Source: Prorocentrum cordatum (taxonomy: Eukaryota). Taken from it: a stretch of DNA of 64,000 bases. The number at the start of each line of letters is the position of its first letter. Position 1 is the first letter of the stretch. Shown here one piece after another: positions 1 to 64,000 of this stretch. Location: positions 930,001 to 994,000 of the forward strand of contig CAUYUJ010000225.1 of NCBI GenBank assembly GCA_963575745.1, in the 5' to 3' direction. The notes below the pieces were generated by a model. The model did not search any database and was not told the DNA's origin. It was given only the letters and a program-made list of their open reading frames with translations. Made by a program: the position numbers and the translations under genes.

Positions 1-257
1 GACAAAACAAGCGTTTCGCTCGAGACATCCTCAACAAATTCTGAAAAACAAGCGTTTCGCTAGAGACATCCTCAATTTTTAATTCCCCAGCCCTACGCGA
101 CCTCGTTATTTATCGCAAAAGAAATTCGCCGGCCCATCAGCCGTCAAAACCGGGGGTAAACCTCTAAAAGAGAACCCTGGGCCTGTGCCCTTTCCGGGAA
201 AAAGCGGCAACGGACTTGTCGGCCCGCCAGGGTGCACGGCGCGCGCCCTCTTCCTTG

Positions 258-850
258 CGGAGGAGGGAGGGAGGGAGGAGGGAGGAGGGAGGGAGGGAGG
301 AGGGGAGGAGGGAGGACAGAGGAGGAGGGGGGAGGGAGGAGGGAGGAGGGAGGAGGGAGGGAGGGAGGAGGGAGGGAGGGAGGAAGGAGGAGGAGGCAGG
401 AGGGCGGAAGGGAGGGGAGGGAAGGAGGGAGGGAGGAGGAGGCAGGAGGAGGAGGAGGAGAGGAGGAGGAGGAGGAGAGAGGAGGAGGAGAGGAGGAGGA
501 GGAGGAGGAGGAGGAGGAGGAGGAGGAGAGGAGGAGGAGGAGGAGGAGGAGGAGGAGGAGGAGGAGGGAGAGGAGGAGGAGGAGGAGGAGGAGGAGGAGG
601 AAGAAGAGGCGGAGGAGGAGGAGGGAGGAGGAGGAGGAGGAGGAGGAGAAGGAGAAGGAGGAGCAGGAGGAGGAGGAGGAGGAGGAGGAGGAGGAGGAGG
701 GGAGGAGGAGGAGGAGGAGGAGGAAGAAGGAAGGAGGGAGGAGGAGGAGGGAGGAGGAGGAGGAGGAGGAGGAGGAGAAGGAGGAGGGGAGGAGGAGGAG
801 GAGGATGGGGAGGAGGGAGGGGAGGGAGAAGGAGGGAGGAGGGAGGAGGA
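258..850. repeat. (GGA)n / purine-rich tract
   Basis: Seen directly. Similar tracts near 1815-2065, 15800-16110, 30000-30165, 48930-49105, 56190-56270, 59060-59180 and 61970-62080. Confidence 0.95.
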
Positions 851-1412
851 GGACCCCGAGCGCTTCGGGAACGTCTTCGGCCCTCGCCGGCCTGCCCTCA
901 CGCTCGGGGGCTCGACGCCCCGCTCCCCGGGCGCCGCGTCCGGGCGGCGCGCTGCGGGCCGAGCGCCCGTCGACGCGGCCGCCGGGCGCCGCCGCCCTCA
1001 CGGAGCCCCTGCCGGCCGCCGCGGAGGAGCTCCGGCGGGACGGGGCCATGCGCACGGGAACGAACAACGACACAAACCCAGATCGGGCGTTGGCAGAACT
1101 GGGTGTAGTGGGACCTGTCTTAGTGATGTGTGCTGGGGAAGGCCCACCCCCCCCCCCCGCCCAAGTCCACTGACCGGAACTGCCGCCACCCGAGAAACGC
1201 CAGCTACGGCAGACCTGGTTTAGGGATTCCAGTCCATATTTTGGGCTTCGGGGCCCAATCACTAACCGGCTCCCATTAACCGGGGTCGAGCGGGGGGGCG
1301 TCTCCCCGGCCGGCGGCCTCCTTCTCCAGCGGGGGGGGAGGGCGCGGCGTTCCGACGCCGCCGCCGACGAGAACGACGACGACGCCGACGACGACGCCGA
1401 CGCCGACGCCGA

Positions 1413-1450
<38 letters not shown>

Positions 1451-3249
1451 CCGACGACGACGACGCCGACGCCCCCTGGCGCTGAGGCCCCCGATCCGAG
1501 GAGTCCGCGCGGACCTCCGAAAGTTGCTGTTCGTGTCGTGGTTTGCTCCCTGGATGCGGGCCAGGGCGCCGCCGCCGAGCGCGGCCCAGCCCCTGGGCCG
1601 CTGGAGCCCGAGCGGCTCCTGCGCGGCCTCCTGCGGGGCTTCTGGCCCGCCCGCGGCCAGCTGGGCCGATGGGGGTCGTGGGTGGAGCTTGGCACGGGGC
1701 ACGGAGCGAGCGCGAGGGATGCGCCGATTGTGGGCGCGGCGCCTCCGTGCGGACGCCAACGCGGGGGCCGTCGGTGGAGCTCCTCGTGGGGCACGAGGCG
1801 TGCGCTGGGTTCGCCTCCTCCTCCTCCTCCTCCTCCTCCTCCTCCTCCTTCTCCTCCTCCTCCTCCTCGTCTCCGGTTCGCCTCCTCCCTCTCCTCCTCC
1901 TCCTCCTCCTCTCCTCTCCTCCTCCTCCTCCTCCTCCTCCTCCACCTCCTTCCTCCTCCTTCCTCTCCTCCTCTCCTCTCCTCCTCTTCCTCCTCCTCCT
2001 CCTCCTCATCTTCCTCCTCGCCCTCCTCCTCCTCCTCCGCCTCCTCCTCCTCCTCCTCCACCTCCTATGCATGCAGCTGCCCTTTTTTTTCCGATTACGC
2101 ATAGCACGACGGGATCGCTTGTTTGAGTTACAGGTCGGCTATGACACACGTCCGCGGATAGAGAAAAAATCGGCGGAGTGGGAAGGGATGCGAGGGAGAG
2201 CTCACCTCCGAGACAAAGTATCGTCCCCCCCTTTTCGGCGAAACTGTATCGCTTGCCGCCCCTGGAAATGATATCCCGCCCCCAGGCCCCTCAGTGCGGG
2301 ATCCCACCAAGAGCCCAATTGAATTCCAGCCAAACCCAAATTGGATTCCAAAGAGTGCCCAAAAGGATTGCGACATGAACCAAGTAACTCATATCCCAAT
2401 CAAATTCCGATTGTACTCGAGATGGTTCAAAGAGGATCTGAGATCCCAGTAGCACTCCATCATGGCACTCCCCCATTATAGAAGTCGTCCACTGGAGTCC
2501 CCCTGATGGGCAAAACGGGCCGCCCTTCATCCGCGTGGCTGTTGCTGAAGTTAAGCTTCAGCTCACATTATCTAGTTCTAACCACGAGATGTCTCGAGCG
2601 AAAACCACCGTCTGTTGCTCGATGTACGAACTAACTCCGACCACTGTTGCTCCGACTATCAAGTCTCTACTGTCCAGAAGAGGCTGGGGCAGGGGGCACA
2701 CTCCGGAAGGCGGGTGATAAATAACACCGGCGGGGCATGGGGCAAGTTTTTCCCTGGGACTGGAATGCCCCTTCAAAACCACTGGGAAAACCACGCGAAG
2801 GCAAGAGGATCGTAAACGAATACGCGTGGTTCGGCGCTGGGGTCGCAGATGGCAGCTATCTTATCGACTTGCATCTACAGTCTAGTTGATGAACTTCTAC
2901 ACGGCCGCTCAAATATCATCTTCCTACTGCCTAGAAGGACGGGGGCAGGGAGCGGCAGGACAACGAGCAGGATGGGGGAGGGGGATGAAGGAGGAGGGGA
3001 GGAGGAGGATGGAAGAGGAGCAGGATAGTTAAGAAGATGATGTATGATGAGGATCGAGGATTAAGAGGGAGAGGAATGTATAGAAAAGAATAGTGAGACA
3101 CAAGGCAGAGGGGCATGGAGGTAGAGGGTAATGACTGAGGCGCTCGGAGGTCGATCTCGAAGCGAGAGCAAAGCACCCTGAGACATCTGCGAACTTTTAC
3201 GGAAGCGCAGGGCCACCGGACATCCTGACTGTCCTCCTCCTCCTCCTCC

Positions 3250-3980
<731 letters not shown>

Positions 3981-5176
3981 TGTAATGTCACTCCTCTTAC
4001 TCCGTACGTAACCTATCTACTCAGAGAGAGCAGCGAAGCGCATTTAATTCCTGCACGCTTACCAAGTGTCACCGAGAAACGGCGACGTGACTCGCCTCAC
4101 ACAAACCCACCCCGACAAAAAAAGCGAAAACCTGCAAATCTTCAGTGTTCCTCTTCGAAAAATCTCAATGACGACACGCCGAAACACTAACAAGCCAACG
4201 CATGGCATGTGGCGGCGTATTGTTCACGCGCACACTGAACGACAATGCAAATCGAATGCCTCGAGAAATTGACAACACGCGCGCCGTCCCCTCGCCTTCG
4301 CTGCGCGTGAGTTAAAGTGTAGGCTTGCAATATGCAAAAGTCGCGTTTTCGTGACTGCTGCTGCGAATCAGCGGTCAGGGGCCACGAATAGTGCGAGGGT
4401 TGTCCCAAAACCAGCCTCGGGAGGCGTGCGAACGCTGCAACAAGGGCCATCGGAGAAACTCCCTGAAACTCTATGGGGCCACGCACCGTGTGAGGGGTGC
4501 GCCAAAACTGGACTTGGGACGCATGTGAACCCTGCTAATGAGACTTTCGGTGGAACTCCCTGTGAGGCCACGAACCGTGTGATACGTGTGTGCCCAAATT
4601 TAACAGGGGACATCTGTGAATCCTGACACTGGGGCCTTCGGTGGCGCCCCCCATAAGTCCACGCGGCCCAAGGAGGCCCGCGAGCAAGCCGCGGTCCGCA
4701 TCATGCGCCCCAAAGAACGCCGAGGAACCCAGGAGAAAAAACGGCGACGAAAGGTCCTGCGAAGACTTAGTGCGCTCCCCGAGAAAACGGGAACCGGCGA
4801 CGCCTGACCTCGGGGGTTACCCACTGGAGTCTCCGTTGAGGGGGGTGATATCGTAATATTCATCGCCAGCGGCAGTATCATCGCCAGCGCCAGCATCACA
4901 ATCACTATTATCATCATCAGCAGCATCATCATCATCATTATCACCATCGTCAGCATCGTCACCATCATCACCATCATCACCATCACCATCAGAACCATCA
5001 AATTTTTCTTCATAACTCTTATCATCCTCGTCCTCCTCATCCTCACCGTCATCCTCCTCCTCCTCCTCCTCCTCCTCCTCCTCCTCCTCCTCCTCCCCCT
5101 CCTAGTCACCACCGACGTCACTATCATCACCATCGTCGTCGTCACCACACCAGTATCCCTCCCCCTTCGCCTGGTA

Positions 5177-5360
5177 CCTGCCGCCGCTGAGCGCCACCAC
5201 GTCTGGCCGGGGCGTCTCCCAGAGCTTGGCCGCGAGGACGGTCTGGTCGGCGGGGCCTTGGCCGGGACGGGCGTGCGAGCCAGCACCGATCTGCCCATCC
5301 AGACCTCCAGCGCCCTCGAGTGGAATAATCTGGAATGGATGCCGACGGAGTCCACCATCC
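5177..5360 (-). CDS. Isolated candidate exon between microsatellite tracts
   Basis: Unique GC-rich block with an AG|GATGG-type acceptor after (GAG)n and a CAG|GTAC donor. Frame and gene unknown. Confidence 0.3.
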
Positions 5361-6484
5361 TCCTCCTCCTCTCCTCCACCTCCTCCTCCTCCTCCGAATC
5401 ATCACCATCATCAACAAAATCATCATCACCATCACCATCACCATCGTCACCGTCACCACCACCACCATCAACATCACCATCACCATCAAGTCATTACCAC
5501 CATCACCATCATCATCACCATCATCACCATCATCACCATCATCACCATCATCACCATCATCACCATCATCACCATCATCACCACGATCACCATCACCATC
5601 CTCATCCTCATTCTCATCGTCCGCCTTCTCCTCGCCCTTCTCCTCCTCCTCCTCTCCCTTCTCCCCCTCCCCCTCTCCCTCCCCATACGGATCCCCCCTC
5701 CACCTCAACACAACGACAACAACAACAACAATCATGTTAAGACTTATCTGCCCGCGTGCCATTCAATATGTACATCCCAAACCCTCGCTACCCGCCCTCT
5801 TCGACTTCGATCGTGCCGCCCTTGGGGGCATATCCTCCTTACCTGCCACGCGCTGTTGGCGCCGCCCCTGAAGCAGGGGGAGAGGAAGGAACGGGCAAAG
5901 GGGGAAGGAATCGGATGCAGCACGAGAGAGATTCGCAGGGAGGGTGCTGTAGGAGCAGGAAAACAAACGGCAGAACCAACCGGGTGGACTAGGCGAGCGG
6001 ACCCAAACGGGGCCGGTCAGGCGGGCGGGCCCAGATGGCCGTGTCGAGCGGGCAGGTCGCTGAAGCGCGAGTCATGCACGAATCGCGAAGGAATCTCGAG
6101 CGATAGCGCGATTCCCAAGTAAATCGTGAGGACGGCCAGAGCGAGAAAGTGATTCATGAGTGTTGGGAGAGCGGCGTATGAATAACTTGCGAGGAAGTGC
6201 CACACGAGAGTGCGATTCCTGGGTAAATTGTGGGGGAAGTCCCTTGCGAGAGCGAGATTGCAATTTGTGAGGAAATGCCAATCGGGAGCCGCTGTTGTGG
6301 TTAACTGGGGGGCAACCACACAATCTGAGGCGAAAGACTTCCCCTTGGAAGAATCAAGGTGCGAGCCCCAGGATGGACACTTCAATTGAATTGAAAACAT
6401 GATCGACCCACTAACCCAGAAAGGAATATAGCAATGTAAGGCACGGCAGCGTTTCAAAGACACCTGATTGGGCGACGGGCAAAT

Positions 6485-7228
6485 GCAATGCTGAGTGTAC
6501 CGATCTTGATGTGCCGTGCCGAGGGCTGTGCTGTGATGCCCCGTGCTGAATTGCGATGTGCCATGCCGCGATTGTGCTCTATAGCGTTGTGGATCGAGTC
6601 CCCCGTTGCATCCGAGTCCTGACCGAACTGATCTGGATCTTAAGCTCGAGCTGTCGGAACACATAGTAGCTGCCCCAGAGCTAATTGACAGGGGGACATG
6701 CCAGGAGGACGTGCCGCGGAACGTCCCAAGGACGCGCCAGGCGACGTGCTATGTGGACACACCGCGGGACGTGCCAAGGGGACGCGCTACGAAACGTGCC
6801 AATGGACGTGCCACGGGACGTGCCAGGGGACCCGCCGCGCGACGTGCCAGGGGGACTCGCCACGGGAGGCGCCACGGAACTTGCCAGGTTGCAATGCTGA
6901 ATGTATCGATCTTGATGTACCGTGCCGAGGGCTGTGCTGTGCTGCGCCGTGCTGAATTGCAATGCACCGTGCCGCTATTGTACTTTACTTTATAGCGTTG
7001 TGGATCGAGTCCGCCTTTGTATCCGAGTCCTGACCGAACTGATCTGGATCTTAAGCTCGAGCTGCCTGAGCACATAGTAGCTGTCCCAGAGCTTATTGAC
7101 AGGGGGACATGCCAGGAGGACGTGCCGCGGAACGTCCCAAGGGACGCGCCAGGCGACGTGCCAGTGGACGTGCTATGGGGACGCACCGCGGGACGTGCCA
7201 AGGGGACGCGCTACGGAACGTGCTGGGG
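6485..7228. repeat. ~410-bp tandem duplication with internal ggacgtgcca subrepeats
   Basis: gcaatgctga...gatcttgatgt at 6485 and 6891; gatctggatcttaagctcgag at ~6630 and ~7041. Confidence 0.85.
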
Positions 7229-7940
7229 ACACGCGTTTCGCTCGAGACATCCCGTCCAAATCCTCATGCTAGACATCCGCCTGGGCGACCTGGACACGTG
7301 AAAACAAGCGTTGCGCTCGACACATCCTCACACAAATTCATGTTAGACGTCCACCTGGGTGACCCGGGCACGTGAAAACAAGCGTTTCGCTCGAGACGTT
7401 CTCAACACATCCGCATGCTAGACATCCGCCTGGGCAACCTGGACATGCGAAAGCAAGCGTCTCGCTCGAGACATCCTCAACACATCGTCATGTTAGACAT
7501 CCGCCTGGGTAAATCGGACACGTGGAAACAAGCGTTTCGCTCAAGACATCCTCAACACATCTTCATGTTAGACATCCGCCTGGGTAATTTCGACACGTGA
7601 AAACAAGCGTCTCGATCGAGACTTCCTCAACACATCCTCATGCTAGACATCCGCCTGGGCGACCTGGACGCGTGAAAACAAGCGTCTCGCTCGAGACATC
7701 CTCAACACATCCTCATGCTAGACTAGACATATGCCTCGGCACCCTGGACGCGTGAAACCAAGCGTCTCGCTCGAGACGTCCTCAAGACCTGGACACGCGA
7801 AAACAAACATTTCACTTGAGAGATCCTCGGAATTCTAGTCCCCAAGAGAGGACAACCTATAACACAAAACAAGCATTTTGCTCGAGACAGCCTCAACAAC
7901 TTCTGCAGGAGAAACGTGTCGTTCGGGACATCCTGAGACA
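7228..7940. repeat. ~75-bp tandem minisatellite (~8 units); related copy at 1-75
   Basis: The unit gacacgtgaaaacaagcgtttcgctcgagacatcctcaacacatcctcatgctagacatccgcctggg recurs near 7293, 7368, 7442, 7517, 7592, 7667. The downstream block 7945-8075 matches 85-205. Confidence 0.9.
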
Positions 7941-10080
7941 TGATTTCGCCAGCCCTACGCGACCTCGTTTTTTACCGCAGAATGACTTCGCCTGCCCTAC
8001 GCAAGTTGAGGCCGGGGGTAAACATATACTGAAAGAGAGCCCTGGGCTCAGGCCCTTTCCGGGAAAAAATGAAAGGTGCACGTGAGAGGCGAGATCAACA
8101 GTATATCTCTTGTATAGATGATAGCTCATCAAGCATTTTAAAACTGTTCGCTCTTATCTTCTCGAATGCAATTCAACATTATATCCCAAACCCTCGGTAC
8201 TCGTCTTCGATCGTACCCCCCTTGCGGGGATATCTTCCTTAACTGCAATGCGTTGTTGGCGCAGCCCTTAAACAGGGGAAGGAAGGAGGAGGGAAGGGAC
8301 AAGGGGAAGGGAGATGGATGGAGCACGTCCCGCGCGAGACTGCGATTGTGAATAAATGGCAGAAAGGACGTATCAAGCGGAAACCGCTGGTGTTGTAAGC
8401 AGGGCGCCAGGGGCCCAAACTGATGTGCAAGACTTACTGCTGTTAAAACCAAGGTGCGAGCCCAAGAAGGGGCACTTCAATGAAAAAACTACAATGGGCA
8501 CAAGAGGGGGGATCAACAATAACTATTGCTTAGAAATGGGAATTCGACAGTCAACACGTATACCCAAACACTCGATACGCGACCTCTTCGTCATTGATCG
8601 TGCCCCATTCGGGGGGATATCCTCCTTCCCTGCCACGCGTAATTGGCGCAGCCCGTGAAATACAAAGAACATACATAGTGGGAAAGGGAAGAGCGAGGAG
8701 GAAAGGAGTGGGGGAAGGGAGGGAGGAGGGGAAGGGGGTAAGGGGGAGGGGGGAGAGAGATAGAGGACGAGAGGGATCAGCGAGAGGGCTTAGCGAGAGG
8801 GGGGCGCACAGAAGACTCAGGCGAAAGCCTGGCTCATGAGTTACTCATGTCGGAGTTCTGAGCGGGAGCGCGACTCCACAGCGCCGGGAGAGCGATTCGT
8901 GAGTGAATCATAAGGAGCTTTCAGGCGAGAGCGCGATTCAACAATAAATGTTTAAGGACGTCTCGATCGGGAACGCGATGCCCCAATGCATTGTAAGAGA
9001 GCATCAGGCGGGGCCCGATGTTGTTGTTGATGTTGGTGTTGTTGTTGAACTCTCACTACTGAAGAATGATTTGGGACCCCCCAAACCGGGTGGTAAGATA
9101 CCAGGTGGCGACCTGGAATCCCCAAAAAGGTCACCGCTGGGTTTGGGGACGCGGGGTCACCACCGGGTTTTGTGACTCCTGGACCCACCAGTGTCCGGGA
9201 CATCCTCGGAAAACCGCACGAGTCCCCAAACCAGGTGGTGACACCAAATCGCCCGAGACTCACCGCCAGGTGTTGTCACCACCACGTTTGGGGTTTACCA
9301 AATGATTATGGTTGACCCCCCCCATCCGGTCACCATTGTTTTTTTGACTCGGAGTGCTTCCCCCGGGGCTCGCACCCCGTCTTTTACCAGGGAGAGTCGC
9401 TGGGCTCAAACTGGGCCCCGGGCCCCCGAACCACAGCAACAACGGCTCCCGCCGGAGACGTCCTCTCAACTTATTCCCAGATCGCGCTGTCGCGCGGGAT
9501 TTCCTCACAGTTTGTGTACGAATCGCGCTCTCGCGTGGGACTTCCTCGCAATCTGTTCAGGCAATGCGCCCTCGGCGCTCAGGGATCACGCTCTCGCCTC
9601 GGCTTTGCTCACTATTCACTTGGGAATCGCGCTATCGCTCGAGACTTCCTCGCGATTCATGCAGGACCCACGCTTCAACAACCCGCCTGCTCGACCTGGC
9701 CCGCTTGGCCAGCCTTCCCGACCTGCCCGCTATGGGTCTGCCCACCCGATCTGCCCGTCTGGTTCTACCATTTGTTGTCTGCTCCTTGCCCCTCTCCTGC
9801 TAATTTCTCTCGTGTTCCATTCTTTTCCCTCCCCCTTTCCGCCCGTCTTGTCTTTCCAGGGACTGCACTATATGCGCGTGGCAGGTAAGGAAAATATGCC
9901 CCTAAGGGTGTACGATCGAAGACGACCAGGGCGGATACCGAGGGTTTGGGATAGAGGTATTAATTGGCACGTGAGCAAATAGGAGCGATTAATCTTAAAA
10001 TGATTGTTGTTGTAGTTCGGGGGCCTGCTGGGCAATGTGGAAACGGAGTGATTCCCTTTGTTTTTTTCCATATATGACTA

Positions 10081-11060
10081 CTAGAACCACGCGCGCGCTT
10101 CGCGCGCGCTTAGGTTCTGTCGAGTCACAGACCCAGGAATCGTTGTGAGAAGAAATTGGTGACGCGAAGCGTCGTGGGGGCGTCCTTGGACGTCTGGGGT
10201 CTCCTGGGGCCTCTTGAGGCCTGGGGCCCTCTTGGAAGCTTCTTGGGCCGTCTTGGGGCGGTCTTGGGCGCCTCTTGGGCCGTCCTGTAACGTCGGAAAG
10301 CCCAAAAGGCGACTTTGTTGAAAATGTACGTTTTACGAAGGGAATGGGCCAATTTTTGCGTCTAGGGGCCCTCTTGGGACGCATGTTGGAGGCTTCTTGG
10401 GGCCTCTTGGGGGCGTCCTTGGACGTCTGGGGTCTCCTGGGGCCTCTTGAGGGGCCTCCTGGGGGCCTCCTGGCGGCCTCTTGGGGCGGAAGGCTCGAGC
10501 TTGCGGTTCGTGGTCCCCCTCTGGGCCCCCTCTTGGGCCCGTCTTGGGGCCCTCTTGGGCCATCTTGGGCGCCTCTTGGGCCGTCTTGGGGCCCTCTTGG
10601 GCTGTCCTGGGGCCCTTGGAAGCTTCTTGGGCCGTCTTGGGGCGGTCTTGGGCGCCTCTTGGGCCGTCCTGTAACGTCGGAAAGCCCAAAAGAACTTTGT
10701 TGAAAATGTACGTTTTAAAGGGAATGGGCCAATTTTTGTCTAGGGGCCCTCTTGGGACGCATGTTGGAGGCTTCTTGGGGCCTCTTGGGGGCGTCCTTGG
10801 ACGTCTGGAGGCCATCTTCAGCATCTCGGAGCCCTCTTGGAGGCCTCTTGGAAGTTTCTTGGGCCGTCTTGGGCGCTCCTGGGGCCGTCTTGTCTGACCG
10901 GGGAGGCCTCCGGCAAGCCCCGACTAGCCTCCGGGCCCCCCGGAGCCCACATTTGTGGTCGAGGTCCCGGCCCCGGGCCCCCGGACCCGGTGCGCCGTTA
11001 TATGTATATATCGTATAATATAACATGTGATAATGTAATAAAATATTATATAAGATAAGA
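10081..11060 (-). mobile_element. Putative non-autonomous Helitron (~1 kb)
   Basis: Minus-strand 3' end GCGCGCGC-GAA-GCGCGCGC-GTGGTT-CTAG|T. Candidate 5' end A|TCTTATCTTATATAATA. The interior is made of ggcctcttggg repeats. Confidence 0.6.
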
Positions 11061-13299
11061 TAATAGAATACAATGGAAGGGAGCGTCAAATAAAAAATGC
11101 CACGTGCACCGGAATGGAGATCAACAACAATTACTGTTCGGAGCTGCGGACTCAACAACAGCAAGTCAAAACGAGCGCAGATCCCCGAGCGCAACCAAAC
11201 CACCTCTGAAGATCCCCCCAAGCCGCCGCGACCGCTGCGCGACCGGAGAGAACCGAAAACCGCGCGGCCCGATCCGAGAGCGGCCCAGGAGCGCGGCCGT
11301 ACGGCGCGTATCGCGGCGGCAGCTTTCGGCGGGCCGCTCGCCAGGGCGTCGGGGCGCCCCGACGCCCCCGACGCGGGGCTGCTGCTCCCCCATCAAATTT
11401 CCTCTTGTTGTTCCTGTTCTTCCCGCCCCCCTCTCCCAGGACAGAAGCATGGGTCGAGGAGGAAGACGAGAAAAGAATAACCAGTGCAAACCCAAGGCGC
11501 ACCAAGGATGCTGCGATAAACCCTCACTCCAAGACCCCTCTTCATGGGTCGCTACAACAACTTATTTTCATCGCGGGGGGGCCCATTTGAGCACCACTCC
11601 TGGGACTTCGGCCCGCGCATCAACGTGGCTGTTGCGCTGAGACACACCTAAATCGCGCAACAATACCACTGGCTGTCTGTAGCGCGAACTTGTGAAGCAA
11701 TCGAACCTATCGTTGTTAACCGTTTTCGATGACGATATCTGACATGTACTTACAGCCTCGTCGCCATCATCAAGATCATTATCATCCTCGTCATCATCGG
11801 CATCACCATCTCGATCAGCATCGTCATCATCATCACCACCGCCATCATCATTGTCATCATCACCGTCGTCGCCATCATCGCCATCATCATCAGCATCGCC
11901 ATCACAGTCCTCTTCAGCATTTCCGTCATCATCAGCTGAGCAAAGGAATGCAGGAACAAGGCAGGAGCACGTCCTTGTCTCGCCGATGCGCAATCCAAAA
12001 CAGCGGCGCTGGGGCACTCGGGCCAAGAAGCGCCTCCCAGGACGGGGGCCCTGCTGTCTCAGCAAGAAGCACATCGCCCGACGAATCGCTCGCCTCATCG
12101 CGCATGTACTCATCCAGCACTGCCGTCAGGTAGGCCCGCGATGCTTCTTCCACCACCGCCGTCAGGTTAGGCAGACGCACGTGGACTTCGGCCAATTGCT
12201 GGACCGCCACAGTGTTGACGATTTGGAAGAATTGATTTGGAACTGGTGCCGAATTCATCTTTCGCGCCCTCAAGTTCCTAGACACGGCGGAGCCGATCAC
12301 AAAGGCTATCTTCGCTCTGCTGTCGGCTGGGATCGCTGCCGCCGGAACTGTTGCAGCCGCGGGGCTGAAGGTGTGGGAACATGCTTCACGGCGGCGCACC
12401 TTGCGATCCAGCAAGCGCAGGCTCCCCGCGCAGAACGAGCCTGGCACCCGCGGGAAATGCACTGGCTCATCTTGCCGTTCAAACCGCACTTGCGCGGCGA
12501 TCGGGCCCCGAATACCGTCGCGGACGCATGCGACAGTGAACGTCTGCCGCCAACGTGCCAGCCTCCGCCTCGCTGCCCTGGTTTCGCATCATGGGTCGGC
12601 GCGCGCGCGCGGACGCGTGGTCGGCGAACTCCTTTTTCTGGGATAAGCCCCCAATTGCCTGCAAGGAATATCTCGGGAATGCTGTCGCGGACTGCCCGCG
12701 TTAACATGCGCGTCAGCGGCCGGGGGCGCCGCGTTCCCCATGTCGCCCGCGCGAAAGCGACGAAGCGCTGCGACGCGATCGCGACCGAGTTCCTCTCCGA
12801 ATTGAGGCTCTGGCACTGCGGAAAGGCATTCGTCTGGGTGGCCCGCGCTCTCAGATGTCAGACCCTTTGCGGCCTCGCCCGACTGGGCGCGCTTGGAGAC
12901 AGCCTCGCCCGCCTCGGTCGAGCCCGCCCGGCTGCGGCGCTGCGGCAAATAATCGAGAACATCAGGATCGAGTTTTGCCCAGGTCGTGGCCCCGAAACCA
13001 CGCCCCCGCAGATTGCGCTCGCGAGCCGCGCCCCCGCGCTCGGATGCAAACGACAACTTTTGCGGCCGCTCCGACTGGATCGTCGCCGCCGGCCCGGACT
13101 GCCACCCTCGCCGCGGGGGCGAGATCGGGGGCGGGCGCCGCGACGGGGCGGCCGCGCCTGATCGGGGGCGCGGCAACCGCGGAGTCGACGGCAGCTGTCT
13201 GCTCGCGGCCGAAGCCCGCCTCTGCTGTCCGACGGTCGGGGCCGTCGCGCCGGCCGGGGCTCTCGCGCGATTCCCTCGTCGCGCGTCGCCGGCGCTCGG

Positions 13300-15200
13300 C
13301 GACAGGGCAGGAGGAATCAGCTGTCCCATCCACGTTCCGCCCCAGCTGTTCCAGCCGCGCGCGCGGCAACTGGCCCGGGGGGCTCGGTCCGCGCGCGCTC
13401 CTCAACGGCGACGTCCAAGAGCCGAGCCCTCTCGGGGCAACGCATCGCCGAGAAGTGGCGGAATCGCCGCCCCACATTGCCCGCGCTCGTCTTCCAGGCC
13501 AGGATGAGCTCCACAAGCGACGGCCGCTGCCCGGCTCGGGCCACTCTTTCGCAGCGCGGCCCCATGCCTGCCGAGCGCCGCGCCCGCCTCGATGGCGCAA
13601 CTCAGCCCGCTGCAACTTTCGCAGCCGCTGGGAGGGCTGCCGCATCCACTGGCAGTGCTGCCTCTTGGCTGATGAGAATCAAACAGGCTTCGACCTTCCT
13701 CGAGTCCGCGCCCGCGGCAGACACGCGGGGGGCAGGCGAATCGCTGTGAGCGCGCGCAGCCAGGGATGCTCTGGGCGATGCAATTCCATAGCTTCCTTTG
13801 TGCCGGCAGCCACTCTCTGCGCTCGTCGAAGGGCCGCCTCGGCGGCGTCGCAGGCCCGGGGCCCCGCGGCCCAGTCGCCGACGCCCGCGTTTCGGGCGCT
13901 GGCGCCATACATGTGGAACGCCTGCAGGGCGACGCCTGCGTCGCTGCAGGGCGCACGCAGAATCGCCCTCTCGCCGAACAACGCTTCCAGCTTCGGGGGG
14001 AACTCGTCGGCCCTGGCTCGCGCCGCTGCAGCGTCGGGATTGCGAAAGTCTGCGTCTGGGGTCCAAGAATGACTCCGCGGCCTCGCCCAACCGATGACGC
14101 GCGGGAAGGGGGGGGGCGGGGCGGGGGGGTGGCAGCCGACGTTTTTTCGCGAGCGCGAGTTCGTCGCCCAGCTGCCGCAGCCCCGCTGCGCGGCGGAATG
14201 CTGTTCGCGTGGACAGAAACTTGGGCAGCAAGCGGTCCGTCCGTCCGCGGCCGCGATCTCATCGTCGCCATTCATAGAACTGGCCAGAAGCCTCCGCGCG
14301 GAACGCGCCTCGCCCCGCGTATGCAAACGTCAGCTGAGGGTCGCGTGGCCATCGTGGCCGCGGGGGCATTCAGATCCGCCCCTTCGCTACGCCACGCCCG
14401 CGTCCTCCCGCGCGTGCCCGCGCATTTCCACGCGCGGCCCCCCGCCCGCCGTCTGGCGCGCGCGACGGACGCAGCCCCCTAGCATGGAAACCTGGCCATC
14501 GCAATTCGCGACGCGCGGGGATTCCGGCACTCCGATCGACCGCTCCACGACCCAGGGCCCTTCGGAACCCAGCTTTTCCAGCCGGCCTGTCTCTCCCACT
14601 GCTGATGGGCATAAGCCCGAGGCCGCTGGCATAGACTGCCATGTCATGCCAGTCTCGGCCAGGCGAGACCGTCCGCGCCCAAACGAAAAACAACAGCCTT
14701 TTTGGGAATCCTCCGCGTCGCGAGCTTCTCGCACCGAGCCACTGTGGACGCGATCGTTGTAGAGGGGGCGCCAAGACTTCGAAGCCGCCCCCGAGGATGG
14801 GGACCCTGGCGCAAATCCAAACTCCTGAGCGAACTGGACGTCTCTAGAAGAAGACGGGCGGACACTACTGCATGGGAACCAGCTCGAGGGTCGACCGCGC
14901 AGACGACGACGGGCGCTCGCGGTGCACTTACTGCAGCCTTCGGTATCGCGGTTGGAGCTGGTGCAGCTGTTGCAGATGCTGGGAGCACTGAAACATGGAA
15001 GCCCTGCTGCGATGCTTCCTCTCGCATCCGCTTTTCCGACGCATCGGCCGCTGTCCTGCGCTCCTAGCACCTGGCGTGGCGCACTAAGGCTTGGAGGTGG
15101 ACTCCCCGACGCCGAAGTTGGACAAGCACCCGTTTCCCTGGAATACCGCGCGAAACAAGCAGACTGCAAATCCACCCGCGTAGCCTAGCGAAGTCTCCTA
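13300..15200 (-). pseudogene. Possible highly decayed hAT-like transposase
   Basis: LVELILAWKTSAGNVGRRFRHF resembles the hAT dimerisation motif (S-x2-VER-x-F). Protein-like blocks lie upstream (KLEALFGERAIL...AFHMYG...HPWLRAL). Confidence 0.3.
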
Positions 15201-17639
15201 CCTTAGGATTGCTGGACTCGTCGCGCTGCTCTTACAGGGTCCCGAAACCATAATGGTCAACCTACTCGACGACTCTACTGGGGGCCGACTTCGCTGTTCC
15301 AGCTGCGGCCGACTGCGGACTGCCAGCCTCGGCATCGCCGTCGCCATCGTCCGAACTGCTCGGCGCAGCAGCAGCGCTGTTTTGAACAGCCGCCCCGCCA
15401 GACCCATACGCGACCGACCCGTCCACCATCGACGCGGCCGCGGGGCACCACATCGGCGCCGGAATCATCGGACTCCACGTCGGCATCAGCCTCGGCCTCG
15501 CTGAGGGATTTCGCTTCTGCAGCCTCGGCCTCGCCATCACCATCGTCACGGCTGCACTGCGCAGCAGCATAGCAGCTCGGAACCGCCGCCCCGTGCGACC
15601 CGCCCGCAGGCGCGCTGCTGGGGTCAGCCAGGTCTGGGCTCGACGCCCCCCCCCCTCTCGGCTGCGTCAGAGGCCGCCGCTGAATCAGACTCGGGGAGGC
15701 CAGTCTCGAGGCAGCGCTAGACATCGCCGCTGACACGACAAGAGTGGTCAGCGGAGAGAGGCGTTCGAGCCGACACGGCCGCGACGGGGAGGGTAAGGAT
15801 GAGGAGGAGGAAGAGGAGGAGGAGGAGGAGGTGGAGGAGGAGAAGGAGGAGGAGGAGGGGGAGGAGGAGGGGGAGGAGGAGGAGGAGGAGGAGGAGGAGG
15901 AGGAGGAGGAGGAGGAGGAGGAAGGCGAACAATGAACACACTGAACACTGCGCCCCCACGTCACGAGGGACGGCCCTACCAGGGGCGGGGCGGCTGTGCC
16001 TCGGCGCCGACGCATCTGCAAAACAAATCACGAGCAGGGGAAACGGGAGGAGGAGGAGGAGGAGGAGGCGGAGGAGAAGGAGGAGAAGGCGGAGGAGGAA
16101 GAGGAGGAGGAATGGGGGCGACGAGCCGGCCAGCAGGCTCACTCACCTTGAGTATGCTGTTGTCCCTGCACATGAGGCTCCTCCAATCGAGACCATGGAA
16201 TACTATCCGGCGCAATGGTTTGCCGGTCCTCTCCGAAACCCGTGTGGATGACTTCTGCAACGTCATCAAGCCACATGTTGTTGGGTCGGTGTGGCAACCT
16301 CCTTGCACGCATATTGGTCGCGGCTGGGTCCCATAATATCGCCTTTCGGTTCCATTTGCCAACGTCGTCGTTGATCGAGGAAGAAGGAAGAAAACACTTC
16401 GAGGAGAAGGAGGATGAGAAGGATGAAGCGGATAACGAGGAGAAGCAGGAATAGGAGGAAGGGTCTCAGGAGGACGAGAAGACCATTATAAAGAGCACGA
16501 GCAGGACGATGGCATTGGAGGGAATTGGGACGGGACGATGATGATGGGCCATCGTCATCATCAGCATCATCACCATCATCCCTATCACCCAAAACCACCA
16601 TTCACAAGCATCAACAGATCGTCATCATCACCATCGGGAACGGCAGTCACAAAGAAGCAACACAATCGGCACACTAAAAACTCGCGCTACCGACAGCCAG
16701 ACCTTCATGGGACTTCAACACTGCGAATCAGTATGACGGTTGCGCCCTGACAATCCTTAATCGTGCCAGAACCACATGGCCGGGCCTTCAGCACATCGAA
16801 CCGGAGTTTTTGCTGCGTCATGCCAATCCTAAATCGCGAAACAAAAGCAATCATTCCTGGTACGTCAACCATACGAACCCTTCAAAGTGCTCCAGGCGTT
16901 CCAAGCGAACGTGCGCGGCGCCGGAGCTGGAGCCACATTTTGCGAAGGAGCCGCCCTCCATCGTTGAAGCGGTTGCAGGTTTTGGACACCATCTGCACAG
17001 CGCTGAAGCGAAAGCCACGTGTTGGAAAGGAGCAGGCCGCCACCCTTGAAGCCGCTGCAAACGTTCAAGACGAATGCACTCGGCGCTGAAGCGAGAGCAG
17101 CCTTCTGAAAACGATCCGCCCTCCACCCGTGAAGCTGCTGAGCAACACTGCAAGGCGAATGTGCGTGGCGGCAACGTTGAGAGCCACAGTTTGGAACGAG
17201 CCGCCGCCAAAATCCATGAGCTGCGGGACTCCAACGAAACGCCCCGTCCGCCCTGCCGACACACTTCTGGAGGCGCGACAAGGGGGGGCCGCTTCGAAGG
17301 GAAGGGAATCGAGGGGGAGGAGGGGGAAGGAGAAGGAGGAGTGGGCAGGAGGAGGAGGAGGAGGAGGAGGAGGAGGAGCAGCAGGAGAAACAAAAGGAGG
17401 AGGAGGAGGAGGAGGCGTAGGCGAGATAGGAGGCGGAAGAGGCGGAACAGGACCCGGAAATAAAAGAAAGAGAAGGATGAGGCCGAGGAAGGGGGGTCGT
17501 CGTCGTCCTCCTCCTCCTCCTCTCTCCTCCTTCTCCTCCTCCTCCTCCTCCTCCTCCTCCTCCTCCTTCTCCCCCTCCTCCACACATTCCTCCCCCCCTC
17601 CTCCTTTCCCTCCTCTAAATTCACTGGAACCTCGGAACG

Positions 17640-19300
17640 AAGGCCCAGTGTCGCATGCCACGCACGTGCAAAACCAAATGAGTGCACGGGGAAGGGTACC
17701 CAGACCTCCCTCGTGCTGGTTGGGATCATCCCTCCACGGCTCATCTTCAGCACTCGCGCCGTTCCATCCGGAGGCCTGCCGAAGCAGCGCGACGCCAAGT
17801 CCTCAACCTGCCATGCCGCCTGGCGACCGCAGGCCATACAAAAGACGAGCTTTTGATTCAGGACCATGTCCAATTAGTCTCGTGCTCCTTGGCCAGCACT
17901 CTGGGAGTGCGTGGGCATCCGTCCCAGACGACGGCACTTCGCTTCTCGCAGGTCCTGCCGCGAGGCCTGCGCTTCCAAGGCCCGCCTTCGAGGTGTCGGA
18001 GGTGGTTCTGCTCATCGGGGCCACTGATTGTGGTGACCAGTGGCTGGCCCCCCCTAGACATGGCTGCGGTTTGCTCTTTGGCATATTCGTCCTACATTAT
18101 GGGGGCCAGGTTCACTTCACTTGCCTAGCGTGCTTCCGAATAAACGAACCAACTGCCCACCTGCTTCCTCAGCTGCTGCTAATCTGTGCTCTGCATGGGC
18201 TACAGAAGGGTGGCCCATTTCTCCTGGCTTGGCAAACTTGTCAACTGCGGCGTTCCCTGGAACCACTCATCCGGGAGGTCGTGAGCTCTGCGCCAGGTCC
18301 TAGATTGTGGGACGGCATCCAAACCACACCGATACTGCTGTCCTGAATCCTCCAGACAATCTGCCTCCAGAGCAGCCTATGATGTTGGGTTGAATCGCGC
18401 ATCACCTCTGGGCCCCTCTCGGGGGCTGACAGCAAGCTCTCGTGAACTCGACGATGGTCGCTCGAGCGCCCATCAGCGTGAGGGCCATCAGGAACGCGCA
18501 GTGCTCCGCGAGTCCTAGAGACTGCGCCAAACCTGGAAAAGGACCGCAAGCAGCTGGCATCGCCTTCTTGATGCATGGCCTGAGGAAATAATTCGTTTAA
18601 CCCAAACGCACCAACCGACCGATGTCTGGATATATAGCCCAGGCCCGTCGGTTAAGATCAAGTGACCTAGATGACCCATCCTGAAGGCCGTATCATCTGA
18701 CAATGCTCGGAGTGCAGCAGTGGGGGGAGATCATCTCGCTGCCTGTCCGCGCAGCCGAAGTCAACTAGCTGGTTATCTGGGTTCTCTCTGCCAATAGAAA
18801 GAAGCCCCTCGAATCCCTGCTCTCTCCTCCAAGACTCCAGCCCATCGCGCAGGTGCAGCCGGCGTGAAGCGGCACAAGCACCACCTGCAGTCTGGAAAAC
18901 TACTGAAACGCTCTTGATACAGCCTGCGCTGAGTCCACGGGCCTCCTACCATGTGCCCAATCATGAAATCAGCCTGCACCACAAGCCCTTGCCCTTGAAG
19001 TTCTTTGATCTCTAGCTCTACGAGAACCCAGGAAAGCAAAATCGCTGCAACCTTGATAACCGGCTGCTGCCTGCTCCTCCGACCTTTTGAGTCACAGCTG
19101 AAGCACAGCCTTGAAAGTGGAGGCGCACGCCCATTTCAGATCAACCTGGGGCCCTCGGGGATCAACCCAGAAGGTGATAAGGGGCCACCCCCTCTTCTGG
19201 AAATGCGGCCACCAAAACGCGGCCACGACGGACACAAAGGCCTGGGGCTCCCAGGTTGGGCAACCCGCGACGGCGGCTCCTGCACCGAGGACGCGGCAGA
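17640..19300 (-). mobile_element. 3' fragment of an RNase H-bearing LINE
   Basis: GGPWTQRRLY...DCRWC (zf-RVT-like), LILTDG (RNase H start), and C-terminal VFCMACGRQA...LASRC...RGGMIP. Heavily frameshifted. Confidence 0.55.
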
Positions 19301-20396
19301 ACCACGGCGCGTTGTGGGCGCCGCGGAGGATAGCCGCAGGGCCCCCGGCCCCACAGAGCGCACGGACGCTCCCAAGTTGCACGGCGACGACAGCCCTTAC
19401 GGGCACTTGGGAGCCCGAGGTGACGGCGAGCAGGGACGTCGCAGGAAGACTCCCCGCCGTGAGCGCTTGTCCCGCTATGGTCAGAAGCACCGTGACGAGT
19501 GCCACGGGCAGCAGCGCTTGGAACAGGCCTCAGACCACGGCCCCTGCCAACACACGCGCGGCCGTGAATGCCGCAAGGGGCAGTGCATCGACGCACGCTG
19601 GCACCCAAATGTCGGGGCCTGCGCTGCCAGGGCCAGGCGGGGCCGCGATGGCGCTGCTCGCGCTGGGCGCACCACTGGCCGACGCCGCGCAGGAGCGGAA
19701 GTGGTGTCTACAGTGAAGCTCGGCGCCGGTAGTCGCCAGGCCCAGTGGGCCTGGGGGAGAAGGAGCTGCCCAGGCGGGCAAGGCGGGTGTGTGTGCGTGG
19801 CCAACGGGCGGCTCACGTGCTGCCCCCGCGCGTACTGTCGCTCGCGGCGCTGGTAGCTGGTCGCACTCCTGGGGATCGACTCCGCCGTGCTGCTCGGCGT
19901 CGTGCTGCAGGTCCCGGCCGCGCGGCCCTTCGGTATGGTTGTCGTGCTGCAGGTCCCGGCCGCACGACCCCACGATATGGTTCTCGCCGCACTGCCTGTC
20001 GCACACACAGGTCCGAGGCAGATGGCGCATGATCCCGTCTGGCTACTTAATGCCGCGGTCCTCGGCTCCGCCCTGCTGCTCAAAATCGCGCTGCTGGCGG
20101 CACTGCTTGCTGCCCACGTGGCACTGAGGCTGATGGGACCGCCTCGTGCCGCTTAACGTCGTGGTGATCGACCGTGTCGTGGTGCTGCGCGTCGTGGTGC
20201 TTGTTCCGAATGTGCCTCTCCAAGGCGTGGTGCTGCCGGGTGCACTGCTCGACTCTATCGTTGATGTGGGGCTGATGCTGTGGGTTCCTGGCGTGTAGCC
20301 CAAGGTCGCGGTGCCCGACGCTGTCGTGCTGCTCAGCGTCAAAGTGCTGGTCACAGACCTGCTGCTCAAGGACGCGTTGCTGGAAAAAGTACTGCC

Positions 20397-20562
20397 TGTA
20401 AATGATGCGTTTTACCTGCAGCGAGGGCTTAACAAAGCCGTGATGCCAAAGGCTGAAAGGTGCACCTGAACGCACAGGCAATTTGGGAAGAAACGCCATC
20501 GGCATGCGAGCGCATACACATGTACACAATATACGCATGTCAACTAAGCTCGCACATTCACA
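20397..20562 (-). repeat. 3' LTR (166 bp)
   Basis: Near-identical to 28398-28563 and preceded by the TSD ctgcc. Confidence 0.95.
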
Positions 20563-20719
20563 CTGATCTTAAAACATTGTTCCCGAAATTGGCTGGAACA
20601 CGAATGCACGGATTATCTGATTATTGTCGCCGTCAGGCGTAAAATAAACACCACAAGATACGAAAGCTATGCAAATGTAAACGTGATTGCTCGGCGCTCA
20701 GGCACAAAAGAAAAACAGT

Positions 20720-23700
20720 TCACTGGCCCTCGTCCGGGCCTGGCAAATTCCTCGGGATGCGCAGCGAACCCGAGACCAAGCGACAGAACTGACCTGTCAA
20801 ATCCATCGTCTTAGTGAGAACATCGGCCAACATATAAGCTGTGGGGACCCACCGCATCGGCACATCTGCCACGTTCATACTCTCGCGGGGGTCCACGGCA
20901 GCCTCCAGCTGCATGGCCTCACGCAGCCAAGCCAGATCCATGATCCGGCGCTTCTCCTGCGGGAGCTTACCGGCGTCCCGCTGGAGGGTGCCGTACAGCG
21001 ACTTGCAATCCGTCACACACGTGATCGGGAGCATACGAATGTTGGCTAGCATCTCACGGTTGGTCACATCTAGGTCGGCATACATCATCTCGAGTATCAC
21101 AGCGCGCACAAACTCTGCTGAATCAAACGCCTCGGTACAACTCTGAGTCTCGGCAGCGAAGGTACTCCTAGCCACGCGCGGCAGCGTGTGGCTTCTCCAA
21201 TCCACCAGGATCGCCTTTCCCGGGCGTCCTTCAGCAACTGCACGCTCGCACAGGTAGACCAGGTACCCCGCCTGCGAGTGGACCTTCTCTCCTTGAGCGA
21301 TCCGACGTAGGGCCTCATCCTCGGTGAGTGCGTTGCGCCATGCAGCGTCGTGGTAGACTATCAGGCACCCCGGGGACTCCACGTCCAGCTTGGGGATGTG
21401 AAACTTCTCGCTGGCCGAACTCTGCAGCACTCCGATGGCCTTGTTGACGTCCAGCAGGTCTTGGATGCAGGGGGCATTCTGCTTGCGCTGGGCCATAGAT
21501 ACCGCACACGACAGGTCGGGTCTCGTCTCTCGAGCTGGCCATCCCAAACTGCCGACTGCACTGCGATTGTCCGCGATCTCGCGGGCATTACACTCCAGGC
21601 TCGGATCACGCTTCCGGGCCTTGTCGATCTCGATCGGCTCGAGCCTGCCCTCGATGAAGGTCGACTGGCCCAGCAGGAAACCTCCTTCTGGGTCCGCCTG
21701 CAGCAGCTTCCCGCAGAACACCACAGGCACGTGACGCCACTCGCCGAAGTTGAAGAGACCTCGAACTCCCTGACGTAGGGCCTGCGACCTCGTGGCTACG
21801 AGGAGATCGTCAGCATGTACGCAGACCAAGATACACAGCCTGCCGTCCTCGTTGAAGCCGCGGAACACCGTCGGGTCGAGACGGGACTGCATCATGAGGA
21901 TAGGCTTGCCATCCTCGTCCTTCAAGTCCGCCTCGACCAGGCCCCGACGCAGACGTCGCCACCACAGCCGCGGCGCATCCGCAAGCCCGAAGATGCCCTT
22001 CTTGACCTTCAGGAGGCACCGAGGGTCCATATTCGGCAGGCCCTCCTTGGGCTGAGACATGTAGAGCTCCTCGGCACGCCCGTGCTCCTCGCCCTGCATG
22101 AAGGCACACTCGATGTCGCCGGCCACGATATCGAAATCGTACGCCGCCGCCACTGCCAGGAAGGTGAGCACCGAATGCCTTGACACGGTCGGTGCGTCGG
22201 TCCTGAGCCCCATCGCGAGGTCCGGGTCGCTGTGGCCACCACGGCACAGCCGAGCCTTCGGCTTGGGCGGCGCGTCCTTGACTCCAGCGTTCTTGTTCCG
22301 GTAGAGGAACCTCGACGTCAAGATGCGGCTCTGGTGGGCTCGCTCACGAACCTTCTGACTTTCCTCGACTGAGGGCGGCTCGACGGCGTCGTAGTTCTCC
22401 CACTGCTTCCACTGCAACTCGGCCACCTCGCGATAGAGGGGGCGGTCGCTGGCTGGAATCATGTTCCATGGCATCTCCTTTTCCAGCGCTCGACGTTGCA
22501 GCCTGGTCGTGTTCCAGCTCCGCTTCGCGATCAGGCCGAAACTGAAATTGGCGAAATGAACGGGCTGTTCCGGATGATCGCCTGGGTGCTGAAGCGGTCC
22601 GACAGGGAACGGACGGAACACCTGGCCCTGCCGGGCTTGTAGAGCCGCCCGGCGCTTCTTGAACTCCTCCTTCGCGCATGGAACTCCTTGTTCGGGCAGA
22701 GCTGGCTGAGAGGGCGTCGCTGTCGACGCGGGAGGCTCCACGCGGGTCGACGACGCGGGCCCCGATGATGCAGCTGCCTCCTGCCGCTTGCGGGGCGGCT
22801 CGTCCTCCAGGCGCTCGGCAGCGTCAGCCGGGCGCTTGTCCCTCTCGATCTCCTCGATCTCCAGCTCCAACTCTCTCGCTCGCTCCTCGAGGGTGTCCCC
22901 GAGGTCCTCGCCTTCTCTCCGCTGTAGAGGTTGGGCCTTCTCTTCTGCTTCACGTGGTCCCCGCCCTCGGTCGTCTTCGTACTCTGGCTGGTCCTCCTTC
23001 TCGACCTGGCGGATGAGTTCGTTCAGCTCCTCGACGTTGGGATCGTCGCCCTGACCGGGCCACCAGATCTCCTCATCCTCAGCGGGTCGGAGCTGCTCGT
23101 GAGAAACTTGAACGGTCCCAGCACCATGCGAGAGCCAAAAGTTGGACGCTCCCGCTGGGCCGATGACGACGGCTGGGCCTCGCCACTCATGGAGCTTCGT
23201 CCCCTTGCGCAGCCGCCAGTAGAACACCAGGTCACCGTTCTGGTAGTTGATGCAGGTGACCCTCGGCTTCCGCAAGAGTGCTCGACGGAGCGCTTGACTA
23301 TTCTGCAGCTCCACGAAGGCCGTCCGCGCAGCCGTGCGGATAGCCATCCTCCTGGCGAGCTCCGTGGACACGCGATGCATGCTGTGCTCTGCAATTTGGC
23401 CGGGTCGATCGATCAGGTCGGCAGACATGTTAGGCGAGCATCCGTACACCCATTGCGACGGTGAAAAGCCGCAGATCCGACGCATGTCGTTCTTGGCCTG
23501 GCAGGTTTCCCAGACGGCGGTCTCAAGGTCACCGCGGCTCGTGACTGACTTGTGCTCGACGACGCGGTTGACCATGAGCTTGAGCCAGCCGCCATGCCGC
23601 TCAGCGCGGCCGTTCTGCCACTGCGCCTGGCCCGCCACGACCTTGACGCGGATCCCCATCATGTCCATAGCCTCCTGAAGCTCGGTGTAGAACATGCCGT

Positions 23701-25174
23701 CTGGGTCTAGCCTGACCACGCTAGGCGGTCCAGCAGGCCACAGCTCTCGGAAGACCTTAGCCACGGTGGCTGGCTTCCTGTTCTTCAGGTAGCGTGCGAC
23801 GTGGTACGTCGTGGAGGCCTCGACGAGCGACAGGAACAGGTAGGGCTTCCCGTGCACGTTCCGAAGGTAGAGGCCGTCGACGCCCAGCTCGTCATTGAAG
23901 CCGCCGACGGGCGACAGGCGAGATACTCGATGAGATCCCGCAGCAGGCTTGGTCCTGTTGCACGTAGCACAGCGCAGGTGCTTGGCGCCGCGGACGAGGG
24001 CATCGTCCGCGCCGTTGAGCCTCAGGTTCCTGGCCAGGTCGTCGTTCGAGGGATGCCCGAGGTTCTGGTGAAGGCGTCGAAGGTGAGATCGAACCTCCAG
24101 CGGCAGAATGCCAGCCTTCTCCCCGAACGAGATCGCTCTGGAGCCCATGGGCTCCTCCTCGGGTGCCTCGTCGTCCTCGTCGTCGACGTCCGCCGCCATG
24201 GCCTGGTAGCTCTTGTTGCGCACCTCCTCGAACGCGTCGACGATGCGCCGACTGAAGTCCTTGGTGTAGACCTGGCTCCAGGAGATGCCCTTACTGCCAT
24301 AGCCCTTCAGCTCCGCGTGGTCGTGGTCCTCTGTGCACCGCAAGCCGCAGTGCTCCTCGAAAGGTGCGTGAGTCGCCAATATCCTCGTAGGCTTCTTGAC
24401 TGCCTTCCCGGTCTGAGGGCAGGTGAGGCCGTGCGCGCACATGTCAGTCTGGAACTCGACCACGCCTGGCAGTTGCCTGAGCCTCTTCCACGGGCCCTCG
24501 TTCCAAGACTGCCCCAGCCACGGGTGCTCCAGCACAGCCATGCGTCCGCCCTCGTACTGCATCCCGAAGAGCTTCTCGACTAACTTCAGCGTCGGCAGCT
24601 CCTTCAGCCGCGCCCGCTGCGGGCGCTGCTTGTCTCCCTTGAACACGAGGTTCTGCATGTGGCTCCAAATCCTGCAGGTCGGCTCGAGCACCAGGCAGTC
24701 TGGCTTCTCGCGATCCACGAAGTCGATCAGCTGCTGCTGGACATTCGGCTTCTTGAGATCGTCGCCGTACTCGATGTCCCAAGGCTGGCCGACACGAAAA
24801 CCTCGACGGGCGGCCTCGCGCGATGCCGCGGCCTTGCCACCCCAGATCTCCACGAAGTTGATATTGGCGCCGTCCTCGTCGACCGCGACGCGCACCTCCT
24901 TGGCGGCGGGCTCCCCCGCGGCCCTGGTGAAGCTGGCAAGGTTGAGGCCAGCCGACTCGCCGATGGTCGCCGCGAGGCGCATAGCTGGCAGCGTCCACGA
25001 AGTCAGAGCGCCACGAAGCCCGCTAATCACGCGCTTCTTCATCCCGCGGCGCAGGGGCCGCTTCACTTGACCAGCTGGAAACCGAGATCGAGGTGGTTCA
25101 TCAGCTCCTTGTCCTGGTCGGTCTCGGCCGCGTTCGACTCGGCCTCCGCCTCGCTCAGCTCGGACTCGTCGCTC
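20720..25174 (-). CDS. pol: Copia Pol part: C5-methyltransferase-like + integrase + RT + RNase H (same frame as gag, after one TGA)
   Basis: HHCC zinc motif HQNLGH...CATC. Integrase GVDGLY / RLDPDGMF / QNGRAERH. RT KARL..GH.DPD, DAPT, DIECAFMQG, KGIFGLADAPRLWW, VHADD. RNase H YHDAAW, STFAAE, TDCKSL, LADVLTK. The frame is open from 25174 to 20720. Confidence 0.93.
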   Translation of the reverse strand, partial: ERRVRAERGGGRVERGRDRPGQGADEPPRSRFPAGQVKRPLRRGMKKRVISGLRGALTSWTLPAMRLAATIGESAGLNLASFTRAAGEPAAKEVRVAVDEDGANINFVEIWGGKAAASREAARRGFRVGQPWDIEYGDDLKKPNVQQQLIDFVDREKPDCLVLEPTCRIWSHMQNLVFKGDKQRPQRARLKELPTLKLVEKLFGMQYEGGRMAVLEHPWLGQSWNEGPWKRLRQLPGVVEFQTDMCAHGLTCPQTGKAVKKPTRILATHAPFEEHCGLRCTEDHDHAELKGYGSKGISWSQVYTKDFSRRIVDAFEEVRNKSYQAMAADVDDEDDEAPEEEPMGSRAISFGEKAGILPLEVRSHLRRLHQNLGHPSNDDLARNLRLNGADDALVRGAKHLRCATCNRTKPAAGSHRVSRLSPVGGFNDELGVDGLYLRNVHGKPYLFLSLVEASTTYHVARYLKNRKPATVAKVFRELWPAGPPSVVRLDPDGMFYTELQEAMDMMGIRVKVVAGQAQWQNGRAERHGGWLKLMVNRVVEHKSVTSRGDLETAVWETCQAKNDMRRICGFSPSQWVYGCSPNMSADLIDRPGQIAEHSMHRVSTELARRMAIRTAARTAFVELQNSQALRRALLRKPRVTCINYQNGDLVFYWRLRKGTKLHEWRGPAVVIGPAGASNFWLSHGAGTVQVSHEQLRPAEDEEIWWPGQGDDPNVEELNELIRQVEKEDQPEYEDDRGRGPREAEEKAQPLQRREGEDLGDTLEERARELELEIEEIERDKRPADAAERLEDEPPRKRQEAAASSGPASSTRVEPPASTATPSQPALPEQGVPCAKEEFKKRRAALQARQGQVFRPFPVGPLQHPGDHPEQPVHFANFSFGLIAKRSWNTTRLQRRALEKEMPWNMIPASDRPLYREVAELQWKQWENYDAVEPPSVEESQKVRERAHQSRILTSRFLYRNKNAGVKDAPPKPKARLCRGGHSDPDLAMGLRTDAPTVSRHSVLTFLAVAAAYDFDIVAGDIECAFMQGEEHGRAEELYMSQPKEGLPNMDPRCLLKVKKGIFGLADAPRLWWRRLRRGLVEADLKDEDGKPILMMQSRLDPTVFRGFNEDGRLCILVCVHADDLLVATRSQALRQGVRGLFNFGEWRHVPVVFCGKLLQADPEGGFLLGQSTFIEGRLEPIEIDKARKRDPSLECNAREIADNRSAVGSLGWPARETRPDLSCAVSMAQRKQNAPCIQDLLDVNKAIGVLQSSASEKFHIPKLDVESPGCLIVYHDAAWRNALTEDEALRRIAQGEKVHSQAGYLVYLCERAVAEGRPGKAILVDWRSHTLPRVARSTFAAETQSCTEAFDSAEFVRAVILEMMYADLDVTNREMLANIRMLPITCVTDCKSLYGTLQRDAGKLPQEKRRIMDLAWLREAMQLEAAVDPRESMNVADVPMRWVPTAYMLADVLTKTMDLTGQFCRLVSGSLRIPRNLPGPDEGQ
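24230..24870 (-). other. Cytosine-5 DNA methyltransferase-like domain within Pol
   Basis: Ordered motifs: I FVEIWGGKA (24856), IV PDCLVLEPTC (Cys at ~24676), VI AVLEHP, then DMCAHGL and KKPTRIL (VIII-like), then C-x3-H-x-H and SQVYTKDF. The layout matches DNMT domains reported in dinoflagellate retrotransposons. Confidence 0.82.
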
Positions 25175-25968
25175 TCATCGTCGACTCTCGCGAGGTCCTG
25201 GCCCAGGCCCCAGTCCACCTCCGCCGCCGGGACTGGCGTCGTCACTGCTGTCCGAGTCGGTGCCGTCCGAATCCTTGCCAAGCGATCTTCTTTGGTGTCC
25301 AGGCTCACGTGAGATGACGTACTCGGGGGACCTCGCTTCTTGACCTTGGCCTGGATCTCCCTCGCCATGGGAGGTGTGCTTGGAGTTGCCTTCGGGGGCG
25401 GTCCTGCGCTGCTCGACTGCGCGGACCTTCTCGAAGGAGTAGCCGAACCCAGCAAGGACTTCGCGGAGACGGCGCTGGATGGCATCGGACCTTCTGCTGC
25501 TGCCCACGCCTTGATTCTGAGCTTCAGGGCGTCCGCCGTCCCGTCGAACGCGATGCCTGCAGCCTGGCAGAAAGCGATGGCCTCGGGCTTCTTGAGCTTG
25601 CTGAATCCCGACGCCAGCTTTGCCCTGGGGGTCCCCTTCTGGTGTTTTGCCTCCTCGGGCGGTCGAGTGGCTCGCAGGCTTTCCCGCAGGGCTGCACGCG
25701 TCTCGCTTCCCGAGGTATCCACTCCTATGGTCAGCAGCTCCGCGCGCAACTCCGCCTTCGTCATCTGAGTGATCCCCTTCCGAATCGGTCTCACATGAGT
25801 CAACCTCGAGATGATACACTTCCGGTAGCCCATGCTGATCATCACGCCGCGCATGGGTGTCATGAGAGCCTGGGCCGCATTCATCAAGATCTGGGCGAAG
25901 CGCCACCATGCCCGCCGAGGATCTGGTCGCTTCTGAATCTGGCCCGGCATATGCCGTAGAGGGCCCAA
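25063..25968 (-). CDS. Overlapping alternative-frame ORF with two SAP/LEM-like motifs and an acidic tail (up to 301 aa; ATGs at 25950 and 25764)
   Basis: MTKAELRAELLTIGVDTSGSETRAALRESL and SKLKKPEAIAFCQAAGIAFDGTADALKLRIKAW both fit the L-x2-E-L-x6-G-x4-G-x4-L-x2-R-L helix-extension-helix pattern. Ends DDESDESELSEAEAE...FQLVK*. It lies entirely inside the gag-pol frame. Confidence 0.68.
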   Translation of the reverse strand: MGPLRHMPGQIQKRPDPRRAWWRFAQILMNAAQALMTPMRGVMISMGYRKCIISRLTHVRPIRKGITQMTKAELRAELLTIGVDTSGSETRAALRESLRATRPPEEAKHQKGTPRAKLASGFSKLKKPEAIAFCQAAGIAFDGTADALKLRIKAWAAAEGPMPSSAVSAKSLLGSATPSRRSAQSSSAGPPPKATPSTPPMAREIQAKVKKRGPPSTSSHVSLDTKEDRLARIRTAPTRTAVTTPVPAAEVDWGLGQDLARVDDESDESELSEAEAESNAAETDQDKELMNHLDLGFQLVK

Positions 25969-28327
25969 CTGATATGGAACATGAAATTGGACTCATCCTG
26001 AGAGGTTGATTTGAGCCTGGGGCTACGGAAGTCGATGTACACGTTTGACCATCTCGAACTTTTGATTGCTGCTTGTTTTGATACTGCTCTGCATTTTCTC
26101 TGGCTCGACCTCCGCGTTGATAAGTTCGCTCTGCATTGTGATAAGCTCGATCTGCATTTTGATAAGCTCGATCTCCATTCTGGCGATGCTGATATGCTTT
26201 ATCATGCTGTTGCTGCTCCAGGGCTTCGTATTGCTGCTCAATCTCGTGCTGCCGCTGCTCGTTTTTGTAGACCATGAGCGTTTGCTTGATGTCCTGGACC
26301 TGGCCTGGCACTTCTGGATGCTGAGCCTGGCGATAAGACGGCTGACGACCACGATGATGACCTTGACTATGGCATTGAATCTCTGGCGCCGTCTCGTCCA
26401 AGACTGCTCCTGGCGGCGCCACCCAGCCTTCTGCTGGGAACTGAAACAAGTTGAGCAGCGGATGCTGGGAGTCAGCTTCTGTGACCGGCACGGGTGGCAC
26501 ACCCAGCTCCTCGGGAAAACTGAAGGTGCTGGTCCTCGGGTCGTCGCGGATCCCGAGCTGCTTCGCCGCTGGCCTTGAAAAGAGCAGCGGCAGGTCGCCT
26601 GGCACAATGCTGACTCGCAGAACGCCTGAAATACGATGTGAAACACATGTCGGGATCAGCGCTGCAAAGGTGCTCCAGACCGGGTCGCCAGCTCCAAACC
26701 GGAACCGCTCCTTCTCGTCGGCCCGCTGGTACCTCAGGCCACGCGCGCAGCGCCTCAAGAGCGCCGCCCACAGCTTCAGCAGGTTGTGGCCCATCGCGGA
26801 CCTGGTGCAGCCGCTGTCATAGATCGCGAACCCGACGCGCCTCCGCATCTCCTCGAAGGAGGCGAAGATGAACACTGGGAACGAGAGGGCCAGGAAAGAG
26901 TAGAAGCCCGAGCTAGTGTTCGGCTTCTTCTCGCCACTAGGCTTGGGCGCGCTCCTGGCCGTCGTCGTCGTCCTCGAACTCATCGCTGTCATGACCCTGT
27001 GCGGCTCCGCCTCCGCACAGCCGCTGTCATGGATAGCCAACATCGGCCTGCGAGCTCCCGACGAGGGCGGTCCTCCTCCACGGGTCTTGGGGCACTCAGG
27101 GTCGCCCTTCCAGTGCCCTCGCTGGTCGCAGGCCTTGCAGACTGAATTCTTCTTCAAGTCGTCAATCTCCTTCTGCCTCTTGGGGTCTCGTTGAACCTGA
27201 TGCGGTGCTGACGGCGGAGGGTAGCCCCGCTGGATCTTGAAATCCTTCATTTTGAACTTTGCACTCGCGAACTTCATTCGAAACTTATCCTTCTGCTGGA
27301 AACGTTTGTTGCTCTCACGAAAACCTGCCACGTACGCCTCCGCCAGCGCCGCCATGGTCTCATCCTGGTCGTCACCGGGCTCCTGGTCGTCAGCGTCGTC
27401 CTCGAACTCATCCAGGCCCGGGAGGTCGGTAGGGTCTCCACCGTTCGCCAAGAAAGACTCCACGGCTTCGTACTCGTCCTCGTCCAGGTCGTGTAGGTAG
27501 TCCTGGACTGGGTCGTGCACCTCCTCATCGTCGGGCTCGGCGTGCATGGCACGATGTTGTCCACCTCGTGGGGCGAACCTCTGAAACTTCTTAGGCTTGA
27601 ATGTCTGATCTTGTCCGCGGCCGCCTGGTCGGTCGAACTCAGCAACATTTGGGCAATTTCTCTCGGCCGCCGCGGACATCACCTTGAAATCGTAATCGTT
27701 GTTCGCACTGGCCAGCACCATCGCACGTCGATCGCTCGGCAGCCGCAGCTTCTCCAGAAAGAACCATCCGAGCACCATCGCGGGCAACGTCACGGCGAAC
27801 TTGGCCAGGCGATGCACGAGAGTGTTGAACCTCCTCTTGAACGTACGTATCTGCTCCTGGGGCCGCCTTTTGAGCAGGACAAAGAACTCATGCAGCACAT
27901 CTCCTTGTCGCAGTATCTCCTGCTCCTCAAAGCGGTCTTTGAGCTCGAGCATCAGAAACTCGAGCCCTCCTGGCTCGGCGAGCCTCTGCATGTCGATGTC
28001 TTCGACGGCGGCCCAAGCATCATCCTGCAGCCTAGCGTAGAGCGCTGGGCCGCGCCGCTCGGACCTGAGGGAGGTCGCCAGCTGCCAGGCTTCGACGCGC
28101 CGCGAGAAGTCCCGCCAGCCACTCCCGTCGAAGATCGGGATGGGGAGGTTGTCTCGCGTGCCGCCGCCGTCTCTGTCGGCGACTCCGACGGGTGTCTCGG
28201 GCGCCGCCTCGTAGTCTTCCGCCTCCTCGTCATCGAGCTGCTCGAAGTCGTCGTCGTCGTGCCTCTGTGGAGGCGGAGCCCGATCCGCACGGCCACGGTC
28301 GGGAGACCTCCATACGCGAGCCGCCAT
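25175..28327 (-). CDS. gag: Copia Gag-protease part of the polyprotein (1050 aa)
   Basis: Gag N-terminus (PIFDGSGWRDFSRRVEAW...RRGPALYARL), zinc knuckle CKACDQRGHWKGDPEC (~27092-27139), aspartic protease AIYDSGCTRS (~26815), RFRFGAG flap and LPLLFSR. Confidence 0.9.
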   Translation of the reverse strand: MAARVWRSPDRGRADRAPPPQRHDDDDFEQLDDEEAEDYEAAPETPVGVADRDGGGTRDNLPIPIFDGSGWRDFSRRVEAWQLATSLRSERRGPALYARLQDDAWAAVEDIDMQRLAEPGGLEFLMLELKDRFEEQEILRQGDVLHEFFVLLKRRPQEQIRTFKRRFNTLVHRLAKFAVTLPAMVLGWFFLEKLRLPSDRRAMVLASANNDYDFKVMSAAAERNCPNVAEFDRPGGRGQDQTFKPKKFQRFAPRGGQHRAMHAEPDDEEVHDPVQDYLHDLDEDEYEAVESFLANGGDPTDLPGLDEFEDDADDQEPGDDQDETMAALAEAYVAGFRESNKRFQQKDKFRMKFASAKFKMKDFKIQRGYPPPSAPHQVQRDPKRQKEIDDLKKNSVCKACDQRGHWKGDPECPKTRGGGPPSSGARRPMLAIHDSGCAEAEPHRVMTAMSSRTTTTARSAPKPSGEKKPNTSSGFYSFLALSFPVFIFASFEEMRRRVGFAIYDSGCTRSAMGHNLLKLWAALLRRCARGLRYQRADEKERFRFGAGDPVWSTFAALIPTCVSHRISGVLRVSIVPGDLPLLFSRPAAKQLGIRDDPRTSTFSFPEELGVPPVPVTEADSQHPLLNLFQFPAEGWVAPPGAVLDETAPEIQCHSQGHHRGRQPSYRQAQHPEVPGQVQDIKQTLMVYKNEQRQHEIEQQYEALEQQQHDKAYQHRQNGDRAYQNADRAYHNAERTYQRGGRARENAEQYQNKQQSKVRDGQTCTSTSVAPGSNQPLRMSPISCSISVGPSTAYAGPDSEATRSSAGMVALRPDLDECGPGSHDTHARRDDQHGLPEVYHLEVDSCETDSEGDHSDDEGGVARGAADHRSGYLGKRDACSPAGKPASHSTARGGKTPEGDPQGKAGVGIQQAQEARGHRFLPGCRHRVRRDGGRPEAQNQGVGSSRRSDAIQRRLREVLAGFGYSFEKVRAVEQRRTAPEGNSKHTSHGEGDPGQGQEARSPEYVISREPGHQRRSLGKDSDGTDSDSSDDASPGGGGGLGPGPGPRESRR

Positions 28328-28380
28328 GGCGCGCGCTGCAGGTCAGCGCAGAGTGTAAGCGTAGCGCAGACCGAAACACA

Positions 28381-28396
28381 CAAGCTCCGGCTACCA
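28381..28396 (-). promoter_or_regulatory. tRNA primer-binding site, probably initiator tRNA-Met
   Basis: Minus strand reads TGGTAGCCGGAGCTTG one base after the 5' LTR. It is complementary to a tRNA ending ...CCGGCU-A-CCA (U72/A73, as in eukaryotic initiator tRNAs; compare Ty1 TGGTAGCGCC). Confidence 0.8.
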
Positions 28397-28397
28397 A

Positions 28398-28563
28398 TGT
28401 AAATGATGCGTTTTACCTGCAGCGAGGGCTTAACAAAGCCGTGATGCCAAAGGCTGAAAGGTGCACCTGAACGCACAGACAATTTGGGAAGAAACGCCAT
28501 CGGCATGCGAGCGCATACACATGTACACAATATACGCATGTCAACTAAGCTCGCACATTCACA
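28398..28563 (-). repeat. 5' LTR (166 bp)
   Basis: Plus strand tgtaaatgatgcg...gcacattcaca. One mismatch to the other copy (gcacagAcaat vs gcacagGcaat). Confidence 0.95.
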
Positions 28564-29036
28564 CTGCCCGCAGCACGGTTCGTCTCACTTGTAGGCGTGA
28601 GGCTGGTGCTCCTGGTGTCTGTTATGCAATCCAACGTCATGGTGTCCGACTCCGTCGTGCTGTTCACCGTCATGTTACTTATCCCAGATACGCTGCTCAC
28701 AGGCGTACTGCTCGCTGCAACGTTCGTCGCACTCGTGGGCGTGATGCTGGTGTTTGTGCGCGTCGTGCTGCCCAAGGTCGTGGTACTCGACTCCGTCATG
28801 GTGCTCACCGTAGAGATACTGATCCTGGGCGTGCTACCCCTCGACAGCGTACTCTACCCCTCGACAGCGTACTGCTCCCTGCGGTGTTTATCACACTCGC
28901 GGACGTGAGACTGGCGTTGCTTGTACTGGTTGTGTTTCCCATCGTCGTGATGCCCGACTCCGTCGTGCTGCTCGCCGTCCGTGTGTTGCTCCTGGACGCA
29001 TTCTTCGCAGACGTGCTGCTCGCTGCAGTGCTCGTA

Positions 29037-29209
29037 CGGTCGGACCTAAGACAGAAGAACATCCTTCAAGAACATGAGACCCTCCGCCGGCCAAACTGAA
29101 GAACACTCAAGGGTGCCCTCCCCCAGGATGAATGAGAACATGCAACAAACACGAAAAACACTAGGGCACCCCCCCGAGCCGATCTCTCTCTTATACCCTG
29201 GTCCGGCCG
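29037..29209. mobile_element. 173-bp TA-flanked MITE containing a minus-strand GT-AG intron (Introner-like)
   Basis: TA|CGGTCGGACC ... GGTCCGGCCG|TA. Minus-strand donor CCAGG|GTATAAG at 29196 and acceptor TTCTGTCTTAG|G at 29046. Confidence 0.75.
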
Positions 29210-29448
29210 TATCACTCTCGGACGTGTGGCTGGCGATGCTGGCGCCTGCCATGCTGCCCATAAGGTCGTAGTGCTCGCCTCCGTCGGCCTGCCCACCGCC
29301 GTGGCAGTGGCCCAGGACGTGCTGCGCGAAGGCGTACCTGCTCACTGCAATGCTCGTCGCACTCGCAGGCGTGTACGGCTAGTGCTGCTGGCGTCAATAA
29401 TGCTGTGCTGCTCACCGTCGTAATGCCCGACTCCACCGCCGCTCCGTG

Positions 29449-29686
29449 GTTTTCAAAAAAAACGCCCATCTCTGATGCGTGTTGAAGCGGGCCCACCCCC
29501 CCCGCCCCAAAATTCGAAGTTCGGTGCGTGCGTTCGACGCGGGTAAATGCGAGTCGCTTCGACAAAAAGCGCCCACATTTGCAAACCGCGGCCTGCTCGA
29601 TTAGATGAACATTGAAATTGGGGGCGCGGGGGAAGCTCTTGCGCCATCTTCTGATCGTTGTACCTGGGCGTATTTTTCGAAAACGC
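29449..29686. mobile_element. ~238-bp MITE with ~20-bp TIRs
   Basis: gttttcaaaaaaaacgccca vs the reverse complement of tgggcgtatttttcgaaaac. It interrupts the S/T-rich repeat. Confidence 0.65.
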
Positions 29687-31983
29687 CTGTAATACCCGAC
29701 TTCGTCGTGCTGCTCGCCGTCGCAGTACTGGTCCCGGGCGTGCTGCTCGAAGGCGTACTTCTCGCCGTATTGCTCGTCGCACTTGTGGAAATGATGCTGG
29801 TGCTGCTGCTTCCCGTCGTGTTCTGGGCGTCGCTGAGCGTCGGCAAGTGCACGCAAGATCCCGTCGTGCCGCGTGGCACAGCAATGCTCGGCTCGGCCGT
29901 GCTGCACATCGTCGTAAAACGGGTCCCAGACGCGCTGCTAGGGAATGTGACGCCCTCTGCTCTGTCCGTTCCGCGACTCCGGCGGGAGGGAGACGAGGAG
30001 GAGCAGGAGGAAGAGGAAAAAGAGGAAGAGGAGGAGGAGATGGAGGAGGAGGAGGAGGAGGAGGAGGAGGAGGAGGAGGAGGGGGAGGAGGAGGAGGAGG
30101 AGGAGGGGGGGAGGAGGAGGAGGAGGAGGAGGAGGAGGAGGAGGAGGAGGAGGAAGAGGAGGAGGATACGTGTCCCGGCACGAGCGCACACCAGGCGGGG
30201 GGCCGGTGCCCGAGACATAGAGGAATGAGGGTGAGGGAGAGAGCCAACGCCGAGGGCAAAGCATCCCCGAACTGTCCCCTCCCTCCCTCCCTCCATGCCC
30301 TCTCCTCCCTTCCCCCCTCCCCTCCCCTCCCTCCTCCCTCCCTCCCGCCCCCCCCCCTCCCAGCCGCCGGAAACGGGGGGGGGGGGCCGGCGCGAGCCGC
30401 GTGCCCGGAGGCGAGCCGCCCCCGAGCCGCGGCCCCCCGCCGGCGAAGGCGGCCCGCCGAGGGCCGCCGGCCGGCGGATCCCCGGTCGTCCCAGAACCTC
30501 GGCGCCGGAGGGCGGCGGGGGAACAAGGATGGGGGAGGGGAAGAAGGAGGAGGAGGAGGAGGAGGAGGAGGAGGAGGAGGAGGAGGAGGAAGAGGAGAAG
30601 GAGGAGGAGGAGGAGGAGGAGGGGAAGGGCGAGGCCCTGTAACTGCGGGGCTTGGAAGCTGTACGAAAGAAAACATGGCGACAATAAGATGTCCATTGCA
30701 GTGCTCACCTTTTCCGCACGCGATACAGGCGCGCGCCGGCGCTGGAGCCAAACGGCCGCATCACATCCAATTCGAGTCGGGATTGCGCGGGCGGTCGAAC
30801 AGCTCTGGCGAAGAGGGACAAAGGAATAAGGGAACTAAATATGTCCAGTACCCAACGCATTCTAAACTCAGGAGAAATACCCCGTCGCTGTTTGACCCAG
30901 AAGTGCGCGACGCGGCGGGGCGCGAGCTTGCCCTTGTGATGGGTAGCCCCCTCGTGCTCTTAGGAACGGCACTAGAGGAGCTTACGCGCGTGAGTGATAG
31001 TGGCGTTAGTTCTCCCAGCCGCATCTGCGTATGTTGGTGACCTTGGGCCGCGGACGTGATGTCTGAAAGCTTGTCCTAAGATTTCGGCAACGCGATGGCC
31101 CCGGGGCCACGTGATGGGCGAGGACGCCTTGACCTGGTAGATAGGAAAAGGTGATGGATGAAGCAAAACCACGAGGGATGCGCGCGCTTCATGGCACGAT
31201 CGCCTCGAGGTCCACCGCAATCAAAGAGTTGCGGGAGCCACTCCGTCTATACGACTGAAGGACACCTCCTCGCTGGGAGTGCCACGGGCCTCAACCTCCT
31301 CAGCCTCGGCCCTCGGCACTGCCTGCGGGCGAGGGCTGGCCTGGCTCGCCGGCGGCAACCGCGCGAGCCAGGCCAGCCCGTCGGCCAACCGCTGGCGCGC
31401 CGGCGCTTGACCCCCCCCCCTTGCCCCGCCCGTCTTCTCATTATTCTTCTTGCTGGGCATGTCGGCGCCGGTCGCTCGCATGGGCTCGTTTTCGCTCTTG
31501 TCCACGCCCTCGCCCTCGCCTTCATTCGATGCGATCGCTGCGTGCCCGCGGGAGCCGATGGGCGCCATGGCCCCCGCCCTCGCCCGGAACGGGCGCGGCG
31601 CTGAAGGGCGGGGCAGCGTCGGTCTCCAGCTCGAACCGCGAGCAGCGCTGCCCCGCTCGAACTGCGCCTCGTCGCCCTGGGGCAGAGGCGAGTACCTGGG
31701 CGGAGTCCCTAATGAGAAATGCCGACGGGGAGGAGTGCGCGGCGCGCGCCCACCCTGTGGCGCTGGGGAGCGCGATGGCCGCGGCGTCGGCGGCGCTGGC
31801 CTCTTGGGGCCCAGCTGGCTGCTCTTGGTAGAGGGAGAGCCAAGGGCCGACCCATCGAGGGCCAAGAGGGCCTTGCCCGAACGCTGGCCACGAGCCGAGA
31901 TTGGCGAGTGCCCAGAAGCGGCGGCGCTCGGCCCTCCATCGCGCGGCCGGGCGGCGACCCGCCTTGGTCGCCGCGGACTCGCC

Positions 31984-32235
31984 AGTGACTTACCTCCCAC
32001 CCCGGCGCCAGACCAGTGACTTACCAGCGACTTACCCAGCGGCTTGCCTCGCCAACCCCATAAATTCACAAACGGGGAACATGCGATCAAAATGATTCCT
32101 CTTCCAGGGCCAGAGATGAAAAATTGCGAGCACCGCAAGCGCCCCGCCTGTTAATGTATTGGGTGGGCGAGGTAAGTCACCGGGTAAGTCGCTGGTAAGT
32201 CATTGGCAAGGCACTGGGGTGGGAGGCAAGTCACT
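31984..32235. repeat. Foldback element: ~83-bp inverted repeats made of gacttacc subrepeats, ~86-bp spacer
   Basis: 31984-32066 closely matches the reverse complement of 32153-32235. Confidence 0.8.
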
Positions 32236-32650
32236 CGGGCCCGCGGGGCCCCGCGGAGCTGGCAGCCCAGGCCGAGGGGAGCTCGGGCGGGCCGGGGCGG
32301 GCCTGGCGACGGCCCTCCCAGGAGGAATGCCCCCCCCCCCTCCCCCCCCTCATCCTCGGGCGGGGCGCCTCGGGCTCCGCCCCGGCGCCGGGCTCTCGCG
32401 GGGCCGCCGATGGCGGCGGATGCGATGGCAAGGATGGCGACGCCTGGCCCCGTCGCCCCCTCCCGCCTTGCCTCCGTCTGCCCAGGCCAGCGCGCGCGGG
32501 CTGAGTTTTCCCGCGGCGGCCCGCGCTCTGGCACATAACGGATCAGCCCCTCGCTCGTAGGAGGCGGGCCTGCTCTCGTAGAACGGCCGCTGCGAGTGGC
32601 CCGCGGGGAAAGGCGGGGCGCCTGCGCGCGCGGGCTCGAGGGGCCCATGT

Positions 32651-33790
32651 CTAACTCTCGATCTGGCCGCCGTCGGCCGCCACCAGGCGCTGGCACCGCT
32701 TTTTCATGCCCCCGATGCTCTTGCTCACCATGTCCGAGGGAATGCCCTTGGCCGCGCGCTTGAGGCGCCAGATGAAAGCGGCGCGGGCCTCGCGCCTGCC
32801 CGCGGGGAACATGCGCCCCCGCGCGCGCGTGCGCGAGTTCACCTCCCGCCACAGCCAATAGTCGCACACGTTCAGCTGCGGACTGCGGGCAGGGATCTCG
32901 AACTCCTGGACGCCGCCCTTGCTGGCCTTGAAGCAGGACGGGTCGTTGTCCCCGAGGGCGCGGAAGCGCTTCGTCCCCGGGTACTCCGCCTTGAACGCCT
33001 TGAGAATCGGGCCCTCGTAGATCCGCGCGGCCTCGGAAGCATTCCAATTCCCCTGGATCTCCTCCCACGCCAACGCCTTCCCGTTGCCCGCGCCGGCCAA
33101 AATGCGCAGCCCCTTCGCGCCCGTGTTGTACTTCAACTTCGGGTTGGGCTTCCCGTAGCCGGCGCTCAGGCCCTCGCCGGGCGGCGCATGACGCCCCGCG
33201 TGCCCGACTGGGCCACATGGCGACGGGCCTTGCCCGTGAGCAGGACGGGTAAGAACTTCACGTCGGTGCGCACGCGCACGTCCGACTGCCACCACGACAC
33301 GGGCTTCCCCTGATACTTCTCCCCGAACTCGAGGCGGCCCTGGATGTCCTCGTCCGTCAGCAGGGGCTTGTGGCGCATGGCCTAAAAGCGGTACCCCTTC
33401 TCGTGGAGCCTGCGCGAAATGGTGGCCTCCGAGGCCTTTCACCGCGAACTGGTCTTCAGCATGTGCCGAGTCACCTCGTACTCTCCGTTGGCCTTCTCGA
33501 TCAACATCTCCAGGTGGTTGATGAAATTGGCCACTTGAGCATCGCTGAGGACATTATCATGGCCAGTGGTCTTCTTCAGGAAGTTGTCCCTGATGAGGCG
33601 GGTGATGGAGGACTTGTCGCGCTGCAACTTCGCTGCGATGCCACTGGGCGCCATGTCGCCGTTGGTGTGCCACTCCTGGGCCAAGCGAATATCCTCCGCG
33701 GTCGTCGGCGCCCTGGGCAAGGCTGGGCGGCGGGAGCGGCGCGCGGGGATACACGGCCGGGCGGGGCCGCGCACGCGGGTCTTCACGCGG
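32651..33790 (-). pseudogene. Tc1/mariner (IS630 superfamily) transposase relic
   Basis: HTH IAAKLQRDKSSITRLI, linker KPLLTDEDIQGRLEF...W, catalytic-region GDNDP and PARSPQLNVCDYWLW. Split over three frames. Confidence 0.8.
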
Positions 33791-33889
33791 GTCTTAAAGG
33801 AAGGATTGCTGTGCGGATGTATCGGTGCGCACTTCAGCTCAGGGCATTCGGAAAGTGAACGCCTGGCACCGCCACCCCTTGCATTACCG

Positions 33890-34175
33890 AGTTGGCTGCC
33901 GAATCTGCTGTGGGGTCAACCGCCTCGTTGTTCGCATCGGTTGCTGCCTCGTTTGCTACCTGGGGGGCTGCCTCGTTGCTTGCCTCGTTGCTTGCCTCGT
34001 TTGCTGCCTTGTTGGCTGCCTCGCTGGCTGCCTGGTTGGCTGCCTCGGTGTTTGCCTCGTTTGCCGCCTCGTTTGCTGCCTTGTTCGCTGCCTCGTTGGC
34101 AACCTGCTTGGGTGTTTCGTGTGATGCCGCGTCGACTGCCTCATTGGCTGCATCGTTGGCCACTTGGGCAACGAC
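33890..34175. repeat. 12-bp minisatellite (gctgcctcgttn)
   Basis: Translates as (EAAN)n on the minus strand. Confidence 0.8.
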
Positions 34176-35322
34176 CTCGCGGGCTGCAGTAGCAAGAGCT
34201 ATCGACCCACGAACTTTCCCTCTCACCTGGCCATGGTCCGTCCTACTCTGTTCCTTCCCCAAACAATGCGTGCACCTAGGGGGCTTACTTTTCCCCGAGA
34301 GACGTGGGCATGGTTGGCGGTTCCGCAGCCTCGTTGCGGCCTGTCACCGCCCGTCGCTGCCCGTCGCCGCCCCTCGTCTGTTGAACATCGATTGCACCAC
34401 ATAGATGGCTTACACTGTAAGATGGATTGCACCGCATCGAGTCCACCACAATAAATTGTTTAGCATAGCTTGCACCACATAGATTGCACCGCATATATTG
34501 CATCACTGAGATTGTTCCGCATAGCTTACACCGCATGCATGGAGTCCATGCTGGCCAAAATTTCATTGTCAATCGACGCCCCCCTGTGGAGACGGAGACC
34601 GTCTCCGCGCGATCCGCAGGAACGTATCGGCGCCAACGGACGCAAGGGTTCCTCCTAGAAACATCCAGCACCCCGAAAGTTCTAGGGGGAATGGGCCTTG
34701 GTGTTGCCACCCCTGGACTATCCTCCGCACGACCTCTCTCCTCCCCTCCACCCGCATCCCATAATCCTCGTCCCTCTGGCCCGCCCCCTCCCCCTCCTCC
34801 TCTTCCTCCTCCTCCTCCTCCTCCAGTTCCTCCTCCTCCTCCTCCTCCTCCTCCTCCTCCTCCTCCTCCTCCTCCTCCCTCTCCTGCTCCTCTGCCTCAT
34901 CCTCACCCTCGCCCTCCATCCTCCATTAACCCTCGATCATCCCCCTAACCTCCATTCTCGATCCAACGTCGAACCTCGATCCTCGATCCTCGAACGAACC
35001 TCGACCCTCAGTCCTCGATAGAACCTCCATCCTCGATCTTCGATCCCCCTCACACCTCGACCTTCGATCGTCGGTCGAGCCTCCATCCGCGATCCTCCGT
35101 CAAACCTCGATCTTCGAAGGAATCTCAATCCTCGACCGTCAATCGAACCTCGATCCTCGTCCTTGATCGCACCTCCATCCAAGATCCTCGCACGACCTTC
35201 CTCCTCCCTTCCACCCTGCACCCCTCAATCCTCGTACCCCTGCTCCAGTTCCCTCCACCTCCTCCTCCTCCTCCTCCTCCTCCAGCTCCTCCTGCTCCTC
35301 CTGCTCCTCATCCTCATCCTCA

Positions 35323-35355
<33 letters not shown>

Positions 35356-35769
35356 CCGTGTCCTCGTCCTCGTCCTCATTATGCTCCTCTTCCTCCTCCC
35401 CCTCCTCCTCCTCCTCCTCCTCCTCATCATCCTCCTCCTCCTCCTCGTCTCACTCCTCCCCTCATCACTCCACTCACGTCCCTTGATGAGGCGTTGGACG
35501 TAAGATGGAAACGTCGAAAATACTCAATCCCAAACGTCTGTTCCACCAGAAATATGTCTTCCCTTCCTAAGCATATCAGGATCGACCTGCCCTCCCCCAG
35601 ACTTAATGGTCCGCCTGTTCGTATTGCAATGTGCTGATGATTCTGCTCCGTCACCTGCCTAAATAAGAGCCCGTACCATCCGAGGCAGTCCAATATCGTT
35701 CCCCCTGTCATCCCCTTCAGCAACAAACTATGCGGGTACATTCGTCTATCAGAAATCATAATTTTGAAG

Positions 35770-38739
35770 CAAAAATCCAACAAACGAGACGAAATGCGCA
35801 CGCCCGCATCGTCGCGAGCGCGCAAGCCAAGATCCGGCAAATACCCCTCTAGGTTTGGTCAGGTTTTCAACGCATGTTGGTTTCGCAGCTGGAGTTTTCA
35901 AAAAAGCCTGCGCTCGCGCTGCGGCTAGCAAACAAAACCACTGTTTGTCAAATTGTTCATCACATGCTTCCAAACGTGCCTGTTGCGCGCGCCCGTGTTG
36001 AAATCCTTCGAACGCCCTTGCGAGCGTACTCTCGCAAGAACCCATCGCACAAACAAACATTACGAAATACACACACGCGCGCCGTCGCGCGCGCATGCCG
36101 GAATCCGTGAACAAAAAAACGTGGGGTGTCGAAAGGATCTCAAAATCGAAAATCCCGGAGACATGTGTGAACAAAACACATGATTTTGCAACATCAATTT
36201 TTGGGGAGGAAACCGATGCGCGCTATTGCGATTGACAATCATCGGTATTTCAACATGCTCATCACATTCGACCAAGCGGGCCTCCCGCGCGCATGTTGGA
36301 TTAATTCATTCTAACGCCCTTGCGCGCGTGCGGGGGGCACGATCCACGTCAATTAACACCACGCGGGCCATTCGCGCGCGTCGGCCGCGCGCGCATGTTG
36401 AACTCCTTCCTTCCAAAACCTTCGTCACCGACGCGAAAACACCGTCATCGTCGTCGGCGTGACCAGCATCAGCGCCGTCATTGGCCTTGCCGTCGTCATC
36501 GTCATCGTCGTCACCAGCGTCGCTACTATCATCATCCTGCCTGCAAATGTCGACGTGGCCATGATACCGCGCCCGCCCGAATCACGGACTCGCAGTGAAG
36601 TAAATGCCCAACAGTCAGCGCCACCGCGGCCGCGTCGGTCGCGCCAAATTTGTTGGCCGCTGTGCGCGCGAGCATGCACAGGCTAGCGCGGCCGCCGAGA
36701 TGCACCAGACACCGAGCACCCATCGCAACTGCCGCCGCATGGGTTTTACAAACCAAGTTGCTGTTGGATGGGTGGAACGATTGCGCCAACAATTGAGTTG
36801 ACACTTCCCGGTTTTTCAAAATATGCTGCACCACATTGACTGCACCAAATATACCGTCCCACGCAAACTGCAAAATATAGACAGCTCTTCTCTGAAAGAA
36901 AGGAGGATCTGCCACCCCTCCGAAGCTGGGATTGTCGACCCACCCATGGGAATGAGCAGTTTACATGCGACTCTGCCCCATCGTTTCTTCCAATAATGAA
37001 ATCAGACTATCCCAACCAAAACGGTTTCGACCCCTCCACCACCATGTCCTGGAACAAAATATGCGAGCGCACCCGTTCATCAAAATCCATTACAAAAAAA
37101 CGAAACGAAGTGCACACGCGCCCGTCGTCGCATGCGCATGCCGAGATCTTTCACAAACCGCAGATATCGCAAGGAGTTCAAAAGTCCTGGAGACATATAA
37201 CAAAACATGGTTGCGCAACGTGATGTTGCACACACAATCTGCAAGCGCGCTCTCGGAAATTATACGGGAAGCCATTGGTTATGCAACATGTTCATCGCAT
37301 GCGACCAATCGGACTTTTCGCGCGCGCATGTGCGCGTGCTTGGGGGGCGCGATCTCCTTCAAATGATACCATGCGGGCCACTCGCGCCAGTCGGCCGCGC
37401 GCGCATGTCGAAATCTCTCCAGAACCTTCATCAAGGACACGTCGACACCATCATCGTCATCGGCATGAGCAGCATCGGCGCCGTCTTTGGTCTTGCCGTC
37501 GTCATCGTCATCGTCGTCGCCAGCGTCGCTGCTGTCGTCATCGTGCCTGCAAGTGTCGACGTCGGCGTGATACCGCGCCCGACCGAATCAGGGACTGCCA
37601 GTGAAGTGCCCGCGCGCGAGCGCCGCCTGCGAGACGCGCTGGTAAGTGCCTAGCGGTCAGCGCCACCGCGGCCGCGACGGTCGCGCCAGACTGGCTGGCC
37701 GCTGTGCGCGCGAGCCTGCCCGCGCTAGCGCGGCCGCGGCAAGGCGCTGGCCAACGCCAAGCAGTCATGGCAATCGCCGCTGCACGGGCTGCGCAAGCAA
37801 GCCAAGTTGCGGGTGGGTGGGTGGGATGAATGCGCGAGCGGCGGAGTTGACAATTTCAAGCTCGGCAGGGTAAATTCTCCTTTTTAAGAAAACAATAGAC
37901 TCTAACCCCCCCTGGCGTTATCCGCCCCCCTTTCGGGTACGTGAATCATAAATGATTATGACCACATGTCCATCCTAAATATGAATTTGCACTATCACAG
38001 GGGGACGGTATCGGTTCCCCTGAGGTTCCCTTGTAAAAAACGATACGCGGGGACATCTTTTGTTCTAACATGGCACTGTTTCGCGAATCCCTTGCAAAAA
38101 ACCGGGGCGAAGTGCACACGCGCGCGTCGTCGCGCGCGCATGCCGAAATCCTCCTAAAACCTTCGGTGTCGGAAGGAATTGGCAATCGAGTGTCCAAAAA
38201 ACATACAAAAACACAGGGTTTCGCAACACTGATTTGGTAAAAATGCTTACGCGCGAGCTCTTGCGAAATCTTAAGAAAACCATAGGTTTTTCAAGAAACG
38301 GGCTTCGCGCGCGCGCAAGTCGAAATCTGTCGAACGCCCTTGCGCGCGTGCCGTCGCGAGAATCCTCTGCAAAAAAAGACGAAGCGCAGACGCGCGCGTC
38401 GTCGCGCGCGTATGCCGAAATCCTTCAAAACCCATCGGCTTCGGAAGGAGTTCAACATCGTGTGCCAAAAAACCTACAAACACACAAGGCTTCGCAACAC
38501 GGATTTCCAACAAAAGCGTGCGTGCGCGCTCTTGCGTCGTCGTCGTCGTCGCCGTCCTCCCTCCTCCTGCGTCGTCGTCGTCGCCTACGTCGTCGTCTGT
38601 CTTTCCTCGTGTTCGGCGTCGTCGTCCTCTTTGGCGTCGTGGTCGTTTCCGTCGTCGTTGTCGCCGTGGTCGCCCTTCCTCCTCCTCCCTCGTCGCCGTC
38701 GTCGTCCGTCGTCGGCGTCTCGTCGTCGTCCCTCCTATT

Positions 38740-38773
<34 letters not shown>

Positions 38774-39062
38774 CGTTGTCGTCGTCGTCGTCTTCCCTCC
38801 TCCCTCGTCGTTGTCGCCGTCGGCGTCGCCGTCCTTCCTCCTTCTTCGTCGTTCGCGTCGTCGCCGTCCTCCCTCCTCCCTCGTCGTTGTCGTCGTTGTC
38901 GTCGTTGTCGCCGTCGTCGTCCTCCCTCCTCCCTCGTCGTCGTCTTCGTTGGCGACGTCGTCGTCGTCGTCGTTGGCGTCGGCGTCGTCGTCGTCTTCGT
39001 CGTCGTCGACGTCGGCGTCGTCGTCGTCGCCGTTGTCGTCGTCGTCGGCGTCGTTGACGTCG

Positions 39063-39098
<36 letters not shown>

Positions 39099-39137
39099 TC
39101 GTCGTCGTCGTTGTCATCGTCGTCGTCGTCGGCGTCG

Positions 39138-39186
<49 letters not shown>

Positions 39187-39400
39187 TGTCGGCGTCGTCG
39201 AAGTCGTTGGAGACGTCGTCGGTGTCGTCGTAGTCGTTGTCGGCGGCGTCGTCGTCGTTGTCGCTGTCGTCGTCGGCGTCGCTGTCGTTGGCAAGTGCCA
39301 TGTGGTACCTACCGTCACGGTCTTGTCTTAAGAAGTCTTGCGACCAAGTTGCGGGTGGGTGGGTGGGATGTTTGCGCGAGCAGTGGAGGTGGTCAGGCGC
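35770..39400. repeat. Diverged ~1-kb repeat array with gcgcgc-rich subunits; (CGT)n expansion at 38535-39290
   Basis: 36440-36600 matches 37448-37608. ccaagttgc...gggtgg occurs at ~36754, ~37802 and ~39344. Confidence 0.75.
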
Positions 39401-41554
39401 GGTGCAGGGTAGTCAATTTCACCACATAGAATGCTCCACCTGGATTACACAACATAAACGGCTAGGAACATACTGTCTGGGGCCCACGCTGGCTGACATA
39501 TGCACACACGCATATCCGTCATAAGATGTTTCCATGCCCAATGGTGTTGTGATCTTCCCCTCCCCCACTGGCCACTAGCTGGTCTTCCCTACCCTCGTCC
39601 TCAACCTCCTCCTCCTCCGCCTCCTCCCCCTCGTCCTCCTCCTCTTCCTCCTCCTTCCCTCCTCCACCTCCTCCTCCTCCTCCTCCTCCTCCGCCTCTTC
39701 CCCCTCGTGCTCGTCTCCCTCTCATCATCCTGCTCCTCCCGCTTCTCGTCCGCCCCGCCGTTCTTGGCTGGCGGGGCCTGGCCAATGACTCGAGGATGAC
39801 CGCGGGCAGCTCCCGGCGGATGAGCCGGAGGTGAAGGGGCCCCAGGACACACAAATAAATACACACAAATCATACTTTCCTATTTTTTCTGGGGTTCTGT
39901 CTTCCCCCCCACTTCCCATATTTTCCCATATTTTCTGGGGAATCGAGGATTAATTGTGTCTGTGTGTTTCTTTTCCTCTTGAGGAGGGGCGGTCGGTGCC
40001 GCCCGGCCCTCCGAGGCGAAGCAGTGAATGGAAGGGCGCCCGTCCGAGTGGTGCCCTGTTTACCGCCGGGAACTTTTGCTTAGCGTGTCGCGGCGGCGGC
40101 CCCGGCGACACGCTATGCCCTACGAGTGGATAGCGCGTCGCTCCAATCCGCGGGACGGGAAGCTCGAAAAAGCTCGGGACGCTGGCTCCTCGGGACCATG
40201 AAAGGGATAGCTTGTCACACCGAGACGCGGTAGATCAGAACTGGCGAAGCGACACGCTATCCAAAAGTTCCCAGCTCTCGGGTGCACCTCGGGACCCAGG
40301 CCCCTCCGCCGCCGTGTTTTGTTCAATGTGGACCCCCAGGGGTCTAGACTGCTTCCCGGGAGCAGATGTTTCGCCCCGAGTCGGCATGGCAAGGGTCCCC
40401 AGAGGCCAAACAACAAAGAAAGCACAAACAACGAACTAAAAACTTCCGACGGGAGGGGGTAGGCTGTGGTGGGCTGGGCTTGTCCCTTCCTCCCTGTTTC
40501 TCCTCCCCACCTCCTCTCCCCCCTTCTGTTATCCTCTCCTGGTCGTGGCCGTGGCCCGCCCGCCCGCTGGGGTCGGGGGCCAACGGCCTGCCTGGCGCCG
40601 TGACGGCGCACAAGGCGAAGGCCCACTGTTTGTTTCGACGGGCTGCGGAGCCCCGCCTGCGTCTGGCAAGCGCCCGTCGCTTTCTGTCGACGGCCTCTGG
40701 AGCCTCGTGGGCGCCATCCTCAGTGTGGAGCTCTCTTCGCCCGCCTTCCGCTTCTGCTTCACCCCCGCCCGTCGGAGCTGCCCCGCGGGGGCAGCAGGCG
40801 GACCGAGCCCGCGGGGAGGGCGCCCGCCCTCCACTGCCGGGCCCCCCTCCGCTGCGGCACTGCCCCGACTGCCCGGGTCGCGCACCCTGCCCCCGCGGAA
40901 GGCCACCGCCCAACCGGCCCCTCCGCCTCTGGCCTCTGGCGACCTTCGCAGGGCCTCTGGAGGCCTCCGAGGGCCTCCCGGAAACGCCTGCGGAGGCCTC
41001 CCACCAAGGCCCTCCTCCAGAACCAGCTGGGCCCGGCACTGGAAGACGATGCCGTGCACGGGCGGCCCGACCACGGCGACGGCGCTGGCGCCCGCAGCGG
41101 CGGCCCCAGCCATCGCGCGCGTTCGCGCTCGTGCCTCCCTCCCCCCGTCGGCTACACGCAAGAGTGACTCCAGGCAAGAGTGCCGCTTGGCACCTGTGGC
41201 GCGCGGCCGGCCAGCCACTTCGAGGTAGCAGTGGCCCCCTGCGGTCTGCTGTTCGGGCACCCCCGCCCCCAAAACTCCGACGTCGTGTTTTTCTCACGAC
41301 GTCGATCCCCCCAGCGGTAGAGAGAGGCTTGCCACACGCGGTCCGAGAAAATGGGTCGGGGGAGCGCGCCGCATCGCCGATGCATCGGCGACGTGGGCGA
41401 CGCACCGCCGCCGCTGGCGTGGAGAACGGCGATGCATCGCCGTCCCTGGCGTGGAAAAAATCTGATAAATGAGCCTGGCGAAAGATTCAACCATCATTAG
41501 GCAGTTGTGAGCACCGTCGCTGTAATTATGCACCGAGTTCGGAGGAGCTCCTTG

Positions 41555-42075
41555 TAGGGCCACGATACGTGTGAGAGGTGTGCCGATATTTTTCCACCCA
41601 ATTGGGCCGTTGGTGGAATTCCCTATGGGGCCACGAAACGCGTGAGAGGTGTGCCGAATAGGTGCGGTGGGCGCATGCGAACGCAGCCACTGGGGCCGTG
41701 CCGAAATGGGTGCGGTGGGCGCATGCGAACGCAGCCACTGGCGCCTTCGGTGGAGCTCCCTATGGGGCCGGGGCCTTCGGTGGAGCTCATGGGGGCATGA
41801 AACGTGTGAGAGGTGTGCCGAAACCGGTGTGGGTGACGCATGCGGGCGGTGGCACTGGGGCCTTCGGTGGAGCTCCATATGGGGCCACGAAGCGTGAAGG
41901 GTGTAACGAAATGGGTGTGGGTGACGCATGCGGGCGGTGGCTCTGGGGCCTTCGGTGGAGCTCCCTATGGGGCCACGATACGTGAAGGGTGTAACGAAAT
42001 AGGTGTGGGTGACGCATGCGGGCGGTGGCACTGGGGCCTTCGGTGGAGCTCCCTATGGGACCACGAAACGCTGTA
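41555..42075. repeat. ~85-90-bp tandem repeat (ggggccttcggtggagctccctatggggccacga family); related copies at 4370-4670 and ~1765-1810
   Basis: The motif recurs about six times. Confidence 0.85.
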
Positions 42076-42266
42076 CTGGGTGGGTGAAACGCAAGGAGGA
42101 GGAGGAGGAGGGGGGGAGGAGGGGGAGGAGGAGGAGGAGGGAGGAGGGGGAGGGAGGAGGAAGGTAGGAAGGAAGGAAAGAAGGAAGGAGGAGACGCGGG
42201 GCGCTGTCTCCTCAAAACGAGGACTCAACACCACAGGATGGTTGGGAAAAATCGATGGGTCAAATC

Positions 42267-42269
<3 letters not shown>

Positions 42270-42337
<68 letters not shown>
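42270..42337. repeat. (TA)n microsatellite
   Basis: Seen directly. A second tract lies at ~49200-49255. Confidence 0.95.
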
Positions 42338-42799
42338 CAAGAAAAAACGAGCCGCATCACAGATGTATCGCCGATGCGGCGAGACCCGCCAGCCCCATCT
42401 ACTTCGACCCCATTCGGGCAGCCTAGAAGAAAACTGGACCCCTTCCCCTGGACCAGTTTTCCATCCCGGGTGGATTTTCCCCGGTACCGAAATCCAGCGA
42501 GCGCCCCTGGATGCTAAAAACGGCCAAAAACCTCCCGTCGCAATCTTCCCGCAACGACAGGAAGAGCGTGTTTTCTACGATTCGCGATGGCGGCCACTAC
42601 CGGGGACGCCCCCCCCCCTTCCCCCCCCACCACCTGAGAACGCCACGGTTCGCGCTGGCGCCGTTTGGGAATTGCTACGGGTGGCTAACGCCAAGAACCG
42701 CAAACGAACGAAGAAACCGTGCCATGACGGCACCTCGGCTGCAGTGCACATGATGCGTGGAACAGAGAGAACGGCGGGGCTGACGCAAAGTGGCCTACC

Positions 42800-45700
42800 A
42801 GTCTGAGAGCCGCTACCATTCCACAGCGTTGCTGCGAGCCTGTTTTCGTCCTGCTGCGCAGCGCTCAGTGCATGCGCCATGCCCCTCTGGCCCCGCGACA
42901 CCCTTGGGCGCCCTCGTTTTCGAGCGCCCCCCGGACGTGCCAACATTGTGGATGAAGGCCGAAATCCTGAGCGTCGTGCGAAAGATTCGTTGGGCAGCAT
43001 GGCCACGCACCCCAAAAAACACATCCGTTCGGCAATTACCTGGTCTGCCAGGGGGCACGACGACGCTGCATTCAGAACCTCCTGGCTGGGCACCCGGGAC
43101 ATCCTCGGACGCGGGATGTCCCATATTTTTCCGCTGACATCGCACACTAAACAAACTCAAGCGAGAAAGCTTTGCCTTATTCAATCATTCCGTCTCCAAG
43201 CTGTTGAGTAATTCTGCGACGACACACGCTCGTATACGCGTTGCTTCCTTGCCCGGCTCCGCGATGAATGGATCCATGTCTTCTTCAGGGGCGCAAGGGA
43301 ATTGCGCGCCTCGCGTGCCCTGCGCGACACGGCGCACCTGACGCTGCCGCTGGTGGTGAGCAGACCTCCCAAATAGATGCGCTGCTTTGCCTTCGGAATG
43401 GGCTGGCCGTTCGGATCGCAGATGGGTGGCGGATCTCCAGCCTACAGAACTACGCTCTAATCCAAATTAGGCAACAATCCATACGAAGCGGCCCGCGAGA
43501 GCAGGCTCTCGTGGGCGCGCTGCAAACAAGCGGACGACTGGCAGATCATCACTGCATCGTCTGCGTACTCGACGTCATCTGCCGGGCTGCCCGCGCGCCC
43601 CCAATTCACGCCCTCCAGACTGACAAAACAATGAGGAACAGGTTTGGTGAGAGCACGCAGCCTTGGGCAATGCCAGCGGACGAGCACCAGCGCCCTTTGC
43701 CGAGTCGCGCGCGGTGAAGGTTCCGCGCCGGCAGATGGATGCAAGCATGTCCACGCACTCCTCAGGTAAGCCAAGCTAGCGCAGCGCCAGTTGCATAGCG
43801 CCAGGGCCGATACGATCGAAAACCGTGGACCAGTCAAGCCTCGACGCTGTCAGTTCTTCACTCTTGAGATCCTGCGCGGCGCCCAGCACCCGCTGCACGG
43901 CGAGGGCGGCCAGGCCTGCGCCACGGCCACGCCGGAAGCCAAACTGATTGTCCCTGAGCCAGCCCTCCACTTTTCCAATTCTCAGTCGCTGCAGGATGAG
44001 GCTCGCAAGCACCTTGGATCCAACTGCCAATAGACACACTGGGCGGTAGTTGTTTGAAGGCAAGACGGGGTCACCTTTCTTGAAATGCGTGGTGACAGAG
44101 AAAAGCGACCAGTGCTCCAGAATAGACTTCGCAATCCAACACTGGTAACTCAAACACAGCAATGTCGCGGGCGTCCGCGCCCCGGCTCAGCACGGCCCAA
44201 AAATCGGGCAGCAAGTTGTCAGGCCCACTTGCTCGGCGTCTCCGCAACCTCGCCAAGACTGGCTTGAGCCCCGCTGTCAAGAACTCTTCGCAGGGCATGC
44301 CCAGCGTTGCCCAAAAATTCGGCCCCCGCGGCACGTCGACACCTGCGCCCGGGTCACGCTGCCATTGAACGCTCTGCAAGCACGTCGCCAATATTTCTGC
44401 CAACTCGCTGGAATCCACCAAGTCGCCAGCCGAATTGCGCAGTCTGCCTTGTCGCTGGCTGGCAGACCCCTTCCGAAAGCGCTCGATTGCAGGCCGGCCG
44501 CCCTGCGCCAAGTCTGCTTTCCAACTATGTTGCCCAGTCATTCGCGGCGGCTGATTTGACCTGCTTGTCCAGCGAAGCCCGAGGCCTCCAGCGAGAGGTG
44601 CCCCTGCGCCCACGCGTTGTTCCGCGGCTCGATGAGGTCCAGCGCGGCCGCTCGAATCCAAAGCCATTTTGCCCGAATTGGGCGAACGTGCAACGCCGCA
44701 TCTGCAGCGGCCTCCATGTTGGACCGCACTTTCTCCGCCAGTGTATCGATGCAGCCGCCTTCAGCGCCGCATAAGATGTCCAGTCCCAACTCGCCAAAAC
44801 AATCGCACGAATTCTTCGCCACTGCTCCTTCCCCGAAGCTCCTGCTGCCCCGCGTCTCCTGGGATTCCCTGGGAAGCTGCGTCGAGATGTGCGCGCCTAG
44901 GCCTGCGATGAGAACGACATGATGCGACTGCAGGGCAATGTCCCGCCTGCTCCGGACTGCGCGAATAATTCCTCGCCGCGTTTCAGGTACATATGAGCAA
45001 ACTTGCTTCCCGTGGTCTCGTCCACAGGGCGTGTGGATATGTCGCAATGCGTGACTTGATGGTGAGTGGGGCGCTCGTGGAAGGTGCTCGTCACGACCAT
45101 ATTCATAGACCTGCACGTTTCCTCCAGGAGCTCCCGATTGCTCGCAACATCTATATGTGCTTCGGGATTGCCGTAAACGCAAGGCCCCAAAACGTCGCGC
45201 TCCCCAGCGCATCGACAATTGTACCGTGAACCTTGGAATTCTGTACAATGTATTCCAAATCATTGAAGAAATTCTGGCGTTCCTCAACCGGGCGCCCGTT
45301 GTGAGAGGCATAGCCGGTAATGAAGCAGATTTGCCCCCCTTCGACTCGGACCCGCATGCTCGCTAACCTGGGGCTGTGTTGCGTGAAACCCAACACGGTC
45401 AATCGAACGCGAGGAGACACCAAAAAACCTACTCCAGCATGCCCTCTCGCATTCGAACGCCCGCCAGATAGAACGACAAACAAATCGTCGTGCAGCAATG
45501 ATGCTGAAACAGCCAAGTGCGTTTCTTGGAGTCCCAGCACATCTATATTCTGCGCATCTATAACCAGCTCCATATGTTCCAACGTTGTTTCGTCCGTCCA
45601 CTTCTCGTGTGAAAGACCCACAACGTTACACGAAGCGAACCACCCCATGCAGATCTCTGAAGATACGTTTTGGGGGTACTCTGCTCGGGAATCGCCTTGG

Positions 45701-46960
45701 GCAGTTCAGTCGTTTTTGAAAACGGTCAGGGAAAGCATTCGGTGGCCAGGGCAAGGTTGGTGAAACCTCCAGGGCGATCGCATGAATACCTGCTTCACAA
45801 CTTGGGGAAACAAGTGATGCGCAAAACTCCCCTGGATGTGAAACGCCAATGCGCCGTCCGAGTTCCTAGTGATGGGGAAACTTTGGCTTACCTTCCCCGG
45901 CGTTTTTCCCAGCGTTTCGTAAAAGTTTGTTCTGGCCGGCCTTGAGGATCTTTTCCCAATCCGCGCTGCTAAGGTACCCCTCCCACCCGGCATCGGACTC
46001 ACCCTTGAGGGCCCCCTCCTCTACGACAGCCGCCAGGACCGTCTCGTCGCCCACGTGCAAGGTGAAGGTTTCCTCGTCCACACATATGAAAGACTTCACG
46101 GATCACCATTCTGAGAGCACCCGTTTCGCTCCGACGGGCAGCTAGCTCTTCTTTTGGCCCAGGCCCGCTTTCCGTCAGCTGTCTCGTGTTCCAGGCTCCT
46201 GATCGTCGCAACTGCTGCGTCGCGACCTTCTTCTTTAGGGAATTGTGCGAACAACAGCCCTTGGAATCCCCTTTCTCAAAGTACTCGAAAGCTGGCGTAG
46301 AATATCCCTCCAACAATCGGTTTTCCATCCACTTGGATGCTGATCACTCGTCCCCCATACCTTCCAAACCTTCCAAACCTCCAACAAACTGCAATCAATT
46401 TGGTATCCTCGGTCCCATTTTTCATGAGGGCGCGCATCTGGGCTTCCAGCTGACAATCCGATTCTGCAAATCCCGCTGGAGTTTGCTGTCCTGCGGGTTC
46501 CCGCCCTTCCTCCCCCCTGGGCCCACAGTCGCCTCGAAGGTCTGCAGGTCGTCACTCACAGCCTGAATCTTGTTCATGAGGTCATTGCTCTTCTCCTCCA
46601 TCCCCTCCCGTATATTGTCCATGTTCGACTCCACTCTTGCCACGTCGTCTTTGAGCCCCCGGACTGTGTCCAAGACTGGCCGGAGTCGTTCATCACACCT
46701 CTTGCCCCAGAGCTCTGCGATGGAACTGAGAGCGAACGGCTGTTGAGCTGCATCTGGAGGTGCAGAAGGCGTGGTAGCCGGCGGTGTCGCCTCTTCCTCG
46801 CCCTTGTCCCCGGCATTGTCCCCGTCCATGGTGAGCAGCGGGCTGAACAGCCGCTGTCGAACGCCTCGTTCGCCTCGCAGGGGCGCGCCTGGCTGCCGCG
46901 TGCAAGGCCGGCTCCCAGCGCTGGCGCCGTCTGCCACTGCGCGCGGCCAGGAGCGAGGGA
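42800..46960 (-). mobile_element. Degenerate non-LTR retrotransposon (LINE): ORF1 + APE endonuclease-RT ORF2
   Basis: ORF1 coiled coil (46422-46830). APE FASCNVVGL, DVLGLQETH, GVGFLV (45150-45650). RT ASGPD, KKGD...NYRPVCLL, QFGFRRGRG, EYADD (~43560). C-terminal ARKRGRPR. Many frameshifts. Confidence 0.85.
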
Positions 46961-46991
46961 GAGAGAGAGTGAGAGAGCGAAAGATGATAGA

Positions 46992-47135
46992 CGAGCGCGT
47001 TCCACTACTTGCCAAGTAACTACTCGCAAATGGCCTGGATCCGCCGCGGGGGATCTACGATAAATCACATCGAAGCAGACATGTGCTGTTCGGGCGTTTG
47101 CGAGTAGGGACTTTGCGAGTAGTGGAACGCGCTCG
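46992..47135. mobile_element. 144-bp MITE with ~40-bp TIRs
   Basis: cgagcgcgttccactacttgccaagtaactactcgcaaa vs the reverse complement of tttgcgagtagggactttgcgagtagtggaacgcgctcg. Confidence 0.75.
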
Positions 47136-49205
47136 GTGAGACAAAAGGGTATCTGAAGCGGTCGTAAAGCGAGTCTACGAGCGGGCGCGGAAAAAAACAC
47201 GGCGCCGGAGGGAAGTGGGGGACGTTGCCAGCCCCCTCGCCCCCCCACTCCCCTCTCCTCCAGCAACGGCCGTCATCGCCAGGGGATCTAAAAAACAGGG
47301 CCCGGAGGGGGGTGGGGGGGGGGGCCCGAAAGCCGCGCACCGAAGAGGTCACTCTGGCGAAGGCTCACTCCGACGTGCACCCGGCCCCGCGGCGGCGCGC
47401 CCTCGCCCGCGGAAGGGGCCGTGCCTGGGGGCCCGGGACCTGGGCCCCTGCGTGCGAGACGCGCCGGTGCAGTCATCGCACTGCCTGAAGGAACGCGAAA
47501 GAAGGAACGAAGCCCCTTGGAAGCTGAAGAAGGAGCGCGAAGGAAGGAACACAGCACAAGGAGTCCCAAGAAATGAGCGCCAGTGAGGAGCGCGAGAGTG
47601 ACCCCTCCCTCTGCCGAGCCCGAACTGGACCTTGCTTCAGCGTCATGACTCATGACTGTATGGCGAGCGCGCGCGCGCGCCACTCCCTAGGAGGGAGGAG
47701 GCCTGGCAATAAACTTTCGGAGGTCCGCAGGGACTTCTCGGATCAGCGCAGGACCCACTCGAGCGGAGCGCGCCAGGGGGGCCCAGCCCCGATCCAAGAA
47801 CTCTGCGTTCCGAGAGTTTACGTCTTATTTATGGTGTTTTGTCTTTTTCGATGGGCATCTCCTCCCACTGCCCCTCTTCCCCGCTCGCCCGAGCACGCCG
47901 AGCAGTGAGTGGCCGCAAACTCGGTGACGGGAAAGCGCAGGCGTCGGGCGATGACGGCAGTGGCGGCGGCGCCGGTGGTGACGGTGCTGGCTTGCGCGCG
48001 CCGCGAGCACGTGGTGACAGATATTACCGCCGCGCAGCCAGCTGCGCAAAGGCTCCGCCGCAGACGAGGTGGGCGAATGCAATTCGAGCCTCTCGCTGCA
48101 CCAGCCACTGCCACCGGTCCAACCGTTGCCGCTGCCGCTGGTGCTGCAGCCGTCACGCCCCGCTACCGCTGCTGCAGCTGAGAGTATCGCCGACATGCCG
48201 TGGAAAGGTGCTGGCGGTCGCCACTGCCGCTGCTGCTGCTGGGAGCATCGCGGCTGTGCCGCGGAGGGACCACCGCTGATGACTTTGCTGCGTACTCCCA
48301 CGGAGAGCAATACGAGAACGGTGCACATGCACCGCACGTATCATGTCTGGACTCCCTTCAGGCCACGCTCCAGCGCAGTACGGTGCATACTTTTTTGGCT
48401 CTGAGGGCCGAATTGCTGTGCACCCTACCATTCCACGGTCGAGGATCGACGACGCCTCAAGAGACGCCACCGCGGTACAGTGCACACAGGTCGCCTGGGG
48501 ACGCAAGGAGACCGAAGCGAGGAGGCCTTGGCAGCGCGCGGCCTTGCTCGCAGGGCAGCCGATACCACGTGCGCCGGCGGCGCCAACAAAGGGGCCTTCC
48601 AAGACATCGAGAGGGCTTCCAGGAAGGCAGGCGGCTTCTTTAAGAGCCCTCCTGGCCTCCGGGAGGCCTTCCCAGATGCCGATGGGCCCTTCTTTATCGG
48701 GGGCGGCCAAGACGGGGGCCTCCAAGAGGGGGTGGTGGCGCAAGTGCGCGGCCCAGGGGGGGGGGGGCGGGGACGTATTGAAACAAGAAAAAGGCGCCAT
48801 GAAATCTGGGGAGATCTCGAGGCCCCCGCCACGATATCCACCCACCCCGAAGGTCATCCCCCCCCTCTTGGCCGCCCCCGATCCTATACCCCCCTCGCGC
48901 CACCCTCTTGACGGGTAGTTCCAGCCAGGTCCCTCCTCCTCCTCCTCCTCCTCCTGCTCCTCCTCCTCCTCCTCCTCCTGCTCCTCCTCCCTCCTCCCCC
49001 CTCCTCCTCCTCCTCCTCCTCCTCCTCCTCCTCTCCTCCTCCTCCTCCTCCTCCTCCCTCCTCCTCCTCTCCTCCTCCTCCTCCTCCTCCCCTCCTCCTC
49101 CTCCAGGTGTGTCCCTCCTCCAAGACGACCCGGCGCGGTTCCAGCCGGCGCCCCCCTCCTTGGGTGGGCCGAGGCGGCTCGGCGCGCCAGAGGTCTATGT
49201 ATATC

Positions 49206-49257
<52 letters not shown>

Positions 49258-49869
49258 GACCATGAATATATACATATGTGTAGATACATAAATGTATATA
49301 TATGTGTGTAGTATACGTATACAAGACTTGAAGCTTGCTGCGCTTCGCTTAAAAGTCTTGGTGTGGTGCATTGTCAGGGGCAAGGGGGGGAGGACAAACA
49401 GGCGTTTTGGGCCGAGGCGCAGCTGCATGTGCAGGCCAATGGGGCTGCAAGAAACGGCAAAACACGCGGAGTGATGGAAACAGGGGTGCGCGTTCGACGA
49501 CGGCGACGACGACGTTGTCGTCGTCGTCGCCGTCGTCGCCGTCGTCGGTCATCTAGAAGTGGCCCGCGGTTTTCTGGAACAGTTTTGGGGCCTTTCGGCA
49601 TTTGGGTTGGTTTGGGTCGACGCTGCCGTCGTCTATGCTCGGTTTCGGAAGGGCCGCGTGGAGCCCCAGAGACGAATCTGCCTTGTGCCTCGGAACGTGC
49701 GATGCAAAGGCTTAGCCAAGGAACTGTTCCAAAAATCTCTCCGTCATGTTTTGTCGTCCGCTGTTTGCCTCCTGGTTGAGCGGTCTGCGTTGGCTGGGAT
49801 GGCGTCCTACTGCATGGTGCGCGAGACGAGTGTGCTCACGGGCGGCGTGGGTCCAAACGACACCTTCGA

Positions 49870-50990
49870 CAATGATATTCGATCACCTTGATGAGGTACC
49901 GTCGGGCCCCGCAAAAATAATCCTTCAAGAAAACGACGATCTTCTGCAACCGGTCGTGGAAGACGCGGGCGACGATGTCGGGTCTGTCGGCAGCCGTTTG
50001 TCCGCGGCACAGTTGGTTCACAATCTCTGGCCAAGAAGGGTTGCACGTCAGGGTGATGAAGAAGGACGGCGGGCCTTTGCGTCGCGCCAGCTCCAGGGCG
50101 TCGACGCGCAATCGCCGAAGATGGCGAGGTGACCCAGGGACGCTGGACGGTAGGACGTACTGCTTGCCAACGGCCCCTGCCTTTCTGGTATCGTTTGCGA
50201 GCCCATCGCAAAGCTCCTGTCGAGTTGGGCAACGCTGTCGTTGTTGGTGACGAATGTGGGAAAACCTCTCGTGTTCCATGCGCGTGAGCATGTTGATGAG
50301 CCACTCATTGAGCAGCCGCCCGCAGAGGTGCATGTGTGTGACGCGAAGCAGTTGTTGGCGATACCACCACATTTGTGTAATTTTGTGGCCAGTGGTGCTC
50401 GCAACGTCAGTGCTCCAGCCGCGGCCACCGAACGGGTACCACAGGGGGTAACTGAGGGGCTCGTAGAAGGGGCTTAGCGGGTGCAGGTAAGCAGGCTTGT
50501 CGTTGCGCTTGCACGTGAAAACGATGGACTGGTTGTTGCGGTCGTGACCGGGGCCGACGTCCAGTATACCAGCCACTTCGTTGACCCCCTCATGCCACTC
50601 CAAGATAATGTTGGCGTTTGCTGCTCGTTTGGGTTGGGGAGGGAAACGCTGAATGAGCTGCATGTGGGCGTTCCGCAGCACGATGAGCTTCTCGAGCGTT
50701 TCGGTAGTGTGCTTGTTGAGGCCGTGTTCTGCGGCGGTGGCGAAACGGTCCTGCGGGTCGTGCACCAAATATCGAAGGGTGACCTGGTCCGCCAGAGAAA
50801 ATACGCGGCGATAAATTGTCCCATGAATACGAATGTTTGCTGGACGGCGGACGTCTCCGAATCGAAGTTCCGGTGCTGCACTGGATTCCGTGTTGTGCGA
50901 GAGCGAAAAGGCTACGGCTATTGTAACGTCTCGATTGCGCTGTGAAGCCAGTGTAGCAATGATCGTTGGCGGGGGCGTCATAAACATTGT
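49870..50990 (-). mobile_element. Helitron Rep (Helitron_like_N) fragment
   Basis: YEPLSYPLWYPFGGRGW, GRLLNEWLIN, LPSSVPGSPR, PSFFITLTCNPSWPEI, DRPDIVARVF, VIEY. Homology stops just before the HUH motif. Confidence 0.88.
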
Positions 50991-53066
50991 CTCCACAATC
51001 GTCTTTGAGCGGCCAATGGGGGCACAGCCATGCCCGCGTCGAGGGGACCCTCGCCGGGCCCCAGGACCGCTACGAAACGACCCGAACGGAAAAGCCGGCC
51101 CTGGGGAAGGGTCGGCTTTCCAGGGGGCGTGGCAGAGGGTGCTGGAGCGGGCAGGAACCACTAGCGAGATCTTGGGGGGGTGGGGGGGGACCCGGAAGAA
51201 TTCTTAGGCTTCTGGGACGTCTTGAGCGGCACGGCTAAATCATATACGCCACGTATATAAATGATACCCCGCGCACATCTGATCAGGGCGCGCGCGCGCG
51301 CTGCTCCTGACGAGGCCCCCTGTCACGAGGCCACGGGCCCGATCTCGCGACAGGGGCCTAGCTGCCCCGGTACGCAACACGCAACACGTACCGTATCGAT
51401 ACGGAACTCAACACGTCGGCTGAAAACGTAGGTCCGACGCGATACACTCGCCAATACGTGGTCCAATACGTGGAGCCAACACGCAATGTATTGACACGGA
51501 CGTCTTGAACACGGCACGTGTTGCGTATCAAAACGCGCGTATCGAGGCAACTAAGGACAGGGGCCTTCCTCTCGAGGGCGCGCGGCGACGCCCTCGCGAT
51601 TGAAGTCTTCCCCCCGCCGATGGCGCCGCAGCTCCCTGGTCCAGGAGCTGAGAGCCAGGGCCGGCGCGACGATGACGGCCCGGGGGGGGTCAAGCCATCG
51701 AGGGCGCGGCAACCTCCTGCGCCTCCTCCTCCTGCTCCTCCTCCTCCTCCTCCTCCTCCTCCTCCTTCTCACCCCCCTCCTCCTCCTCCTCCTCCTCCGC
51801 CTCCGCCTCCTCCTTTCCTCCTCCTCGGGGGCTGGCCCTGGGGAGAAGGCGCGCCCTGGGGACTTCCAGGGGCTCCGTGCTGACAGCAAAATCTGGACAT
51901 CGGGCGTCTGGGGTGCACTCGGCGGCGACGACTGGGGCGGACAGCCCAGGGGCGGGCATCACACGCACTCGCCCGGGAGCCTTCTCGAAGAGCACCTGGA
52001 TACATGTATTGCTCTCCCCTTTGCTATTCGCCCCCATCGTCGCCTCGGATGCATCTGTGGGTGCGACGGCCAGAGGTGCATCTTGGAGCCAGGCCCTGCG
52101 TCGATGATGTCAGAGAACTCCCTCGGGCACCTGCTGAGAGATCGGTTTCCACTCTTCTCGGCACCGGCCGCACGTCGTCTCTCCCAGCGTTCCTGCTTCC
52201 TTGAAGGGGACTGCTGCCGCTGACGCCTCAATCTGTATCTCACCTGCGGCGGGCGAGCGCGATCGCTGGCGGACGCAATCAGTGAACTCCCGCTCGGCCA
52301 AGCGATGCGCAGCGCCAGGACTGTGACAGTCCTGGCCACAGTCCTGGCGCGGTTGGGAAAAATCTTGGGCTGTGACACAATCACTGTGTCACTGCACGCA
52401 GAGCCTGTACATCACGTGGTCCTTTCCAAGATTATCTGCTACTCTGTCTTCGGCAGGCGGCCGCCAAACCAAGGCGACCACTGCTGACCCTCAGAAAACG
52501 GAACAGCCCGGACGGCCAGGATGTCCCCTATTTGGCCCTAGAGCACAACAATACCGCACAGATCGTTGTCGATCATCAGCTGCTTTGCCCAAGTTGAAAA
52601 ATTTGCCCGTTGCTGCGACTGCGCCTGCACCCGTGATGATACGTGTGCCCACTCCCATTGCCCGTGTCTGAGACTGAGTCTGTGTTTGCGGTGGCGTCCC
52701 TAGCGTTGCATCCAAATGCGCGTTATCCAATCGCGCGGCCTCAGGACAGGAGCAGCAACAGGACGAGGGAGAATAATAATAAGAACAAGAAGAAGAATAA
52801 TAAGAAGGAATAATAACAAACTTAGAAGAAGAACAGCGATTGTAGCAGCAGCGGCGGCGGCTTTAACACCCATGTTCAATCATCGGGGCCGGATTATTTG
52901 CTCGACTTTCTCCGGCTTCTCCAGCTTCTCCGGCTTCTCCGCCGTTTGCGGCTTCTTCGGGGGAGGCTTCTGGAGAATCCACCCGTATAGTGCTCAGAAA
53001 TGTCATGGTCTGTCGCGGGCAAAGCGGGGCCGCCCAACGGCCGTCCTCGGCGCGGGATGGAGCGCC

Positions 53067-55687
53067 TCACAGCCGAACCCGGAGCGGGGCCCCGGGAGAG
53101 CTCGCCTTCCGAGAGCGGTCGGCGGGGAAGCAGCCGTGCCGGCCGCCGCCGTCCTCCAGGCTCGAGCGGACCAGCTCCAGCGTGGCGAGCACCTCCTGCA
53201 GGACGAACAGCGCGGCGGCGGCGCGCATGCCGCCGCCCCCGTCGTCGTCCCCGCTGGGGCCGCCGTGCCGCTTGCGGCTGGCCGCGGCGCCCTCCAGGGC
53301 CAGCCGCATGTGGCGCTCCACCTCCCCCGCCCAGGGGCGCGCCGCCCCCGCGGCGGCGCCGCACGCGGCGCCGCCCGGGCTGCCGGCCTCGGCGTCCTGC
53401 TGCGCTGGCGCCGCGGGCCTCCTGCGGCTCAGCCTCGCGGACAGCACGCCCACGGCCCGCGAGAGCGCGCCGGGCAGTCCCCCGGCAGCGAGGGCGCAGG
53501 ACACGCGCTCGTCGCCCAGGACCCGCTCCACGCCGCTCTCGAAGCCGGGCTCCGCCAGCGAGGCCAGCACGTGGCACTGCCGCACCAGGCGGTCCAGGAA
53601 CGGCGCGGCGGCGATGCACTGCTGGCCGTTCGCCAGGGCGGCGCTGGCCTCGGCGGCGCCACAGCAGCACGGCGCCCAGAGGAGGCCCAGGCAGATGGGC
53701 TCCCCCACGTCGCTGCCGATGCGGCTCTCGCAGGCCACGTCGAGGGTCAGGGAGCCGGGCCTGCCTGGCCTGTCGCCGAGCTGCAGCCGCTCCTTGCACT
53801 CCCAGGTCTCGTGGCGCAGCCTGCGGACCGCGGCCCGCAGGCGGCGCTCCTCCGCCGCTGCCTCGCCGCCCTCGCCGCCGCCGGCCGCAGCCGGCTGCGC
53901 GCCAGCCGCCCCCGTGGACTGCGCGCCAGCCTCCGCCGCCAGCTGCTCCTGCTGCCCAGTGGGCAGCTCGTGCGCCCGCAGCGGCCCTGCGCGCGTGGGG
54001 CGGAAGCCGCCGCCCTCTCCCGAGCTGCCGTGGCGCGCGGCGTGCGCAAGGGAGGCGCAGGCGGCTGCGACGGTCTCCTGCGCGAGCTCCAGCGCCTCCA
54101 GCTCCTGGGCGCGCAGCTGCTCGATGGCCCTGTCGGGGGCCACGAAGATGGACACCGCAGCCGCGATCACCAGCCCAACGGCCACGCTGGCAATCCTCTT
54201 GATGACCCAGTATTCTTGCGCCGCCATCAGCTCTGGGTCGCGCGCGTGGAGGGCGCCGTTCGCGGGCGACAGGATCAGGACGTACGTCAGGAAGGCCACT
54301 GCCCCACCGTACTGCAGTTCCCCGTCGAAGAACTTCAGGCACCCCGCCACCAAGAGCGCATGGGCCGACAGCGCGGACGAGTCGTTGACCTCGACGAAGA
54401 CTGAGAGGAGCCCGAAGCAGCCTCCGACGACGGTGCCAAAGAACCTAAGGGCGCTTTTGAAGATCGCGGCCCCTTGGACCGGCGTGATGCAAAGAGCCAC
54501 GGTAAAGACAGACCAGGAGCCCATCTCTTCCAGCTCTGCGCCCACGCGCCCCAGCACCAGAGATGCCTGGAAGCAGGAGGCGAGCAGGACCCCCAAGCCG
54601 AGACGGAGCGCGTGCCTGCCGCTCCCCGCGCGGGCTTCGCTCCACACGGCCGTGCCCGCGAACGGTGCCGCGAGCCACGCGCGCAGGCCTACGCCCCTCT
54701 CCTCTCGCTGGGCCGCCTCCGCCGCCAGATGGCCGCTCTGCGCCAACTCCTCCGCCAGGTCCGCGGCAGCGTCCGCCGCGGCGGCGGCGGCCTCCGCCGA
54801 GGCGACGACGGCCAGCAGCAGCGCGTGCACGGAGATCCCCTGAGCAAACACATCGGCCGAGGCGAGCGCCTCGGGGCCAGGGCCCTCCGCCGCCGCCGGG
54901 TCCTCCGGAAGCGGCGCCTGCGTGAAGGTGTCCGCCCGCGCTCGGGCCGGCGGCGCCAGGGTCCCACTGTACAGCCCCTGCACCACATCGACGGGGTCGA
55001 CGCGGGCGCGGCCCGGCAGCAGCTCCGTCAGACGGCCGACCCAGGACGTCTTCGCGAAGGTCTCCCGCTGCGCCTGGAACATGTCGAGTGCCCTTCGGCA
55101 CGCCGCCGCCGCCAAACGGCACTCGGCGGCGCACACGTGCCCCGACCCCAGCGCCTCCTCCCCAGGGATATCCTCGACGGCGTCGGACCCGACCAGGCTC
55201 GCCGTCAGCGACCCGGCGGCCCGCAGGGCGCGCGACACGGCCTCGGCCAGGCCCAAGTGCGCGTCCTCCAATGGCCCGCGGCCGTAGAGGTCCCTAAGAA
55301 GGGCAGTGAGCCGGCCTGGCGCGGAGAGAAAGCGAACCTTAGCCAGCATCTGGAAGTTGAGCAGCACGCGGCACGCCTCGGTGCTCGTGGTCAGCTCGGC
55401 GGCGGCCCTCGGCACCCGCTGGCCGCGGCCGCACTCCTCGAGAAGGGCCCTGGCGCGAGCGGCGTGCAGCTCGAAGCGCGTGTCCCGGACCTCCATCCAG
55501 GCGTGGCGGCGCCTCAGCAGCGCGGAGGGGTGCACGTCCCGCCAGAAGGCCAGCGCCTCGGCAAAGTCCGCGCACTGGAACAGCTGCTTGGCCAGCAGGG
55601 ACTGCACCCGCAGGCGGGCGCGCGGGGGGGCGATGCCGAAGGCTGGCGGCGCGCCCCGGGCGGAGGGGGGCGCGAGCGAGGAGAAGC
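53067..55687 (-). CDS. FUSC/ArAE/ALMT-like membrane transporter, large exon (3' end uncertain)
   Basis: RHALRLGLGVLLA, WSVFTVALCITPVQGAAIFKSALRFFGTVVGG, YGGAVAFLTYVLIL and KRIASVAVGLVIAAAVSIFVAP match the FUSC_2/ALMT transmembrane pattern. Acceptor ATAAAG|GC at 55688 (phase 1). Confidence 0.72.
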
Positions 55688-55919
55688 CTTTATAGAAGCA
55701 TCCAGGCTTTCTTTGGACACGCGCTAACATGGATTGCCCCCCCAGACATGCACAAGCGAGTCGACTTTGTATGGCGGCGGGGGGCCCGTCGCTGATCCAC
55801 GCGCCTTGGTCCGTATGTTCGCTTCCCCGAACCCGGACAGGGCCCCTGCCTTCTTGCAAGCCCCCCCGCCCTCTCAACAAGAAGGGCCCCCACCCCTCCT
55901 CCCCCGCCCGCCGACCCGC

Positions 55920-56133
55920 CTCCTCCCGTGCGCGCCGCCGCGAAGGGCAGGAACAGGCAGGCGAACGCCGCCACGGAGCCGATGATGACCGCCGCGCACA
56001 GCGCCACGGCCGCGTGCACCGGCACCAGCGCGCCCCCGCCGCTCATGCAGAGCGCGGGAGGGAACAGCGCCAGGAACACCACGCTCGGATCGCCGACGAG
56101 GGCGGGCAAGGGCGCCCGCTGGAGCTGCGCGAC
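55920..56133 (-). CDS. Upstream exon of the same transporter gene
   Basis: Acceptor GGAG|GTC at 56134 and donor AG|GCGGGT at 55919 (phase 1), which joins in frame to 55687 across a 232-bp GC-AG intron. Encodes hydrophobic VVFLALFPPALC...AAVIIGSVAAFACLFLPF. Confidence 0.65.
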
Positions 56134-56619
56134 CTCCGAGGATGGGGGGCCCTCATGCCTTCCACATCTCTGGGAGGGGGGAGGGGAGGAAGTGGAGGAG
56201 GAGGAGGAGGAGGAGGAGGAGGAGGAGGAGGAGGAGGAGGAGGAGGAGGAGGAGGAGGAGGAGGGGGGGGGGAAGAAGGGGGGGAAGAAGATGAGAAGGG
56301 GGGAGAAGAGTGGGGAAGGAGGAGGGAGGGAGGAGTGCAATCACAGTGACTGAGGCTACCGCTGGCGTCTCGGCTACGTTCCCAGAGTTGGCTCGTGTGC
56401 AGGGTACCTCGGCCCCATCTTTTGCAGGAGTCAGGCGCGGCAAGCGCCACTCCATCTCTAGGCGCGGGAGACACCATCTTTCCGTGTTTGAACTTGTAAT
56501 ACTTACAGCCCGCATTGTGCAGTCGCAGGCTGTGATAAAATATCAGTACAATCACATCAGCAGCAGCAGCAGCCGCCTCGACAGCGATCCTACTACACTG
56601 ACATCGCGGAACAATGTCA

Positions 56620-59062
56620 CAGAGGCGTGGGTCGAATACGCCTTTGGATATACGGCCCGCCAGGACGATGTCGGGGTGGTCCTGCGATGGAGCAGCAGAC
56701 TGGAGAATATCGACGACTTCACAGAGAACGTTCGTATCTGCCTCAGGGACCAACGGCGGAGAGCGGCAGCTGTGCGGCGCGCGCCTGATCGACGTGATGG
56801 CCGACGGCTCAGCCCAGAAGAGACAAGCGTTCGCCTTCCCAGCAGCATTTCTAGACAAAGAAGAATGAGCTCAATCGCTCGCACAGTATCTCAAGGATTA
56901 GCTCGGGGACCAGACACCCATCGACCTCATTAAGCTGCGAGTGCAATACAGCTGTCAGCTGACGTGCAAGAAGCGCGGTAGAACAAAAAACATATATGGC
57001 AACCGTGAGCACGAGTTCTATCACAAGCTGCAGAGATCCTTCGTCCAAATCCGTAAGACCCTGCTGAACAAGGAGGGAGAAACGGAGTACCTAAGACAGA
57101 GCTGCGAGGATATCTACTTCTACACAACAGCGGTCTCGACACGACGGAACGGGCCGGCGATGCGAACGGCCACACGTACACGAGAGAAAGGACCGTCGAG
57201 GTTCGGACTAGCAACCGGCCAGAAGGCGAGCTACGCCGTCGAGACGGAGCTCATGACGCCCATGCAGCAGATAGACTCGACTTCGACGGCGAAGGCCAGT
57301 CAGAGGACCTCCATGACTACCAAGAGTACGAGGAGGCCGACTGCTCCTTCGAGAACGAGTACGGCCCGAGCGAGTCGAATCATGACTCCTATGAGGCGGA
57401 TACGCAGCAAGAAGTCATCACGATGATGAAACAAGCACAGCGGACGTTCAAGAAAGCCTGCAACCTGGTGATGCACAGCAAGGTGAACCGCGCTACTACC
57501 CTGCCCGAATGGCTCGCGGACGAGGCCGCCCTACCCTGGAAGCGGACGACCACCCTTTCGCCAAGGAGATGGCCAGCGAGGACCCCAGCGAGTTCCCCGA
57601 CCACCCCAGGGTGGAGGATTTCCAGGACCAGATCGTGGACGGCGACATCCTGGCCGTGGGCCGTCCCCTCTGGCAGAGGCCGGCAGCCCCGACTTGACCG
57701 AGGACGGGGACGACCCCGTGGCGGACAGCCTACACCCTGCGAAATGCTTTAGAAATCATGGGTTAAGAAATTCATAGTCTCAGAACTTGAATTAAAACCC
57801 AGAATTCCTATCGAAATCTTAGGATTCACACTGAAACATTAAGAATAATCGAGACTCTGGCCGAAGACTGAAGTTTTCTTAAGCATCGCCTGGGGTGTAC
57901 ACCAGCAGGAGGACCCGACAAGAAGTGCCTCTAGTGCGGCAAGGCTGACCACCTGACCAAGGACTGCCTGGAGCTGAAGGGCTCAGGCCGACCCGCTTTC
58001 CGCGGAATCTGTGGCTACGTCATCAACATCGCGATCGAGGAGCGCAGCCTCTACGCGTTCGCGACCTTCCGCTTCCATCAACGCCAAGGAGTGCCATTGC
58101 CGCGTGATCGTGGACAGCGGCGCATCTCAGAGCATAGCAGGCCTACAAGGCCATGGCTGAATGCAGCGCTGGACAAAGTGCATCATCGGTACGGCGAGGA
58201 CCTGATTACAGTCGACCTGACCTGAAAGCCGGAGTTCACCTTCGCCGACGGCGAGAAGGCGAAGCGCTTGGGCCACCTCACGACCCGGTCCTTCATCGCC
58301 GAGATTTTTGGCATGCTGACGCTCACGGGCCTGAACAAGCCTGGCCCCGCGCTGCTCGGCATGGACACTTGCAGGCCCTGGGTGTCTGCGTGCACTTCGA
58401 GAATGGCAGATGCGTGGTCAAGAGCCTGGCCCAGGAATTCACCCTGCCCAAGCTTGGCAACGGCCACCTGGTGCGAGAAATCATGAAGCATCCAGCGAGT
58501 TTGTCGCCGGCGCGCAAGGGAGCCAAGCCGCTTCCAGCTGTTCCGCCACAAGAGGGACAGCTCTTTGACTCGGCAATGGTGCCGCATGAGGCCGAACAAG
58601 GTACAAAGAGGTTGGCACCAGATCCCCATCTTCGCCGACATCATTACCACTTCCGCCACCAGCTCGTTCTACGTTACCTTAGCTTTAACAAGCGAACGGA
58701 CAGATGATGGAACATCATCTTATTCACTCGCATTATCATCAGGTGTACCACCACCAACGTCGACACCACCATCTGGCACATCAGATATAACATTTAACAT
58801 CCAACACATCACGCACGAGTACATGCAAGCATACCGAAACCTACCGAGACACGAACACGGATACTCTAGAATACGGAAACTAATTGGGTACTACACACAT
58901 GGTACACGCCACATGTACACTGTACTCGCTGAGACTCGGTACATCGCAGCATCTCCTGCATCTCTACGTTCCCGAGCCCGAGCCCACAGCTTCTGGCCAA
59001 GCTCCAGATGTTCAGGGACGGCATCTCCGTATTGTTCGGCCGTCTGGCCTCTCCGTAGAGGA

Positions 59063-59093
<31 letters not shown>

Positions 59094-60535
59094 GAGGAGG
59101 AGGAGGAGGAGGAGGAGGAGGAGGAGGAGGAGGAGGAGGAGAAGGAGGAGGAGGAGGAGGAGGAGGAGGAGGAGGAGGTGAGCACGCCCGCGGGGCGGAC
59201 GGGATGCTCAGAGCTGCGGAGCGCCCCCGCTGGACCCTCCGGGCGCGCCTCGATCGGAGCCGGAAGCCTACCGGCCACAGCTCAGCGAGAGAGCTGCCCA
59301 TGGGCCTGGCGAAGCGGGCCACGGCCCAGGCCCGCTGCGAGGTCGGCTCGGAGGCGAAAGAGATCTGAGGCCGGATGCTGCTACGAGTGCGTGCCGAAGC
59401 AGCGGAAGGAACAATTCGAGGCCGCCGCGGAAAGAGAAGCCCTGGAGGACATCTTCGAGGAGGAGTTCGGGGCGCCGTGTCTAGTCTGCAGCCACATCGG
59501 CCACATCGAGGACGCGATCTACGAGGGCTGTTGACACGATCTGACCTGCCTCGACGTCGACGTGGATGGGGAGGACCCCCCCGCACTTTCGGCACGGCCG
59601 AAGGAGTCTTCACCTGCAGAGGAGAATGTCCCAGAGTGAAAGTTGCAGTGCAGTTGCAGCAGGTACGTGAGATACTCGGCACAAGGAAGATTTCGACAAT
59701 CTTGAATGGCCTGGAAGAGATCGCCCCGATATTCCAGAAGGACCTGGAGGTGATGAAAGCGGAGGGTTTCAGCTTCCAGGGCATCAGACGGATGATCCAG
59801 GAATGCTACGACCGCCTGCAGAAGCAAGAGGAGAACGCCATCGCATCCAGGCTCGCAGCAAAAGCGGGCGCATCGACAACAACCCCGACGCCGACAGCCT
59901 CAGACGCGACAGCGTCATCTCCACCTGCAGCGGTCTGGCCTGCGACGGCAGCTCGCCCGTCGTCATCGGCGACGAAAGGGGTTGCCATCAAGGCAACGAC
60001 AGCGGACCGACCGCCAACGACACGCCCTCGACCGACTGACACCCAAAACTTCTGCAAGAACCAAGTCTTCAAGCCAACCGGCGAGTTTCAGAGGATGCAC
60101 CACCACCCAACCTAATGGAACTGGCAGCCACCGCTGCCGGCACCGTCACACGAGAACGCCTACTTCACGCTGCCTTCCAGCACCTTCAGACCAATTCTGG
60201 CCGTGGTTGCCACTTCATGAAGGAGCGCAAGCATGAAGCAGCGCAGGGGCTCCATCGGGAGACCCCCATACAAGCCTGGCTGTGATGTGCTGGAACCACG
60301 GCATGGGCATGGAGTGCTCCGGGCGGGTTCCTGGGCAAGCTCAAGGCGGATCGGCACTACAACGCATCGGGCCGCTGCCTCGGCCGCCTCAGGCATGAAC
60401 GAAAGGCATAGAGAATACACTCGCAAAGGATGCTGTGGACCTGTGCGGTCGCCTGGACGTGCTGGAAGTGTGCGCACCTGCGGACAGCCTGCTAGCCGAA
60501 GCGATCGGCAATGACGGCAGCGCGACTATCAGGCG
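56620..60535 (+). mobile_element. Decayed copia-like retrotransposon (Gag, zinc knuckle, protease, start of a DNMT-like domain)
   Basis: Gag-like LRWSSRLENIDDFTENVRI / ERQLCGARLID. Knuckle CL*CGKADHLTKDC (~57925-57968). Protease VIVDSGASQS (~58105) with FTFADG and PALLGMD. LDVLEVCAPADSLLAEAI (~60455-60510). Stops, frameshifts and insertions throughout. Confidence 0.68.
57733..57897. mobile_element. 165-bp AT-rich MITE with TA TSD (Tc1/mariner type)
   Basis: TA|caccctgcgaaatgctttagaaa ... tttcttaagcatcgcctggggtg|TA. Removing it plus one TA restores the Gag frame RGGQP-TPAGGPDKKC. Confidence 0.75.
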
Positions 60536-61122
60536 CGGGGGAAAAGGAGAAGGAGGAGGAGGAGGAGGAGGAGGAGGAGAGGGAGGAGGAGGAGGAGGAG
60601 CAGGAGAAGGGGGACTGACTGACTGACTACGCCTTGGACTCAACGTGCCGCTTGCTTCTAAACCATACTAGCATCGCTCTGAGTCTAGCTGGGCGAACCC
60701 CTTCACTCTCACGTGCGCGGGTGCCACAGAGCATACAGGCACTGCACGCACCCCACCCCCGCACTCGTCGAGCTAGGGGCATGCGTGCACTCGGACTAAA
60801 ATCGTTACGCTGCCTACTTTCCGCGACTGGTCGCTCTGAATGGCTCACAAGATTATGTCCCCAACCCTTCCCTCTCGCGCTCGGGGGGTCTCGGGACGTG
60901 AGATGAGGAGGTTGGAGTCGAGGGAGGACTGAAGGACTGGAGCAAGCAAACTGGGCTCACGCGGGGCTGGCAGGCGGCCAGCGGCAGCAAGCTCTGCGTA
61001 ACGTTTACTCTCTCTGAAAGCTGTCGGTGCCTCACTCGGAGCTCGATGCGTATTCAGCTGAGTCGTCTGGAATCTCCCGCGAATCTGCACCCTCGGGACT
61101 GGTTCACCGATCAGCTCCAGCT

Positions 61123-61896
61123 CTACTTCACGGTCGAATTCACCAAGCTCTTCAGCTCGCGATGGAGTGGTCCGCGCGGCGCCGAGCCCAATTTTCTCTG
61201 GCCTCCCTCCTTCCTGAGCTCCCCGATCGGGATGTCGCGAATCATCTTCATGTTGCGCTCGTGCAAGTCGAAGGAACAAATCATCCGCACTCTCTCCTTC
61301 TTGTTCGGCGCTTTATTCTTCTTCGCCTGGAAGCGCGTGATGCAGCTCCCCAAGAACCCCGGGTCCTCCTGGCACACCACCGTCGTCCAGAATTCCGTGA
61401 GCACCTTCTTCGAATCCTCGTTCACGAGCGTCGAAAAGGCTCCTCGTTCACGAGCGTCGAAAAGGCTCTTGATCGCGGCCGCCGCGATGACCAGGTGTGG
61501 TGGTCCGACCGAACCTGTGTCGACCTGGCTGTCGACCGCGCGCTTCTCCTTGAGTTGAATGGCGTCCGCGTAATACTTCTGGCCCGCTTGGACCGCGAAC
61601 TCCTCCATCGGTTTGCTGGCCTCCACCTCCCACGCCTCGTGCACCGCTGCCTGTAGATTTTGCGCGTCTTTGGCCACTATCATGGTCAGCCTTGCTGTGG
61701 CGCTCGCGATCTGCTCCACGCGATCTGCACCTCTGCCCTTGCCTTTGCCAGCGCCCTTGCCCTTCTGCTGCTTGCTGGGGTCGGCGCCCGCCTCCGCCAG
61801 CGCGCGCTTGCCCGGCAACGTCGGTCCCTTGGCGAACGAGACATCCACCTGCGTGGGGGTCTGGGCCTCGCCCGCCGCCGCCTCCGCTGCCGCCAT
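61123..61896 (-). CDS. Intronless ~258-aa ORF, probably ORF1 of a non-LTR retrotransposon
   Basis: Non-repetitive, protein-like sequence with KGKGAGKGKG, GPPHL and a C-terminal GSAPRGPLHREL. The ORF1 assignment is inference. Confidence 0.45.
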   Translation of the reverse strand: MAAAEAAAGEAQTPTQVDVSFAKGPTLPGKRALAEAGADPSKQQKGKGAGKGKGRGADRVEQIASATARLTMIVAKDAQNLQAAVHEAWEVEASKPMEEFAVQAGQKYYADAIQLKEKRAVDSQVDTGSVGPPHLVIAAAAIKSLFDARERGAFSTLVNEDSKKVLTEFWTTVVCQEDPGFLGSCITRFQAKKNKAPNKKERVRMICSFDLHERNMKMIRDIPIGELRKEGGQRKLGSAPRGPLHRELKSLVNSTVK

Positions 61897-62689
61897 CTGC
61901 AAGCATGTTGGGTGCCGCGTCAGCTGTGGAGGATCCAGCACCTCATCTGGGCGCTGGCGTCGGCGGCTGCAGAGGAGGAGGGGGAGGGGGAAGAGGAGGA
62001 GGAGGAGGAGGAGGAGGAGGAGGAGGAGGAGGAGGGGGAGGAGGAGGAGGAGGAGGAGGAGGAGGAGGAGAAGGAGGAAGAGCATTTAGTACTCCGCTGG
62101 CCGCCCGTCGCCACAGCACACACCGAGGCCCGCGCCGCGACTGAGGGGAGGCGGAAGAGGAAGGAGGGAAAGGAAATGGCGGCCGCCAGCTCGCGACCGA
62201 GCCCGCGCCGTCCTCGCAGAAGCCGAAGAGGACAACGACTCATCAGGGGCCAGGAGCACAAGACACCAGCTGGCTCTGTTATAACCAATAACACAAGAAG
62301 GGCCAATATCACCAGACACCAGCTGACTGTCACAACCCTTAGGGAAGTAATACATCCATGCACCAAAAAATCCATACGCCACAGACCACGTAGGGATCAG
62401 ACAGCACGGGCCAAGATCACCAGATACCCGCCGGCTCTGTCATAACCCATAGACACTGCAAGGGCCAAGATCGCCAGAGGCCAACTGGCTCTGTCACATC
62501 CCAGGGACGGAAATACCAGGAGCCACGTGAAACGTAGCGACCGGAGAAAAACCACCAGCGGAAATGCCGCGCATGGAGGCCCGAGGAGCGGGACCACATC
62601 TGATAGCCCAAGGATTCTGCTGCGAGGTGGGCCAGGATCACCAGCAAGGCTGGCTCGGTCACGAGAATGCAGTAGAACAGCGCCAGTCC

Positions 62690-64000
62690 CAATCAGGAGA
62701 GAAGGCCACGTAATAATTACGTCAAGTAGTCGGCCTCTTACAAGGGTCCTCGCTGTGGGCAAGATCCCACGGGCCAACTCACGAAGGTCCCGACTGCCGC
62801 AATGTCCCAAATGTCCCGGACATGGCTCCGCCAAGTCCCTGAGATCACGCTTCCCAGCACAGCCGCATCGAAGGCGCGCCTGCACCTGGAGGCCACTGAA
62901 GTAGCCCAACACATGCAAGACATGCACAGGAATTCCTTGCACCATCACTCCAACATCACGGACCCTTTGAACGGCACCTCTGGCCGGGCCTCCCATACAG
63001 GGTGCGCCCAGGAACTTCCCCAGCTTCCCGCCAATGGCGCTGCGCCCGCGCGCGACACAGTGAAAGGAGGAGCCAGTGCCCGCGTGGACCTGGTGCTCCG
63101 GGAACTTGACCGTCGAGAAGTAGTCCTGCGCCATTGCGCGAGTCGGCGCAATCCTCTTCGACTCGGCCGCCGTCGCTGCATGGAGAGACCCCCCCAGATG
63201 CAAACGCACAAACCTGCCAATAGCTCCTGCATGCTCCTGCGCCCCAACGAAAGATTCCGCCACCGCGCACTCCTCTGCCCAACGCTCAAGGGCCTCATCA
63301 GCCAGGGCGTCGGCCAGGTGGCGGCGCAGCCTGACCCCGCGTCTCTGGGCCCCCTCGACCGCGAGATGGCCCCCGATCTTGACCAGCATCAGAAAACGAG
63401 GGGCGGGAACCAACGCCGCCTGCAATTCACGCCGAATCCAAGTTGGTCGCGGACGCACGGCGCTCTCAGATATTGTTCCAACCTTTCATGACGTAGCCTG
63501 GGACCGTGACAAAGGTGATCGGCACCTTGGATCCTCGACGGCGCGCAGTCAGGCAGTCGCCCCCCCCCCCCCCCCCGCATCGATCGCCTGCTTCCCCGGG
63601 ATGCCACCGCCGCGCGAAACAAAGAAAACCGCGCCAAACTCAGGCGGGGCCCCAACGCGCATCACTTGGCAACACCACCCTTTCCCGCGCGGACGCGGGC
63701 CAGGGCTGCGAGCGCCACCAGAAGCATCTCCCGCAACAAGGAGGTGATCACGCCGCCGCAGGCCTGCCAATCGCCCAATCCGCTCATTCAGGGGGTCATC
63801 CGCGGCCTCCGCGACGCGCGTCAAAGGGGCAGGTAGGACGCCTCGGTCCCAGGGACAGGGCGACGCTTCATGATGCCCCATTGATCTGCTGACATCAGCT
63901 GACCTGCCCAGGGGGTGCGGTCGCCAACTCCTCGTTGCACGCGAAAGACCAGCTCCTGCGTAAGTGAATGTCCTCTTGGCCGCGCGAGCGCCTCGGGCGC
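62690..64000 (-). mobile_element. 3' fragment of an RNase H-bearing LINE (runs off the window edge)
   Basis: VAGDASGG...PRPRGKGW, LVKIGGH...HLADALAD (RNase H end), and Cys/His C-terminus ending LAEPC...LARGILP, similar to 17640-17870. Confidence 0.55.

Follow-up and report, generated by a model that had tools for sequence, protein, structure and literature searches.

A young, structurally complete Ty1/copia-type LTR retrotransposon occupies positions 28563–20397, on the minus strand, of a 64-kb stretch of dinoflagellate DNA (the window), and a second reading frame inside its gag-pol frame encodes a tandem-SAP protein. The relatives of this protein and a relict spliced leader upstream of it suggest that the second frame is a host SAP gene captured as a trans-spliced, processed mRNA, and that it is the older reading of the two. 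The original prediction had described an overprinted gene; the sequence points instead to a captured, leader-tagged cDNA with unfused relatives, over which the polyprotein frame was laid. We give a probability of about 0.55 to this explanation as a whole, in which the captured SAP cDNA is read through in the polyprotein frame and its own frame is still intact.

The LTRs of the element are direct repeats bounded by TG..CA. The target-site duplication is 5 bp long, and beside the 5′ LTR lies a primer-binding site (TGGTAGCCGGAGC, which we take to be like copia primer-binding sites). Self-BLAST paired the LTRs over 169 bp at 99.4% identity, with one side of the match at 20397–20565. Pfam RVT_2 (E = 1.4e-11, residues 947–1132 of the downstream ORF) indicates a copia-type reverse transcriptase, and the integrase lies upstream of it, as judged from motif reading and the name that a source gives to P0012, another copy; Pfam rve gave no score for the integrase region. 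By eye, a DSG protease motif is recognizable in the Gag-protease part, and a 21-nt x3 tandem repeat lies at 26118–26179 within its Q-rich stretch. The window holds a single copy of the element. Its features are as follows.

28568–28564 and 20396–20392: target-site duplication GGCAG (5 bp), flanking the 5′ and 3′ LTR, respectively
28398–28563, minus strand: 5′ LTR (TG...CA; self-BLAST, ends read from the sequence)
26030–28327, minus strand: Gag and protease part of the polyprotein, gag-pol frame, from ATG 28327 (translation; ends Q-rich, low-complexity)
20720–25042, minus strand: downstream part of the gag-pol frame, from ATG 25042–25040, with integrase-like, reverse transcriptase, and RNase H regions
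about 24919–24152, minus strand: domain of unverified nature (the 'DNMT' of the original prediction), within the downstream part
20397–20562, minus strand: 3′ LTR (self-BLAST, ends read from the sequence)

On the minus strand, codons of gag-pol (frame A) have their first bases at coordinates equal to 1 mod 3, and those of the second frame (frame B) at 0 mod 3. Frame B lies +1 to gag-pol; its stop-to-stop opening extends over 309 codons, from 25992 to 25066, and is closed by TGA at 25065–25063; the hidden frame of about 300 codons that had been noticed inside gag-pol is thus present, and it has homologues. The boundary proposed at 25968 coincides with neither the stop-to-stop limit nor the probable start, ATG at 25950, which gives 295 codons. 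As predicted, the two frames stay open together, here for about 885 nt, apart from one TGA in gag-pol; the frame-B stop overlaps a GTG codon of the Pol frame (25066–25064), and the translation contains two helix-extension-helix motifs, an S/P/A-rich linker, and an acidic tail. The captured region is made up as follows.

26010–26029, minus strand: relict dinoflagellate spliced leader, T-CCGTAGCC-CCA-GGCTCAA-A (pattern match)
25951–26009, minus strand: putative former 5′ UTR of the captured mRNA, 59 nt, with a frame-A ATG at 25996, a frame-C ATG at 25982, and a frame-B stop
25063–25950, minus strand: frame B ORF, tandem-SAP protein P0001, 295 codons plus TGA (translation, HMMER relatives)
25798–25920, minus strand: conserved N-terminal helix pair, RRAWWRF...LMTPMRGVMISMGY (invariant columns; AF2-predicted helices 25–44 and 46–65)
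25666–25773, minus strand: SAP motif 1, aa 74–109 (Pfam PF02037; AF2-predicted helices 79–89 and 99–109)
25498–25602, minus strand: SAP motif 2, aa 131–165 (alignment to relatives; AF2-predicted helices 135–145 and 153–165)
25102–25185, minus strand: acidic tail of the frame-B protein, aa about 270–297 (translation)
25043–26029, minus strand: frame A spacer over the captured cDNA, 329 codons, 987 nt = 3 × 329 (translation)
25177–25175, minus strand: TGA, the sole frame-A stop between 28342 and 20723, private to the window copy among four compared

A phmmer search of 1.84 billion representative sequences with the frame-B protein returned 10 matches at E ≤ 0.001; tightening the threshold to E ≤ 1e-10 leaves 7 of them, and to E ≤ 1e-30 leaves 4. 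Seven of the ten (P0004, P0005, P0006, P0007, P0008, P0009, and P0011) are not fused to a retroelement protein. P0006, P0007, and P0011 are shorter pieces; the other four carry a start Met ahead of a WW motif, and the Met at 25950 aligns with it. The start lies 12–17 residues before the WW motif in these relatives, and the same holds for ATG 25950. Where covered, the unfused relatives share the helix pair, both SAP motifs, and GPxPxGAxSA. P0001 is 27–54% identical to them over the conserved core; its identity with P0004 is 49% over 176 aa, and the unfused proteins are 41–52% identical to each other. The window copy keeps the start codon and the invariant residues of the family. Codon usage was best in frame B (+0.166 bits per codon, against −0.128 in frame A and −0.589 in frame C). 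The openness of frame B by itself is no more than chance: 1.32 ± 0.91 stops are expected in it given the frame-A protein and codons, P(0) = 0.17, and ORFs of >150 codons also occur in four other frames over the region. It is homology and codon usage, not openness, that mark frame B as a real gene, and the alignments indicate that it belongs to a real gene family and is not a chance ORF.

The motifs had been called SAP/LEM-like; the SAP part of this assignment is supported, and LEM and HeH gave no match at E ≤ 1 in a Pfam scan of P0001. Motif 1, the only P0001 motif to score in the Pfam SAP scan, reached 22.6 bits against PF02037 (E = 8.2e-5, aa 74–104; cut-off 23.9 bits). The cut-off was passed by five of six unfused relatives scanned (26.0–36.7 bits), in two of them by both motifs; the element-borne P0012, P0002, and P0003 had no Pfam SAP row at E ≤ 0.1. 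Motif 2 aligns to a segment above the cut-off in P0004, P0005, P0007, and P0009, and its best PDB sequence match was the SAP domain of 3′hExo/ERI1 (E = 0.07). In the AF2 prediction, made with an 8-row alignment, both motifs form the two short helices and extended loop of a SAP domain, with block mean pLDDT of 87–93 for motif 1 and 94–97 for motif 2. Foldseek with this model gave no row at E ≤ 0.001; the weak rows include 1zbu, 2do1, and DEK. Like the SAP domain proteins ERI1 and Hcc-1, frame B has 35-residue helix-extended-helix motifs, in its case two; the family differs from known SAP proteins in adding its own conserved N-terminal helix pair. Three unfused relatives have a weak topoisomerase-type zinc ribbon (Pfam E = 0.026–0.051 in two), which the element copy does not have.

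The leader pattern CCGTAGCC-N3-GGCTCAA, set after the sequence had been seen, matched only at 26028–26011 in the 64 kb and in 0 of 100 shuffles. The relict keeps 17 of 22 leader positions; the 5 that differ include a 2-nt loss from the T-run. Two frame-B stops lie upstream of the ORF, TAG 26025–26023 in the leader and a second at 25995–25993 in the UTR. In the excerpts of PMC6050394 available, the dinoflagellate spliced leader (DinoSL) is DCCGUAGCCAUUUUGGCUCAAG and its relicts are usually found at −50 to −100; here the relict is 59 nt upstream of ATG 25950. Retrogenes with relict DinoSL are described from dinoflagellates (Slamovits and Keeling 2008 via PMC6050394; PMC5585692; PMC12014239; all in excerpt), and these share with the element the decayed 22-nt leader 50–100 nt upstream of an intronless coding sequence. 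As far as these excerpts go, the known retrogenes land in chromosomal DNA, whereas frame B rides inside a copia polyprotein ORF; no earlier report of a retrocopy in such an ORF was found in the literature searched, part of it in excerpt.

Since seven of the ten relatives are unfused to retroelement proteins and a relict spliced leader is present, frame B is better explained by capture as a trans-spliced cDNA than by overprinting. By recombination, for which template switching during reverse transcription is the likeliest route, the element would have taken up a spliced-leader-capped host mRNA encoding a tandem-SAP protein. A cDNA consisting of leader, 59-nt 5′ UTR, and coding sequence with its own ATG would thereby have been placed after the protease and ahead of the next Pol domain. 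We infer the 3′ boundary of the cDNA, the direction of transfer, and the capture mechanism.

Frame A over the captured gene is a by-product reading, as the original prediction of an R/G-rich by-product had it: the spacer is rich in Gly, Arg, and Ser (G 15.8%, R 13.4%, S 10.3%), and its codon usage is poorer than that of frame B. Disorder-promoting residue classes make up 84% of it, with 14.9% hydrophobic residues against 30.3% in pol, and it is probably disordered. GC3 of frame A is 0.63–0.87 upstream of ~26300, is 0.36–0.57 in the Q-rich stretch, and drops from 0.7–0.87 to 0.36–0.65 over about 26500–25100. No relatives of the spacer translation were found in a weak search.

Frame A has 1 stop over frame B, against 7.85 ± 2.19 expected from synonymous shuffling of frame B (P = 0.001) and 8.1 expected under independence. 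Judged by the element's own off-frames (~14 independent control windows), P for this openness is ~0.03: over the 1440 codons of pol, 29 stops occur in the −1 frame against 48.4 expected under independence, and −1-frame windows of 295 codons with ≤1 stop make up 3.8% of the 1145 taken from pol and none of the 381 from gag-PR. Of the stop avoidance looked for in both frames, the frame-A half is indicated and the frame-B half is not. The TGA is absent from P0012, a 91%-identical copy, where the codon is AGA or GGA because the frame-B residue is Glu and not the Asp (GAT) of the window, and by alignment from P0002 and P0003; it appears to be a private point mutation of the window copy. None of the 25 inferred changes in P0012 creates a frame-A stop. 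As frame A is more open than expected and the TGA is absent from the 91%-identical copy, the captured gene is probably read as a spacer within one continuous Gag-Pol. On the premise that Pol has to be linked to Gag, a capture could have spread only with frame A open, so that frame A would read the 329 captured codons as a spacer kept stop-free, presumably by selection.

The 25 amino-acid changes between the window and P0012 are distributed 12/11/2 over codon positions 1/2/3, as under neutral decay. Among 40 listed of 778 differences, six of the eight substitutions in the ORF fall at frame-B third positions (P about 0.02), and pol third positions hold 7 of 23, with no excess. A 728-nt contig, from another copy and another data set, spans 25224–25950 gap-free, and the public gene models P0012, P0002, and P0003 each jump from A to B and back to A. 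These alignments indicate that the frame offset is common to independent copies; in the public gene models of such loci, the frames are bridged by invented introns.

A possible, though doubtful, alternative is that the capture took place as described and the SAP frame then fell into disuse, only the polyprotein frame being translated. Frame B would stay open because frame-preserving selection on frame A bars frameshifts and a Gly/Arg-rich frame A rarely makes frame-B stops; this agrees with the 1.32 stops expected, the neutral appearance of frame B between the window and P0012, and the SAP signal of the element copies, which is weaker than that of the unfused relatives. In P0003, moreover, frame A is used for part of the region, and P0002 is without the N-terminal part. 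However, the identity of P0001 with P0004 lies in the range seen among the unfused proteins, the start codon and invariant family residues are retained, third positions hold 6/8 of the listed substitutions, and both SAP motifs fold at pLDDT above 90 in AF2. We regard as quite improbable a recoding or three-ORF arrangement without read-through in frame A, in which translation or RNA processing would move from Gag-PR to frame B through a +1 shift or a cis-splice (such as the annotators' 26436-to-25938), Pol would come from separate reinitiation, either at ATG 25042 or at the GTG that overlaps the frame-B stop, and frame A would be open by chance. In the P0012 model, 'DETAP' (A) is indeed followed by 'IQKRPD' (B) across a junction with donor GA and acceptor AG, and frame B is left at its last codons; a frame-A ATG lies 20 nt past the frame-B stop, frame-A conservation with P0002 and P0003 picks up again there, at 'GLRGAL', and Ty1 uses a +1 frameshift. 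The frameshifting route, which had also been proposed originally, found no site: the Ty1/Ty3 +1 heptamers CTTAGGC and GCGAGTT are absent from 26100–25000, and X_XXY_YYZ heptamers number just two, one at 25966 (zero frame B) and one at 25685 (zero frame A), misplaced or in an unsuitable frame, leaving no usable −1 slippery site at either junction. Furthermore, the gene models, being predictions, get across the frames by invented introns and do so differently in P0003 and P0002, Pol made apart from Gag is normally not packaged, and this arrangement leaves the scarcity of frame-A stops unexplained.

That frame B arose de novo within an existing gag-pol, as an overprinted accessory gene, is very improbable. 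It would suit two frames that are both open, but the unfused relatives share the architecture and start of frame B, with the identity over the core given above, the relict leader is present, and codon usage is better in B. Frame A is the one without detectable relatives, in a weak search. Overprinted genes have no relatives outside the overlap; frame B has seven that are unfused to retroelement proteins. Least probable is that the offset is an artefact of two compensating indels or assembly errors, the SAP region truly being in frame with gag-pol. Only one copy lies in the window, but the gene models of three other copies need frame jumps at both ends, the contig from another data set is gap-free over the region, an accidental −1 frame would hold about 6–8 stops, not 1, and frame B is closed by two stops just ahead of the ORF.

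In the preferred reading of a captured and still intact SAP gene, frame B would still encode a 295-residue protein with the helix pair, two SAP motifs, S/P/A linker, and acidic tail. We put the chance that this protein is still made at slightly below even; its expression and function are presumptive. The likeliest route would be an mRNA of its own starting just upstream, e.g., by trans-splicing at the AG in the relict leader. An AG inside the leader is a known re-splicing point, and relicts in transcripts begin at CCATTTTGGCTCAAG, according to excerpts of PMC12014239. The protein might tether element DNA or particles to host DNA, in line with the tether of the original prediction. A fuller version is unlikely to hold in all its parts: ~885 nt would be dual-coding, a subgenomic SAP mRNA would arise via AG 26024–26023, the SAP protein would anchor cDNA or particles to histone-poor chromosomes and guide integration, and the copia reverse transcriptase would switch onto leader-capped mRNAs. 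If true, the element would be direct proof of such switching onto leader-capped host mRNAs, a long-suspected source of thousands of dinoflagellate retrogenes; the excerpts of PMC6050394 give the retroelement source of these abundant retrogenes as unknown, with Ty1/copia suspected. A relict leader and host coding sequence within a copia polyprotein would be a template-switch fossil, and copies of the family can be surveyed for it. The overlapping frames would also have an unusual origin, in that the overlap came with an insertion of foreign cDNA through which the polyprotein then had to read, with no slow overprinting. Should the SAP protein still be produced, the element would carry its own DNA tether in a near-histone-free nucleus, with a bearing on integration-site choice.

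In hepadnaviruses, the polymerase spacer overlaps preS in another frame, and expression of the second frame is proven. As in the copia element, a tolerant, disordered spacer in the polyprotein of a reverse-transcribing element lies over a constrained protein in the other frame. The hepadnavirus overlap, in contrast, arose by overprinting in a compact virus of an unrelated lineage; that of the copia element, where expression of the second frame is putative, would stem from insertion of foreign cDNA. Captured genes or extra domains in LTR retrotransposons are described in excerpts of papers on rice and sorghum (PMC3726574), bdelloid extra ORFs (PMC5408684), and an orchid Ty3/gypsy demethylase (PMC9289625). 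As in the copia element, host-derived coding sequence is propagated between LTRs; in those cases, as far as the excerpts show, it forms separate ORFs or in-frame domains, whereas the captured sequence here is out of frame.

The DNMT domain that had been assigned to the region next door was not recovered: profiles of Pfam, PHROGs, and NCBIfam gave nothing at E ≤ 1, no PDB sequence matched, and the AF2 model (pLDDT 31.9) was unusable. Excerpts of PMC5890265 describe Pfam-detectable DNMTs borne by retrotransposons of Symbiodinium and Klebsormidium (LINE, DIRS, and a charophyte gypsy element). Those of Symbiodinium, like the copia element, are dinoflagellate retroelements with an extra Pol domain; within these excerpts, the elements of both genera differ in not being copia, and the domain here is without a Pfam DNA_methylase match. 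Among named ESM Atlas clusters, a C5 methylase comes closest (0.82), a language-model lead only, and the motif-like strings FVEIWGG, EPTC, and LEHP were seen by eye in the domain.

The entire finding lies on the minus strand, within one LTR retrotransposon. A self-BLAST of the window gave direct repeats at 20397-20565 and 28398-28566 that were 99.4% identical, and both LTRs, read base by base, had TG...CA ends and were flanked by a 5-bp duplication (GGCAG). The 5' LTR is followed by TGGTAGCCGGAGC, which we take to be primer-binding-like. The gag-pol polyprotein frame (frame A) is interrupted only by TGA 25177-25175, and a copia-type reverse transcriptase was matched by Pfam (RVT_2, E=1.4e-11). 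The LTR identity, the ends and duplication, frame A, and RVT_2 therefore indicate that the retrotransposon is complete and young. Self-BLAST detected no further copies of the element within the 64-kb window.

Features of the retrotransposon and of the putative captured gene (window positions)
28563-28398, minus strand, 5' LTR with TG...CA ends
28327 to 20722-20720, minus strand, frame A from ATG to stop, codon first bases at 1 mod 3
26029-26010, minus strand, relict (decayed) dinoflagellate spliced leader, T-CCGTAGCC-CCA-GGCTCAA-A, 59 nt 5' of ATG 25950
25992-25066, minus strand, frame B read stop to stop, 309 codons, closed by TGA 25065-25063, codon first bases at 0 mod 3, +1 to frame A
about 24919-24152, minus strand, conserved domain of Pol, lying after the captured gene and before the integrase region, originally called "DNMT"
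20562-20397, minus strand, 3' LTR with TG...CA ends

The original prediction described a second open frame inside gag-pol, and its statements on the ORF, motifs, linker, tail, and GTG overlap all held on recheck. The frame-B product contains a pair of helix-extended-helix motifs, a linker rich in S/P/A, and an acidic tail, and the frame-A GTG 25066-25064 overlaps the frame-B stop. When synonymous codons were shuffled with the frame-A protein and codons kept, 1.32 ± 0.91 stops were expected in frame B (P of none = 0.17), and ORFs of more than 150 codons also occur on the opposite strand of this GC-rich DNA. Thus, the openness of frame B, taken alone, is no proof of a gene. Just outside the element, 29453-31040 carries several overlapping ORFs of 300-460 codons in different frames on both strands (ca. 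68% GC), showing that long open frames come cheaply in this DNA.

That frame B represents a real gene is settled by homology. When the 309-residue translation was searched with phmmer against 1.84 billion representatives, 10 matches were obtained at E≤0.001. Two of these (P0002 and P0003) come from long gene models made on related copia copies, and one (P0010), a bacterial Ig-repeat protein, was discarded as spurious. The other seven (P0004-P0009 and P0011; 68-464 residues) are not fused to a retroelement protein; P0004 (464 aa, E=7e-43) and P0005 (321 aa, E=2e-32) were obtained by HMMER, although a word-indexed protein search with the window protein (P0001), covering 169-541 residues, had returned nothing. 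NCBI names the closest protein matches as Prorocentrum cordatum, a dinoflagellate. Among JGI metagenome contigs, the frame-B family alignment gave 596 pattern matches, none of which was confirmed. Identity between the window protein and P0004 is 49%, within the 41-52% seen among the unfused relatives themselves. Where covered, all seven share an architecture consisting of an N-terminal RRxWWR...LMTPxRGVxVSMGY, SAP1, SAP2, and GPxPxGAxSA. A zinc-ribbon-like motif (CPxGHG...FWGC...C) follows the SAP pair in P0004, P0005, and P0007 and is absent from the element-borne copy; Pfam Zn_ribbon_Top1 matched P0004 and P0007 weakly (E=0.026-0.051) and did not match P0005.

The motifs had been proposed to be tandem SAP/LEM-like, and the SAP part of this proposal stood. 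Pfam SAP scored above its cut-off in five of the six unfused relatives scanned, with both motifs detected in P0006 and P0007, while motif 1 of the window protein reached 22.6 bits (E=8.2e-5) against a cut-off of 23.9. AlphaFold2 folded both motifs from an 8-row alignment, with block means of pLDDT of 87-97. The SAP domain of ERI1 was the best PDB sequence match (E=0.07). Foldseek with the SAP model returned no match at E≤0.001, SAP domains being among its weak rows. The LEM/HeH part gained no profile match.

Homology sets in around residue 16 of the ORF as read from stop to stop. The Met at 25950 lines up with the initial Met in P0004, P0005, P0008, and P0009, the four of the seven unfused relatives in which a start Met precedes the WW motif. 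In these proteins and the window protein, the start Met lies 12-17 residues ahead of that motif. Thus, the ORF appears to comprise 295 codons with its own start at 25950. Just 5' of it, frame B contains stops at 26025-26023, in the relict leader, and at 25995-25993, in the former 5' UTR. The dinoflagellate spliced leader is DCCGUAGCCAUUUUGGCUCAAG, and leader relicts of retrogenes are described as usually located 50-100 nt 5' of the start codon (PMC6050394). The pattern CCGTAGCC-N(0-8)-GGCTCAA, which was defined after seeing the sequence, had one match in 64 kb and none in 100 shuffles; arithmetic from its 15 fixed bases gives ca. 0.001 chance matches. A search with the ungapped leader 21-mer allowing up to three mismatches found no match, and a gap-penalised local-alignment scan did not rank the relict at 26029, since its match falls apart into two blocks. 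We conclude that frame B was, in all likelihood, a host coding sequence acquired as a trans-spliced, processed mRNA.

The ORF had been regarded as overprinted on gag-pol. Codon usage and GC3 point to the reverse, with frame A as the secondary reading. When codon usage was scored with gag-PR and pol of the element as the training set, the ORF gave +0.166 bits per codon in frame B, -0.128 in frame A, and -0.589 in the third frame (frame C); frame B replaced A as the best-scoring frame near 26200, and A took over again near 25100. GC3 in frame A is 0.7-0.87 over most of the element and 0.36-0.65 at ca. 26500-25100, where the third-position GC of frame B is 0.59-0.79. Over the ORF, the frame-A reading is rich in G (15.8%), R (13.4%), and S (10.3%), and hydrophobic residues make up 14.9% of this spacer versus 30.3% of pol. 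For the overlap as translated in frame A (residues 784-1055), no relative was returned by a search that also missed the true frame-B relatives.

Frame A is nevertheless open, apart from the one TGA, across the captured sequence. Synonymous shuffling of frame B predicted 7.85 ± 2.19 frame-A stops, whereas one was observed (P=0.001). Stops are few because T-ending frame-B codons rarely precede AA, AG, or GA codons (1 of 31; 8.1 expected, as 26% of codons start so). In pol, however, the -1 frame has 29 stops versus 48.4 expected under independence. Windows of 295 codons with at most one stop accounted for 3.8% of 1145 sliding windows in the -1 frame of pol and for none of 381 in gag-PR, and the longest off-frame run was 193 codons. 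With these controls, the fair P for the openness of frame A in the window copy is ca. 0.03. P0012, a public gene model of another related copia copy, is 91.4% identical to the window protein over 290 residues. At the TGA column its residue is Glu and that of the window is Asp (GAT), which makes the frame-A codon of P0012 AGA or GGA, and its 25 inferred single-base differences create no frame-A stop. Glu also occupies this column in the alignment of P0002 and P0003. Among these four, the TGA is thus private to the window copy, and so frame A was probably open throughout in the common ancestor; for a fully open frame A, the Poisson probability calculated from control rates of 2.0-3.3 stops per 100 codons is ≤0.003. 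A role of TGA 25177-25175 as a programmed readthrough stop was dropped, since it is absent from P0012, P0002, and P0003. The stretch that starts at the leader and ends one base ahead of the following frame-A ATG measures 987 nt (3 × 329). In the simplest reading, Pol would have to be produced fused to Gag, only captures leaving frame A open could have spread, and frame-A stops would have been purged since capture.

Selection on frame B received indications in both directions. Identity of 49% to P0004 would argue for it, as would the start codon and the residues invariant across the family, all of which the window copy has kept. Of the 778 substitutions and 29 indels that separate the window copy from contigs of other copies, 40 and 12 were listed; among those listed, six of the eight substitutions in 25063-25992 fall at frame-B third positions, five being synonymous, which would also argue for selection. 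On the other hand, the listed substitutions show no third-position excess in pol (7 of 23), and amino-acid changes between the window and P0012 are distributed 12/11/2 over codon positions, as would be expected from neutral decay of dead copies, which may speak against selection. Also on the negative side, Pfam SAP was not detected in P0012, P0002, or P0003 at E≤0.1.

Expression by frameshifting, one of the routes proposed originally, was not borne out within 26100-25000, where no Ty1 or Ty3 +1 heptamer was found and both X_XXY_YYZ sites are wrongly placed. The public models P0012, P0002, and P0003 pass from frame A to B and back through predicted introns that differ between copies. P0012 joins 'DETAP' to 'IQKRPD' by an intron with a GA donor, and P0002 and P0003, decayed copies, bridge the frames otherwise; these introns resemble artefacts of gene prediction on retroelement copies, and the models were given little weight. 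Relict leaders in transcripts start right after the leader AG, at CCATTTTGGCTCAAG (PMC12014239), and the relict here retains AG at 26024-26023, which is therefore a concrete candidate trans-splice site for a frame-B mRNA. On an RNA trans-spliced there, the AUGs would follow in the order 25996 (frame A), 25982 (frame C), and 25950 (frame B).

The suggested pairing with a methyltransferase found little support. The 24919-24152 domain shares 64-69% identity with P0002 and P0003 and contains methyltransferase-like strings (FVEIWGG, EPTC, and LEHP), but had no match in Pfam, PHROGs, or NCBIfam at E≤1 and no PDB sequence match. Its AlphaFold2 model was unusable (pLDDT 31.9), and the nearest named ESM Atlas cluster of a relative was a C5 methylase (0.82), which serves as a lead only. 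The dinoflagellate retroelements described as bearing DNMT are of LINE and DIRS types (PMC5890265), whereas the present element is copia-type.

LTR elements that capture genes, retrogenes tagged by a relict leader, and reverse-transcribing elements with overlapping frames have already been described. In the literature searched, including PMC5890265, PMC6050394, PMC5776459, and PMC12014239, we found no report of a leader-tagged host cDNA lying out of frame in a copia polyprotein that is read across it.

Two further observations were made on the minus strand. Immediately 5' of the relict leader, at 26118-26179, the polyprotein contains three copies of a 21-nt unit (90% matches), the translation of which resembles DRAYQNA in frame A and IELIKMQ in frame B; its counterpart in P0003 is translated in a B-like frame. 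At 50918-50902, a second leader-like relict, CCGTAGCCTTTTCGCTC, had a local alignment score of 25 versus 22 for the best of five shuffles, and may point to a further retrogene within the 64 kb.
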